Below are positions 1 to 64,000 of a stretch of DNA of 64,000 nucleotides, piece by piece. The stretch lies in contig OZ024743.1 of NCBI GenBank assembly GCA_964016885.1, positions 285,820,001-285,884,000 of the forward strand, read 5' to 3'. Numbering within the stretch: the first letter of the stretch is position 1; each line of letters starts with the position of its first letter. The DNA comes from Eledone cirrhosa. Lineage: Eukaryota. The notes under the pieces are model-generated. The model had not been told where the DNA came from. It worked only from the letters and a program-made list of their open reading frames with translations, and did no database searches. The position numbers and the translations under genes are program-made.

Positions 1-473
1 CCCACCTTTACCAGAGCCCTTTTTGTTTGGAGTTTGTTTTAACCAACACTTTATTTTTAGATCGTGTTTTATAATCATGTGTGAGGATGTTTTAGTGTAT
101 GCCTATATACACTTTCACTTGTATTTAAACACAATGTCCTGTAAACTTTCTGTCTTAGCCTACTTCCTTCAGTTTCTGCTGCTACTGCTTGCTTCCCAAA
201 TTTTGCTGCTGACAGAAAGATGAAGAAAGTTGTTGCTGATCTGTGGCAATTTCTAAAATAACCCCCTCTAATGTACGTCCCATAAACTGTAATAAAGTAT
301 CTTGAAAAAAAAAAGAAACAACAAATGTTGTTACTTGTTATAATTATTTTCCAATCTTCAAATATTTTTTACTGTCATACAAGATATATTTTCAAAGAAT
401 AATTTTATTCACCAAGTTGCTGTAAAATATATCTTGCTGGAATCTAGTAATTGTAATGGCTTAAAAAAAAAGA

Positions 474-513
<40 letters not shown>

Positions 514-802
514 ATTTGTAAAAGGTTTCGCTAATATAGCTAGTATAAAATTACTCAAGGAAACAAACCCAGGCTGATATACTGAATCAATAACAATGAT
601 TAACTTCAAGCTAGAGATTTAAATGAGATACCTGCACATTTGCAGCTGATCCAATTGATGATTCCTATAAAAAATCACCAATGCTACATTATCATTTTAT
701 GTCTGCTTTCTATACTGGTATGAATTGGATGTTCAAAATCCTTTATTGGAATTACTGCCCTCCTAGACTTTACAGTAAAGTTCCACATGTTATAAGAAAC
801 AG

Positions 803-1060
803 TCATCATCATCATCATTTAGCCTCCACTTTCCCTGCTAGTAAGGATTGGACAAGTCTTCACAGACCAACTATCAGTACTGAAGCAGGGCTACTGAACT
901 CCCACACAGGCTGATGGTTTGCATCTCACACACGGTTCCATGTTCTACCAAAACATTTTTATCATGTACCAGCACTAGAGAGGTCATGTATTTGACGCAA
1001 TTGAAGATGCCCTTCTTATCACCAATCACTTTACAGCATGTACTAAGTGTGTTTATCATG
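803..1060 (-). mobile_element. Degenerate short retroposon 3' end with (ATG)n tail
   Basis: (CAT)n run followed by TTTAGCCTCCACTTTCC..., resembling a common octopus repeat as I recall it; boundaries approximate. Confidence 0.4.
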
Positions 1061-1994
1061 TCGCCCTCTCTGCTCTGTAGGGGTTGGGGTGATAGGTATG
1101 AAATTATGGCAAGTATGGTGTTATTTGACTGGGTGATGAGTCACTATATGACTGAGTGTTTTAACTTAGTGTGCTTAATTCTAATTTTTTTATTTTGTAA
1201 AACACCACTAACCTTAGCAACACACTTTGAAAATAGAAAAATGTTGGAATCTTTCACTACTTTTATCTCCTGCATGCATCCTTAAGAAATCATCAGAATT
1301 GTAGCAGCTCTTTATTATCATTAATTAGTCAAATGAGAAGGGGCAGTAGCCATGGTCTTTTTTAAGCCATTCCAGGTTTATGAGAACAATGCAGTTCATA
1401 CTCAATTTGAACTACTTTAGGGAGAAATATTAATGGTGAGAGTACACTGAGGATGGGCAAAGATGGTATACAGATTGCTAGTTCAGATATGCTGAGGCCA
1501 TTGCTGTAGCAATAAAAGAAATATTGAAAGTATACAACATGTTGATCAACCAAATAGCTTTTTTGATGTGATTTATGATATTTGTGTGTGTAGTGACTGG
1601 GATATATCATTCCTACGGAATATTCTTTTTATTTTTGCCTTAGTTTTATCTTTAGAAATATAATACATGTTATGGGATAAACTCTGTAGACAAAGTCTAC
1701 TGATGGTTCTACTCCAAAGAATATGAAGTTATTTTTATAAGATACAAAAAGAATAAAGGTGTTATTTAAGATTCTGAAAATGTGGCAGGAGCAAGAGTGC
1801 ATTCCTCTTAGAGGGACATAACAAAATATGAAAGGCATTCGAAGTTCAATTCCTGCCTGGGTAAATTTTGATTTTTATCTATCTTGGGTTGAATTAAATT
1901 TCAGTTCTGCCGTTAATATAATCAATTCTCCCCTCTAAAAGGAGTATTGTGGTAGTCTCATCGGTTAGAAATTATTAAAATAGTTTTTTTATAG

Positions 1995-4200
1995 AATTTT
2001 CACTCAACCGACATTGACAACATGAACAAGCTTCTCCATATTACCTCTGTATCCACCCTCTTTAACCTCTAGGTTGTCATTTCCACCATCATTTTTGGTT
2101 TCCCCCTACATCTTTCCAAGTTCGTTTCCACTCCTCTCACTGTCACTTTCATCGTTTCTCAACACATGACCCAACCATCTCATTCTATTTCTCTTTGCAA
2201 CAATCATCACTGGTTCTATTTCCATCGTCCTGTGCAATTCATTCTTTGTCTTCGCTCTCTCTGTGATACTCTACTCATCCGCCTGACCATCCTCATTTCT
2301 CTTCTTTCCAACATTCTCTGTTACTCATCACTCCTATAAACCTTAGCACTTTTCACTCGTGCAATATACACCTTATCCATCAGTTTCAATGACACTTCCC
2401 TCCTCATTAGCATCAGTTCCCAGATCTTCCACACTCATCTCACTCTAGATACTGTCACAGAGTCTGATCCACTCTTTTCATTAAACGTGTCTTCAAAATA
2501 AAGCATTTTCACACCATTCCCTAGGTCCAGCTCAACATCCTCTCCCTTTGTAACTCCCATATACTCTTTACATTTTCAGTGTACCTACTCGGTGCATATT
2601 GTTCTAACACACTGCACATGGCCACCTTCCTATTCTCTCCATCTCACCTAATACTTTGCCACTTTCTATCACCTTCATACCTTTTGCCTCAATACTTTCT
2701 TTCCGCTTTTTCATCTTTTCCCTTAGTCCATCCATACCAGGTCATCTGCATACAGAAACTCTCATGATAAACCCTGCTTTACATTCCATCACAGCTACAA
2801 ATAGTAGTTGGCTTAATACTCACTCCTGATTCACTCCAGCCTTCACTTCAAACTCATCACTGTTCTCTTCCTTTAACTTCATGACTATACGTGCTTTCTC
2901 ACACATTGATATCACTATATTGAACCATTCATCAACTTCCAAATCTTTCAATACCCATATCACTACATGGAACCCTATTGAAAGCTTTCTTCAGATCAAC
3001 AAGCCTCAAAACGAATTTTTCCTTGTGTCCCTGTACTGAATAAAAATTGCATCATTTGTTCTACCCCCTTGCAATCTTAAATACCTCTCTCTGGCCCTGC
3101 TCTAAATCCATTTGTTCGCTAAACATTCTGCTATGTGCCTCTTAGACTCTTGTCACTTCTTTCTTCGCAGTCATCTTGGCTGCTACCATAACCTTCAGTC
3201 TCTGCCATTCTCTGAATCTTACCCTTTTCTCATCAGTCCTCTTTCAAACTTCATCATCACACCATGATGTTTCCAAGTGTCTTGGTGATCCTTTTGTCCA
3301 TCCACACACACCACCAACTATTCCTAACAACCTATCTTTCAAAGAGTTCCAAGCATTCTCAAGTTCATTTGTGTCATGTTCTAACATACTCAGTTTAGAG
3401 CCTCCCTCACTGCTGCTTCTTTTAACCTCCACACCTTCAGCCTTGGTTGATATTTCTCCTGTTGGGCTTTCCTCTCGCCTCTCACCTTCAGGTCACAGAC
3501 AACTGGATGGTGCTATGTAACAACCTTTTTCCCTGGGATTATTTTTATCACACCCATGTACTTGACAGTTGACAATAATCCACCTGCTGTTTTCTTTCTA
3601 GAATTGCTTGGTACTGATTGACATCTTAGCTCCATCGTCAAACTCCCAAATCCTCTCATGCTCTACATTCCTTCTACCATACATGTTTCCCCCATGGATT
3701 CCATAAAAAACCATCCACACTCCTTCCCACATATCCATTCAGATCTCCTTCTGTCATAGTATCTTCCCCGTCTTTGATATTTTCAGTCATCTTCTCTATG
3801 CACACCAAAACTTGTCTTTCTCTTTGATACTGACCTGCCTGTGGGTCATATCCTGAGATTATCACCAGTTTCACCACCATCAACTGTTCTCTCATTCTTG
3901 TCACACAGTCTACAAACTCTACAGAAATCAAGACACCAGCACCATGCACACTTTCTGGACACCCTTACCACACAAACTTGTACTTCTATCCTTATTTCCT
4001 TCTCACCGTTATCACATTATTTCATTTCCATTTTGTCTCCTGCACATCATATAAGCCCATGCTTCTTCAATTCAGTGGTTCCACCACTTCTCCCGATATT
4101 CATGTCATCATCTCCACAAAGAACATCAGACCATTTTAAATAGACTGAAATCCTCCCTTGTTTCAACCAGGTTCCTACCTTAAGTCTTGATAAGAAGGGG
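1995..4200 (-). mobile_element. Decayed RTE-clade LINE (APE + RT), many stops and frameshifts
   Basis: Minus-strand motifs in order: GDLNGYVG (APE, ~3740), VDLKKAFNRVP (~2985), FLYADDLV (~2745), RWLGHV (~2170). Confidence 0.8.
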
Positions 4201-4201
4201 C

Positions 4202-4251
4202 GAAGACCCTCACGAGGTACTTTGAGCTCAAAGTACCTCGTGAGGGTCTTC
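4202..4251. repeat. Perfect 50-bp palindrome
   Basis: GAAGACCCTCACGAGGTACTTTGAG directly followed by its exact reverse complement. Confidence 0.95.
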
Positions 4252-4649
4252 ACCCCCTGACCATATGTTATACTTGTAATGAGGTATTTTTTAATGCATT
4301 GTTTTATGGCCAGGAATGCTCCCTAGCATCAACTCTTTTAATCACTTCTTATGATATGCAGAGATACAGTATACCTATTCTAAATTGGATATACAAGGAG
4401 GTGTGAAAAAATGTGGCTAAGATGCTGGTCTTATGGTCGTAAATATGATGGGTTTAATTTTTGGACCTGGTGGCATGTGATCTTGAACAAAACAGTTCAT
4501 ATCATGTTCCAGTGCACTCAACTGAAAATGAGTTAACCCTGTGTTGGAATGGTGTTCTATCAGGTGTGTCATGTACTCTTATTTGCATTAACATAGTGAA
4601 TAAAATTAACTGCCATTTTTAACATATTTTGAAAATTGATACTAGAGCT

Positions 4650-4840
4650 TCAGACAACATGCTTTGCACTATAGAGTTATAGCCCTTTATGTTCTGAGTT
4701 CAAATCCTGCTGGGGTTAGCTTTGCCTTTCATCCTTATGGGGTCGATAAAATAAAACACCAGTAATGCATTGGGGTCGATTTAATCCACTTTCCCCTCCC
4801 CAAAATTGTTGGCGTTGTGCCTAAATCAGAAGCCATTCTC
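4650..4840 (+). mobile_element. tRNA-derived SINE copy (family recurring through the window)
   Basis: B-box-like GAGTTCAAATCC then TTTGCCTTTCATCCTTATGGGGTCGATAAAATAAA; same core at 20270-20580 and in every array unit. Confidence 0.75.
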
Positions 4841-5939
4841 TTAAGTGAAACAGAGTGTCTTTGCTACTTTCATATAGCACCTTTTTACAACTAAAGTTGA
4901 TAGTTAAATGACTTTACCAAAGACAGCTTTGTCAACACCAGTTATGTAATTCAAATTGTTATGACAGACTTCATAATATAGTAATCAAAGTTTGTCCAAA
5001 ATGTAGGGATGAATCATAACTTGTTCTTTGGAGGGACAAAAATGGAAATGAAATAAATCTGATCAATCAGAATGGCTATTTTGAGCTTAAATATGATTTG
5101 AAGTTGATGGATTAAAGTATATGCAAAAATTGCTGGATAGTGAATCCTTGTGCAAAGTCGCAACAATATATTCTTCTTAGTGGCGCACTTTAGTAATCGA
5201 AGACTGTCCAAAATGTAGAGGTGAATCATAAATTGTTTTTTATTTTCTTGTTCACTGGCTTCTCATTTTCAATGTGCAGAAGATACAGATGAAACCAATC
5301 AAGGTCTAGACTGAGTCAACTGGAATTCTTGCAGAAAATACAGCTACACAATGTTCCTATACTAATTTGTTTTTATATATGCTGAACAATAGCATCATTG
5401 ACGCAAGGACTGAATTGGAAATAGTAAGGTTACTTTTCCAACACAATCTTCTTCAGGTTCTAAATTTGCAAAGAACATCAGTTTGATGGCAATCTTGCTC
5501 TTGGGGAGATTTCTTGAAAGGAGTGCAAGAGTGACCAGTAAGGCAATGCATAAAGAATAAGATCAATTGTACTGCCTGTAAGTAGGTTAAAGAAACTCTT
5601 ATCTAAAGTTGAAGCAACCAACATACCTTGATATTGAGGATAACATTATAGCCTTTTGAGCAAAAAAACAAGATGGTGTAGGACAGAGGAGAGACACAAA
5701 ATATCAACGAAATTAGTCACAGAACGAGTAACGAAAGGGCTTATTAAACAAACTGACAGGGAGTTTATAATAAATTGAAGTGAATCCCGACAAGCGTAAA
5801 AATGCCCCAACGTAAAAACAATATATATATGATAGAACTGAAAAATATTTAGTAGGAACGATGCTACTCACAACGCATTAATCAGTTTCCCTAAAAAACC
5901 GTTACGTCAATTTACAAAAAAAATATATATAAAGAACAT

Positions 5940-5969
5940 TGTCAGCAATGGGATTCGAACCCACGCCTC
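5940..5969 (-). pseudogene. tRNA-Leu 3' fragment (T arm only)
   Basis: Reverse complement reads GAGGCGTGGGTTCGAATCCCATTGCTGACA; 5' part missing, joined to RTE fragment. Confidence 0.7.
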
Positions 5970-5979
5970 TAAAGGCATG

Positions 5980-6340
5980 GTACCTGGAGTGACTCTGATC
6001 TCTGAGATATGCACTCTATCGAATAATATTACTCCAAAGACCCTTCGGAGGAACCCCATTTTGGTCGGTTGTATTCATGATCGTTTTCTTTTGGTCATTA
6101 CTCAAGATCGATGACTGTAAGAAAGACTTGGCAACAATACTGAATTGAAGATAGTGACTTTGGCTTTAACCCCTACCTCTTTCTTCTGATGACCAAATGC
6201 ACCAGCTCCAACAATTCTTGGATTTAATTAAGCTTCCTGTCCTCCATTACTCATGATCACAGCTCCGAGATACTTGAACTTCGCCTGTTTCAGTCTACCT
6301 CCACTCAAATGCGGAGTGCAATACACAGGATTCATCGTGA
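5980..6340 (-). mobile_element. RTE-like RT C-terminal fragment duplicated with tRNA spacer
   Basis: Translates to KYLGAVIMS... ; paralogous copies at ~9690-10180, ~17580-17710, ~18500-18910. Confidence 0.65.
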
Positions 6341-6484
6341 GGACTTGGCATCAAAGATAACAAATCATAAATACTAAGGAATTTGTTTAGGGACTGCAAG
6401 GCAACAAAAAGGTGTCCATCCTTCCTATACACACAAATTCCCTAAAAGTATGTCTATTTCCAAATATATATATAAATAATAATA

Positions 6485-6745
6485 TAATAATAATGAAATT
6501 ATTATGTCAGTGCTCAGGTGCACTACAACTCATCAAAGGTGCATGTATAGTACATAGAATAATGTACAAATGTCAGGAAAGTGAATAGTGTATGAGTCAT
6601 ATACATGTGAGCGTGTGTATGGAGGGGGATTATTAGGTGTAGTGTTGGCGAATCTCAGGAAGCATGAAGGTTTTAAAGGATGCAGTGTCTCGACAGCTAA
6701 CAACTGATACCGGGAGTTTATTCCATGCTTCAGCAACTCTTAGCG
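6485..6745 (-). mobile_element. 5'-truncated CR1-like LINE 3' end
   Basis: Minus strand encodes LRVAEAWNKLPVSVVSCRDTASFK (CR1-type RVxxxWNxLP C-terminus) and ends in an (ATT)-rich tail; absent from the paralogous site at ~19060. Confidence 0.7.
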
Positions 6746-6827
6746 TGGCAGTGGTGTGATTCGAACAAACTCCTCCGGAGAGACTGGTGCTTAATACCAG
6801 CACCTTAGACTACTCGGCCATGCTACC
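6746..6827 (-). pseudogene. tRNA-Leu pseudogene, anticodon TAA
   Basis: 82-nt homolog of array tRNAs; loop ATTAAGC; T stem disrupted. Confidence 0.8.
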
Positions 6828-7315
6828 ATATTATAACTCACACAATCAGATGTTGTATTTTACTTTTAATAATGTTTCTTGTTTGAAAATAATTCAGTTA
6901 TGACAATTAAATTTAATGGCAATGAAAAATGTTGAAAGTCTCATTTAATTGTTAAATTGTTTAATCAATTGATTAAAAGTTGTCTCCCTTATGTGTCTTG
7001 AAAAAATTGCCATTATGAAAGGTTTAAACACTAATAATTTCTTATGTGTTAGATTTCAGTTAGAACTTTTGTTTCCCTCACTGCACCATGTGTGTGTGTG
7101 TATCTTAGTTTGTTTATGTGTGCGTGTGCATGTGCCTATGTGTCTGTGAGTTTGTTTTCTTTTCGGACTGTAAGAAAACCCTGCAGTCAATGACAACAGG
7201 AATATTTAAAAAATGTTCTTTATATTTTACAAGAGCATAATAATAATATCCTCTGAATATTAAGTATATAGGTAGGTATATAGTCGACCTATGGAGACCT
7301 TAAATGTCAGTTTCA

Positions 7316-9065
7316 TCTTTATATATATAAAAGCGAGGATGTGTGTGTGTCTGTGTACAACTTTGGATACCTAAGGCTTTTACAATTACCAACTGAATTT
7401 GTCCAGATTTTCTGTGCACGTTGCACAGGCCGCTAAGATGGTCACATCACAAACATTTTTCAAATCGACCCACGTTGAGCAATAAAAAATCGATATCAAA
7501 ATTATCAGTAGCAAAATTGATGTAAGGGAGATAACCAACTTTATTGACAATCCTTATAAAAAAAGGGAGATAACCAACTTTATTGACAAATATAAACAGA
7601 TTCATTTGAAGATAAATCACTAATATTATCGTTTGTTTCTTGTTTATTCTTTGTTGTACTTTCAAAGTTAAAAAAACACTTGTTTTAATTTGTTTCACTA
7701 TATTAAGTGTTAATTTTCGCAGTAAAAAAAATGTGTTGCACTTTCAAAGTTAAAAAAAAAACACTTGTTGTTTTAATTTGTTTCACTATATTAAGTGTTA
7801 ATTTTCGCGTTAAGGGCCTAATCTCGCAGCAGTCTCGAATTGGCGTGATTTTGATGATGGTTTGTTTATTTTTAGAACAATCGTTATGGGACTTTCCATT
7901 CAAACCATTGGGACCTACAACTTTTACATTTTTAAAACTTTCATAAGCCATGTTGACACTCAGACTAGTCATGACGGATACCCATTATATCGCCGGAGAA
8001 GACCCGAAGATGGTGGATTCACAGCAAGGGTTGGCAAACATGAGGTTGCTGGATGTCCACGGATATATAAATCTATTGATACTGTATGTGATCCACAGGA
8101 TGCGGTCAATTATCCAGTTGAATTTCTAAATTCTTTAAATCCTCCTGATTTACCTCCTAATACATTGGTTCTGAAAGAGGGAACGCCAGTTATTTTGCTG
8201 AGAAATATCACTCCTCCAAAACTATGCAATGGTACACGCCTTGTAGTTAAAAAACTGTCTCCACTTAGTATTGACGCTGCCATTCTATCCGGATGTGGAA
8301 AAGGCGAGGGTGTGATAATAACAAAAATTAGCCTGACTACATCAGGCGTGCATACTCCCTTCTCCTTTCGCCGAACCCAATTTCCCCTTCGTGTTGCCTT
8401 TGCGATGTCCATAAACAAGTCGCAAGGTCAAACTCTGTCCGTCACTGGAATTCACTTGGATGAACCTTGCTTTTCGCACGGACAATTCTACGTTGCCTGC
8501 TCACGAGTTGGCAGTAGAGATAATCTCTTTGCGTTTGTTCCGAAAAGAAAAACAAAGAATATCGTCTATCCTGAAGTGCTTTAGTGTTAACAAAAACATT
8601 TATTACAGCTCTGCCTTGACTTCACCTTACTCATTACAAAACATACCAATGAATATGTCATGCAGGATATTTTGGATTATAAGTTCAAAATTTAACCATA
8701 CACAGCAAAGCATGATCTCAAAGAATAGATTTTTCTTATTCTACTCTCATTGTTTTTTTTGTTTGTATACAACTCTGCTTTCATTACAACTTTTTGTACT
8801 TTAGCAAAACTGCCTGTTTTTTTACAGATTTGCAACGTGTATTGTCTTTAATCATTTGTATAACTACATCCTGTTCAGTGTTTTCCTTCATTATCAACAT
8901 AGTTTTATGTGTACAAAGATTGCACTAAATATTCGTTTGCATTAATTATTGAAGACTTCTGCTTATTTTGACAGGTTGGAGACAAATAATGTTCTTCTTT
9001 TACTTCCTAGCTGTATATTCTTAGCATAATTTCAAACCCCGGGCAACGTCGGGTAAATCTGCTAG
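7316..9065 (+). mobile_element. Internally deleted (non-autonomous) Helitron, 1750 bp
   Basis: 5' TC(TTTATATATATAAAA); 3' hairpin CCCGGGCAACGTCGGG then CTAG; inserted between A and T with no TSD; empty paralogous site at ~19950; carries RepHel fragments. Confidence 0.9.
7862..8584 (+). pseudogene. Helitron RepHel remnant ORF (Rep-region peptide fused to Pif1-like helicase C-terminus)
   Basis: DGYPLYRRR; [16 protein letters not shown]; [21 protein letters not shown]; [13 protein letters not shown]; no Walker A. Confidence 0.85.
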
Positions 9066-9096
9066 TCGTATATAAAATGAAAAAAAAATTAGCAAT

Positions 9097-9178
9097 TGGC
9101 AGTGGTGGGATTCGAACCCACGCCTCCAATGAGACTGGTGTCTTAAACCAGCGCCTTAGACCGCTCTGCTACGCTAGT
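9097..9178 (-). pseudogene. tRNA-Leu(AAG) pseudogene
   Basis: 82-nt homolog; acceptor 5' end ACTAGCG and D stem mutated. Confidence 0.8.
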
Positions 9179-9540
9179 ACTTTATAAAGTTGGCGTCCAA
9201 TTACACTATAGTGAACACAAACATAAGATGGTGTATGATAGAACAGTGGAGAGGCACAAAATATTAACAAAGGTAGTCACGGAGGAGGTCACAGAATGAG
9301 TGGCGAAAGAGCGTATTAAACAAACCACAGTGAGTTTATAATAAATTGAAGTGAGAACCAACAAGTGCGTGTTTTTATCGGCAGCATGTCCCTCTCAAAG
9401 TAAAACACATTATATATATAAAAGAACTGTAAAATATTTTGTACGAACGGTGCAACTTACTACGCATGCGTATGAATACACGCAGTAAACATTTTCCCGA
9501 AATGACCATTACGTCTATTTACAAAAATATATATAAAGAG

Positions 9541-9622
9541 AGACCGGGGAAGGGTTAGAACCCACGCCTCCGAAGAAACTGGTGCCTTAAACCAGCTTCT
9601 TAGTCCACTTGGCCACGCTACC
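9541..9622 (-). pseudogene. tRNA-Leu(AAG) pseudogene
   Basis: Homolog with degraded B box and 3' acceptor strand. Confidence 0.75.
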
Positions 9623-9689
9623 AGCATATTTATAGTATTTGACATATGGGACATTACTTTATAGCAATTAAAATAAATCTTCTTTGAAT

Positions 9690-10180
9690 GGGTTTTGACA
9701 CTAATATATGTTCCGCAATTCTTTCCTGAAATATTCTATCAGCATACCCATAATATTGGAGCTGTAATCTCTCAGTTCGGAGAAGTAGCTGCTCTACCTT
9801 GAGTGACTCTCTCATCTCCGAGCTACATACTCTCTCGAGTAACTTATTTTAAAGACCCTTCAGAGGAACCCCACTTTGGCCACTTGTATTCACGATCGTA
9901 TTCTTTCAGCCATTATTCAAGATTCATGACCATAGGTAAGGGTTGGCACGAAAACCGAATTGAAGATAGCGAGTTTGGCTTTTACACCTACCTCCTTTCT
10001 TCTGATTACTGAATACTGAAGCTGGCGTATTACTGCACCAATTCCAACACCTTTTCGATTTAATTAAGCTTTCTGCCTCCCGTCACTCATGATCATGGCC
10101 GCGAGATACTTGAGGTTCACCTGTTTCAGTCTACCTCCACTCACATGCAAAGTGCAATACGCAGGATTCGTGAGAGGACT
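9690..10180 (-). mobile_element. RTE-like RT C-terminal fragment
   Basis: Translates to ...GVKAKLAIFNSVFVPTLTYGHES...; paralog of 5980-6340. Confidence 0.7.
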
Positions 10181-10823
10181 CTGCAGTAAACTTAACAAAT
10201 CGCAAATACTAAGGCATTTGTTTACGGTATATAGTATTTAACATGCAGGGTATTATTTTATCTTTAACATTTTTTTTTTTTTTTGTATGAAAATAATTCA
10301 CTGTTAAGGCAATTAAAATTAATGATATGAATCCGTGTGTGTGTGTGTGTCTGTGTGTGTGTGTGGAGTGGGGCATAGAAATACTCGGTGTGTTACCCGA
10401 CTATGCAGTTAGTCCAGCGGGGATGAGTGAACCCTTGTTTTTGCTTAGGACATCATTCTAGAAGGAGAATCTTTATACCTGCGACTTGATGATAGTCAAG
10501 AATGTTGACCAGTGTGTGTGTGTAGGTATAGTATTGTCTGCATATATATATGTGTGTGTGTGTGTTTGTGCGCGTATGTATACCAGTGTGCGTGTATGTA
10601 AATGTATGTGTACATATTTGTGTATGTCTGTACAGGTACGCGGCGCGCGCATGCGTGTGTGTGTTTGTTTAATATTCAGATTCTAAAAAAGACATGTCTA
10701 GCTTAGTCATTATCTCTCAAAAATGCTGTTTATGTCTTACAAAACTTTTAAGATATCATTTATATAATTATTGTGTGCACAATGTCAACACTGTCAACTT
10801 CATGTTCTGTTAAAAGAAATAAT

Positions 10824-10905
10824 TGGCAGTGGTGGAATTCGAACCCACGCCTCCTAAGAGACTGGTGCCTTAAACCAGCGCCTTAGACCGTTTGGCCACG
10901 CTACC
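10824..10905 (-). tRNA. tRNA-Leu(AAG), diverged (possible pseudogene)
   Basis: Full 82 nt, anticodon loop TTAAGGC; several substitutions including D loop and acceptor mismatch. Confidence 0.6.
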
Positions 10906-11002
10906 ACATTGTATGTCACGCATTCAGTTATAATATTTGACATTCTAGGAATTACTCTATCTTTTAACAATGTTTCTTCTGTGAAAATAATTCACTTTAG
11001 AC

Positions 11003-11209
11003 CAGGCATGTGAAAGTGAGGGTGCCCCGAGGGTCACATGGGTCACATATGTGTTGTCTGAGGCCCACACTTGACAACTAATTACGCACATTTCAACTAA
11101 TATTTTTTTATTTTATATTACGCTCGCGCTGTAAAAACCTTTGTGCGGGCCGCAGGTGTGCTTGTAACGGGCCGCATGCAATCCGCGAGCCGCATGTTTG
11201 ACATGCCTG
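11003..11209. mobile_element. hAT-type MITE, 207 bp
   Basis: TIRs CAGGCATGTGAAA / TTTGACATGCCTG; 8-bp TSD CTTTAGAC on both sides; single CTTTAGAC at paralogous empty site ~20140. Confidence 0.9.
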
Positions 11210-11439
11210 CTTTAGACATTTAAAATTGAATGAAAATGTTGACAGAGTGATTTCATCGTTTAATTTTTTAATGAATTGATTAAAAGTTGTCTCCCTTATG
11301 TTTCTTGAGAATCATTGCCATTATCAAAAAACTTAACACAAATTATTTCATATAATGTGTTAAATTTAAATAAATTGAAACTTTTGTTTGTCTAACTGTA
11401 CCATGTGCGTAAAGCTGTGGATGTATGTATCTATCCTGT

Positions 11440-12350
11440 ATTTAATGGAAAATTCTCGGAATAATTTCTGTGGACTGCGGTGTTAAACAAGAGGACATTC
11501 CTACTCCATCACTATTTGTAACATACATTGTCGTTTTCCATAATTATGCATTCCACAACTGTAACCGAGGGATAATGCAAACTGCGTTTACGAACGACTG
11601 GGCAAGAAGATTTAATAATCCATGACACTCAATGTGTTAATTCGAGAACTTTGTATACTGATAATGCAGACTTTGTTGCACACTTAGAAGCAGAGATTCA
11701 GTACACAAGGGATACATTTTCTAAAACATGTTCTCTTCCTGGACTCACTGTAAGGTTAACTAAGGCCAAGGTGATGTACACTCCAGCATCAGAAGAACCT
11801 TATGTTATGCCAAATATATATGTGAATAGGACTAAGTTGTTAGTGGTTGATGTCTTTGTGTATCTTGGTAGTATTCTGTCAAGGGACAGGGGTTGGGATG
11901 CAGAAGTACATCTTCGAGTACAGAAGGCAAACGCTGCATTTGGAAAATTAGTGAAAAGGGTGTGGTTAGTCAAAGGTATAACATTGAGCACAAAAATAAC
12001 TGTTTATGAGGCATGTGTGCTTACAGTTTTGTTGTATAGTTTTATGAAGCATGGATCAGCCAACAGCGGCATTTCAAGATACTTGAAAGATACCAGCAAC
12101 AGTGCCTTTGGCGGATCCTAGTATGACACCTGATACTGAAGTTTTATAAAGATCGGGGTGCTCTACAATTTGTTCCCTTGTCATTAAGAGTCAGATGTGC
12201 TGGGTTGGGCATATTGTTCGCGTAAATGACGAAAGGATTCCAATTGAAATCTTTTATCGTGAGTTTGTGAATGAAAAGGACCACATCATAGGCCTAAGTA
12301 AAGCTACAACAATTGTATTAAGAAAAATATAAAATGTTTGGGTTTAGATA
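11440..12350 (+). mobile_element. Decayed RTE/BovB-like RT fragment
   Basis: CGVKQ..., LYTDNADFVAH, FVYLGSILS, ANAAFGKLVKRVW, CWVGHIVR. Confidence 0.75.
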
Positions 12351-12626
12351 TAAATGAATTTGTATGTGTGTGTGTTTTGTGTGTGCATGTGTATGTGTAG
12401 GTATAGGAGTATATATATATATGTGTGTGTGTAGGTATAAGTGTTTGTATGTATGTCCGTGTGATTGTGAGTTTGTTTAATTTTCAGGCTCTAGGAAAAA
12501 TAGTATAGAAAAGCTAGTATCTTTTCTTTTAAAAATATAATTGGTAGGAACGGTACAATGTAGGTGTATAGACAACATACGGAGACCCTAAATGTTAGCT
12601 TCATCTTCTGTTATAAAAAAAGTAAT

Positions 12627-12708
12627 TGGCAGCGGTGGGATTCGAACCTACGCCTCCTAAGAGACTGGTACCTTAAACCAGCGACTTAGACCGCTCGGCC
12701 ACGCTACC
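12627..12708 (-). tRNA. tRNA-Leu(AAG), slightly diverged
   Basis: 82 nt, intact acceptor stem, about 4 substitutions versus array AAG gene; T run downstream. Confidence 0.65.
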
Positions 12709-12828
12709 ACACGATTTCTCAGGCATCCAGTTATAATATTTGACCAAGAATTACTTTATCTTTTGACAATGTCAAAATAATTCAATTTAGACAATTAATA
12801 TTGACACGAACCTGTGTGTGTGTGCGTA

Positions 12829-12865
<37 letters not shown>

Positions 12866-12974
12866 CTTCTTTTCTATGTCCCATATCACGCTGTCAGGTC
12901 TGATGTGTTTGCATTTTATTGGGGTTTCATTGGAACATTCCACTAGTAAATTTTCATATTATGTATGTGTATGT

Positions 12975-13340
12975 CTTCCACATTGCTGTATCTTTTTAGA
13001 TGATTATTGGCTGGCTATCCTTTCTACGGGTGGCCTTGTATAGTGTTTTGACCGCTACATCATGTCTCATAGGTAGATTGTACCATGATGACATCTTTTG
13101 ACAGTTGCATATAACATCTTCGATGTTAATTCTGCAGAGTCTGCATTTGTTATCACATCTAGGCCTTATGCCTGCATCCCTATCTCTTTTGTGAATCAGG
13201 TATTTTGTAGCTATTTCCTGTTCTTGGATTGCAAAAGCATATTCTTCAAAGTGGGCGCCAATATAGCGGTTGTTGGTCCAAGATAGACTACTTTGCTTGT
13301 CTATATTACTCTGTCTTTGGAGCTTCTTGGCAACATAGCT
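12975..13340 (-). mobile_element. R4/Dong-like (RLE) retrotransposon internal fragment
   Basis: FAIQEQEIATK...CRLC...MRHD motifs; flanked by (ATGT)-like repeats. Confidence 0.7.
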
Positions 13341-13354
13341 ATGTATGTATGTAT

Positions 13355-13809
<455 letters not shown>

Positions 13810-13835
13810 GTATGTATGTATGTATGTATGTATGT

Positions 13836-15090
13836 TATCTCTTTCTCTTAATTTCGAGTATATTTTTTTTTGACCGGCCACCTTCCTGGTGGCAAGGTTG
13901 TAAAAGAAAAGAAATTGTCATCCCTTGAATCGCAAGAATGTTTTGCAAATTTTGAAGGTGCCAGCTATCGCAGCCATTTGTAGACTATGAATTAGGGAGC
14001 TGCGCTTTTTGTCCGCAAATCCAAGTTCGGTCATACTTTGGTCCAAGCGGGTTGGTATATAACCCGTAGCACCAATAATGATGGGTATGAAGCTAAAGGT
14101 GTATCTTGGATACTGGATTTGTAAACTCCTCATCAATGGTCCGTAGATGTCCTCGTTCTCCTGTATTTTTCTGACAACATTTACATCAAGTGGGCAGCTG
14201 ATCTCCACAACAGAACACGTTTTCAATGTGTGGTCCCAAACAACAATATCAGGCCGGCTGTGCTTTAATTTGGTGGCAGTTTTTATTTTCAGGTTCCACC
14301 AGTATTCCTTAGTGCCATCTGTCTCAATATATTCTTCCTCGTTTGTTGTTAATTTTGTTTTCCGAAGTGCGTTCCAGATGGTTCTAGCTATCCCATCGTG
14401 TCTCATGGGGAAGTAGTAGCGAGATGACATTCTTTCTCAGCTGACAACAATGTGGCTTACATCCTCGATCTTTGTTTTACATAGCCTACATTTATTGTCA
14501 GCTGCTGGCCCTCCCCTTTTGTGCAGCAGATGTTTGGTAGGGAGTTCTTGTTCCTGTATTGCATAGAGATATCCCTCAAGGTGTGATGTCATAAACTTGT
14601 CGGAACTCCATGCCAGGCTTTTTGAGTGGTTTATCCCCTCTATGGTCTGTGTTTTACGTCTCAAGTATCCATGCACAACTTTTTCTGTAAATTGGTCAAT
14701 TTTTTCATCTTGTTTGAACATTGAATAGGATCTTCCGATTTCTCTGGGTGAGAGATTTATATCAGGCTTTATTCCATATCTCTCCTCCAGATCAGTCGCT
14801 ATTCTAATGATATTTTTTTGTTTTCATGCTCATAAACCTGGGCAAGATGGTTGCCAACCTTTTTCCTCTGTTGAAGGTGTTGCTTCAGTGTTACTATCCA
14901 CGTCTCATATGTTGTTAATATGGATTTTAGACCCCGGCCACCTTCCTTGCGTGAGAAGTATAGCCTATCCACATCACCATTGATGTTAAAGTTCCCAGTA
15001 ACACTGAGAAGTTTGCGAGTTCTAACATCCATCTCACTTAGTTCTTGCAATGACCAGTTCAGCAGGCCAAATGTTGGCGTTAGAATTGCG
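13836..15090 (-). mobile_element. 5'-truncated R4/Dong-like non-LTR retrotransposon, frameshifted
   Basis: RT thumb (RLYFSRKEGGRGL), CRLC..H zinc knuckle, RHD, PDIVVWD..VVEISCP restriction-like endonuclease; (TATG)n at both ends. Confidence 0.85.
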
Positions 15091-15173
15091 TATGTATGTA
15101 TGTATGTATGTATGTATGTATGTATGTATGTATGTATGTATGTATGTATGTATGTATGTATGTATGTATGTAT

Positions 15174-15781
15174 GTCAGGTCACCAGTTGGTGCTACTGGT
15201 AACATGTATCCCAGTACAACCTGTCTCATGGTCGGGTCGTTGGCGACTAAACTGGCAACCCCACCAAGGTTTCTTGGTGAGGAGGGTGACTTTGGACATC
15301 CTGCAGGACTAAAAACAAAACCTGTCAAAGGGCAAAGGAGCTCTTAAGAGTCAATGGCCATCCAAAATCACCGGGAGAGATGACCCCTTAGCCTTTGTCA
15401 AGGCAGAATTCTAGGAGAAGGAAAACTCTGATATAACACCTGCAACCCTGATGGTATCCAATGATGTTGACTTGTTCTTCTTTTTGGTAAATATCATCTT
15501 GGTTAAGAGAGTGGGACTGGCTTTGTGCAGTGCCTTTGCTCACTATAAAAGCTTCACGGCACAGGCATTGCTTTATATCTGGAGATCTCTCTGCACTTGT
15601 CGTCACATGGTACCATGGGCCCAGCACTATGTGTCAATAATTGTCACAAGTGTAGTGTTTGTACCAGAGTTTTCAAGTCGCTGGCTAGACTAAAAAGTCA
15701 CACTCGTTCAGCGCTTCGGTAGGGGTTCTCCTACATGGATATAAAGTAGTGGCCGTACTCGAAAACGAGTTGGCAGCCACC
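15174..15781 (+). mobile_element. ~0.6 kb non-autonomous RTE-derived retroposon, copy 1
   Basis: Near-identical to 16101-16708; 3' hairpin GTGGC..CTCGAAAACGAG..GCCAC then (ATGT)n tail; C2H2-type coding remnant. Confidence 0.7.
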
Positions 15782-16100
15782 ATGTATGTATGTATGTTCT
15801 TCTGGTTTTATAATTTCACAAAGTTTTACCAACAGAGAGAGAGTCGGTTTCTAACATAGACACAAGACTCTTTCATTGGAATTTACACAACATCAACTAG
15901 GTAGATATGTATGTATGTCTGCATGCATGCATGTGTAGATATGGATGTTATTGTATGTGTGGATGTGTGTTATTGTATGTGTGGATGTGTTGTTATTGTA
16001 TGTGTGGATGTGTTGTTATTGTATGTGTGGATGTATGTATGTATGTATTGTATGTGTGGATGTATGTATGTGTGTATGTATGTATGTATTATGTATGCAT

Positions 16101-16708
16101 GTCAGGTCACCAGTTGGTGCTACTGGTAACATGTATCCCAGTACAACCTGTCTCATGGTCGGGTCGTTGGCGACTAAACTGGCAACCCCACCAAGGTTTC
16201 TTGGTGAGGAGGGTGACTTTGGACATCCTGCAGGACTAAAAACAAAACCTGTCAAAGGGCAAAGGAGCTCTTAAGAGTCAATGGCCATCCAAAATCACCG
16301 GGAGAGATGACCCCTTAGCCTTTGTCAAGGCAGAATTCTAGGAGAAGGAAAACTCTGATATAACACCTGCAACTCTGATGGTATCCAATGATGTTGACAT
16401 GTTCTTCTTTTTGGTAAATATCATCTTGGTTAAGAGAGTGGGACTGGCTTTGTGCAGTGCCTTTGCTCACTATAAAAGCTTCACGGCACAGGCATTGTTT
16501 TATATCTGGAGATCTCTCTGCACTTGTCGTCACATGGTACCATGGGCCCAGCACTATGTGTCAATAATTGTCACAAGTGTAGTGTTTGTACCAGAGTTTT
16601 CAAGTCGCTGGCTGGACTAAAAAGTCACACTCGTTCAGCGCATCGGTAGGAGTTCTTCTACATGGATATAAAGTAGTGGCCGTACTCGAAAACAAGTTGG
16701 CAGCCACC
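16101..16708 (+). mobile_element. ~0.6 kb non-autonomous RTE-derived retroposon, copy 2
   Basis: Fewer than 10 differences from copy 1 by eye; flanked by (ATGT)-type repeats. Confidence 0.7.
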
Positions 16709-16723
16709 ATGTATGCATGTATG

Positions 16724-17320
16724 ACAGATGGTCGTCGACTAAACCAGCAACCCCACGAAGTTTACTTGGTGAGGGGGGTGGTTCTGGACACCCTGCAGGA
16801 CAAAAAACAAAACTTGACAAAGGGCGGAAGAACTCATAAGTCAACGGTCATCCAAAAATGTGTAAATATGTATTTACATATGTATATACATGTGTATATA
16901 CATATACACATATATACATATACATACACATATATACATATACATATATACACATGTATACATATGTATATATATACGCGGGGACATAGAATTAATCGAG
17001 CTGGATACCCGATGGCGCGGTTAAACCACTGGGAGTGAAGGTCCCCTAGCCTTTGTCAGGGCATTCTTCTAGTAGAAAGCAACGCGGGAAACTGGGATAA
17101 TTCCGACATAAAACCTGCAGCTCAGTAGTTACTGATGATGTTGATCTTTTCTTCTTTTCGGGTTATAGCTACTGTCGCTCAGAGAGTGGGATTGGCTCAG
17201 TGCACTTTAAAAAAAAAAAATCGTCACGCACAGGCATTGTAAGATAGCATTAATTGATAATTATTAATAATGTTATATCGTGCAATGGCCGTACTTGATA
17301 ACGAGGGGGCAGCAATCATC
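16724..17320 (+). mobile_element. Diverged relative of the 0.6 kb retroposon with internal (AT/AC) microsatellite
   Basis: Shares CGACTAAAC..GCAACCCCAC, TAGCCTTTGTCA, GGCCGTACT..ACGAG blocks; followed by (ATGT)n to ~17406. Confidence 0.65.
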
Positions 17321-17875
17321 ATGATGTATGTATGTATGTATGTATGTATGTATGTATGTATGTATGTATGTATGTATGTATGTATGTATGTATGTATGTA
17401 TGTATGTCCAATAAGAAGAACTGGTCTGCATCATTGGATACAAACGAAGTCGCAGGTTTTATATCAGAGTGACCTCCTTCTCCTAGAAAGATGTCTAAAT
17501 GAAGACTAGGAGTCTCTTGGACACTCCGAGGGTTGAAAAAGAAAAGAATGTCAAAGGGCGGAAGAACTCAGCGGTCGTCCAACAGTTCTTGGATTTAATT
17601 AAGCTTCCTGCCCTCCATCACACATGATCACAGCCCCGTATACTTGAACTTCACCTGTTTCAGTCTACCTCCACTCATATGTGGAGTGCACTACTCAGGA
17701 TTCCGTGGGAGGACTTTGCAGTAAACTTAAATTACAAATACTAAGGCATTTGTTTAGAGATTGCAAAACAACAAGAAGCTGTCCAACCTTCCTATACACA
17801 CACATATTCCCTAAATGTTCGTTATGTCTATTTACAAAAAATAAAAAATATATGTATATATGAAAATAACAACAC

Positions 17876-17957
17876 AGAAAGCGAGGGAATTCGAACCCTC
17901 GCTTCCGGAGAGACTGGTGCCTAAAACCAGCGCCTTAGACCGCTCGGTTACGCTACC
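17876..17957 (-). pseudogene. tRNA-Leu(TAG) pseudogene
   Basis: Anticodon arm CTGGT-TTTAGGC-ACCAG intact; 3' acceptor strand degraded. Confidence 0.75.
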
Positions 17958-18356
17958 ACTTGATAAAGCCGATAGCCAGATATAGCATTGTGAGCACAAA
18001 AAGTGTAGATGGTGTAGGACAGAACATAAGAGAGATACAAAATAACAACAAAGCTCGTCACTGAGGAGGTCACACAATGTTTGACGAAAGAGCTTTGAGA
18101 GTCAGCAACTAAACAACCATCCGGTTATTAAACTAACTGACAGGGAGTTTATAATAAATTGAAGTGAAAACTAACCAGTGCGTGTATTTTCATCGGCAAC
18201 ATGACCCTCCCAAAGTATAACAATAAATATATATATTCATATTACAGAATTTTGAAATATTCACTAGGAACTGTGCAACTCACTACATATGAATACACGT
18301 AGTAAACAGTTTCCCTAAAAGACTGTTACGTTTATTTACAATATATATATATATAT

Positions 18357-18430
18357 TGTGTGATTCGAACCAACGCCGCCGAAGAGACTGGTGCAAAAAT
18401 CAGCGTCTTAGACCACTTAGCTTCGTTATC
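18357..18430 (-). pseudogene. Highly degraded tRNA-Leu pseudogene
   Basis: GTTCGAATC and CACCAGTCTCTTCGG recognisable; anticodon loop and 3' end lost. Confidence 0.7.
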
Positions 18431-19070
18431 AGCTGATAACTCGCATATTCAATTGTGGTATTTGTCATATAGGGTATTACTTTATCTTACAGCAATTAAA
18501 ATAAATCTTTTTTGATTGGGTTTTGACACTAATATCAGTTCAGTGATTCTTTCCTGAGACATTCTAACCAAATACCCATAATATCGGAGCTGTGATCTAT
18601 TAATTCAGAGAAGTAGCAGCTTTACCTGGACTATACACTCTATCGAATAACATTACTCCAAAGACTTTTTGGAGGAACCCAATTTATGACAGTAAGCAAC
18701 AGTTGAGACTTTGGCCTTTACACCTGCCTCTTTCTTCTTGTGATCGAATGCTGAAGCTGGTGTATTACTGCACCAGCTCCAACAATTCTTGGATTTAATT
18801 AAGCTTCCTGTCCTCCATCACTCATGATCACGGCTCCGAGATACTTGAACTTCACCTGTTTCAGTCTACCTCCACTCAAATGCGGAGTGCAATACACAGT
18901 ATTCATCGTGAGGACTTGGCATCAAAAATAACAAATCATAAATACTAAGGAATTTGTTTAGGGACTGCAATGCAAAAAAAGGTGTCCATCCTTCCTATAC
19001 ACACAAATTCCCTAAAAGTTTGGTATGTCTATTTACAAATATATATATATATATATATATATAACAACAT

Positions 19071-19152
19071 TTGCAGTGGTGTGATTCGAACAGACTCCTC
19101 CGGAGAGACTGGTGCTTAAAACCAGCACCTTAGACCACTCGGTCACACTACC
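19071..19152 (-). pseudogene. tRNA-Leu pseudogene, anticodon TAA (paralog of 6746-6827)
   Basis: Loop TTTAAGC; T-stem damage similar to 6746 copy; homologous flanks. Confidence 0.8.
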
Positions 19153-19369
19153 ATATTGCAACACACACAACCAGATATTGTATTTTACTTTTAATAATGT
19201 TTCTAGTTTGAAAATAATTCAGTTATGACAATTAAATTTAATGGCAATGAAAAATGTTGAAAAACTCATTTAAATTATTTAATCAATTGATTAAAAGTTG
19301 TCTCCCTTATGTACCTTGAAAAAATTATAAAAATGCTATAAAAATGCTATAAAAATGCCATTATAAAAA

Positions 19370-19675
19370 TGTTATGTCCTTATGGATAAACGAATACACT
19401 GCAATAGTGTAATAACAATATAATCGAAACAAATGGCAATTACCACACGTAACGGAATATTTTAAGAACCAACAATCCAACACGCTAACTTAAACTGCGA
19501 ACTTGAACTTCAACTTTGACTATCAACACAAGAACTGTGGAACTAGTACCAACTTCGACTATCAATACACGAACTGTGAAACTAGTACCAATTTTCCAAT
19601 TTACTCAGGCCGCTACTATTTATATGTAGTGGTCCAACCCATTCTCGCCAGGGGGCGTCGTACTCTCGCACAACA
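19370..19675 (-). mobile_element. Probable solo LTR, 306 bp
   Basis: Insertion relative to paralog at ~7020; ends TGTTATG...CACAACA; imperfect TSD AAAAA/CAAAA; minus-strand TATAAATA. Confidence 0.5.
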
Positions 19676-19977
19676 CAAAACTTTTAACACTAATAATTTC
19701 TTATAATGTATTAAATTTCAGTTAGAACTTTTGTTTCCCTCACTGCACCATATTTGGGCATGTATCTTAGTGTGTGTGTGTGAGTTTGTTTTCTTTTCGG
19801 GCTGTAAGAAAATCCTGTAGTCAATGACAACAGGTATATTTTTAAAATGTTCTTTATATTTTACAAAACTAAATAATATCCTCTGAATATTTGGTAGGAA
19901 CGATACAGTGTAGGTGTATAGACAACATACGGAGACCTTAAATGTCAGCTTCATCTTATATAAAAAAAAATAATAAT

Positions 19978-20059
19978 CGGCAGCGGTGGGATTCGAACCC
20001 ACGCTTCCGAAGAGACTGGTGCCTTAAACTAGCGTCTTAGACTGCTCGGCCACGCTACC
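19978..20059 (-). pseudogene. tRNA-Leu(AAG), diverged
   Basis: 82 nt; anticodon stem mismatch (CTAGT/ACCAG), D-loop GG lost, discriminator G. Confidence 0.7.
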
Positions 20060-20269
20060 ATTGCATTCAATTATAATATTTGACATGCCAGGAATTACTT
20101 TATCTTTTAACAATGTTTTTTTGTGTGAAATTAATTCACTTTAGACAATTAAAATTAATGACATAGGGAAATGTTGACACAGTGATTTATCATTTAATTT
20201 TTTGATGAATTGATTAAAACTTGTCTCCCTTATGGTCCTTGAAATATTGTCATTATGACTTCTCATTAA

Positions 20270-20580
20270 TTCAAACCCCGAGGTTAGCTTTGCCTTTCAT
20301 CCTTACTTGGCTGATGATAAAATAATGTACCAGTAATGCACTTTCCCCTCCCCTCAAATTGTTGGTCATGTGCCCAAATCGAAACCATTATTTGGTGGAT
20401 TGGCAGTATCGGTAGAGGGTTGGACGCCATGCTTTGACGCATAGAGTTACGGCCCTTGCCATTCAGAGTTCAAATCCCGCCGAGGTTAACTTTGCCTTTC
20501 ATCCTTATGGGGTCGATAAAATAAAGTACCAGTAATACACTGGGTAATTGCTGGCTTTGTGCCAAAAGTAGAAACAATTA
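20270..20580 (+). mobile_element. Two adjacent SINE copies
   Basis: Two TTCAAA..CCGAGGTTA.CTTTGCCTTTCATCCTTA cores; second closely matches the array SINE. Confidence 0.75.
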
Positions 20581-20639
20581 TTTGTTGAATTTCAATTAAT
20601 TAAAACTGTTTAGCTAACAGCACCATACATACATACATG

Positions 20640-20812
20640 CAGAACTTTTATTTGTGGACAAAGAGCGCAGCTACCTAATTCAGAGACTACAGCGATAGCT
20701 GAGACCTAAATTTGCAAAACATTCTTGCGATTCAAGGGATGACAATTTCTTTTCTTTTACAACCTTGCCACCAGGAAGGTGGCCAGTCAAAAATGTACTC
20801 GAAAAGATACAA
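20640..20812 (+). mobile_element. Short 3' fragment of the R4/Dong-like element in (CATA)n
   Basis: Homologous to 13850-14020 (..TFLRFKG* plus 3' UTR); (CATA)n on both sides. Confidence 0.8.
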
Positions 20813-20836
20813 ATACATACATACATACATACATAC

Positions 20837-20895
<59 letters not shown>
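20813..20895. repeat. (CATA)n(GATA)n compound microsatellite
   Basis: Direct reading. Confidence 0.95.
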
Positions 20896-20896
<1 letters not shown>

Positions 20897-21159
20897 GTTT
20901 CTTTTATTTGCCACTAGGGCATCAAAAGTGGGACAAGTACAAAGGGGGGAGTTTACACAAAAAGGCGTCCTCAATAAGGAGGAGGCAATAACAAAATATA
21001 AAAATAAAATAAGATATAACAAAAAATAAAATTTTTAACAAAATCCTCAATAGAGAGGAGGCGCCTTGGGGGGTCGCACACACCCCCGAAAAAAGTGTGC
21101 AACCCTTTTCCTCAGGAGCACAGAGAGGGGGTGCTCCCTCGTTCCTTCCTCTTTCCCAC

Positions 21160-24100
21160 CTACAGGCTTATGTAAAGAGAAGGCCCATTCACACGGGCCA
21201 TTCTCGCCACTTTCACCCACCTTTCATAAAAACGACTGGGGTGCAGCACCTCTCTCTCCATCCTGATCCTTCTTCCGAAATGATATCGGAAGAAACGGAC
21301 CAGTTGTTGGCCAGAGAGAAAGGCGCCCGACCTCAGTCCTTTCAGACGCGTCCACCATACAACCTCTTTCGCCATGGCTATTACGCACAGAAACACCGCC
21401 TCTGCTTCATCTTTGAAGGGGGGAGGCGGCTTGATCATTACAATAGACTCGGTGGTCAACCGGATCGGTCCCACCCTTGACAGCAGTTGTTCGACATAGC
21501 CCCACAGATCGGCTACGCCCGAGCAGTGTACCAATGCGTGTGCAACGGTTTCCTCGTCGCACACGCATCTGGGACAGATCTTTTTGGCGGGGTCCCTACC
21601 CGGGCGCCCGTGTCTGTAGAGCCTTTCTCGAACGGGTAAAGCCCCTCGGTAGCACTGCCAGGCCAGGGACTTCTGGAAGTTGTCCATAGGTCCCGGGCTG
21701 AATGTCCTACCGAACAGGCTGGCCAGTTCGTCCTCCTCCATGTCTAGGGCTTCTCCGAGGGCGTCGTCGCACCTGCTGCGTACCAGCCCTCTATAGAATG
21801 TTGCGGTGGAGTCTCCACTGATAACCGGATCCGCCTGCCAGAGGGCGGTGAGCGCCTGGGCACACTCAGTGTGCCAGGCGCCCAGTTTTCTCGGTCTTTG
21901 CTTGACCCAGGATTGCAGTTCGGTGAGTGAGACGAGTCTGGGAAAGGTTCGTCTCACAAACGAGGCCCACACCGGTTGTCCGGTGAGGAATACGTAGAGG
22001 TGCCGTAGCCTTAATGCGTGTTTACGCATCATTAGCCACGGCATCCCCAGCCCTCCTTTCGAAGGGTGTTGACAGCAGATGGATCTCCTCACCATAGGAG
22101 CCCGTCCCTTCCAAAGGAATTGGAAGAGCGCGCGCTCCATCTTGGTGAGGGTTTCCCTTGGGCAGGGCACTACGGTCAGGCGGTAGTAGATGACGGACGC
22201 TATATAAGTGTTCGCCACCTCCGCCCGACCTTTCAGGGATAGTTTGCAACTGGCCCACTTCTGGGTCAGTGCAAACACCCTGTTCGTAACCTCCGCCCAG
22301 TTTTTCTCCACCTGGAGGTCCGGTCCGAACCAGACCCCGAGCAACTTCACCGGGCCCTTCGTCCAGCGTCCGACGACGCCATCGGAGGGCATCGGTCTGC
22401 CCCTCCACGTGCCGAGTTGCAAACCGATCGACTTGTCCCGGTTCAGCTTAGCCCCTGTGAACTTTTCGTACTCCTCCAGTAAGGTGCCGACCGCCTCGAT
22501 TTCGGAGGCCGTCGACACCATTACTGTCACATCATCGGCGTAGGCTGACACCGCTTTCCGCAATCCCGGTTCCAAAGGGATGCCCTGCAACAACTCCAAC
22601 TTCCGCAGTAGTGGCTCGAGAGTCAACACATACAGAAGGGAGGAGAGAGGGCACCCTTGTCGGATGGACCGCGCGATTTTGAACGGCTCCGAGAGGTAGC
22701 CGTTCACCTTGACCCTAGAGCAGATGCGGCTGCTGTGCATAGCAGTGATCCAGCCCCTGAAAACGGGTCCGAAGCCTGCCGCCGCTAGCACCGCATCCAG
22801 GTAACCATGGTCGACCCTATCGAACGCCTTAGATTGATCCAAGTTGATCAGAGCCCCACCAAAGCCGGGTTCGTTCCCAACCCTCTCTATGATGTATCGC
22901 ATGAGGTGGAGGTTGTCATGGATGGACCTGGACGGGATAGCGCATGTCTGCGCATCTCCCACCAGGTTGCCCACGACAAGCGCCAACCTCTTTGCTAGCA
23001 CCTTGGCCAAAATCTGTAACTCTGTATTTAGCAGAGTTATGGGCCTGAAGTTACTTATTTCGTCCCCCTTGTTCTCGTCCTTCCTCACTAGCGTGACTAC
23101 GCCCTTGGTCACAGTACAGGGAATTCTCCCGTTCTGTTGCCAGTTGCAGTAGACCGCCTCGAGGAGATCGGGGAACAAGTCCGGCATAGCTAGATATAAT
23201 TCGTAAGGAAGACCATCGAGACCCGGGGATTTGCGTTTGCCGCATTGGCCCAGCACGTCCTCTATCTCAGCGGCCGAAATCGGCTCCTCGCAAGACTTCG
23301 CCTCCCTGTCCGAGAGGCGCGGCAGGCCGTCGAGGTATGGACCGAAGTCCACGTTTCCAACCGGCTCCCCGCCCCTCCCGAATAGTCGGGCAAAGTGCCT
23401 TTGAAAGGCCTCACACATCTGCTTAGGCTCAAGAATCGCCCGTCCATCCAGGTCTCGCAAAGACCGGATGGTGGATTTAGTTCCACTGTTGGCCTCTGTC
23501 ACGCGGGCCCAGCTAACAGCTTTGGCCCCCTCGTTCCCTAGAGCACGTATTTTACTTCGGACAACGCAGCCTTCGTGCTTCGCGTCGAAAAACTGGCTCA
23601 AAGCCGTTCTCGACGCTAGCACTCTGGCCACGTCGCCGCTTCTAATTGCCTCTTCTACTCTATCTATTAGCTCCCTTTCCTTCCTATTCCTATCCGCAGC
23701 TAGAACCTTACTAAATTCAATCGAGACTACTCTAATCTCTCTCTTTAGAGATACCCACCACCTGCTGTTGACGATCGCTCCAGTCAACCGTTCCTTAACT
23801 AACGTACTAATCCGATTCCTGTAGGCTCTACTTGCCGGCAAGGACAAGTTGAGCTTCCAGTAACCGGGGCCCTGTCTATGAGTTCTGTCAAGGTTGACCA
23901 TGCAGGTCACCAACTTGTGGTCTGAATAGCCAACCATGAGCATTTCTGGACAACTTAAAAAGTCCCTGTCCTTATTTCTAACTAAAAATCTATCTAGGTA
24001 TGATCTAGATGATCCGCTGCGATTTGACCAAGACCAGGTTGGCACCGTCGGAAAATCTAGTCGAAATCTATCGGCCAGGTCAAATCGGCCGAGTAACCCC

Positions 24101-24598
24101 TTGAGGCTGTTGCACCCCTCTCTATCGGGACATGCCCCTGCATAGTCCCAACGTGCATCCAGGATACCATTCCAATCCCCCACTAAAAGCAGGGAACGGG
24201 ACGTCCCTAGAAAAGACTCCAGACGCTGGAAAAAGTCGGGCCGCTCTGTCCCAAAAGGGGCATATGCGGCTATCAGCCTAAGGGCTCTACCTTCACCACT
24301 GCCAAGGTCCAGCACCACCAGTCGACCCCCTGGGTCCAAGTGAACTATCTGTGTTGCAAGGCCCATATGTTTTTGCAGAAAGAACGACAACCCCACCCCC
24401 ACCTCCGGGCTGACAGAGAGATGCGTGCATCTCAAAGTCGTCAAAGGTGGGGGCTAGCTGTCGCATGCTGCTGATCCGGGCCTCGCAGATAACCATCACA
24501 TTTATAGATTGTGACCTGAGGTCATTTAGAAGCATTGCTTGCTTCCAAGACGAGCCCAGGCCACGCGCATTTAGACACCCTACTCTTAGCACAGCCAT
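21160..24598 (-). CDS. Element 1 ORF2: APE endonuclease + reverse transcriptase + zf-RVT; one frameshift near 24380
   Basis: MAVLRVGCLNARGL start, GDWN, YLDRF, SDH, GYWKLN, SPGLDG, FRPITLLN, QGCPLS, YADD, CPRC..ETVAHALVHC. Confidence 0.9.
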
Positions 24599-24622
24599 GT
24601 TGGTGGTAAAGAGAAAAGGCAC

Positions 24623-26272
24623 TTACCTCTCTGCGTCCCGGGAAACGGGCCGCTCAATTTCCATGCTGGTTGGGGATGGGTTGTTGGGTGGGGTGGTGGT
24701 TTGTGGAAGTGAAGGGGCATCGGTGTGTTGTGGGGTTGGGGTGTTTGTGGTTGAGTGGGTGTCTGGGTGGGGTGGGGTGGGGGTGAAATTTTTTAGGAGG
24801 ACGCGGTTGATTGGTTTGGCGCAGGGGGGGCCCACGTCCTCCGTGAAATTTATTTTCAGTGTTTTGTACAAGTGCATTGGGACTTTTATCATTTTCAAAT
24901 GAGGTAGTCCCACAGCAGTTATAAAGTTTGGCCCTTCAGTTTGGACCGAAGGGTTTGCTGAAATTGTTTTCCGTAATTCTTTGTTGTCTGTGTTCATGTA
25001 TGTGTATTGTAAGGTCTTTTTTTGTGTAGCAGTTAGTGTTGTGTGACAGGGAGGGGTGGTTTGTGTGTAGTTTGTGTTCTCTTGGGGGGGGGGGGTTAAA
25101 GTTAACATGTGTGTCTGTGGTGCGTCTCCTCTTCTTTCTTTTTACTTGTTGGAAGGGATCTTTTTCGTCTTGCGACGAAAGAGGTTCGTCTTCCTTGTTG
25201 GGTGGGAGGGGTATGTTTTCTGGTAGTGTTTGCGGTGTGCGTGTTTTTGTATTTGTTTTGGGTGGGGAGGGATTGGGTGGGACAGTATTCTGTGTTATTT
25301 TTTCACGTGTTTGTTTTTGTTGTTGTTGTGGTGGTGGTGGTGGGGTTGTTGGTTTTTGTTGTTGTTGTGGTTGTTTTTGTTGTTGTAGTTGGGGTGGTGT
25401 TGGTGTTGGTAGCAGTGTTTTTTTCTGTGTGAGCTGGGGACAGGCAGCCCTCAGGTGACCTCTATTGCCACAGAGGTAACAGGAGGGACGCCTACCCTCC
25501 ACAATAATGTTGAGGTGGGTACGGTCATCCAGCATGACGCGCTCAGGGATTTGAGCGATGCGTTCTGGCCTTATTTGGGTCAGAACTTCGAGGCTCGTTC
25601 CACTGAACGCGTCGCCGGATGCCTTCCCTATTGAGATGAGGTTGTCCTCGTCTAAATTGAGGAAACCGGTTAGTAACCACCAGTAGTTTATGTTTGGGGT
25701 GATGGTGGTTATCCATATCCTCTGGGTTTTTTTACCCATGTAGGTGGGGAAGAAGGTGTAGTGTGTGGACCGAATTGGCGACACAGAGTATTTTTTTGCC
25801 GCCAATTCGTCTTTCATCAATATGGATAAACTCCCATAGAGTTTATCCTTTTGTATGAAAGTGATGTCTCTCATCGCGTCTTTCAAGACTAACTGAGTTT
25901 CCGCTTGAGATGGTTGCGCTGGTTTCTTTGTTTTATTTAAAATTGTTCGGAATACGACAGTTCGTAATTCCGTCTGTCTTTTTAGCTCCGGAGGTGAATG
26001 TATAGAAAACGATCCGTTTTCGCCAAAAGACACATATTTCTTGGCTTTTTCCAGCATTTCTTTTGCTTTTGAAATATCTTCCAGCACATAAGCGACTGAT
26101 AATTTAGCCGTTTGTGCAAAAGATATTTTGTTTTCGTTTTGGATATTAGTATTGTTTTGTTTCTCGTCGTTTGAGTTGTTTTCATCTTTGTTGTTGTTGT
26201 TGTCTTTCTCGTTTCGTGTGTGGATACTTGTGACGTTTGTGTTGTTGTTGTTTTTGTTGTCTTTATTGTTGC

Positions 26273-26303
<31 letters not shown>

Positions 26304-26480
26304 GTTTTCAAATTCTTGTGTAGTTGTGGCTACATCTAGTGGTCGGTCAACAGGTGAAGACAATTCTTCCTCTCTCTGACCTCTGCCTTTGGCATCTGCT
26401 GCTGTGACAGTGGCAGGGGGAAGCTGTGAGTATGACTTCCCCTTTCCTTCTTTGATTGATGGTGAAGATGCTTCAGCCAT
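24623..26480 (-). CDS. Element 1 ORF1: gag-like protein with CCHC knuckle; frameshift at the 12-nt homopolymer 25084-25095
   Basis: CYLCGNRGHLRAAC; N-, Q- and P-rich tracts; C-terminus (EDVGPP..KPINRVLLK..AER*) shared with element 2. Confidence 0.8.
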
Positions 26481-26703
26481 TTTTCTCAAAATAGGGTTTT
26501 TCGAAGTTTTTCGAAAGATAAAATGTTCACAATACTATTTCGCCCAAAGGCGCAGAATATTTTGAGAGACCGACCAGATCAAAATTTGACCTGGCAGTCC
26601 CTCTACAAAATGGTACAAAAATGAAAGTTTACAGTTTACAATTTCCGTATGAATTTAAACAAAAACTTACCGAGCGAGCTCAGCACATGTGTCCATCGTA
26701 ATG

Positions 26704-26838
<135 letters not shown>

Positions 26839-27052
26839 TTCTTTATTTACCATAAAGGCATAAAAAGAAGGGACAAATACAAAGGGGGAGTTTACATATA
26901 ATCGAGTAAAAAGGGTGTAACATGAAAATAATCGAAAATAACCTCAAAAGGGAGGGGACGTGATGGGGGTTGCACACACCCCCGAAAAAGTGTGCAATCC
27001 TTTGCCCGGGGAGCACATGGAGAAGGTGCTCCCCTCTCCTTTACTTCTTTAC

Positions 27053-30000
27053 CTACAGGATGGTATACAGAGAAGGCCCATTTACACGAGCCATTCTCGC
27101 CACTATCACCCACCTTTCATAAAACTGCCTGTGGCCAAGCACCTCTCTCTCCATTCTTATCCTTCTTCCGAAGTGATATCGGAAGAAGTAGACCAGACTA
27201 TGGCCAGAGAGGAAGTTGCCTGACCTCAGACCTTTCAATCGTGTCCACTAAACAACCTCTTTCAACATGGCTATTACGCACAGAAAAACCGCCTTTGCTT
27301 CCTTTGTGAAGAGGGGAGGCGGTTTGATTGTCATCACGGACTCGGCGGTCAATTTAATCGGCGCCACCCGCGACAGCAGTTGTTCGGCGTAGCCCCACAG
27401 ATCAGCCACGCCAGGACATTGCACCAATGCGTGCGCCACGGTTTCTTCGTGACGCACGCATCTAGGGCAAATCTTTTTTGAGGGATCCCTGCCCGGGCGC
27501 CCGTGTCTGTAGAGCCTCTCTCGAACGGGTAGAGCCCCCCGGTAGCACTGCCAGGCCAGTGACTTCTGGAAGTTGTCCATTGGTCCTGGGCCGAAAGTCC
27601 TACCGAACAGGCTGGCCAGTTCGTCTTCTTCCATGTCCAGCGACTCTCCAAGGGTGTCATCGCCCCTGCTAGCCACCAGCCCTCTATAGAATGATGAGGT
27701 GGATTCTCCACCGATGGCCCGGCCCGCTTGCCAGAGAGCCCTGAGCGCCTGAGCACACTCAGTGTGCCAGTCTCCCAGTTTTCCGGATCTTTGCTTGACC
27801 CAGGACTGTAGCTCGGTGAGTGAGACGAGTCTCGGAAAGGCTCGTTTCACGAACGGAGCCCACACCGGTTGACCAGTGAGGAATACCTGTAGGTGCCGTA
27901 GCCTTAATGCGTGCCTACGCATCATCAACCACGGCATCCCCAGCCCTCCTTTCGAAGGTTGTTGGCAGCAGATGGATCTTCTCACCATAGGAGGACGCTT
28001 CTTCCAAAGAAATTGGAAGAGCATGCGTTCCATGGTGGTGAGTGTTTCCTTAGGGCAAGGCACGACAGTCAGGCGGTAGTAAGTGACGGACGCTATGTAA
28101 ATGTTCGCCACCTCCGCCCGGCCTTTTAGGGACAGCTTACACTTGGCCCATTTCTGGGTTAGTGCAAACACCTTGTTCGTAACCTCGTTCCAGTTCTTTT
28201 CCACCTGGAGGTCCGGTCCAAACCAGACCCCAAGCAACTTTACCGGGCCCTCCGTCCAGTGTCCGACGACACCGTCAGGAGGCATCGGTTTGCCTCTCCA
28301 CGTTCCGAGTTGCAGCCCGATGGATTTTTCCCGGTTCAGTTTCGCTCCTGACAACCTTTCGTACTCCTCCAGTAAGGTACCGATCGCCTCGATCTCCGAG
28401 TCGGTTGATACCATTACTGTTACGTCATCGGCGTAGGCCGACACCGCTTTGCTCAATCCTGGTTCCAGAGGGATACCCTGCAACAACTCCAACTTCCTCA
28501 GTAAAGGCTCGAGAGTCAATACGTACAGAAGGGAGGAGAGAGGGCACCCCTGTCGAATGGATCGTGTGATTTCGAACGGCTTCGAAAGGTAGCCGTTCAC
28601 CTTGATCCTAGAACAGATGTGGTTGCTATGTAGGGCAGTGATCCAGCCTCTGAAAACAGGACCGAACCCAGCCGCCGCTAGCACCGCATCCAGGTAACCA
28701 TGGTCGACCCTATCGAAGGCCTTAGACTGATCCAAGTTGATCAGGGCCCCACCGAAGCCGGGTTTGTTGCCAACCCTCTCTATGATGTATCGCATGAGGT
28801 GGAGGTTATCGTGAATGGACCTGGATGGGATAGCACATGTCTGCGCATCTCCCACCAGGCCACCCACGACAAGCGCCAACCTCTTTGCTAACACCTTGGC
28901 CAAAATCTTTAACTCTGTGTTTAGCAGGGTTATGGGCCGAAAATTATTTATACTATCCCCCTTGTTCTCGTCCTTCCTCACCAGCGTGACTACGCCCTTG
29001 GCTACAGAACAAGGAATTCTCCCGTTCTGCTGCCAATTGCAGTAGACCGCTTCGAGGAGTTCGGAGAAGAAGACCGGCATTGCTAAATAAAGTTCGTAAG
29101 GTATACCATCGAGACCTGGAGATTTGCGTCTGCTGCATTGGCTCAGCGCATCTCCGATCTCATCAGCCGAGATTGGTCCCTCGCAGGACTCTGCCTCTTT
29201 GTTCGAGAGACGCGGCAGGCCGTCGAGGTATGGACCGAAATCCACGCCCCGGCCCGGACCCTCGCCTCCCCCGAACAATCGGGCAAAGTGCTTTTGAAAG
29301 GCCTCGCACATCTGCTTAGGCTCCCGGATCACTCGTCCATCTTCGTCTTGTAACGACCGGATGGTGGATCGATTTCCACTTTTAGCTTCTGTCACGCGGG
29401 CCCATCCAACGGCTTTGGCCCCCTCATTACCTAGAGCACGTATTTTACTTCGAATGACGCAGCCTTCATGCTTTGCATCGAAAAACTGGTTCAAGGCCGT
29501 CCTCGATGCCAGCACTCTGGCCACATCTTCGCTCTTGATTGCCTCTTCTAATTTACCTGTTAATTCTTTCTCGTTTCTATTCCTATTGGCAGCTAACATC
29601 TTGCTATAACTTATTGATTCTGTTCTAATCTCTCTTTTGAGAGATGCCCACCATCGGTTGTTGACGATTGCACCCGTCAACCTCTCCTTAACTAATCTGC
29701 TAATCCGGTTTCTGTAAGTCTCTTTTGCCGGTAAAGACAAATTAAGTTTCCAGTAACCGGGACCCTGTCTATGTGTTTTCTCGAGATTGACCACGCAGGT
29801 CACTAATTTGTGATCCGTGTAGCCAACCGTGCGCATTTCTGGACAGCTTAATATGTCCCTATCCTTACTTCTAACTAAGAATCTATCTAAGTACGATCTA
29901 GATTGACCACTGTGGTTTCTCCAAGTCCAGGTAGGCACAGTTGGAAAATCTAGTCGATATCTATCGACCAAGTTAAAACGGTCGAGTAACCCCTTGAGGC

Positions 30001-30490
30001 TGTTACACCCCCCTCTATTAGGACATGCTCCTGCATAGTCCCAACGTGCATCCAGGATGTCATTCCAATCCCCCGCTAGAAGCAGGGAACGCGACGTTCC
30101 CAGAAAAGTCTCCAAACGCTGGAAGAAGTCGGGCCGTTCAGCTCCGAAAGGGGAGTAGACGGCGACCAGTCTCAAGGCCGCACTTTCACTACTGCCAACG
30201 TCTAGCACCAACAAACGACCCTCCGGGTCCGAGTGCACAACCTGTACGGCAAGACCCAGGTGTTTTTGCAGCAGTACGACAACCCCACCCCCACCTCCAG
30301 GTTGACAGAGAGATGCATGCACCTCAAAGTCATCGAAGGTGGGGGCCAGCTGCCGCACGATGCTGATTCGAGTCTCACAGATAACCATTACATTTATACT
30401 ACATGACCTGAGGTCATTTAGAAGCTTTGCTTGCTTCCAAGTTGAGCCCAGGCCACATGCATTCAAAAATTCTACTCTTAACACATCCAT
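27053..30490 (-). CDS. Element 2 ORF2 (APE-RT-zf) with premature TAG at 27248-27250 replacing a Trp codon
   Basis: 1080-aa ORF colinear with element 1; same frame resumes to 27053 (..NGPSLYTIL*). Confidence 0.9.
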
Positions 30491-30523
30491 GTGGGCGGCA
30501 GAGCCAAAGGAGAGTGTAGAGAC

Positions 30524-30761
30524 CTACCTTTCCGCTTCCCGGGGTTCGGGTTGCACGACTTCCATGGGGTCGGGGGTGTTGGGTGAAGGGGTGTCTTGTG
30601 GTGGTGTGGGGTCGTCAGTGTGTGGTGGGGTTGGGGTGTTTGGAGTTGTGTTGGGGAGGGGAAGGGGAGGGGGAAAGCTTTTTAGTAGGACGCGGTTTAT
30701 GGGTTTGACAGAGGGTGGTCCTACGTCCTCCTTAAAATCCTTTTTTAGTTTTTGGTAGAGG
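30524..30761 (-). CDS. Element 2 ORF1 C-terminal part
   Basis: LYQKLKKDFKEDVGPPSVKPINRVLLK..EAER* homologous to element 1. Confidence 0.75.
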
Positions 30762-30961
30762 NNNNNNNNNNNNNNNNNNNNNNNNNNNNNNNNNNNNNNN
30801 NNNNNNNNNNNNNNNNNNNNNNNNNNNNNNNNNNNNNNNNNNNNNNNNNNNNNNNNNNNNNNNNNNNNNNNNNNNNNNNNNNNNNNNNNNNNNNNNNNNN
30901 NNNNNNNNNNNNNNNNNNNNNNNNNNNNNNNNNNNNNNNNNNNNNNNNNNNNNNNNNNNNN
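30762..30961. other. Assembly gap (200 N)
   Basis: Run of N. Confidence 1.
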
Positions 30962-31204
30962 TCTTTCAGTCAAAAAGAAAATCACTCTTTTTCTTCTCTG
31001 TTTTTCTCGCTGTTTTTCTCCTTGGAGCCTCTTGAAATGTGTTTACCATCATTCCTTTGATATATAACTATTATGCAATACACACCTGATAATGTCACTA
31101 GGTTCATACGTAACTTGACCACTGAAATGTGCTTAGTGTTTACGGGAATAAAAATTGGAAGGAATTCAATCTGTCCTGCCTGCAGTCAATTTACTTTATA
31201 ACAT

Positions 31205-31241
<37 letters not shown>

Positions 31242-31262
31242 GAGGGGGAAGAAAGAGAGAGT

Positions 31263-31337
<75 letters not shown>

Positions 31338-31781
31338 GAGAGATGGGGAAGAGTGGGGGGTGAGAGAGAGATAATTACGTATATATTTGTGTGTGTGATA
31401 TTTGGTCGTTACTTGTTCTCTTAAATCGAAGATGACCTGAAGAAAGTTATATTTTAATCTCGACTAACCTGTAACTAAACAATATACAAATAACTGTTTC
31501 TACGTTAGGCACAAGGCCAGCAATTAACTAGTGCATTACTGGTACTTTATTTTATCGACCCCGTAAGGATGACAGGCAAAGTCAACTTTGGGCGGGGATT
31601 TGAACTCAGATCGTAAAGGGACTAACAGACATGAAAATGAGAATCCTATAACAGATACAGTTGAGTGATATGTAATGAAACATTGTTAAAAGATGAAGTA
31701 ATACCTCCACTGTAATACCTCCCACTGTAATTCTCTGTTACTAATATACAAATATGATAACTGAGAATTAATGTCAACGCT

Positions 31782-31863
31782 GGTAGTGTGGCCGAGTGGT
31801 CTAAGCGCTGGGTTTAGGCACCCAGTCTCTTTGGAGGCGTGGGTTCGAATCCCATCACTGCCA
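31782..31863 (+). tRNA. tRNA-Leu(TAG), unit 1, with indels likely to be consensus errors
   Basis: CTAAGCGCTGGGTTTAGGCACCCAG versus consensus CTAAGGCGCTGGTTTTAGGCACCAG. Confidence 0.7.
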
Positions 31864-32492
31864 ATAGTGTTTGTTTCCATACTTTTTTTCATATGGCCTT
31901 AATAATTGTATCAGCTATAGGCACCAGGCCATCATTTTGAATTCGATTAAATCGACTCCAGTGCATTACTGGTGCTTTATTTTACCGACCCCCATAAGGA
32001 TGAAATGCAAAGCTTAACCTCGGCAGGGTTTTGACCTCAGAACGTTAAGGGACGTAACTCTATGTCGTAAAGCATAATGTCCTATGCTTTACCGATACTG
32101 TAATCCACCACCCTTCATATGGCCTTAATAATCAATAATATTTACACATAATACATAAAGGAGTGAAAGTGGGGTGAAAAGAAGAAATGTGTGTTCGTCT
32201 GAACTAATATCCTCTACTTTCAACTAACTTAGCCTACACCTCTTGGTCCCGGCTGACAGGATGGAGAATACAGCGCCCAGGAGGACGGGTTTCGGACCTG
32301 CGGGCGGCCAACTCCGCTCCGATAGAAATGTTGTAACATTGTGGCACGGGTACCAATAAACACTTGAAGTCTCCACTACGACAGGCTCTACAACGAATTA
32401 CATTTTAGTAAGAGATGAAGTAATACCACATCTGTCATTATCTTTGATATCTAATATGAAAATACTATACCTAAACGTCGGAATTATCAAGT

Positions 32493-32574
32493 GGTAGCGT
32501 GGCCGAGCGGTCTAAGGCGCTGGTTTAAGGCACCAGTCTCTTCGGAGGCGTGGGTTCGAATCCCACCGCTGCCA
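32493..32574 (+). tRNA. tRNA-Leu(AAG)
   Basis: GGTAGCGTGGCCGAGCGG...CTGGT-TTAAGGC-ACCAG...GGTTCGAATCCCACCGCTGCCA, long variable arm, T6 terminator. Confidence 0.97.
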
Positions 32575-33358
32575 TTTTTTATTTTTTAATTTTTCATACA
32601 TCAAGTTGATATGATTTTTAAAAGTAAGTTGTAGAATGTGTGCATGCACTTACACGCATAATTAATCGTAAGGTCCCCACATGAATATAAAGAATATGAT
32701 GAGTATTTTTGCTGTCCACTCGGTTCAGCCGCGTCGGCTTAAGCTGCAAGGTGAGACCTGCAGCATCCCAGCCATGCTTGATAATCCCGTCAAGAGTGGA
32801 AGGTGGTCGACACTATAGCGGCAACAATTGTATAAATGACATTAAAAATTGTTTAGAGGTCTTACAGAATGAAAATCTAGATTAAAAAAAGTCGAATCAC
32901 GTCACTCCGCGTCTCAATGCGTTCGTGAGGTGAATGAGTTAAAACGAAAGAAGGAGGGTGGGTGAAAAATTCTACGGATAAAGAAAAAACAAATCAAATA
33001 GCGTTTCATGATTTGCACAAGGCCTTGCACGGGTTGAGTGTGGGTATGTGTGTATGTGTGATAGCGCTTTGCTCAGTGTTTTACAGCGTTAGCCCTTGGT
33101 TTCGCCCGTGAATTCTTTCAGTCAAAAAGAAAATCACTCTTTTTCTTCTCTGTTTTTCTCGCTGTTTTTCCTCCTTGGAGCCTCTTGAAATGTGTTTACC
33201 ATCATTCCTTTGATATAAAACTATTATGCAATACACACCTGATAATGTCACTAGGTTCATACGTAACTTGACCACTGAAATGTCCTTAGTGTTTACGGGA
33301 ATAAAAATTGGAAGGAATTCAATCTGTCCTGCCTGCAGTCAATTTACTTTATAACATA

Positions 33359-33476
<118 letters not shown>

Positions 33477-33499
33477 GGAGGGGGGAGAAAGAGAGTGAA

Positions 33500-33544
<45 letters not shown>

Positions 33545-33545
33545 G

Positions 33546-33583
<38 letters not shown>

Positions 33584-34018
33584 TGGGGAAGAGTGAGGGT
33601 GAGAGAGAGATAATTACGTATATATTGGTGTGTGTGATATTTGGTCGTTACTTGTTCTCTTAAATCGAAAGATGACCTGAAGAAAGTTATATTTTAATCT
33701 CGACTAACCTGTAACTAAACAATATACAAATAACTGTTTCTACGTTAGGCACAAGGCCAGCAATTAACTAGTGCATTACTGGTACTTTATTTTATCGACC
33801 CCGTAAGGATGACAGGCAAAGTCAACTTTGGCGGGATTTGAACTCAGATCGTAAAGGGACTAACAGACATGAAATGGAGAATCCTATAACAGATACAGTT
33901 GAGTGATATGTAATGAAACATTGTTAAAAGATGAAGTAATACCTCCATTGTAATACCTCCATTGTAATTCTCTGTTACTAATATACAAATATGATAACTG
34001 AGAATTAATGTCAACGCT

Positions 34019-34100
34019 GGTAGTGTGGCCGAGTGGTCTAAGGCGCTGGTTTTAGGCACCAGTCTCTTTGGAGGCGTGGGTTCGAATCCCATCACTGCCA
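34019..34100 (+). tRNA. tRNA-Leu(TAG)
   Basis: Cloverleaf, loop TTTAGGC, A and B boxes intact, T run ~20 nt downstream. Confidence 0.95.
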
Positions 34101-34727
34101 ATAGTGTTTGTTTCCGTACTTTTTTTCATATGGCCTTAATAATTGTATCAGCTATAGGCACCAGGCCATCATTTTGAATTCGATTAAATCGACTCCAGTG
34201 CATTACTGGTGCTTTATTTTACCGACCCCCATAAGGATGAAATGCAAAGCTTAACCTCGGCAGGGTTTGACCTCAGAACGTTAAGGGACGTAACTCTATG
34301 TCGTAAAGCATAATGTACTATGCTTTACCGATACTGTAATCCACCACCCTTCATATGGCCTTAATGATCAATAATATTTACACATAATACATAAAGTGAG
34401 TGAAAGTGGGGTGAAAAGAAGAAATGTGTGTCGTCTGAACTAATAGCCTCTACTTTCAACTAACTTAGCCTACACCTCTTGGTCCCGGCTGACAGGATGG
34501 AGAATACAGCGCCCAGGAGGACGGGTTTCGGACCTGCGGGCGGCCAACTCCGCTCCGATAGAAATGTGTAACATTGTGGCACGGTACCAATAAACATTTG
34601 AAGTCTCCTCTACGACAGGCTCTACAACGAATTACATTTTAGTAAGAGATGAAGTTATACCACATCTGTCATTATCTTTGACAATCTAATATGAAAATAC
34701 TATACCTAAACGTCGGAATTATCAAGT

Positions 34728-34809
34728 GGTAGCGTGGCCGAGCGGTCTAAGACGCTGGTTTAAGGCACCAGTCTCTTCGGAGGCGTTGGTTCGAATCCCA
34801 CCGCTGCTA
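34728..34809 (+). tRNA. tRNA-Leu(AAG) variant with 3 substitutions
   Basis: AAGAC in D stem, GTTGG in T stem, GCTA 3' end. Confidence 0.8.
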
Positions 34810-35597
34810 TTTTTTATTTTTTACTTTTTCATACATCAAGTTGATATGATTTTTAAAAGTAATTTGTAGAATGTGTGCATGCACTTACACGCATAATTAA
34901 TCGTAAGGTCCCCACTGAATATAAAGAATATGATGAGTATTTTTGCTGTCCACTCGGTTCAGCCGCGTCGGCTTAAGCTGCAAGGTGAGACCTGCAGCAT
35001 CCCAGCCATGCTTGATAATCCCGTCAAGAGTAGCATGGCGTGGAAGGTGGTCGACACTATAGCGGCAACAATTGTATAAATGACATTAAAAATTGTTTAG
35101 AGGTCTTACAGAATGAAAATCTAGATTAAAAAAAGTCGAATCATGTCACTCCGCGTCTCAATGCGTTCGTGAGGTGAATGAGTTAAAACGAAGGAAGGAG
35201 GGTGGTGAAAATTCTACGGATAAACAAAAAAAAATCAAATAGCGTTTCATGATTTGCACAAAGCCTTGCACGGGTGAGTGTGGGTATGTGTGTATGTGTG
35301 ATAGCGCTTTGCTCAGTGTTTACAGCGTTAGCCCTTGGTTTCGCCCGTGAATTCTTTCAGTCAAAAAGAAAATCCCCCTTTTTCTTCTCTGTTTTTCTCG
35401 CTGTTTTTCCTCCTTGGAGCCTCTTGAAATGTGTTTACCATCATTCCTTTGATATATAACTATTATGCAATACACACCTGATAATGTCACTAGGTTCATA
35501 CGTAACTTGACCACTGAAATGTGCTTAGTGTTTACGGGAATAAAAATTGGAAGGAATTCAATCTGTCCTGCCTGCAGTCAATTTACTTTATAACATA

Positions 35598-35635
<38 letters not shown>

Positions 35636-35670
35636 TGGGGGGGAGAGATAGATAGGGAGAGATAGAGAGA

Positions 35671-35741
<71 letters not shown>

Positions 35742-35884
35742 TGAAGAGTGGGGGATGAGAGAGAGATAATTACGTATATATTTGTGTGTGTGATATTTGG
35801 TCGTTACTTGTTCTCTTAAATCGAAAGATGACCTGAAGAAAGTTATATTTTAATCTCGACTAACCTGTAACTAAACAATATACA

Positions 35885-36020
35885 AATAACTGTTTCTACG
35901 TTAGGCACAAGGCCAGCAATTAACTAGTGCATTACTGGTACTTTATTTTATCGACCCCGTAAGGATGACAGGCAAAGTCAACTTTGGCGGGATTTGAACT
36001 CAGATCGTAAAGGGACTAAC
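35885..36020 (-). mobile_element. SINE A upstream of tRNA-Leu(TAG) (representative; one per unit)
   Basis: Reverse complement of SINE core GAGTTCAAATCCCGCC..GGGGTCGATAAAATAAAGTACCAG. Confidence 0.8.
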
Positions 36021-36174
36021 AGACATGAAAATGAGAATCCTATAACAGATACAGTTGAGTGATATGTAATGAAACATTGTTAAAAGATGAAGTAATACCT
36101 CCACTGTAATACCTCCACTGTAATTCTCTGTTACTAATATACAAATATGATAACTGAGAATTAATGTCAACGCT

Positions 36175-36256
36175 GGTAGTGTGGCCGAGTGGTCTAAGGC
36201 GCTGGTTTTAGGCACCAGTCTCTTTGGAGGCGTGGGTTCGAATCCCATCACTGCCA
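36175..36256 (+). tRNA. tRNA-Leu(TAG)
   Basis: Matches array consensus. Confidence 0.95.
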
Positions 36257-36294
36257 ATAGTGTTTGTTTCCATACTTTTTTTCATATGGCCTTA

Positions 36295-36500
36295 ATAATT
36301 GTATCAGCTATAGGCACCAGGCCATCATTTTGAATTCGATTAAATCGACTCCAGTGCATTACTGGTGCTTTATTTTACCGACCCCCATAAGGATGAAATG
36401 CAAAGCTTAACCTCGGCAGGGTTTGACCTCAGAACGTTAAGGGACGTAACTCTATGTCGTAAAGCATAATGTCCTATGCTTTACCGATACTGTAATCCAC
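36295..36500 (-). mobile_element. SINE B downstream of tRNA-Leu(TAG) (representative; one per unit)
   Basis: Homologous to the SINE at 20395-20580 including its head. Confidence 0.8.
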
Positions 36501-36882
36501 CACCCTTCATATGGCCTTAATAATCAATAATATTTACACATAATACATAAAGGGAGTGAAAGTGGGGTGAAAAGAAGAAATGTGTGTCGTCTGAACTAAT
36601 ATCCTCTACTTTCAACTAACTTAGCCTACACCTCTTGGTCCCGGCTGACAGGATGGAGAATACAGCGCCCAGAAGGATGGGTTTCGGACCTGCGGGCGGC
36701 CAACTCCGCTCCGATAGAAATGTGTAACATTGTGGCACGGTACCAATAAACACTTGAAGTCTCCACTACGACAGGCTCTACAACGAATTACATTTTAGTA
36801 AGAGATGAAGTAATACCACATCTGTCATTATCTTTGATATCTAATATGAAAATACTATACCTAAACGTCGGAATTATCAAGT

Positions 36883-36964
36883 GGTAGCGTGGCCGAGCGG
36901 TCTAAGGCGCTGGTTTAAGGCACCAGTCTCTTCGGAGGCGTGGGTTCGAATCCCACCGCCGCCA
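36883..36964 (+). tRNA. tRNA-Leu(AAG), acceptor-stem variant
   Basis: Ends CCGCCGCCA (A-C mismatch). Confidence 0.85.
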
Positions 36965-37741
36965 TTTTTTACTTTTTAATTTTTCATACATCAAGTTGAT
37001 ATGATTTTTAAAAGTAAGTTGTAGAATGTGTGCATGCACTTACACGCATAATTAATCGTAAGGTCCCCACTGAATATAAAGAATATGATGAGTATTTTTG
37101 CTGTCCACTCGGTTCAGCCGCGTCGGCTTAAGCTGCAAGGTGAGACCTGCAGCATCCCAGCCATGCTTGATAATCCCGTCAAGAGTGGAAGGTGGTCGAC
37201 ACTATAGCGGCAACAATTGTATAAATGACATTAAAAATTGTTTAGAGGTCTTACAGAATGAAAATCTAGATAAAAAAAAGTCGAATCACGTCACTCCGCG
37301 TCTCAATGCGTTCGTGAGGTGAATGAGTTAAAACGAAGGAAGGAGGGTGGTGAAAATTCTACGGATAAAGAAAAACAAATCAAATAGCGTTTCATGATTT
37401 GCACAAGGCCTTGCACGGGTGAGTGTGGGTATGTGTGTATGTGTGATAGCGCTTTGCTCAGTGTTTACAGCGTTAGCCCTTGGTTTCGCCCGTGAATTCT
37501 TTCAGTCAAAAAGAAAATCACTCTTTTTCTTCTCTGTTTTTCTCGCTGTTTTTCCTCCTTGGAGCCTCTTGAAATGTGTTTACCATCATTCCTTTGATAT
37601 ATAACTATTATGCAATACACACCTGATAATGTCACTAGGTTCATACGTAACTTGACCACTGAAATGTGCTTAGTGTTTACGGGAATAAAAATTGGAAGGA
37701 ATTCAATCTGTCCTGCCTGCAGTCAATTTACTTTATAACAT

Positions 37742-37778
<37 letters not shown>

Positions 37779-37796
37779 GAGGGGGAGAAAGAGAGT

Positions 37797-37882
<86 letters not shown>

Positions 37883-38314
37883 GGAAGAGTGGGGGTGAGA
37901 GAGAGATAATTACGTATATATTTGTGTGTGTGATATTTGGTCGTTACTTGTTCTCTTAAATCGAAAGATGACCTGAAGAAAGTTATATTTTAATCTCGAC
38001 TAACCTGTAACTAAACAATATACAAATAACTGTTTCTACGTTAGGCACAAGGCCAGCAATTAACTAGTGCATTACTGGTACTTTATTTTATCGACCCCGT
38101 AAGGATGACAGGCAAAGTCAACTTTGGCGGGATTTGAACTCAGATCGTAAAGGGACTAACAGACATGAAAATGAGAATCCTATAACAGATACAGTTGAGT
38201 GATATGTAATGAAACATTGTTAAAAGATGAAGTAATACCTCCACTGTAATACCTCCACTGTAATTCTCTGTTACTAATATACAAATATGATAACTGAGAA
38301 TTAATGTCAACGCT

Positions 38315-38396
38315 GGTAGTGTGGCCGAGTGGTCTAAGGCGCTGGTTTTAGGCACCAGTCTCTTTGGAGGCGTGGGTTCGAATCCCATCACTGCCA
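38315..38396 (+). tRNA. tRNA-Leu(TAG)
   Basis: Matches array consensus. Confidence 0.95.
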
Positions 38397-39022
38397 ATAG
38401 TGTTTGTTTCCATACTTTTTTTCATATGGCCTTAATAATTGTATCAGCTATAGGCACCAGGCCATCATTTTGAATTCGATTAAATCGACTCCAGTGCATT
38501 ACTGGTGCTTTATTTTACCGACCCCCATAAGGATGAAATGCAAAGCTTAACCTCGGCAGGGTTTGACCTCAGAACGTTAAGGGACGTAACTCTATGTCGT
38601 AAAGCATAATGTCCTATGCTTTACCGATACTGTAATCCACCACCCTTCATATGGCCTTAATAATCAATAATATTTACACATAATACATAAAGGGAGTGAA
38701 AGTGGGGTGAAAAGAAGAAATGTGTGTCGTCTGAACTAATATCCTCTACTTTCAACTAACTTAGCCTACACCTCTTGGTCCCGGCTGACAGGATGGAGAA
38801 TACAGCGCCCAGGAGGACGGGTTTCGGACCTGCGGGCGGCCAACTCCGCTCCGATAGAAATGTGTAACATTGTGGCACGGTACCAATAAACACTTGAAGT
38901 CTCCACTACGACAGGCTCTACAACGAATTACATTTTAGTAAGAGATGAAGTAATACCACATCTGTCATTATCTTTGATATCTAATATGAAAATACTATAC
39001 CTAAACGTCGGAATTATCAAGT

Positions 39023-39104
39023 GGTAGCGTGGCCGAGCGGTCTAAGGCGCTGGTTTAAGGCACCAGTCTCTTCGGAGGCGTGGGTTCGAATCCCACCGCT
39101 GCCA
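39023..39104 (+). tRNA. tRNA-Leu(AAG)
   Basis: Matches array consensus. Confidence 0.97.
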
Positions 39105-39879
39105 TTTTTTATTTTTTAATTTTTCATACATCAAGTTGATATGATTTTTAAAAGTAAGTTGTAGAATGTGTGCATGCACTTACACGCATAATTAATCGTA
39201 AGGTCCCCACTGAATATAAAGAATATGATGAGTATTTTTGCTGTCCACTCGGTTCAGCCGCGTCGGCTTAAGCTGCAAGGTGAGACCTGCAGCATCCCAG
39301 CCATGCTTGATAATCCCGTCAAGAGTGGAAGGTGGTCGACACTATAGCGGCAACAATTGTATAAATGACATTAAAAATTGTTTAGAGGTCTTACAGAATG
39401 AAAATCTAGATTAAAAAAAGTCGAATCACGTCACTCCGCGTCTCAATGCGTTCGTGAGGTGAATGAGTTAAAACGAAAGAAGGAGGGTGGTGAAAATTCT
39501 ACGGATAAAGAAAAACAAATCAAATAGCGTTTCATGATTTGCACAAGGCCTTGCACGGGTGAGTGTGGGTATGTGTGTATGTGTGATAGCGCTTTGCTCA
39601 GTGTTTACAGCGTTAGCCCTTGGTTTCGCCCGTGAATTCTTTCAGTCAAAAAGAAAATCACTCTTTTTCTTCTCTGTTTTTCTCGCTGTTTTTCCTCCTT
39701 GGAGCCTCTTGAAATGTGTTTACCATCATTCCTTTGATATAAAACTATTATGCAATACACACCTGATAATGTCACTAGGTTCATACGTAACTTGACCACT
39801 GAAATGTCCTTAGTGTTTACGGGAATAAAAATTGGAAGGAATTCAATCTGTCCTGCCTGCAGTCAATTTACTTTATAAC

Positions 39880-40005
<126 letters not shown>

Positions 40006-40019
40006 AGAAAGAGAGTGAA

Positions 40020-40060
<41 letters not shown>

Positions 40061-40061
40061 G

Positions 40062-40105
<44 letters not shown>

Positions 40106-40537
40106 GGAAGAGTGAGGGTGAGAGAGAGATAATTACGTATATATTGGTGTGTGTGATATTTGGTCGTTACTTGTTCTCTTAAATCGAAAGATGACCTGAA
40201 GAAAGTTATATTTTAATCTCGACTAACCTGTAACTAAACAATATACAAATAACTGTTTCTACGTTAGGCACAAGGCCAGCAATTAACTAGTGCATTACTG
40301 GTACTTTATTTTATCGACCCCGTAAGGATGACAGGCAAAGTCAACTTTGGCGGGATTTGAACTCAGATCGTAAAGGGACTAACAGACATGAAATGGAGAA
40401 TCCTATAACAGATACAGTTGAGTGATATGTAATGAAACATTGTTAAAAGATGAAGTAATACCTCCATTGTAATACCTCCATTGTAATTCTCTGTTACTAA
40501 TATACAAATATGATAACTGAGAATTAATGTCAACGCT

Positions 40538-40619
40538 GGTAGTGTGGCCGAGTGGTCTAAGGCGCTGGTTTTAGGCACCAGTCTCTTTGGAGGCGTGGGT
40601 TCGAATCCCATCACTGCCA
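40538..40619 (+). tRNA. tRNA-Leu(TAG)
   Basis: Matches array consensus. Confidence 0.95.
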
Positions 40620-41246
40620 ATAGTGTTTGTTTCCGTACTTTTTTTCATATGGCCTTAATAATTGTATCAGCTATAGGCACCAGGCCATCATTTTGAATTC
40701 GATTAAATCGACTCCAGTGCATTACTGGTGCTTTATTTTACCGACCCCCATAAGGATGAAATGCAAAGCTTAACCTCGGCAGGGTTTGACCTCAGAACGT
40801 TAAGGGACGTAACTCTATGTCGTAAAGCATAATGTACTATGCTTTACCGATACTGTAATCCACCACCCTTCATATGGCCTTAATGATCAATAATATTTAC
40901 ACATAATACATAAAGTGAGTGAAAGTGGGGTGAAAAGAAGAAATGTGTGTCGTCTGAACTAATAGCCTCTACTTTCAACTAACTTAGCCTACACCTCTTG
41001 GTCCCGGCTGACAGGATGGAGAATACAGCGCCCAGGAGGACGGGTTTCGGACCTGCGGGCGGCCAACTCCGCTCCGATAGAAATGTGTAACATTGTGGCA
41101 CGGTACCAATAAACATTTGAAGTCTCCTCTACGACAGGCTCTACAACGAATTACATTTTAGTAAGAGATGAAGTTATACCACATCTGTCATTATCTTTGA
41201 CAATCTAATATGAAAATACTATACCTAAACGTCGGAATTATCAAGT

Positions 41247-41328
41247 GGTAGCGTGGCCGAGCGGTCTAAGACGCTGGTTTAAGGCACCAGTCTCTTCGGA
41301 GGCGTTGGTTCGAATCCCACCGCTGCTA
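41247..41328 (+). tRNA. tRNA-Leu(AAG) variant with 3 substitutions
   Basis: Same three changes as 34728 copy. Confidence 0.8.
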
Positions 41329-42118
41329 TTTTTTATTTTTTACTTTTTCATACATCAAGTTGATATGATTTTTAAAAGTAATTTGTAGAATGTGTGCATG
41401 CACTTACACGCATAATTAATCGTAAGGTCCCCACTGAATATAAAGAATATGATGAGTATTTTTGCTGTCCACTCGGTTCAGCCGCGTCGGCTTAAGCTGC
41501 AAGGTGAGACCTGCAGCATCCCAGCCATGCTTGATAATCCCGTCAAGAGTAGCATGGCGTGGAAGGTGGTCGACACTATAGCGGCAACAATTGTATAAAT
41601 GACATTAAAAATTGTTTAGAGGTCTTACAGAATGAAAATCTAGATTAAAAAAAGTCGAATCATGTCACTCCGCGTCTCAATGCGTTCGTGAGGTGAATGA
41701 GTTAAAACGAAGGAAGGAGGGTGGTGAAAATTCTACGGATAAACAAAAAAAAATCAAATAGCGTTTCATGATTTGCACAAAGCCTTGCACGGGTGAGTGT
41801 GGGTATGTGTGTATGTGTGATAGCGCTTTGCTCAGTGTTTACAGCGTTAGCCCTTGGTTTCGCCCGTGAATTCTTTCAGTCAAAAAGAAAATCCCCCTTT
41901 TTCTTCTCTGTTTTTCCTCGCTGTTTTTTCCTCCTTGGAGCCTCTTGAAATGTGTTTACCATCATTCCTTTGATATATAACTATTATGCAATACACACCT
42001 GATAATGTCACTAGGTTCATACGTAACTTGACCACTGAAATGTGCTTAGTGTTTACGGGAATAAAAATTGGAAGGAATTCAATCTGTCCTGCCTGCAGTC
42101 AATTTACTTTATAACATA

Positions 42119-42156
<38 letters not shown>

Positions 42157-42192
42157 TGGGGGGGGAGAGATAGATAGGGAGAGATAGAGAGA

Positions 42193-42259
<67 letters not shown>

Positions 42260-42692
42260 TGAAGAGTGGGGGATGAGAGAGAGATAATTACGTATATATT
42301 TGTGTGTGTGATATTTGGTCGTTACTTGTTCTCTTAAATCGAAAGATGACCTGAAGAAAGTTATATTTTAATCTCGACTAACCTGTAACTAAACAATATA
42401 CAAATAACTGTTTCTACGTTAGGCACAAGGCCACCAATTAACCAGTGCATTACTGGTACTTTATTTTATCGACCCCGTAAGGATGACAGGCAAAGTCAAC
42501 TTTGGCGGGATTTGAACTCAGATCGTAAAGGGACTAACAGACATGAAATGGAGAATCCTATAACATATACAGTTGAGTGATATGTAATGAAACATTGTTA
42601 AAAGATGAAGTAATACCTCCATTGTAATACCTCCACTGTAATTCTCTGTTACTAATATACAAATATGATAACTGAGAATTAATGTCAACGCT

Positions 42693-42774
42693 GGTAGTGT
42701 GGCCTAGTGGTCTAAGGCGCTGGTTTTAGGCACCAGTCTCTTTGGAGGCGTGGGTTCGAATCCCATCACTGCCA
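42693..42774 (+). tRNA. tRNA-Leu(TAG), GGCCTAG variant
   Basis: Single G>T at position 13. Confidence 0.9.
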
Positions 42775-43412
42775 ATAGTGTTTGTTACCTTACTTTTTTC
42801 ATATGGCCTTAATAATTGTATCAGCTATAGGCACCAGGCCATCAGTTTGAAGGGTGAGGTTGAAAGTCGATTAAATCGACTCCAGTGCATTACTGGTGCT
42901 TTATTTTATCGACCCCATAAGGATGAAATGCACAGATTAACCTCGACAGGGTTTGACCTCAGAACGTTAAGGACGTAACTCTATGTAGTAAAACATAATG
43001 TACTATGCTTTACCGATACTGTAATCCACCACCCTTCATATGGCCTTAATGATCAATAACATTTACACATAATACATAAAGGGAGTGAAAGTGGGGTTAA
43101 AAGAAGAAATGTGTGTCGTCTGAACTAATAGCCTCTACTTTCAACTAACTTAGCCTACACCTCTTGGTCCCGGCTGACAGGATGGAGAATACAGCGCCCA
43201 GGAGGACGGGTTTCGGACCTGCGGGCGGCCAACTCCGCTCCGATAGAAATGTGTAACATTGTGGCACGGTACCAATAAACACTTGAAGTCTCCTCTACGA
43301 CAGGCTCTACAACGAATTACATTTTAGTAAGAGATGAAGTAATACCACATCTGTCATTATCTTTGACAATCTAATATAAAAATACTATACCTAAACGTCG
43401 GAATTATCAAGT

Positions 43413-43494
43413 GGTAGCGTGGCCGAGCGGTCTAAGGCGCTGGTTTAAGGCACCAGTCTCTTCGGAGGCGTGGGTTCGAATCCCACCGCTGCCA
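43413..43494 (+). tRNA. tRNA-Leu(AAG)
   Basis: Matches array consensus. Confidence 0.97.
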
Positions 43495-44282
43495 TTTTTT
43501 ATTTTTTACTTTTTCATACATCAAGTTGATATGATTTTTAAAAGTAAGTTGTAGAATGTGTGCATGCACTTACACACATAATTAATCGTAAGGTCCCCAC
43601 TGAATATAAAGAATATGATGAGTATTTTTGCTGTCCACTCGGTTCAGCCGCGTCGGCTTAAGCTGCAAGGTGAGACCTGCAGCATCCCAGCCATGCTTGA
43701 TAATCCCGTCAAGAGTAGCATGGCGTGGAAGGTGGTCGACACTATAGCGGCAACAATTGTATAAATGACATTAAAAATTGTTTAGAGGTCTTACAGAATG
43801 AAAATCTAGATTAAAAAAAGTCGAATCACGTCACTCCGCGTCTCAATGCGTTCGTGAGGTGAATGAGTTAAAACGAAAGAAGGAGGGTGGTGAAGATTCT
43901 ACGGATAAAGAAAAACAAATCAAATAGCGTTTCATGATTTGCACAAAGCCTTGCACGGGTGAGTGTGGGTATGTGTGTATGTGTGATAGCGCTTTGCTCA
44001 GTGTTTACAGCGTTAGCCCTTGGTTTCGCCCGTGAATTCTTTCAGTCAAAAAGAAAATCACCCTTTTTCTTCTCTGTTTTTCTCGCTGTTTTTCCTCCTT
44101 GGAGCCTCTTGAAATGTGTTTACCATCATTCCTTTGATATATAACTATTATGCAATACACACCTGATAATGTCACTAGGTTCATACGTAACTTGACCACT
44201 GAAATGTGCTTAGTGTTTACGGGAATAAAAATTGGAAGGAATTCAATCTGTCCTGCCTGCAGTCAATTTACTTTATAACATA

Positions 44283-44320
<38 letters not shown>

Positions 44321-44355
44321 TGGGGGGGAGAGATAGATAGGGAGAGATAGAGAGA

Positions 44356-44436
<81 letters not shown>

Positions 44437-44869
44437 TGAAGAGTGGGGGATGAGAGAGAGATAATTACGTATATATTTGTGTGTGTGATATTTGGTCGTT
44501 ACTTGTTCTCTTAAATCGAAAGATGACCTGAAGAAAGTTATATTTTAATCTCGACTAACCTGTAACTAAACAATATACAAATAACTGTTTCTACGTTAGG
44601 CACAAGGCCACCAATTAACCAGTGCATTACTGGTACTTTATTTTATCGACCCCGTAAGGATGACAGGCAAAGTCAACTTTGGCGGGATTTGAACTCAGAT
44701 CGTAAAGGGACTAACAGACATGAAATGGAGAATCCTATAACATATACAGTTGAGTGATATGTAATGAAACATTGTTAAAAGATGAAGTAATACCTCCATT
44801 GTAATACCTCCACTGTAATTCTCTGTTACTAATATACAAATATGATAACTGAGAATTAATGTCAACGCT

Positions 44870-44951
44870 GGTAGTGTGGCCTAGTGGTCTAAGGCGCTGG
44901 TTTTAGGCACCAGTCTCTTTGGAGGCGTGGGTTCGAATCCCATCACTGCCA
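44870..44951 (+). tRNA. tRNA-Leu(TAG), GGCCTAG variant
   Basis: Single G>T at position 13. Confidence 0.9.
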
Positions 44952-45590
44952 ATAGTGTTTGTTACCTTACTTTTTTCATATGGCCTTAATAATTGTATCA
45001 GCTATAGGCACCAGGCCATCAGTTTGAAGGGTGAGGTTGAAAGTCGATTAAATCGACTCCAGTGCATTACTGGTGCTTTATTTTATCGACCCCATAAGGA
45101 TGAAATGCACAGATTAACCTCGACAGGGTTTGACCTCAGAACGTTAAGGGACGTAACTCTATGTAGTAAAACATAATGTACTATGCTTTACCGATACTGT
45201 AATCCACCACCCTTCATATGGCCTTAATGATCAATAACATTTACACATAATACATAAAGGGAGTGAAAGTGGGGTTAAAAGAAGAAATGTGTGTCGTCTG
45301 AACTAATAGCCTCTACTTTCAACTAACTTAGCCTACACCTCTTGGTCCCGGCTGACAGGATGGAGAATACAGCGCCCAGGAGGACGGGTTTCGGACCTGC
45401 GGGCGGCCAACTCCGCTCCGATAGAAATGTGTAACATTGTGGCACGGTACCAATAAACACTTGAAGTCTCCTCTACGACAGGCTCTACAACGAATTACAT
45501 TTTAGTAAGAGATGAAGTAATACCACATCTGTCATTATCTTTGACAATCTAATATAAAAATACTATACCTAAACGTCGGAATTATCAAGT

Positions 45591-45672
45591 GGTAGCGTGG
45601 CCGAGCGGTCTAATGCGCTGGTTTAAGGCACCAGTCTCTTCGGAGGCGTGGGTTCGAATCCCACCGCTGCCA
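45591..45672 (+). tRNA. tRNA-Leu(AAG), D-stem variant
   Basis: TAATGC instead of TAAGGC. Confidence 0.85.
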
Positions 45673-46459
45673 TTTTTTATTTTTTACTTTTTCATACATC
45701 AAGTTGATATGATTTTTAAAAGTAAGTTGTAGAATGTGTGCATGCACTTACACACATAATTAATCGTAAGGTCCCCACTGAATATAAAGAATATGATGAG
45801 TATTTTTGCTGTCCACTCGGTTCAGCCGCGTCGGCTTAAGCTGCAAGGTGAGACCTGCAGCATCCCAGCCATGCTTGATAATCCCGTCAAGAGTAGCATG
45901 GCGTGGAAGGTGGTCGACACTATAGCGGCAACAATTGTATAAATGACATTAAAAATTGTTTAGAGGTCTTACAGAATGAAAATCTAGATTAAAAAAAGTC
46001 GAATCACGTCACTCCGCGTCTCAATGCGTTCGTGAGGTGAATGAGTTAAAACGAAAGAAGGAGGGTGGTGAAGATTCTACGGATAAAGAAAAACAAATCA
46101 AATAGCGTTTCATGATTTGCACAAGGCCTTGCACGGGTGAGTGTGGGTATGTGTGTATGTGTGATAGCGCTTTGCTCAGTGTTTACAGCGTTAGCCCTTG
46201 GTTTCGCCCGTGAATTCTTTCAGTCAAAAAGAAAATCACTCTTTTTCTTCTCTGTTTTTCTCGCTGTTTTTCCTCCTTGGAGCCTCTTGAAATGTGTTTA
46301 CCATCATTCCTTTGATATAAAACTATTATGCAATACACACCTGATAATGTCACTAGGTTCATACGTAACTTGACCACTGAAATGTGCTTAGTGTTTACGG
46401 GAATAAAAATTGGAAAGAATTCAATCTATCCTGCCTGCAGTCAATTTACTTTATAACAT

Positions 46460-46500
<41 letters not shown>

Positions 46501-46511
46501 GAGGGGGAGAA

Positions 46512-46569
<58 letters not shown>

Positions 46570-47029
46570 TGAGAGAGAGAGATAGAGAGAGAGATGGGGA
46601 AGAGTGGGGGTGAGAGAGAGATAATTACGTATATATTTGTGTGTGTGATATTTGGTCGTTACTTGTTCTCTTAAATCGAAAGATGACCTGAAGAAAGTTA
46701 TATTTTAATCTCGACTAACCTGTAACTAAACAATATACAAATAACTGTTTCTACGTTAGGCACAAGGCCAGCAATTAACTAGTGCATTACTGGTACTTTA
46801 TTTTATCGACCCCGTAAGGATGACAGGCAAAGTCAACTTTGGCGGGATTTGAACTCAGATCGTAAAGGGACTAACAGACATGAAATGGAGAATCCTATAA
46901 CAGATACAGTTGAGTGATATGTAATGAAACATTGTTAAAAGATGAAGTAATACCTCCATTGTAATACCTCCATTGTAATTCTCTGTTACTAATATACAAA
47001 TATGATAACTGAGAATTAATGTCAACGCT

Positions 47030-47111
47030 GGTAGTGTGGCCGAGTGGTCTAAGGCGCTGGTTTTAGGCACCAGTCTCTTTGGAGGCGTGGGTTCGAATCC
47101 CATCACTGCCA
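47030..47111 (+). tRNA. tRNA-Leu(TAG)
   Basis: Matches array consensus. Confidence 0.95.
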
Positions 47112-47736
47112 ATAGTGTTTGTTACCTTACTTTTTTCATATGGCCTTAATAATTGTATCAGCTATAGGCACCAGGCCATCAGTTTGAATTCGATTAAATC
47201 GACTCCAGTGCATTACTGGTGCTTTATTTTACCGACCCCCATAAGGATGAAATGCAAAGCTTAACCTCGGCAGGGTTTGACCTCAGAACGTTAAGGGACG
47301 TAACTCTATGTCGTAAAGCATAATGTCCTATGCTTTACCGATACTGTAATCCACCACCCTTCATATGGCCTTAATAATCAATAATATTTACACATAATAC
47401 ATAAAGGGAGTGAAAGTGGGGTGAAAAGAAGAAATGTGTGTCGTCTGAACTAATATCCTCTACTTTCAACTAACTTAGCCTACACCTCTTGGTCCCGGCT
47501 GACAGGATGGAGAATACAGCGCCCAGGAGGACGGGTTTCGGACCTGCGGGCGGCCAACTCCGCTCCGATAGAAATGTGTAACATTGTGGCACGGTACCAA
47601 TAAACACTTGAAGTCTCCACTACGACAGGCTCTACAACGAATTACATTTTAGTAAGAGATGAAGTAATACCACATCTGTCATTATCTTTGATATCTAATA
47701 TGAAAATACTATACCTAAACGTCGGAATTATCAAGT

Positions 47737-47818
47737 GGTAGCGTGGCCGAGCGGTCTAAGGCGCTGGTTTAAGGCACCAGTCTCTTCGGAGGCGTGGGTT
47801 CGAATCCCACCGCTGCCA
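47737..47818 (+). tRNA. tRNA-Leu(AAG)
   Basis: Matches array consensus. Confidence 0.97.
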
Positions 47819-48605
47819 TTTTTTATTTTTTACTTTTTCATACATCAAGTTGATATGATTTTTAAAAGTAAGTTGTAGAATGTGTGCATGCACTTACACG
47901 CATAATTAATCGTAAGGTCCCCACTGAATATAAAGAATATGATGAGTATTTTTGCTGTCCACTCGGTTCAGCCGCGTCGGCTTAAGCTGCAAGGTGAGAC
48001 CTGCAGCATCCCAGCCATGCTTGATAATCCCGTCAAGAGTAGCATGGCGTGGAAGGTGGTCGACACTATAGCGGCAACAATTGTATAAATGACATTAAAA
48101 ATTGTTTAGAGGTCTTACAGAATGAAAATCTAGATTAAAAAAAGTCGAATCACGTCATTCCGCGTCTCAATGCGTTCGTGAGGTGAATGAGTTAAAACGA
48201 AAGAAGGAGGGTGGTGAAGATTCTACGGATAAAGAAAAACAAATCAAATAGCGTTTCATGATTTGCACAAGGCCTTGCACGGGTGAGTGTGGGTATGTGT
48301 GTATGTGTGATAGCGCTTTGCTCAGTGTTTACAGCGTTAGCCCTTGGTTTCGCCCGTGAATTCTTTCAGTCAAAAAGAAAATCACTCTTTTTCTTCTCTG
48401 TTTTTCTCGCTGTTTTTCCTCCTTGGAGCCTCTTGAAATGTGTTTACCATCATTCCTTTGATATAAAACTATTATGCAATACACACCTGATAATGTCACT
48501 AGGTTCATACGTAACTTGACCACTGAAATGTGCTTAGTGTTTACGGGAATAAAAATTGGAAAGAATTCAATCTATCCTGCCTGCAGTCAATTTACTTTAT
48601 AACAT

Positions 48606-48642
<37 letters not shown>

Positions 48643-48653
48643 GAGGGGGAGAA

Positions 48654-48719
<66 letters not shown>

Positions 48720-49179
48720 TGAGAGAGAGAGATAGAGAGAGAGATGGGGAAGAGTGGGGGTGAGAGAGAGATAATTACGTATATATTTGTGTGTGTGATA
48801 TTTGGTCGTTACTTGTTCTCTTAAATCGAAAGATGACCTGAAGAAAGTTATATTTTAATCTCGACTAACCTGTAACTAAACAATATACAAATAACTGTTT
48901 CTACGTTAGGCACAAGGCCAGCAATTAACTAGTGCATTACTGGTACTTTATTTTATCGACCCCGTAAGGATGACAGGCAAAGTCAACTTTGGCGGGATTT
49001 GAACTCAGATCGTAAAGGGACTAACAGACATGAAATGGAGAATCCTATAACAGATACAGTTGAGTGATATGTAATGAAACATTGTTAAAAGATGAAGTAA
49101 TACCTCCATTGTAATACCTCCATTGTAATTCTCTGTTACTAATATACAAATATGATAACTGAGAATTAATGTCAACGCT

Positions 49180-49261
49180 GGTAGTGTGGCCGAGTGGTCT
49201 AAGGCGCTGGTTTTAGGCACCAGTCTCTTTGGAGGCGTGGGTTCGAATCCCATCACTGCCA
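49180..49261 (+). tRNA. tRNA-Leu(TAG)
   Basis: Matches array consensus. Confidence 0.95.
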
Positions 49262-49605
49262 ATAGTGTTTGTTACCTTACTTTTTTCATATGGCCTTAAT
49301 AATTGTATCAGCTATAGGCACCAGGCCATCAGTTTGAAGGGTGAGGTTGAAAGTCGATTAAATCGACTCCAGTGCATTACTGGTGCTTTATTTTATCGAC
49401 CCCATAAGGATGACAGGCAAAGTCAACTTTGGCGGGATTTGAACTCAGATCGTAAAGGGACTAACAGACATGAAAATGAGAATCCTATAACAGATACAGT
49501 TGAGTGATATGTAATGAAACATTGTTAAAAGATGAAGTAATACCTCCATTGTAATTCTCTGTTACTAATATACAAATATGATAACTGAGAATTAATGTCA
49601 ACGCT

Positions 49606-49687
49606 GGTAGTGTGGCCGAGTGGTCTAAGGCGCTGGTTTTAGGCACCAGTCTCTTTGGAGGCGTGGGTTCGAATCCCATCACTGCCA
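49606..49687 (+). tRNA. tRNA-Leu(TAG), extra copy within unit 9
   Basis: Matches array consensus; 426 bp after previous copy. Confidence 0.95.
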
Positions 49688-50313
49688 ATAGTGTTTGTTT
49701 CCATACTTTTTTTCATATGGCCTTAATAATTGTATCAGCTATAGGCACCAGGCCATCATTTTGAATTCGATTAAATCGACTCCAGTGCATTACTGGTGCT
49801 TTATTTTACCGACCCCCATAAGGATGAAATGCAAAGCTTAACCTCGGCAGGGTTTGACCTCAGAACGTTAAGGGACGTAACTCTATGTCGTAAAGCATAA
49901 TGTCCTATGCTTTACCGATACTGTAATCCACCACCCTTCATATGGCCTTAATAATCAATAATATTTACACATAATACATAAAGGGAGTGAAAGTGGGGTG
50001 AAAAGAAGAAATGTGTGTCGTCTGAACTAATATCCTCTACTTTCAACTAACTTAGCCTACACCTCTTGGTCCCGGCTGACAGGATGGAGAATACAGCGCC
50101 CAGGAGGACGGGTTTCGGACCTGCGGGCGGCCAACTCCGCTCCGATAGAAATGTGTAACATTGTGGCACGGTACCAATAAACACTTGAAGTCTCCACTAC
50201 GACAGGCTCTACAACGAATTACATTTTAGTAAGAGATGAAGTAATACCACATCTGTCATTATCTTTGATATCTAATATGAAAATACTATACCTAAACGTC
50301 GGAATTATCAAGT

Positions 50314-50395
50314 GGTAGCGTGGCCGAGCGGTCTAAGGCGCTGGTTTAAGGCACCAGTCTCTTCGGAGGCGTGGGTTCGAATCCCACCGCTGCCA
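50314..50395 (+). tRNA. tRNA-Leu(AAG)
   Basis: Matches array consensus. Confidence 0.97.
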
Positions 50396-51183
50396 TTTTT
50401 TATTTTTTACTTTTTCATACATCAAGTTGATATGATTTTTAAAAGTAAGTTGTAGAATGTGTGCATGCACTTACACGCATAATTAATCGTAAGGTCCCCA
50501 CTGAATATAAAGAATATGATGAGTATTTTTGCTGTCCACTCGGTTCAGCCGCGTCGGCTTAAGCTGCAAGGTGAGACCTGCAGCATCCCAGCCATGCTTG
50601 ATAATCCCGTCAAGAGTAGCATGGCGTGGAAGGTGGTCGACACTATAGCGGCAACAATTGTATAAATGACATTAAAAATTGTTTAGAGGTCTTACAGAAT
50701 GAAAATCTAGATTAAAAAAAGTCGAATCACGTCACTCCGCGTCTCAATGCGTTCGTGAGGTGAATGAGTTAAAACGAAAGAAGGAGGGTGGTGAAAATTC
50801 TACGGATAAAGAAAAACAAATCAAATAGCGTTTCATGATTTGCACAAGGCCTTGCACGGGTGAGTGTGGGTATGTGTGTTTGTGTGATAGCGCTTTGCTC
50901 AGTGTTTACAGCGTTAGCCCTTGGTTTCGCCCGTGAATTCTTTCAGTCAAAAAGAAAATCACTCTTTTTCTTCTCTGTTTTTCTCGCTGTTTTTCCTCCT
51001 TGGAGCCTCTTGAAATGTGTTTACCATCATTCCTTTGATATAAAACTATTATGCAATACACACCTGATAATGTCATTAGGTTCATACGTAACTTGACCAC
51101 TGAAATGTGCTTAGTGTTTACGGGAATAATAATTGGAAGGAATTCAATCTGTCCTGCCTGCAGTCAATTTACTTTATAACATA

Positions 51184-51225
<42 letters not shown>

Positions 51226-51236
51226 GAGGGGGAGAA

Positions 51237-51299
<63 letters not shown>

Positions 51300-51750
51300 G
51301 AGATAGAGAGAGAGATGGGGAAGAGTGGGGGTGAGAGAGAGATAATTACGTATATATTTGTGTGTGTGATATTTGGTCGTTACTTGTTCTCTTAAATCGA
51401 AAGATGACCTGAAGAAAGTTATATTTTAATCTCGACTAACCTGTAACTAAACAATATACAAATAACTGTTTCTACGTTAGGCACAAGGCCAGCAATTAAC
51501 TAGTGCATTACTGGTACTTTATTTTATCGACCCCGTAAGGATGACAGGCAAAGTCAACTTTGGCGGGATTTGAACTCAGATCGTAAAGGGACTAACAGAC
51601 ATGAAAATGAGAATCCTATAACAGATACAGTTGAGTGATATGTAATGAAACATTGTTAAAAGATGAAGTAATACCTCCATTGTAATACCTCCATTGTAAT
51701 TCTCTGTTACTAATATACAAATATGATAACTGAGAATTAATGTCAACGCT

Positions 51751-51832
51751 GGTAGTGTGGCCGAGTGGTCTAAGGCGCTGGTTTTAGGCACCAGTCTCTT
51801 TGGAGGCGTGGGTTCGAATCCCATCACTGCCA
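51751..51832 (+). tRNA. tRNA-Leu(TAG)
   Basis: Matches array consensus. Confidence 0.95.
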
Positions 51833-52459
51833 ATAGTGTTTGTTTCCATACTTTTTTTCATATGGCCTTAATAATTGTATCAGCTATAGGCACCAGGCCA
51901 TCATTTTGAATTCGATTAAATCGACTCCAGTGCATTACTGGTGCTTTATTTTACCGACCCCCATAAGGATGAAATGCAAAGCTTAACCTCGGCAGGGTTT
52001 GACCTCAGAACGTTAAGGGACGTAACTCTATGTCGTAAAGCATAATGTACTATGCTTTACCGATACTGTAATCCACCACCCTTCATATGGCCTTAATGAT
52101 CAATAATATTTACACATAATACATAAAGTGAGTGAAAGTGGGGTGAAAAGAAGAAATGTGTGTCGTCTGAACTAATATCCTCTACTTTCAACTAACTTAG
52201 CCTACACCTCTTGGTCCCGGCTGACAGGATGGAGAATACAGCGCCCAGGAGGACGGGTTTCGGACCTGCGGGCGGCCAACTCCGCTCCGATAGAAATGTG
52301 TAACATTGTGGCACGGTACCAATAAACATTTGAAGTCTCCTCTACGACAGGCTCTACAACGAATTACATTTTAGTAAGAGATGAAGTAATACCACATCTG
52401 TCATTATCTTTGACAATCTAATATAAAAATACTATACCTAAACATCGGAATTATCAAGT

Positions 52460-52541
52460 GGTAGCGTGGCCGAGCGGTCTAAGGCGCTGGTTTAAGGCAC
52501 CAGTCTCTTCGGAGGCGTGGGTTCGAATCCCACCGCTGCCA
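52460..52541 (+). tRNA. tRNA-Leu(AAG)
   Basis: Matches array consensus. Confidence 0.97.
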
Positions 52542-53316
52542 TTTTTTATTTTTTACTTTTTCATACATCAAGTTGATATGATTTTTAAAAGTAATTTGTA
52601 GAATGTGTGCATGCACTTAAACGCATAATTAATCGTAAGGTCCCCACTGAATATAAAGAATATGATGAGTATTTTTGCTGTCCACTCGGTTCAGCCGCGT
52701 CGGCTTAAGCTGCAAGGTGAGACCTGCAGCATCCCAGCCATGCTTGATAATCCCGTCAAGAGTGGAAGGTGGTCGACACTATAGCGGCAACAATTGTATA
52801 AATGACATTAAAAATTGTTTAGAGGTCTTACAGAATGAAAATCTAGATTAAAAAAAGTCGAATCACGTCACTCCGCGTCTCAATGCGTTCGTGAGGTGAA
52901 TGAGTTAAAACGAAAGAAGGAGGGTGGTGAAAATTCTACGGATAAAGAAAAACAAATCAAATAGCGTTTCATGATTTGCACAAGGCCTTGCACGGGTGAG
53001 TGTGGGTATGTGTGTATGTGTGATAGCGCTTTGCTCAGTGTTTACAGCGTTAGCCCTTGGTTTCGCCCGTGAATTCTTTCAGTCAAAAAGAAAATCACTC
53101 TTTTTCTTCTCTGTTTTTCTCGCTGTTTTTCCTCCTTGGAGCCTCTTGAAATGTGTTTACCATCATTCCTTTGATATAAAACTATTATGCAATACACACC
53201 TGATAATGTCACTAGGTTCATACGTAACTTGACCACTGAAATGTCCTTAGTGTTTACGGGAATAAAAATTGGAAGGAATTCAATCTGTCCTGCCTGCAGT
53301 CAATTTACTTTATAAC

Positions 53317-53406
<90 letters not shown>

Positions 53407-53421
53407 GGGGAGAAAGAGAGT

Positions 53422-53491
<70 letters not shown>

Positions 53492-53946
53492 GAGAGAGAT
53501 AGAGAGAGAGATGGGGAAGAGTGGGGGTGAGAGAGAGATAATTACGTATATATTGGTGTGTGTGATATTTGGTCGTTACTTGTTCTCTTAAATCGAAAGA
53601 TGACCTGAAGAAAGTTATATTTTAATCTCGACTAACCTGTAACTAAACAATATACAAATAACTGTTTCTACGTTAGGCACAAGGCCACCAATTAACCAGT
53701 GCATTACTGGTACTTTATTTTATCGACCCCGTAAGGATGACAGGCAAAGTCAACTTTGGCGGGATTTGAACTCAGATCGTAAAGGGACTAACAGACATGA
53801 AATGGAGAATCCTATAACAGATACAGTTGAGTGATATGTAATGAAACATTGTTAAAAGATGAAGTAATACCTCCATTGTAATACCTCCATTGTAATTCTC
53901 TGTTACTAATATACAAATATGATAACTGAGAATTAATGTCAACGCT

Positions 53947-54028
53947 GGTAGTGTGGCCGAGTGGTCTAAGGCGCTGGTTTTAGGCACCAGTCTCTTTGGA
54001 GGCGTGGGTTCGAATCCCATCACTGCCA
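53947..54028 (+). tRNA. tRNA-Leu(TAG)
   Basis: Matches array consensus. Confidence 0.95.
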
Positions 54029-54667
54029 ATAGTGTTTGTTACCTTACTTTTTTCATATGGCCTTAATAATTGTATCAGCTATAGGCACCAGGCCATCAGT
54101 TTGAAGGGTGAGGTTGAAAGTCGATTAAATCGACTCCAGTGCATTACTGGTGCTTTATTTTATCGACCCCATAAGGATGAAATGCACAGATTAACCTCGA
54201 CAGGGTTTGACCTCAGAACGTTAAGGGACGTAACTCTATGTAGTAAAACATAATGTCCTATGCTTTACCGATACTGTAATCCACCACCCTTCATATGGCC
54301 TTAATGATCAATAACATTTACACATAATACATAAAGGGAGTGAAAGTGGGGTTAAAAGAAGAAATGTGTGTCGTCTGAACTAATATCCTCTACTTTCAAC
54401 TAACATAGCCTACACCTCTTGGTCCCGGCTGACAGGATGGAGAATACAGCGCCCAGGAGGACGGGTTTCGGACCTGCGGGCGGCCAACTCCGCTCCGATA
54501 GAAATGTGTAACATTGTGGCACGGTACCAATAAACATTTGAAGTCTCCTCTACGACAGGCTCTACAACGAATTACATTTTAGTAAGAGATGAAGTAATAC
54601 CACATCTGTCATTATCTTTGACAATCTAATATGAAAATACTATACCTAAACATCGGAATTATCAAGT

Positions 54668-54749
54668 GGTAGCGTGGCCGAGCGGTCTAAGGCGCTGGTT
54701 TAAGGCACCAGTCTCTTCGGAGGCGTGGGTTCGAATCCCACCGCTGCCA
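54668..54749 (+). tRNA. tRNA-Leu(AAG)
   Basis: Matches array consensus. Confidence 0.97.
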
Positions 54750-55535
54750 TTTTTTATTTTTTACTTTTTCATACATCAAGTTGATATGATTTTTAAAAGT
54801 AATTTATAGAATGTGTGCATGCACTTACACGCATAATTAATCGTAAGGTCCCCACTGTATATAAAGAATATGATGAGTATTTTTGCTGTCCACTCGGTTC
54901 AGCCGCGTCGGCTTAAGCTGCAAGGTGAGACCTGCAGCATCCCAGCCATGCTTGATAATCCCGTCAAGAGTAGCATGGCGTGGAAGGTGGTCGACACTAT
55001 AGCGGCAACAATTGTATAAATGACATTAAAAATTGTTTAGAGGTCTTACAGAATGAAAATCTAGATAAAAAAAGTCGAATCATGTCACTCCGCGTCTCAA
55101 TGCGTTCGTGAGGTGAATGAGTTAAAACGAAGGAAGGAGGGTGGTGAAAATTCTACGGATAAACAAAAAAAAATCAAATAGAGTTTCATGATTTGCACAA
55201 AGCCTTGCACGGGTGGGTGTGGGTATGTGTGTATGTGTGATAGCGCTTTGCTCAGTGTTTACAGCGTTAGCCCTTGGTTTCGCCCGTGAATTCTTTCAGT
55301 CAAAAAGAAAATCACTCTTTTCTTCTCTGTTTTTCTCGCTGTTTTTCCTCCTTGGAGCCTCTTGAAATGTGTTTACCATCATTCCTTTGATATATAACTA
55401 TTATGCAATACACACCTGATAATGTCACTAGGTTCATACGTAACTTGACCACTGAAATGTGCTTAGTGTTTACGGGAATAAAAATTGGAAGGAATTCAAT
55501 CTGTCCTGCCTGCAGTCAATTTACTTTATAACATA

Positions 55536-55604
<69 letters not shown>

Positions 55605-55612
55605 GGGGAGAA

Positions 55613-55714
<102 letters not shown>

Positions 55715-56146
55715 GGAAGAGTGGGGGTGAGAGAGAGATAATTACGTATATATTTGTGTGTGTGATATTTGGTCGTTACTTGTTCTCTTAAATCGAAAGA
55801 TGGCCTGAAGAAAGTTATATTTTAATCTCGACTAACCTGTAACTAAACAATATACAAATAACTGCTTCTACGTTAGGCACAAGGCCAGCAATTAACCAGT
55901 GCATTACTGGTACTTTATTTTATCGACCCCGTAAGGATGACAGGCAAAGTCAACTTTGGCGGGATTTGAACTCAGATCGTAAAGGGACTAACAGACATGA
56001 AATGGAGAATCCTATAACAGATACAGTTGAGTGATATGTAATGAAACATTGTTAAAAGATGAAATAATACCTCCATTGTAATACCTCCACTGTAATTCTC
56101 TGTTACTAATATACAAATATGATAACTGAGAATTAATGTCGACGCT

Positions 56147-56228
56147 GGTAGTGTGGCCGAGTGGTCTAAGGCGCTGGTTTTAGGCACCAGTCTCTTTGGA
56201 GGCGTGGGTTCGAATCCCATCACTGCCA
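56147..56228 (+). tRNA. tRNA-Leu(TAG)
   Basis: Matches array consensus. Confidence 0.95.
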
Positions 56229-56855
56229 ATAGTGTTTGTTTCCATACTTTTTTTCATATGGCCTTAATAATTGTATCAGCTATAGGCACCAGGCCATCAT
56301 TTTGAATTCGATTAAATCGACTCCAGTGCATTACTGGTGCTTTATTTTACCGACCCCCATAAGGATGAAATGCAAAGCTTAACCTCGGCAGGGTTTGACC
56401 TCAGAACGTTAAGGGACGTAACTCTATGTCGTAAAGCATAATGTACTATGCTTTACCGATACTGTAATCCACCACCCTTCATATGGCCTTAATGATCAAT
56501 AATATTTACACATAATACATAAAGTGAGTGAAAGTGGGGTGAAAAGAAGAAATGTGTGTCGTCTGAACTAATAGCCTCTACTTTCAACTAACTTAGCCTA
56601 CACCTCTTGGTCCCGGCTGACAGGATGGAGAATACAGCGCCCAGGAGGACGGGTTTCGGACCTGCGGGCGGCCAACTCCGCTCCGATAGAAATGTGTAAC
56701 ATTGTGGCACGGTACCAATAAACATTTGAAGTCTCCTCTACGACAGGCTCTACAACGAATTACATTTTAGTAAGAGATGAAGTTATACCACATCTGTCAT
56801 TATCTTTGACAATCTAATATGAAAATACTATACCTAAACGTCGGAATTATCAAGT

Positions 56856-56937
56856 GGTAGCGTGGCCGAGCGGTCTAAGGCGCTGGTTTAAGGCACCAGT
56901 CTCTTCGGAGGCGTGGGTTCGAATCCCACCGCTGCCA
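56856..56937 (+). tRNA. tRNA-Leu(AAG)
   Basis: Matches array consensus. Confidence 0.97.
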
Positions 56938-57722
56938 TTTTTTATTTTTTACTTTTTCATACATCAAGTTAATATGATTTTTAAAAGTAATTTGTAGAAT
57001 GTGTGCATGCACTTACACGCATAATTAATCGTAAGGTCCCCACTGAATATAAAGAATATGATGAGTATTTTTGCTGTCCACTCGGTTCAGCCGCGTCGGC
57101 TTAAGCTGCAAGGTGAGACCTGCAGCATCCCAGCCATGCTTGATAATCCCGTCAAGAGTAGCATGGCGTGGAAGGTGGTCGACACTATAGCGGCAACAAT
57201 TGTATAAATGACATTAAAAATTGTTTAGAGGTCTTACAGAATGAAAATCTAGATTAAAAGAAGTCGAATCATGTCACTCCGCGTCTCAATGCGTTCGTGA
57301 GGTGAATGAGTTAAAACGAAGGAAGGAGGGTGGTGAAAATTCTACGGATAAACAAAAAAAAATCAAATAGCGTTTCATGATTTGCACAAAGCCTTGCACG
57401 GGTGAGTGTGGGTATGTGTGTATGTGTGATAGCGCTTTGCTCAGTGTTTACAGCGTTAGCCCTTGGTTTCGCCCGTGAATTTTTTCAGTCAAAAAGAAAA
57501 TCACCCTTTTTCTTCTGTTTTTCTCGCTGTTTTTCCTCCTTGGAGCCTCTTGAAATGTGTTTACCATCATTCCTTTGATATATAACTATTATGCAATACA
57601 CACCTGATAATGTCACTAGGTTCATACGTAACTTGACCACTGAAATGTGCTTAGTGTTTACGGGAATAAAAATTGGAAGGAATTCAATCTGTCCTGCCTG
57701 CAGTCAATTTACTTTATAACAT

Positions 57723-57763
<41 letters not shown>

Positions 57764-57796
57764 GGGGGGAGAGATAGATAGGGAGAGATAGAGAAA

Positions 57797-57852
<56 letters not shown>

Positions 57853-58288
57853 TGGTGAAGAGTGGGGGATGAGAGAGAGATAATTACGTATATATTTGTG
57901 TGTGTGATATTTGGTCGTTACTTGTTCTCTTAAATCGAAAGATGACCTGAAGAAAGTTATATTTTAATCTCGACTAACCTGTAACTAAACAATATACAAA
58001 TAACTGTTTCTACGTTAGGCACAAGGCCACCAATTAACCAGTGCATTACTGGTACTTTATTTTATCGACCCCGTAAGGATGACAGGCAAAGTCAACTTTG
58101 GCGGGATTTGAACTCAGATCGTAAAGGGACTAACAGACATGAAATGGAGAATCCTATAACATATACAGTTGAGTGATATGTAATGAAACATTGTTAAAAG
58201 ATGAAGTAATACCTCCATTGTAATACCTCCACTGTAATTCTCTGTTACTAATATACAAATATGATAACTGAGAATTAATGTCAACGCT

Positions 58289-58370
58289 GGTAGTGTGGCC
58301 TAGTGGTCTAAGGCGCTGGTTTTAGGCACCAGTCTCTTTGGAGGCGTGGGTTCGAATCCCATCACTGCCA
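58289..58370 (+). tRNA. tRNA-Leu(TAG), GGCCTAG variant
   Basis: Single G>T at position 13. Confidence 0.9.
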
Positions 58371-59009
58371 ATAGTGTTTGTTACCTTACTTTTTTCATAT
58401 GGCCTTAATAATTGTATCAGCTATAGGCACCAGGCCATCAGTTTGAAGGGTGAGGTTGAAAGTCGATTAAATCGACTCCAGTGCATTACTGGTGCTTTAT
58501 TTTATCGACCCCATAAGGATGAAATGCACAGATTAACCTCGACAGGGTTTGACCTCAGAACGTTAAGGGACGTAACTCTATGTAGTAAAACATAATGTCC
58601 TATGCTTTACCGATACTGTAATCCACCACCCTTCATATGGCCTTAATGATCAATAACATTTACACATAATACATAAAGGGAGTGAAAGTGGGGTTAAAAG
58701 AAGAAATGTGTGTCGTCTGAACTAATATCCTCTACTTTCAACTAACATAGCCTACACCTCTTGGTCCCGGCTGACAGGATGGAGAATACAGCGCCCAGGA
58801 GGACGGGTTTCGGACCTGCGGGCGGCCAACTCCGCTCCGATAGAAATGTGTAACATTGTGGCACGGTACCAATAAACATTTGAAGTCTCCTCTACGACAG
58901 GCTCTACAACGAATTACATTTTAGTAAGAGATGAAGTAATACCACATCTGTCATTATCTTTGACAATCTAATATGAAAATACTATACCTAAACATCGGAA
59001 TTATCAAGT

Positions 59010-59091
59010 GGTAGCGTGGCCGAGCGGTCTAAGGCGCTGGTTTAAGGCACCAGTCTCTTCGGAGGCGTGGGTTCGAATCCCACCGCTGCCA
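59010..59091 (+). tRNA. tRNA-Leu(AAG)
   Basis: Matches array consensus. Confidence 0.97.
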
Positions 59092-59877
59092 TTTTTTATT
59101 TTTTACTTTTTCATACATCAAGTTGATATGATTTTTAAAAGTAATTTATAGAATGTGTGCATGCACTTACACGCATAATTAATCGTAAGGTCCCCACTGT
59201 ATATAAAGAATATGATGAGTATTTTTGCTGTCCACTCGGTTCAGCCGCGTCGGCTTAAGCTGCAAGGTGAGACCTGCAGCATCCCAGCCATGCTTGATAA
59301 TCCCGTCAAGAGTAGCATGGCGTGGAAGGTGGTCGACACTATAGCGGCAACAATTGTATAAATGACATTAAAAATTGTTTAGAGGTCTTACAGAATGAAA
59401 ATCTAGATAAAAAAAGTCGAATCATGTCACTCCGCGTCTCAATGCGTTCGTGAGGTGAATGAGTTAAAACGAAGGAAGGAGGGTGGTGAAAATTCTACGG
59501 ATAAACAAAAAAAAATCAAATAGAGTTTCATGATTTGCACAAAGCCTTGCACGGGTGGGTGTGGGTATGTGTGTATGTGTGATAGCGCTTTGCTCAGTGT
59601 TTACAGCGTTAGCCCTTGGTTTCGCCCGTGAATTCTTTCAGTCAAAAAGAAAATCACTCTTTTCTTCTCTGTTTTTCTCGCTGTTTTTCCTCCTTGGAGC
59701 CTCTTGAAATGTGTTTACCATCATTCCTTTGATATATAACTATTATGCAATACACACCTGATAATGTCACTAGGTTCATACGTAACTTGACCACTGAAAT
59801 GTGCTTAGTGTTTACGGGAATAAAAATTGGAAGGAATTCAATCTGTCCTGCCTGCAGTCAATTTACTTTATAACATA

Positions 59878-59915
<38 letters not shown>

Positions 59916-59948
59916 GGGGGGAGAGATAGATAGGGAGAGATAGAGAAA

Positions 59949-59991
<43 letters not shown>

Positions 59992-60444
59992 GGAGAGAGA
60001 GAGAGAGATGGTGAAGAGTGGGGGATGAGAGAGAGATAATTACGTATATATTTGTGTGTGTGATATTTGGTCGTTACTTGTTCTCTTAAATCGAAAGATG
60101 ACCTGAAGAAAGTTATATTTTAATCTCGACTAACCTGTAACTAAACAATATACAAATAACTGTTTCTACGTTAGGCACAAGGCCACCAATTAACCAGTGC
60201 ATTACTGGTACTTTATTTTATCGACCCCGTAAGGATGACAGGCAAAGTCAACTTTGGCGGGATTTGAACTCAGATCGTAAAGGGACTAACAGACATGAAA
60301 TGGAGAATCCTATAACATATACAGTTGAGTGATATGTAATGAAACATTGTTAAAAGATGAAGTAATACCTCCATTGTAATACCTCCATTGTAATTCTCTG
60401 TTACTAATATACAAATATGATAACTGAGAATTAATGTCAACGCT

Positions 60445-60526
60445 GGTAGTGTGGCCGAGTGGTCTAAGGCGCTGGTTTTAGGCACCAGTCTCTTTGGAGG
60501 CGTGGGTTCGAATCCCATCACTGCCA
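60445..60526 (+). tRNA. tRNA-Leu(TAG)
   Basis: Matches array consensus. Confidence 0.95.
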
Positions 60527-61165
60527 ATAGTGTTTGTTACCTTACTTTTTTCATATGGCCTTAATAATTGTATCAGCTATAGGCACCAGGCCATCAGTTT
60601 GAAGGGTGAGGTTGAAAGTCGATTAAATCGACTCCAGTGCATTACTGGTGCTTTATTTTATCGACCCCATAAGGATGAAATGCACAGATTAACCTCGACA
60701 GGGTTTGACCTCAGAACGTTAAGGGACGTAACTCTATGTAGTAAAACATAATGTCCTATGCTTTACCGATACTGTAATCCACCACCCTTCATATGGCCTT
60801 AATGATCAATAACATTTACACATAATACATAAAGGGAGTGAAAGTGGGGTTAAAAGAAGAAATGTGTGTCGTCTGAACTAATATCCTCTACTTTCAACTA
60901 ACATAGCCTACACCTCTTGGTCCCGGCTGACAGGATGGAGAATACAGCGCCCAGGAGGACGGGTTTCGGACCTGCGGGCGGCCAACTCCGCTCCGATAGA
61001 AATGTGTAACATTGTGGCACGGTACCAATAAACATTTGAAGTCTCCTCTACGACAGGCTCTACAACGAATTACATTTTAGTAAGAGATGAAGTAATACCA
61101 CATCTGTCATTATCTTTGACAATCTAATATGAAAATACTATACCTAAACATCGGAATTATCAAGT

Positions 61166-61247
61166 GGTAACGTGGCCGAGCGGTCTAAGGCGCTGGTTTA
61201 AGGCACCAGTCTCTTCGGAGGCGTGGGTTCGAATCCCACCGCTGCCA
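61166..61247 (+). tRNA. tRNA-Leu(AAG), acceptor-stem variant
   Basis: Starts GGTAACG (G5>A). Confidence 0.85.
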
Positions 61248-62033
61248 TTTTTTATTTTTTACTTTTTCATACATCAAGTTGATATGATTTTTAAAAGTAA
61301 TTTATAGAATGTGTGCATGCACTTACACGCATAATTAATCGTAAGGTCCCCACTGTATATAAAGAATATGATGAGTATTTTTGCTGTCCACTCGGTTCAG
61401 CCGCGTCGGCTTAAGCTGCAAGGTGAGACCTGCAGCATCCCAGCCATGCTTGATAATCCCGTCAAGAGTAGCATGGCGTGGAAGGTGGTCGACACTATAG
61501 CGGCAACAATTGTATAAATGACATTAAAAATTGTTTAGAGGTCTTACAGAATGAAAATCTAGATAAAAAAAGTCGAATCATGTCACTCCGCGTCTCAATG
61601 CGTTCGTGAGGTGAATGAGTTAAAACGAAGGAAGGAGGGTGGTGAAAATTCTACGGATAAACAAAAAAAAATCAAATAGAGTTTCATGATTTGCACAAAG
61701 CCTTGCACGGGTGGGTGTGGGTATGTGTGTATGTGTGATAGCGCTTTGCTCAGTGTTTACAGCGTTAGCCCTTGGTTTCGCCCGTGAATTCTTTCAGTCA
61801 AAAAGAAAATCACTCTTTTCTTCTCTGTTTTTCTCGCTGTTTTTCCTCCTTGGAGCCTCTTGAAATGTGTTTACCATCATTCCTTTGATATATAACTATT
61901 ATGCAATACACACCTGATAATGTCACTAGGTTCATACGTAACTTGACCACTGAAATGTGCTTAGTGTTTACGGGAATAAAAATTGGAAGGAATTCAATCT
62001 GTCCTGCCTGCAGTCAATTTACTTTATAACATA

Positions 62034-62094
<61 letters not shown>

Positions 62095-62102
62095 GGGGAG
62101 AA

Positions 62103-62190
<88 letters not shown>

Positions 62191-62622
62191 GGAAGAGTGG
62201 GGGTGAGAGAGAGATAATTACGTATATATTTGTGTGTGTGATATTTGGTCGTTACTTGTTCTCTTAAATCGAAAGATGACCTGAAGAAAGTTATATTTTA
62301 ATCTCGACTAACCTGTAACTAAACAATATACAAATAACTGTTTCTACGTTAGGCACAAGGCCAGCAATTAACCAGTGCATTACTGGTACTTTATTTTATC
62401 GACCCCGTAAGGATGACAGGCAAAGTCAACTTTGGCGGGATTTGAACTCAGATCGTAAAGGGACTAACAGACATGAAATGGAGAATCCTATAACATATAC
62501 AGTTGAGTGATATGTAATGAAACATTGTTAAAAGATGAAATAATACCTCCATTGTAATACCTCCACTGTAATTCTCTGTTACTAATATACAAATATGATA
62601 ACTGAGAATTAATGTCGACGCT

Positions 62623-62704
62623 GGTAGTGTGGCCGAGTGGTCTAAGGCGCTGGTTTTAGGCACCAGTCTCTTTGGAGGCGTGGGTTCGAATCCCATCACT
62701 GCCA
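62623..62704 (+). tRNA. tRNA-Leu(TAG)
   Basis: Matches array consensus. Confidence 0.95.
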
Positions 62705-63331
62705 ATAGTGTTTGTTTCCATACTTTTTTTCATATGGCCTTAATAATTGTATCAGCTATAGGCACCAGGCCATCATTTTGAATTCGATTAAATCGACTCC
62801 AGTGCATTACTGGTGCTTTATTTTACCGACCCCCATAAGGATGAAATGCAAAGCTTAACCTCGGCAGGGTTTGACCTCAGAACGTTAAGGGACGTAACTC
62901 TATGTCGTAAAGCATAATGTACTATGCTTTACCGATACTGTAATCCACCACCCTTCATATGGCCTTAATGATCAATAATATTTACACATAATACATAAAG
63001 TGAGTGAAAGTGGGGTGAAAAGAAGAAATGTGTGTCGTCTGAACTAATAGCCTCTACTTTCAACTAACTTAGCCTACACCTCTTGGTCCCGGCTGACAGG
63101 ATGGAGAATACAGCGCCCAGGAGGACGGGTTTCGGACCTGCGGGCGGCCAACTCCGCTCCGATAGAAATGTGTAACATTGTGGCACGGTACCAATAAACA
63201 TTTGAAGTCTCCTCTACGACAGGCTCTACAACGAATTACATTTTAGTAAGAGATGAAGTTATACCACATCTGTCATTATCTTTGACAATCTAATATGAAA
63301 ATACTATACCTAAACGTCGGAATTATCAAGT

Positions 63332-63413
63332 GGTAGCGTGGCCGAGCGGTCTAAGGCGCTGGTTTAAGGCACCAGTCTCTTCGGAGGCGTGGGTTCGAAT
63401 CCCACCGCTGCTA
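63332..63413 (+). tRNA. tRNA-Leu(AAG), 3' GCTA variant
   Basis: C72>T gives a G1-U72 pair. Confidence 0.88.
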
Positions 63414-64000
63414 TTTTTTATTTTTTACTTTTTCATACATCAAGTTAATATGATTTTTAAAAGTAAGTTGTAGAATGTGTGCATGCACTTACACGCATAA
63501 TTAATCGTAAGGTCCCCACTGAATATAAAGAATATGATGAGTATTTTTGCTGTCCACTCGGTTCAGCCGCGTCGGCTTAAGCTGCAAGGTGAGACCTGCA
63601 GCATCCCAGCCATGCTTGATAATCCCGTCAAGAGTAGCATGGCGTGGAAGGTGGTCGACACTATAGCGGCAACAATTGTATAAATGACATTAAAAATTGT
63701 TTAGAGGTCTTACAGAATGAAAATCTAGATTAAAAGAAGTCGAATCATGTCACTCCGCGTCTCAATGCGTTCGTGAGGTGAATGAGTTAAAACGAAGGAA
63801 GGAGGGTGGTGAAAATTCTACGGATAAACAAAAAAAAATCAAATAGCGTTTCATGATTTGCACAAAGCCTTGCACGGGTGAGTGTGGGTATGTGTGTATG
63901 TGTGATAGCGCTTTGCTCAGTGTTTACAGCGTTAGCCCTTGGTTTCGCCCGTGAATTCTTTCAGTCAAAAAGAAAATCACCCTTTTTCTTCTGTTTTTCT

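Follow-up and report, generated by a model that had tools for sequence, protein, structure and literature searches.

A conserved U1-type donor motif at the ORF1 stop and a predicted long-range stem around ORF2 in LINEs of Eledone cirrhosa

The window, a stretch of 64,000 nucleotides of contig OZ024743.1 from the 3.0 Gb genome of Eledone cirrhosa, carries on its minus strand two LINEs arranged head to tail, each terminating in (TCTA)n (Table 1). The 5' part of one of them, element 2, is removed by a 200-base N gap (window 30762-30961). On the other side of the gap lies a tandem array (window 31781-63414) of units of about 2.15 kb, every unit containing a pair of tRNA-Leu genes whose anticodons are AAG and TAG. 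The array accounts for 31 tRNA calls on the plus strand; five further tRNA-Leu calls fall on the minus strand between 10823 and 20060.

Table 1. Features of the two LINEs in the window (a slash marks the putative splice position)
Feature	Position	Strand	Remark
End of element 2 ORF1, final 78 codons and stop	30524..30761	-	remainder in N gap
5' arm of predicted stem: ORF1 end, donor, spacer, first ORF2 codons	30461..30549	-	
U1-type donor motif AG/GTAGGT over ORF1 stop	30522..30529	-	
Inter-ORF spacer, 33 nt, pyrimidine-rich	30491..30523	-	mid part of stem 5' arm
Element 2 ORF2	27053..30490	-	premature TAG at 27250-27248
Acceptor-like ORF2 end, pyrimidine run and TAG/G	27052..27076	-	predicted pairing with ORF2 start context
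3' arm of predicted stem: last ORF2 codons, stop, first 72 nt of 3' UTR	26981..27085	-	
Local 3' UTR hairpin, 9 bp, rival of the stem's outer part	27008..27034	-	predicted fold
AATAAA, 3' end of element 2	26842..26847	-	
(TCTA)n tail or target repeat separating elements 2 and 1	26704..26838	-	
GT..AG segment in element 1 5' UTR, second donor-like site	26603..26670	-	
Element 1 donor AG/GTAAGT at its ORF1 stop	24621..24628	-	
Element 1 ORF2 end and 3' arm of its predicted stem	21088..21192	-	partner 24569-24648

ORF2 of element 2 codes for an endonuclease, a reverse transcriptase and a C-terminal zinc finger, with matches to PF03372, PF00078 and, slightly below the cut-off, PF13966. Its top relative of solved structure is human L1 ORF2p (E 3e-50). 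A Pfam search of the ORF1 pieces in the window returned no match; a CCHC knuckle (Cx2Cx4Hx4C) is present in four aligned ORF1 proteins. The nearest named proteins are those of Argonauta hians (61%) and Octopus species. At full length, as in the sibling copy L046, ORF1 specifies 633 amino acids. The exact motif at the ORF1 end was found in 574 genomic copies, all 40 scored copies of the family are 99-100% identical, and ORF2 is intact in 12 of the 20 siblings that were fetched. Judged by its sequence, the family is a young LINE of the L1/Tx1 type. The copy in the window is dead, with its premature ORF2 stop and its gapped 5' part.

Among copies chosen by similarity only, a TCTA repeat precedes the element in 19 of 19 and follows it in 18 of 20. 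ATT repeats, and not TCTA, are the insertion sites of families F3, F4, F7 and F9. Head-to-tail trains formed by insertion of elements into one another's repeat tails were seen at L035, L041, L043-L046, L048, L121, L191 and L202. Two ORFs, an endonuclease, reverse transcriptase and zinc finger, insertion into simple repeats and recent activity are shared with the Tx1-clade elements Kibi and Koshi (PMC4494074) and with the L1-Tx1 families of Octopus vulgaris (PMC13282606), which differ in their targets, (TCTA)n here or ATT in the four families just named. In the passages describing these elements, neither a donor placed on the ORF1 stop nor a stem enclosing ORF2 is mentioned. Element 2 has the anatomy of a microsatellite-targeting LINE of the Tx1 type, and on this anatomy its putative clade is based.

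ORF1 of element 2 terminates with GAA AG/G TAG GT, in which 30528 is the last exon base, GT occupies 30527-30526 and the stop codon 30526-30524. ORF2 ends in ...CCTGTAG/GTAA, with TAG at 27055-27053 and the next base at 27052. The initial annotation had proposed these two motifs as splice sites (minus strand 30528 and 27052), and both are present at these coordinates. They recur in all 20 element 2 siblings fetched. Joining them on paper yields Arg and then a stop, so that the C-terminus is the same as in the unspliced protein, as had been stated. It also holds that the donor consensus is kept in element 1 even though the spacer (24 nt, against 33 nt in element 2) and the ORF1 stop (TAA, against TAG) differ.

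We surveyed 12 related families, all from one genome, with one representative copy each and belonging to two or three clades. In 12 of 12, seven of the eight positions of AG/GTARGT are invariant, with variable flanks; free variation at the donor among relatives, which the initial annotation had named as evidence against its proposal, was not what these families displayed. ORF2 was readable in eight families, with a protein identity of 70-92% and 46 of 178 fourfold sites invariant. Fourfold-site identity between families is about 50-60%, yet the donor is invariant across frameshifts. Seven families translate the motif as Arg-stop, three as Gly-Lys-stop and two as Glu-Val-Ser, and it is retained in phases 2, 1 and 0. 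The caution attached to the original proposal, that Arg-stop resembles a donor by chance, fails here because the donor is kept in the Gly-Lys-stop (phase 1) and Glu-Val-Ser (phase 0) families. It survives in F7 as well, although the ORF1 end of that family is non-homologous. In L266, a more distant relative (29%), the ORF1 stop lacks a strong donor.

Matches to U1 were scored crudely with a scheme made for the present analysis and based on the U1 consensus; acceptor scores were equally crude. In a sibling copy the donor is the best U1 match among 290 GT sites. On the sense strand of the 11 families scored it is the best match in eight, tied best in one and second in two. The antisense strand carries sites of equal U1 score, so that the argument for the donor rests on its position and conservation and not on strength alone. 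As a sequence pattern, its conservation exceeds chance and is independent of reading frame.

The other end of ORF2 is less uniform. TAG/G closes the gene in 11 of the 12 families, and in nine of the ten scored the AG at this point is, by the crude score, among the best 24 of some 250 AG sites. In F7, whose ORFs are intact, the ORF2 stop is TAA and there is no AG at it, the nearest lying 7 nt downstream (rank 73-106); this family keeps both donor and stem. Termination of ORF2 by TAA or TGA in relatives had been put forward as evidence against the splicing proposal, and it was found in this one family of 12, TAG/G being present in the other 11. Two ORF2-end fragments in the flanks of L229 and L232, outside the 12 families, also lack TAG/G; no donor could be matched to them, and they speak against a universal acceptor.

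When the donor was joined on paper to the ORF2 end in ten families, ORF1 came out identical in two, with a short changed tail in four and with 28-79 extra residues in four. Regeneration of an identical ORF1, as suggested from element 2, is consequently no general rule. Within four codons past the acceptor, 7 of 12 families have a stop in the phase set by the donor, compared with 5 of 24 for the other phases (p 0.03; the families are not independent).

Folding of the two ends of ORF2 against each other predicted a stem in all 12 families, with 54-67 pairs and about -65 to -84 kcal/mol; the window copy of element 2 has 60 predicted pairs (-71 kcal/mol) and element 1 has 62 (-85 kcal/mol). Arm energies, here and below, include no cost for closure of the 3.4 kb loop. 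Each family's own-arm energy was better than 100 of 100 shuffles. Own arms gave -72.8 kcal/mol and mixed arms -59.2 kcal/mol (permutation p 5e-5), and in 64 of 66 family pairs the own arms paired better than swapped ones, an effect that was not seen with three control window pairs. The partner of the spacer is the 37-nt stretch just past the ORF2 stop (own family -25.6, others -21.1 kcal/mol; permutation p 5e-5); taken by itself, this spacer pairing beats shuffles (p < 0.05) in nine of the 12 families and does not in three. Pairing continues on both sides, the ORF1 end meeting the hairpin region of the 3' UTR and the first ORF2 codons meeting the last. The lengths of spacer and purine tract show matched changes between families. 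The longest perfect pairing runs are 7.5 nt in own arms and 7.0 nt otherwise. In these models the arms are shown to be complementary and to co-vary between families.

The donor is covered only in part by the predicted stem in F3, F7 and F9, and the minimum-energy fold of the whole RNA holds the stem in one of the three families tried (F7, but not the element 2 family or F4). No A>G excess, as expected from A-to-I editing of a stem, was found among copies (4 singletons; 0.91 vs 1.28 per 1000).

The stem bears differently on the two motifs. Donor position +2 is mostly unpaired (probability <0.2 in 10 of 12 families), so stem pairing does not explain the donor. The ORF2 start context, on the other hand, is predicted to lie opposite the CTRTAG/G end, and the pyrimidine run, which resembles a polypyrimidine tract, opposite the purine-rich early codons of ORF2. 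The acceptor-like bases thereby acquire a second explanation, in that such a gene end can arise from base pairing instead of splicing. The acceptor would then be weaker evidence than the donor, being conserved but with stem pairing as another candidate cause. Of the conserved splice sites over the stop codons claimed in the initial annotation, the donor part stands (seven of eight positions, 12 of 12 families), whereas the acceptor part is qualified by its presence in 11 of 12 families and by this pairing.

Donor-like words also occur elsewhere in these elements. GTAAGT or GTGAGT lies about 30-75 nt from the element start in unrelated 5' UTRs, namely those of element 1 (26670-26603), L114, L192, L201, L219 and L256. 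A search for element 1 copies from which the GT..AG segment of the 5' UTR had been removed as an intron gave 0 matches, in a search run without a positive control.

Evidence for spliced products was sought in genomic copies, contigs and protein databases. An ORF1-only RNA would retain the 3' end, with the junction about 230 nt from it, so that retrocopies of it would be easily seen. A genome search for spliced retrocopies of element 2 returned 0, against 574 copies of the unspliced junction. The corresponding search for the F3/F4/F13 group gave three matches, none of them a junction, against 1023 unspliced copies, and that for the element 1 group again three matches, none a junction (on a rough scale of about 285 ORF2 starts). 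L272 (1500-1530), in which the ORF1 end is joined to ORF2 codon 5, was rejected as a deletion with GT..GA ends and 3-nt microhomology, not a GT-AG intron. Matches L207-L216 and L220 were dropped as ORF2 starts, having no fitting ORFs; they belong to a very abundant repeat without long ORFs that accounts for the majority of the first 100 among 2998 matches to the ORF2-start pattern.

When contigs of four sequencing runs (kind not recorded) were placed on the intact copy L046, none of 15 joints (out of 145) linked the donor with the ORF2 end. Around the donor, contigs of run X1 gave 20 records with three loose ends, none at the donor among 8 of the 20 records, and one contig crosses the donor unspliced. 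Run X1 may be RNA; it is a small run with three minority variants, for which position mapping is unreliable at indels. Since contigs drop rare forms, the lack of a spliced contig is no evidence of absence. No ORF1 protein of spliced type was found among 150 database matches, examined as proteins alone and with the C-terminal block viewed for nine. Gly-Lys(-Ser) forms the C-terminus of two proteins related to ORF1, P0044 (Argonauta hians) and P0041, the second of which, of 603 amino acids, fills an ENA contig of 2209 nt, about the size of an ORF1-only message. Perhaps these endings reflect a phase 1 donor in the coding sequence, a lead known from the protein alone. Splicing that removes ORF2 was not seen and may still occur.

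We tentatively favor, while giving it somewhat less than an even chance, an explanation in which the donor serves to bind U1 and protect the nascent RNA, the stem later hides it and the RNA stays mostly unspliced. U1 snRNP would bind the donor during transcription of the 3.4 kb ORF2 and, while bound, would prevent the RNA from being cleaved and polyadenylated too early. After transcription of the 3' UTR the stem would close, covering donor and terminal AG, which would block removal of ORF2 and allow full-length RNA to be finished at the terminal AATAAA, which all ten families have 3647-3722 nt past the donor. The resemblance of the ORF2 end to an acceptor would largely be a cost of its pairing with the ORF2 start, and a spliced ORF1-only RNA would be a minor branch at most. 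A weak point of U1 protection is that AATAAA occurs inside ORF2 in only four of ten families (hexamers lie in ORF1, 179-350 nt upstream, in seven of ten), so that there is little canonical downstream signal to suppress. The phase-matched stops past the acceptor (7/12 vs 5/24) likewise favor real splicing over protection and masking.

Those stops, lying within four codons, are also part of the case for ORF2 being a true spliceosomal intron, the selected product being an ORF1-only messenger as in Drosophila copia and the stem merely setting the ratio of spliced to unspliced RNA. We consider this appreciably less probable, despite the strong donor conserved in 12/12 families, TAG/G at the ORF2 end in 11/12 with its top-24 rank in 9/10, and the Gly-Lys(-Ser) endings of P0044 and P0041 with the 2209-nt contig of the latter. 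The F7 stop without an AG, the gain of 28-79 unrelated residues in 4/10 families, the predicted partnership of the acceptor-like bases with the ORF2 start, and the absence of spliced retrocopies of an RNA that would retain its 3' end all argue against it. It is accordingly with some doubt that one might picture an octopod LINE lineage using a whole ORF2 as a regulated intron, with a 60-bp start-to-stop stem across 3.4 kb choosing between full-length and spliced ORF1-only RNA. Unlikelier still, in our estimate, is that the stem is a translation device, in which the ORF2 start codon would be shut until a ribosome ending ORF1 opened it, giving few ORF2 proteins per RNA, and the donor-like word would be kept for other reasons (pairing together with stop-codon history, or a protein site). 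The ORF2 start lies exactly opposite the ORF2 stop and the stem begins at the ORF1 stop, as this would have it; in family F5, ATA replaces the ORF2 ATG in 7/7 junctions, which fits AUG-independent reinitiation; and initiation of SART1 ORF2 is described as affected by RNA structure (PMC3894237). Control of translation leaves unexplained why an unpaired GTA core still fits U1 in families of phase 0 and phase 1, which have no stop codon there, and why donor-like words stand close to the start of several unrelated 5' UTRs. It would be compatible with protection by U1, and indeed U1 binding, copia-like splicing and translational control can coexist. F5 (L201-L206, e.g. L203:2900-2940) looks young, and its ORF2 may start without AUG; the ATA bases also form the ORF1 stop of this frameshifted family.

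That motifs and complementarity are products of chance or composition (a purine against a pyrimidine run) inherited from one ancestor seems to us very improbable. The 12 families do share one genome and fall into two or three clades, 3/12 spacers by themselves fail to beat shuffles, and the longest perfect runs of own arms are barely longer than those of mixed ones. Chance does not account well for a co-variation that is specific to families in 64/66 pairs with flat controls, for spacer and purine tract lengths that change together, or for a donor held invariant across frameshifts at such low fourfold-site identity.

Comparison with known systems gives partial precedents. In Drosophila copia and Arabidopsis EVD, as in element 2, a donor closes the structural gene; the copia intron of about 3 kb spans the whole enzyme region and leaves a subgenomic Gag RNA, and U1 at the EVD donor also blocks premature termination (PMC5580714). 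These are, however, LTR elements with one ORF, in which splicing is proven and needed for the Gag stop (PMC5580714), while ORF1 of element 2 has its own stop and splicing is unseen. In foamy virus, donor-bound U1 suppresses polyadenylation and structure blocks U1 at the 3' end, which makes the proper end usable (PMC3694450). That virus is a retrovirus with two LTR copies and a local structure, whereas element 2 has a single donor, the predicted pairing partner of which lies at a distance of 3.4 kb. Together, foamy virus and EVD are precedents for a logic of U1 and structure and so support protection of the RNA by U1.

Human L1 has a conserved donor and mostly unspliced RNA as well, but its donor lies in the 5' UTR and is kept for a RUNX3 site (PMC5860796). 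It leaves spliced retrocopies (SpIREs, about 2%), unlike element 2, for which none were found; cis-preference could likewise account for their lack (PMC5860796). SART1 resembles element 2 in having a structure near the ORF1/ORF2 border, and ORF2 expression is affected by it; it differs in that stop and start overlap and the structure is downstream of them instead of having a partner at the far end of ORF2 (PMC3894237). Among the open-licence papers listed by literature searches, no LINE with a donor at the ORF1 stop and a stem around ORF2 was found. By analogy, element 2 would work like the donor control of Ty1/copia elements and foamy virus while being a member of neither.

What is new here is the survey of 12 families in three phases, the F7 counter-example with its TAA stop, and the co-variation test, which moves weight from the acceptor to the stem. 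Donor and stem appear to be real features of these sequences and fold models, with a function that is only predicted. A donor kept through three frames and a stem bracketing ORF2 exactly offer two sharp experimental handles. The arrangement bears on two open questions, namely how LINEs come to have plentiful ORF1 protein but scarce ORF2 protein, and how early cleavage is avoided in a long RNA that lacks introns.
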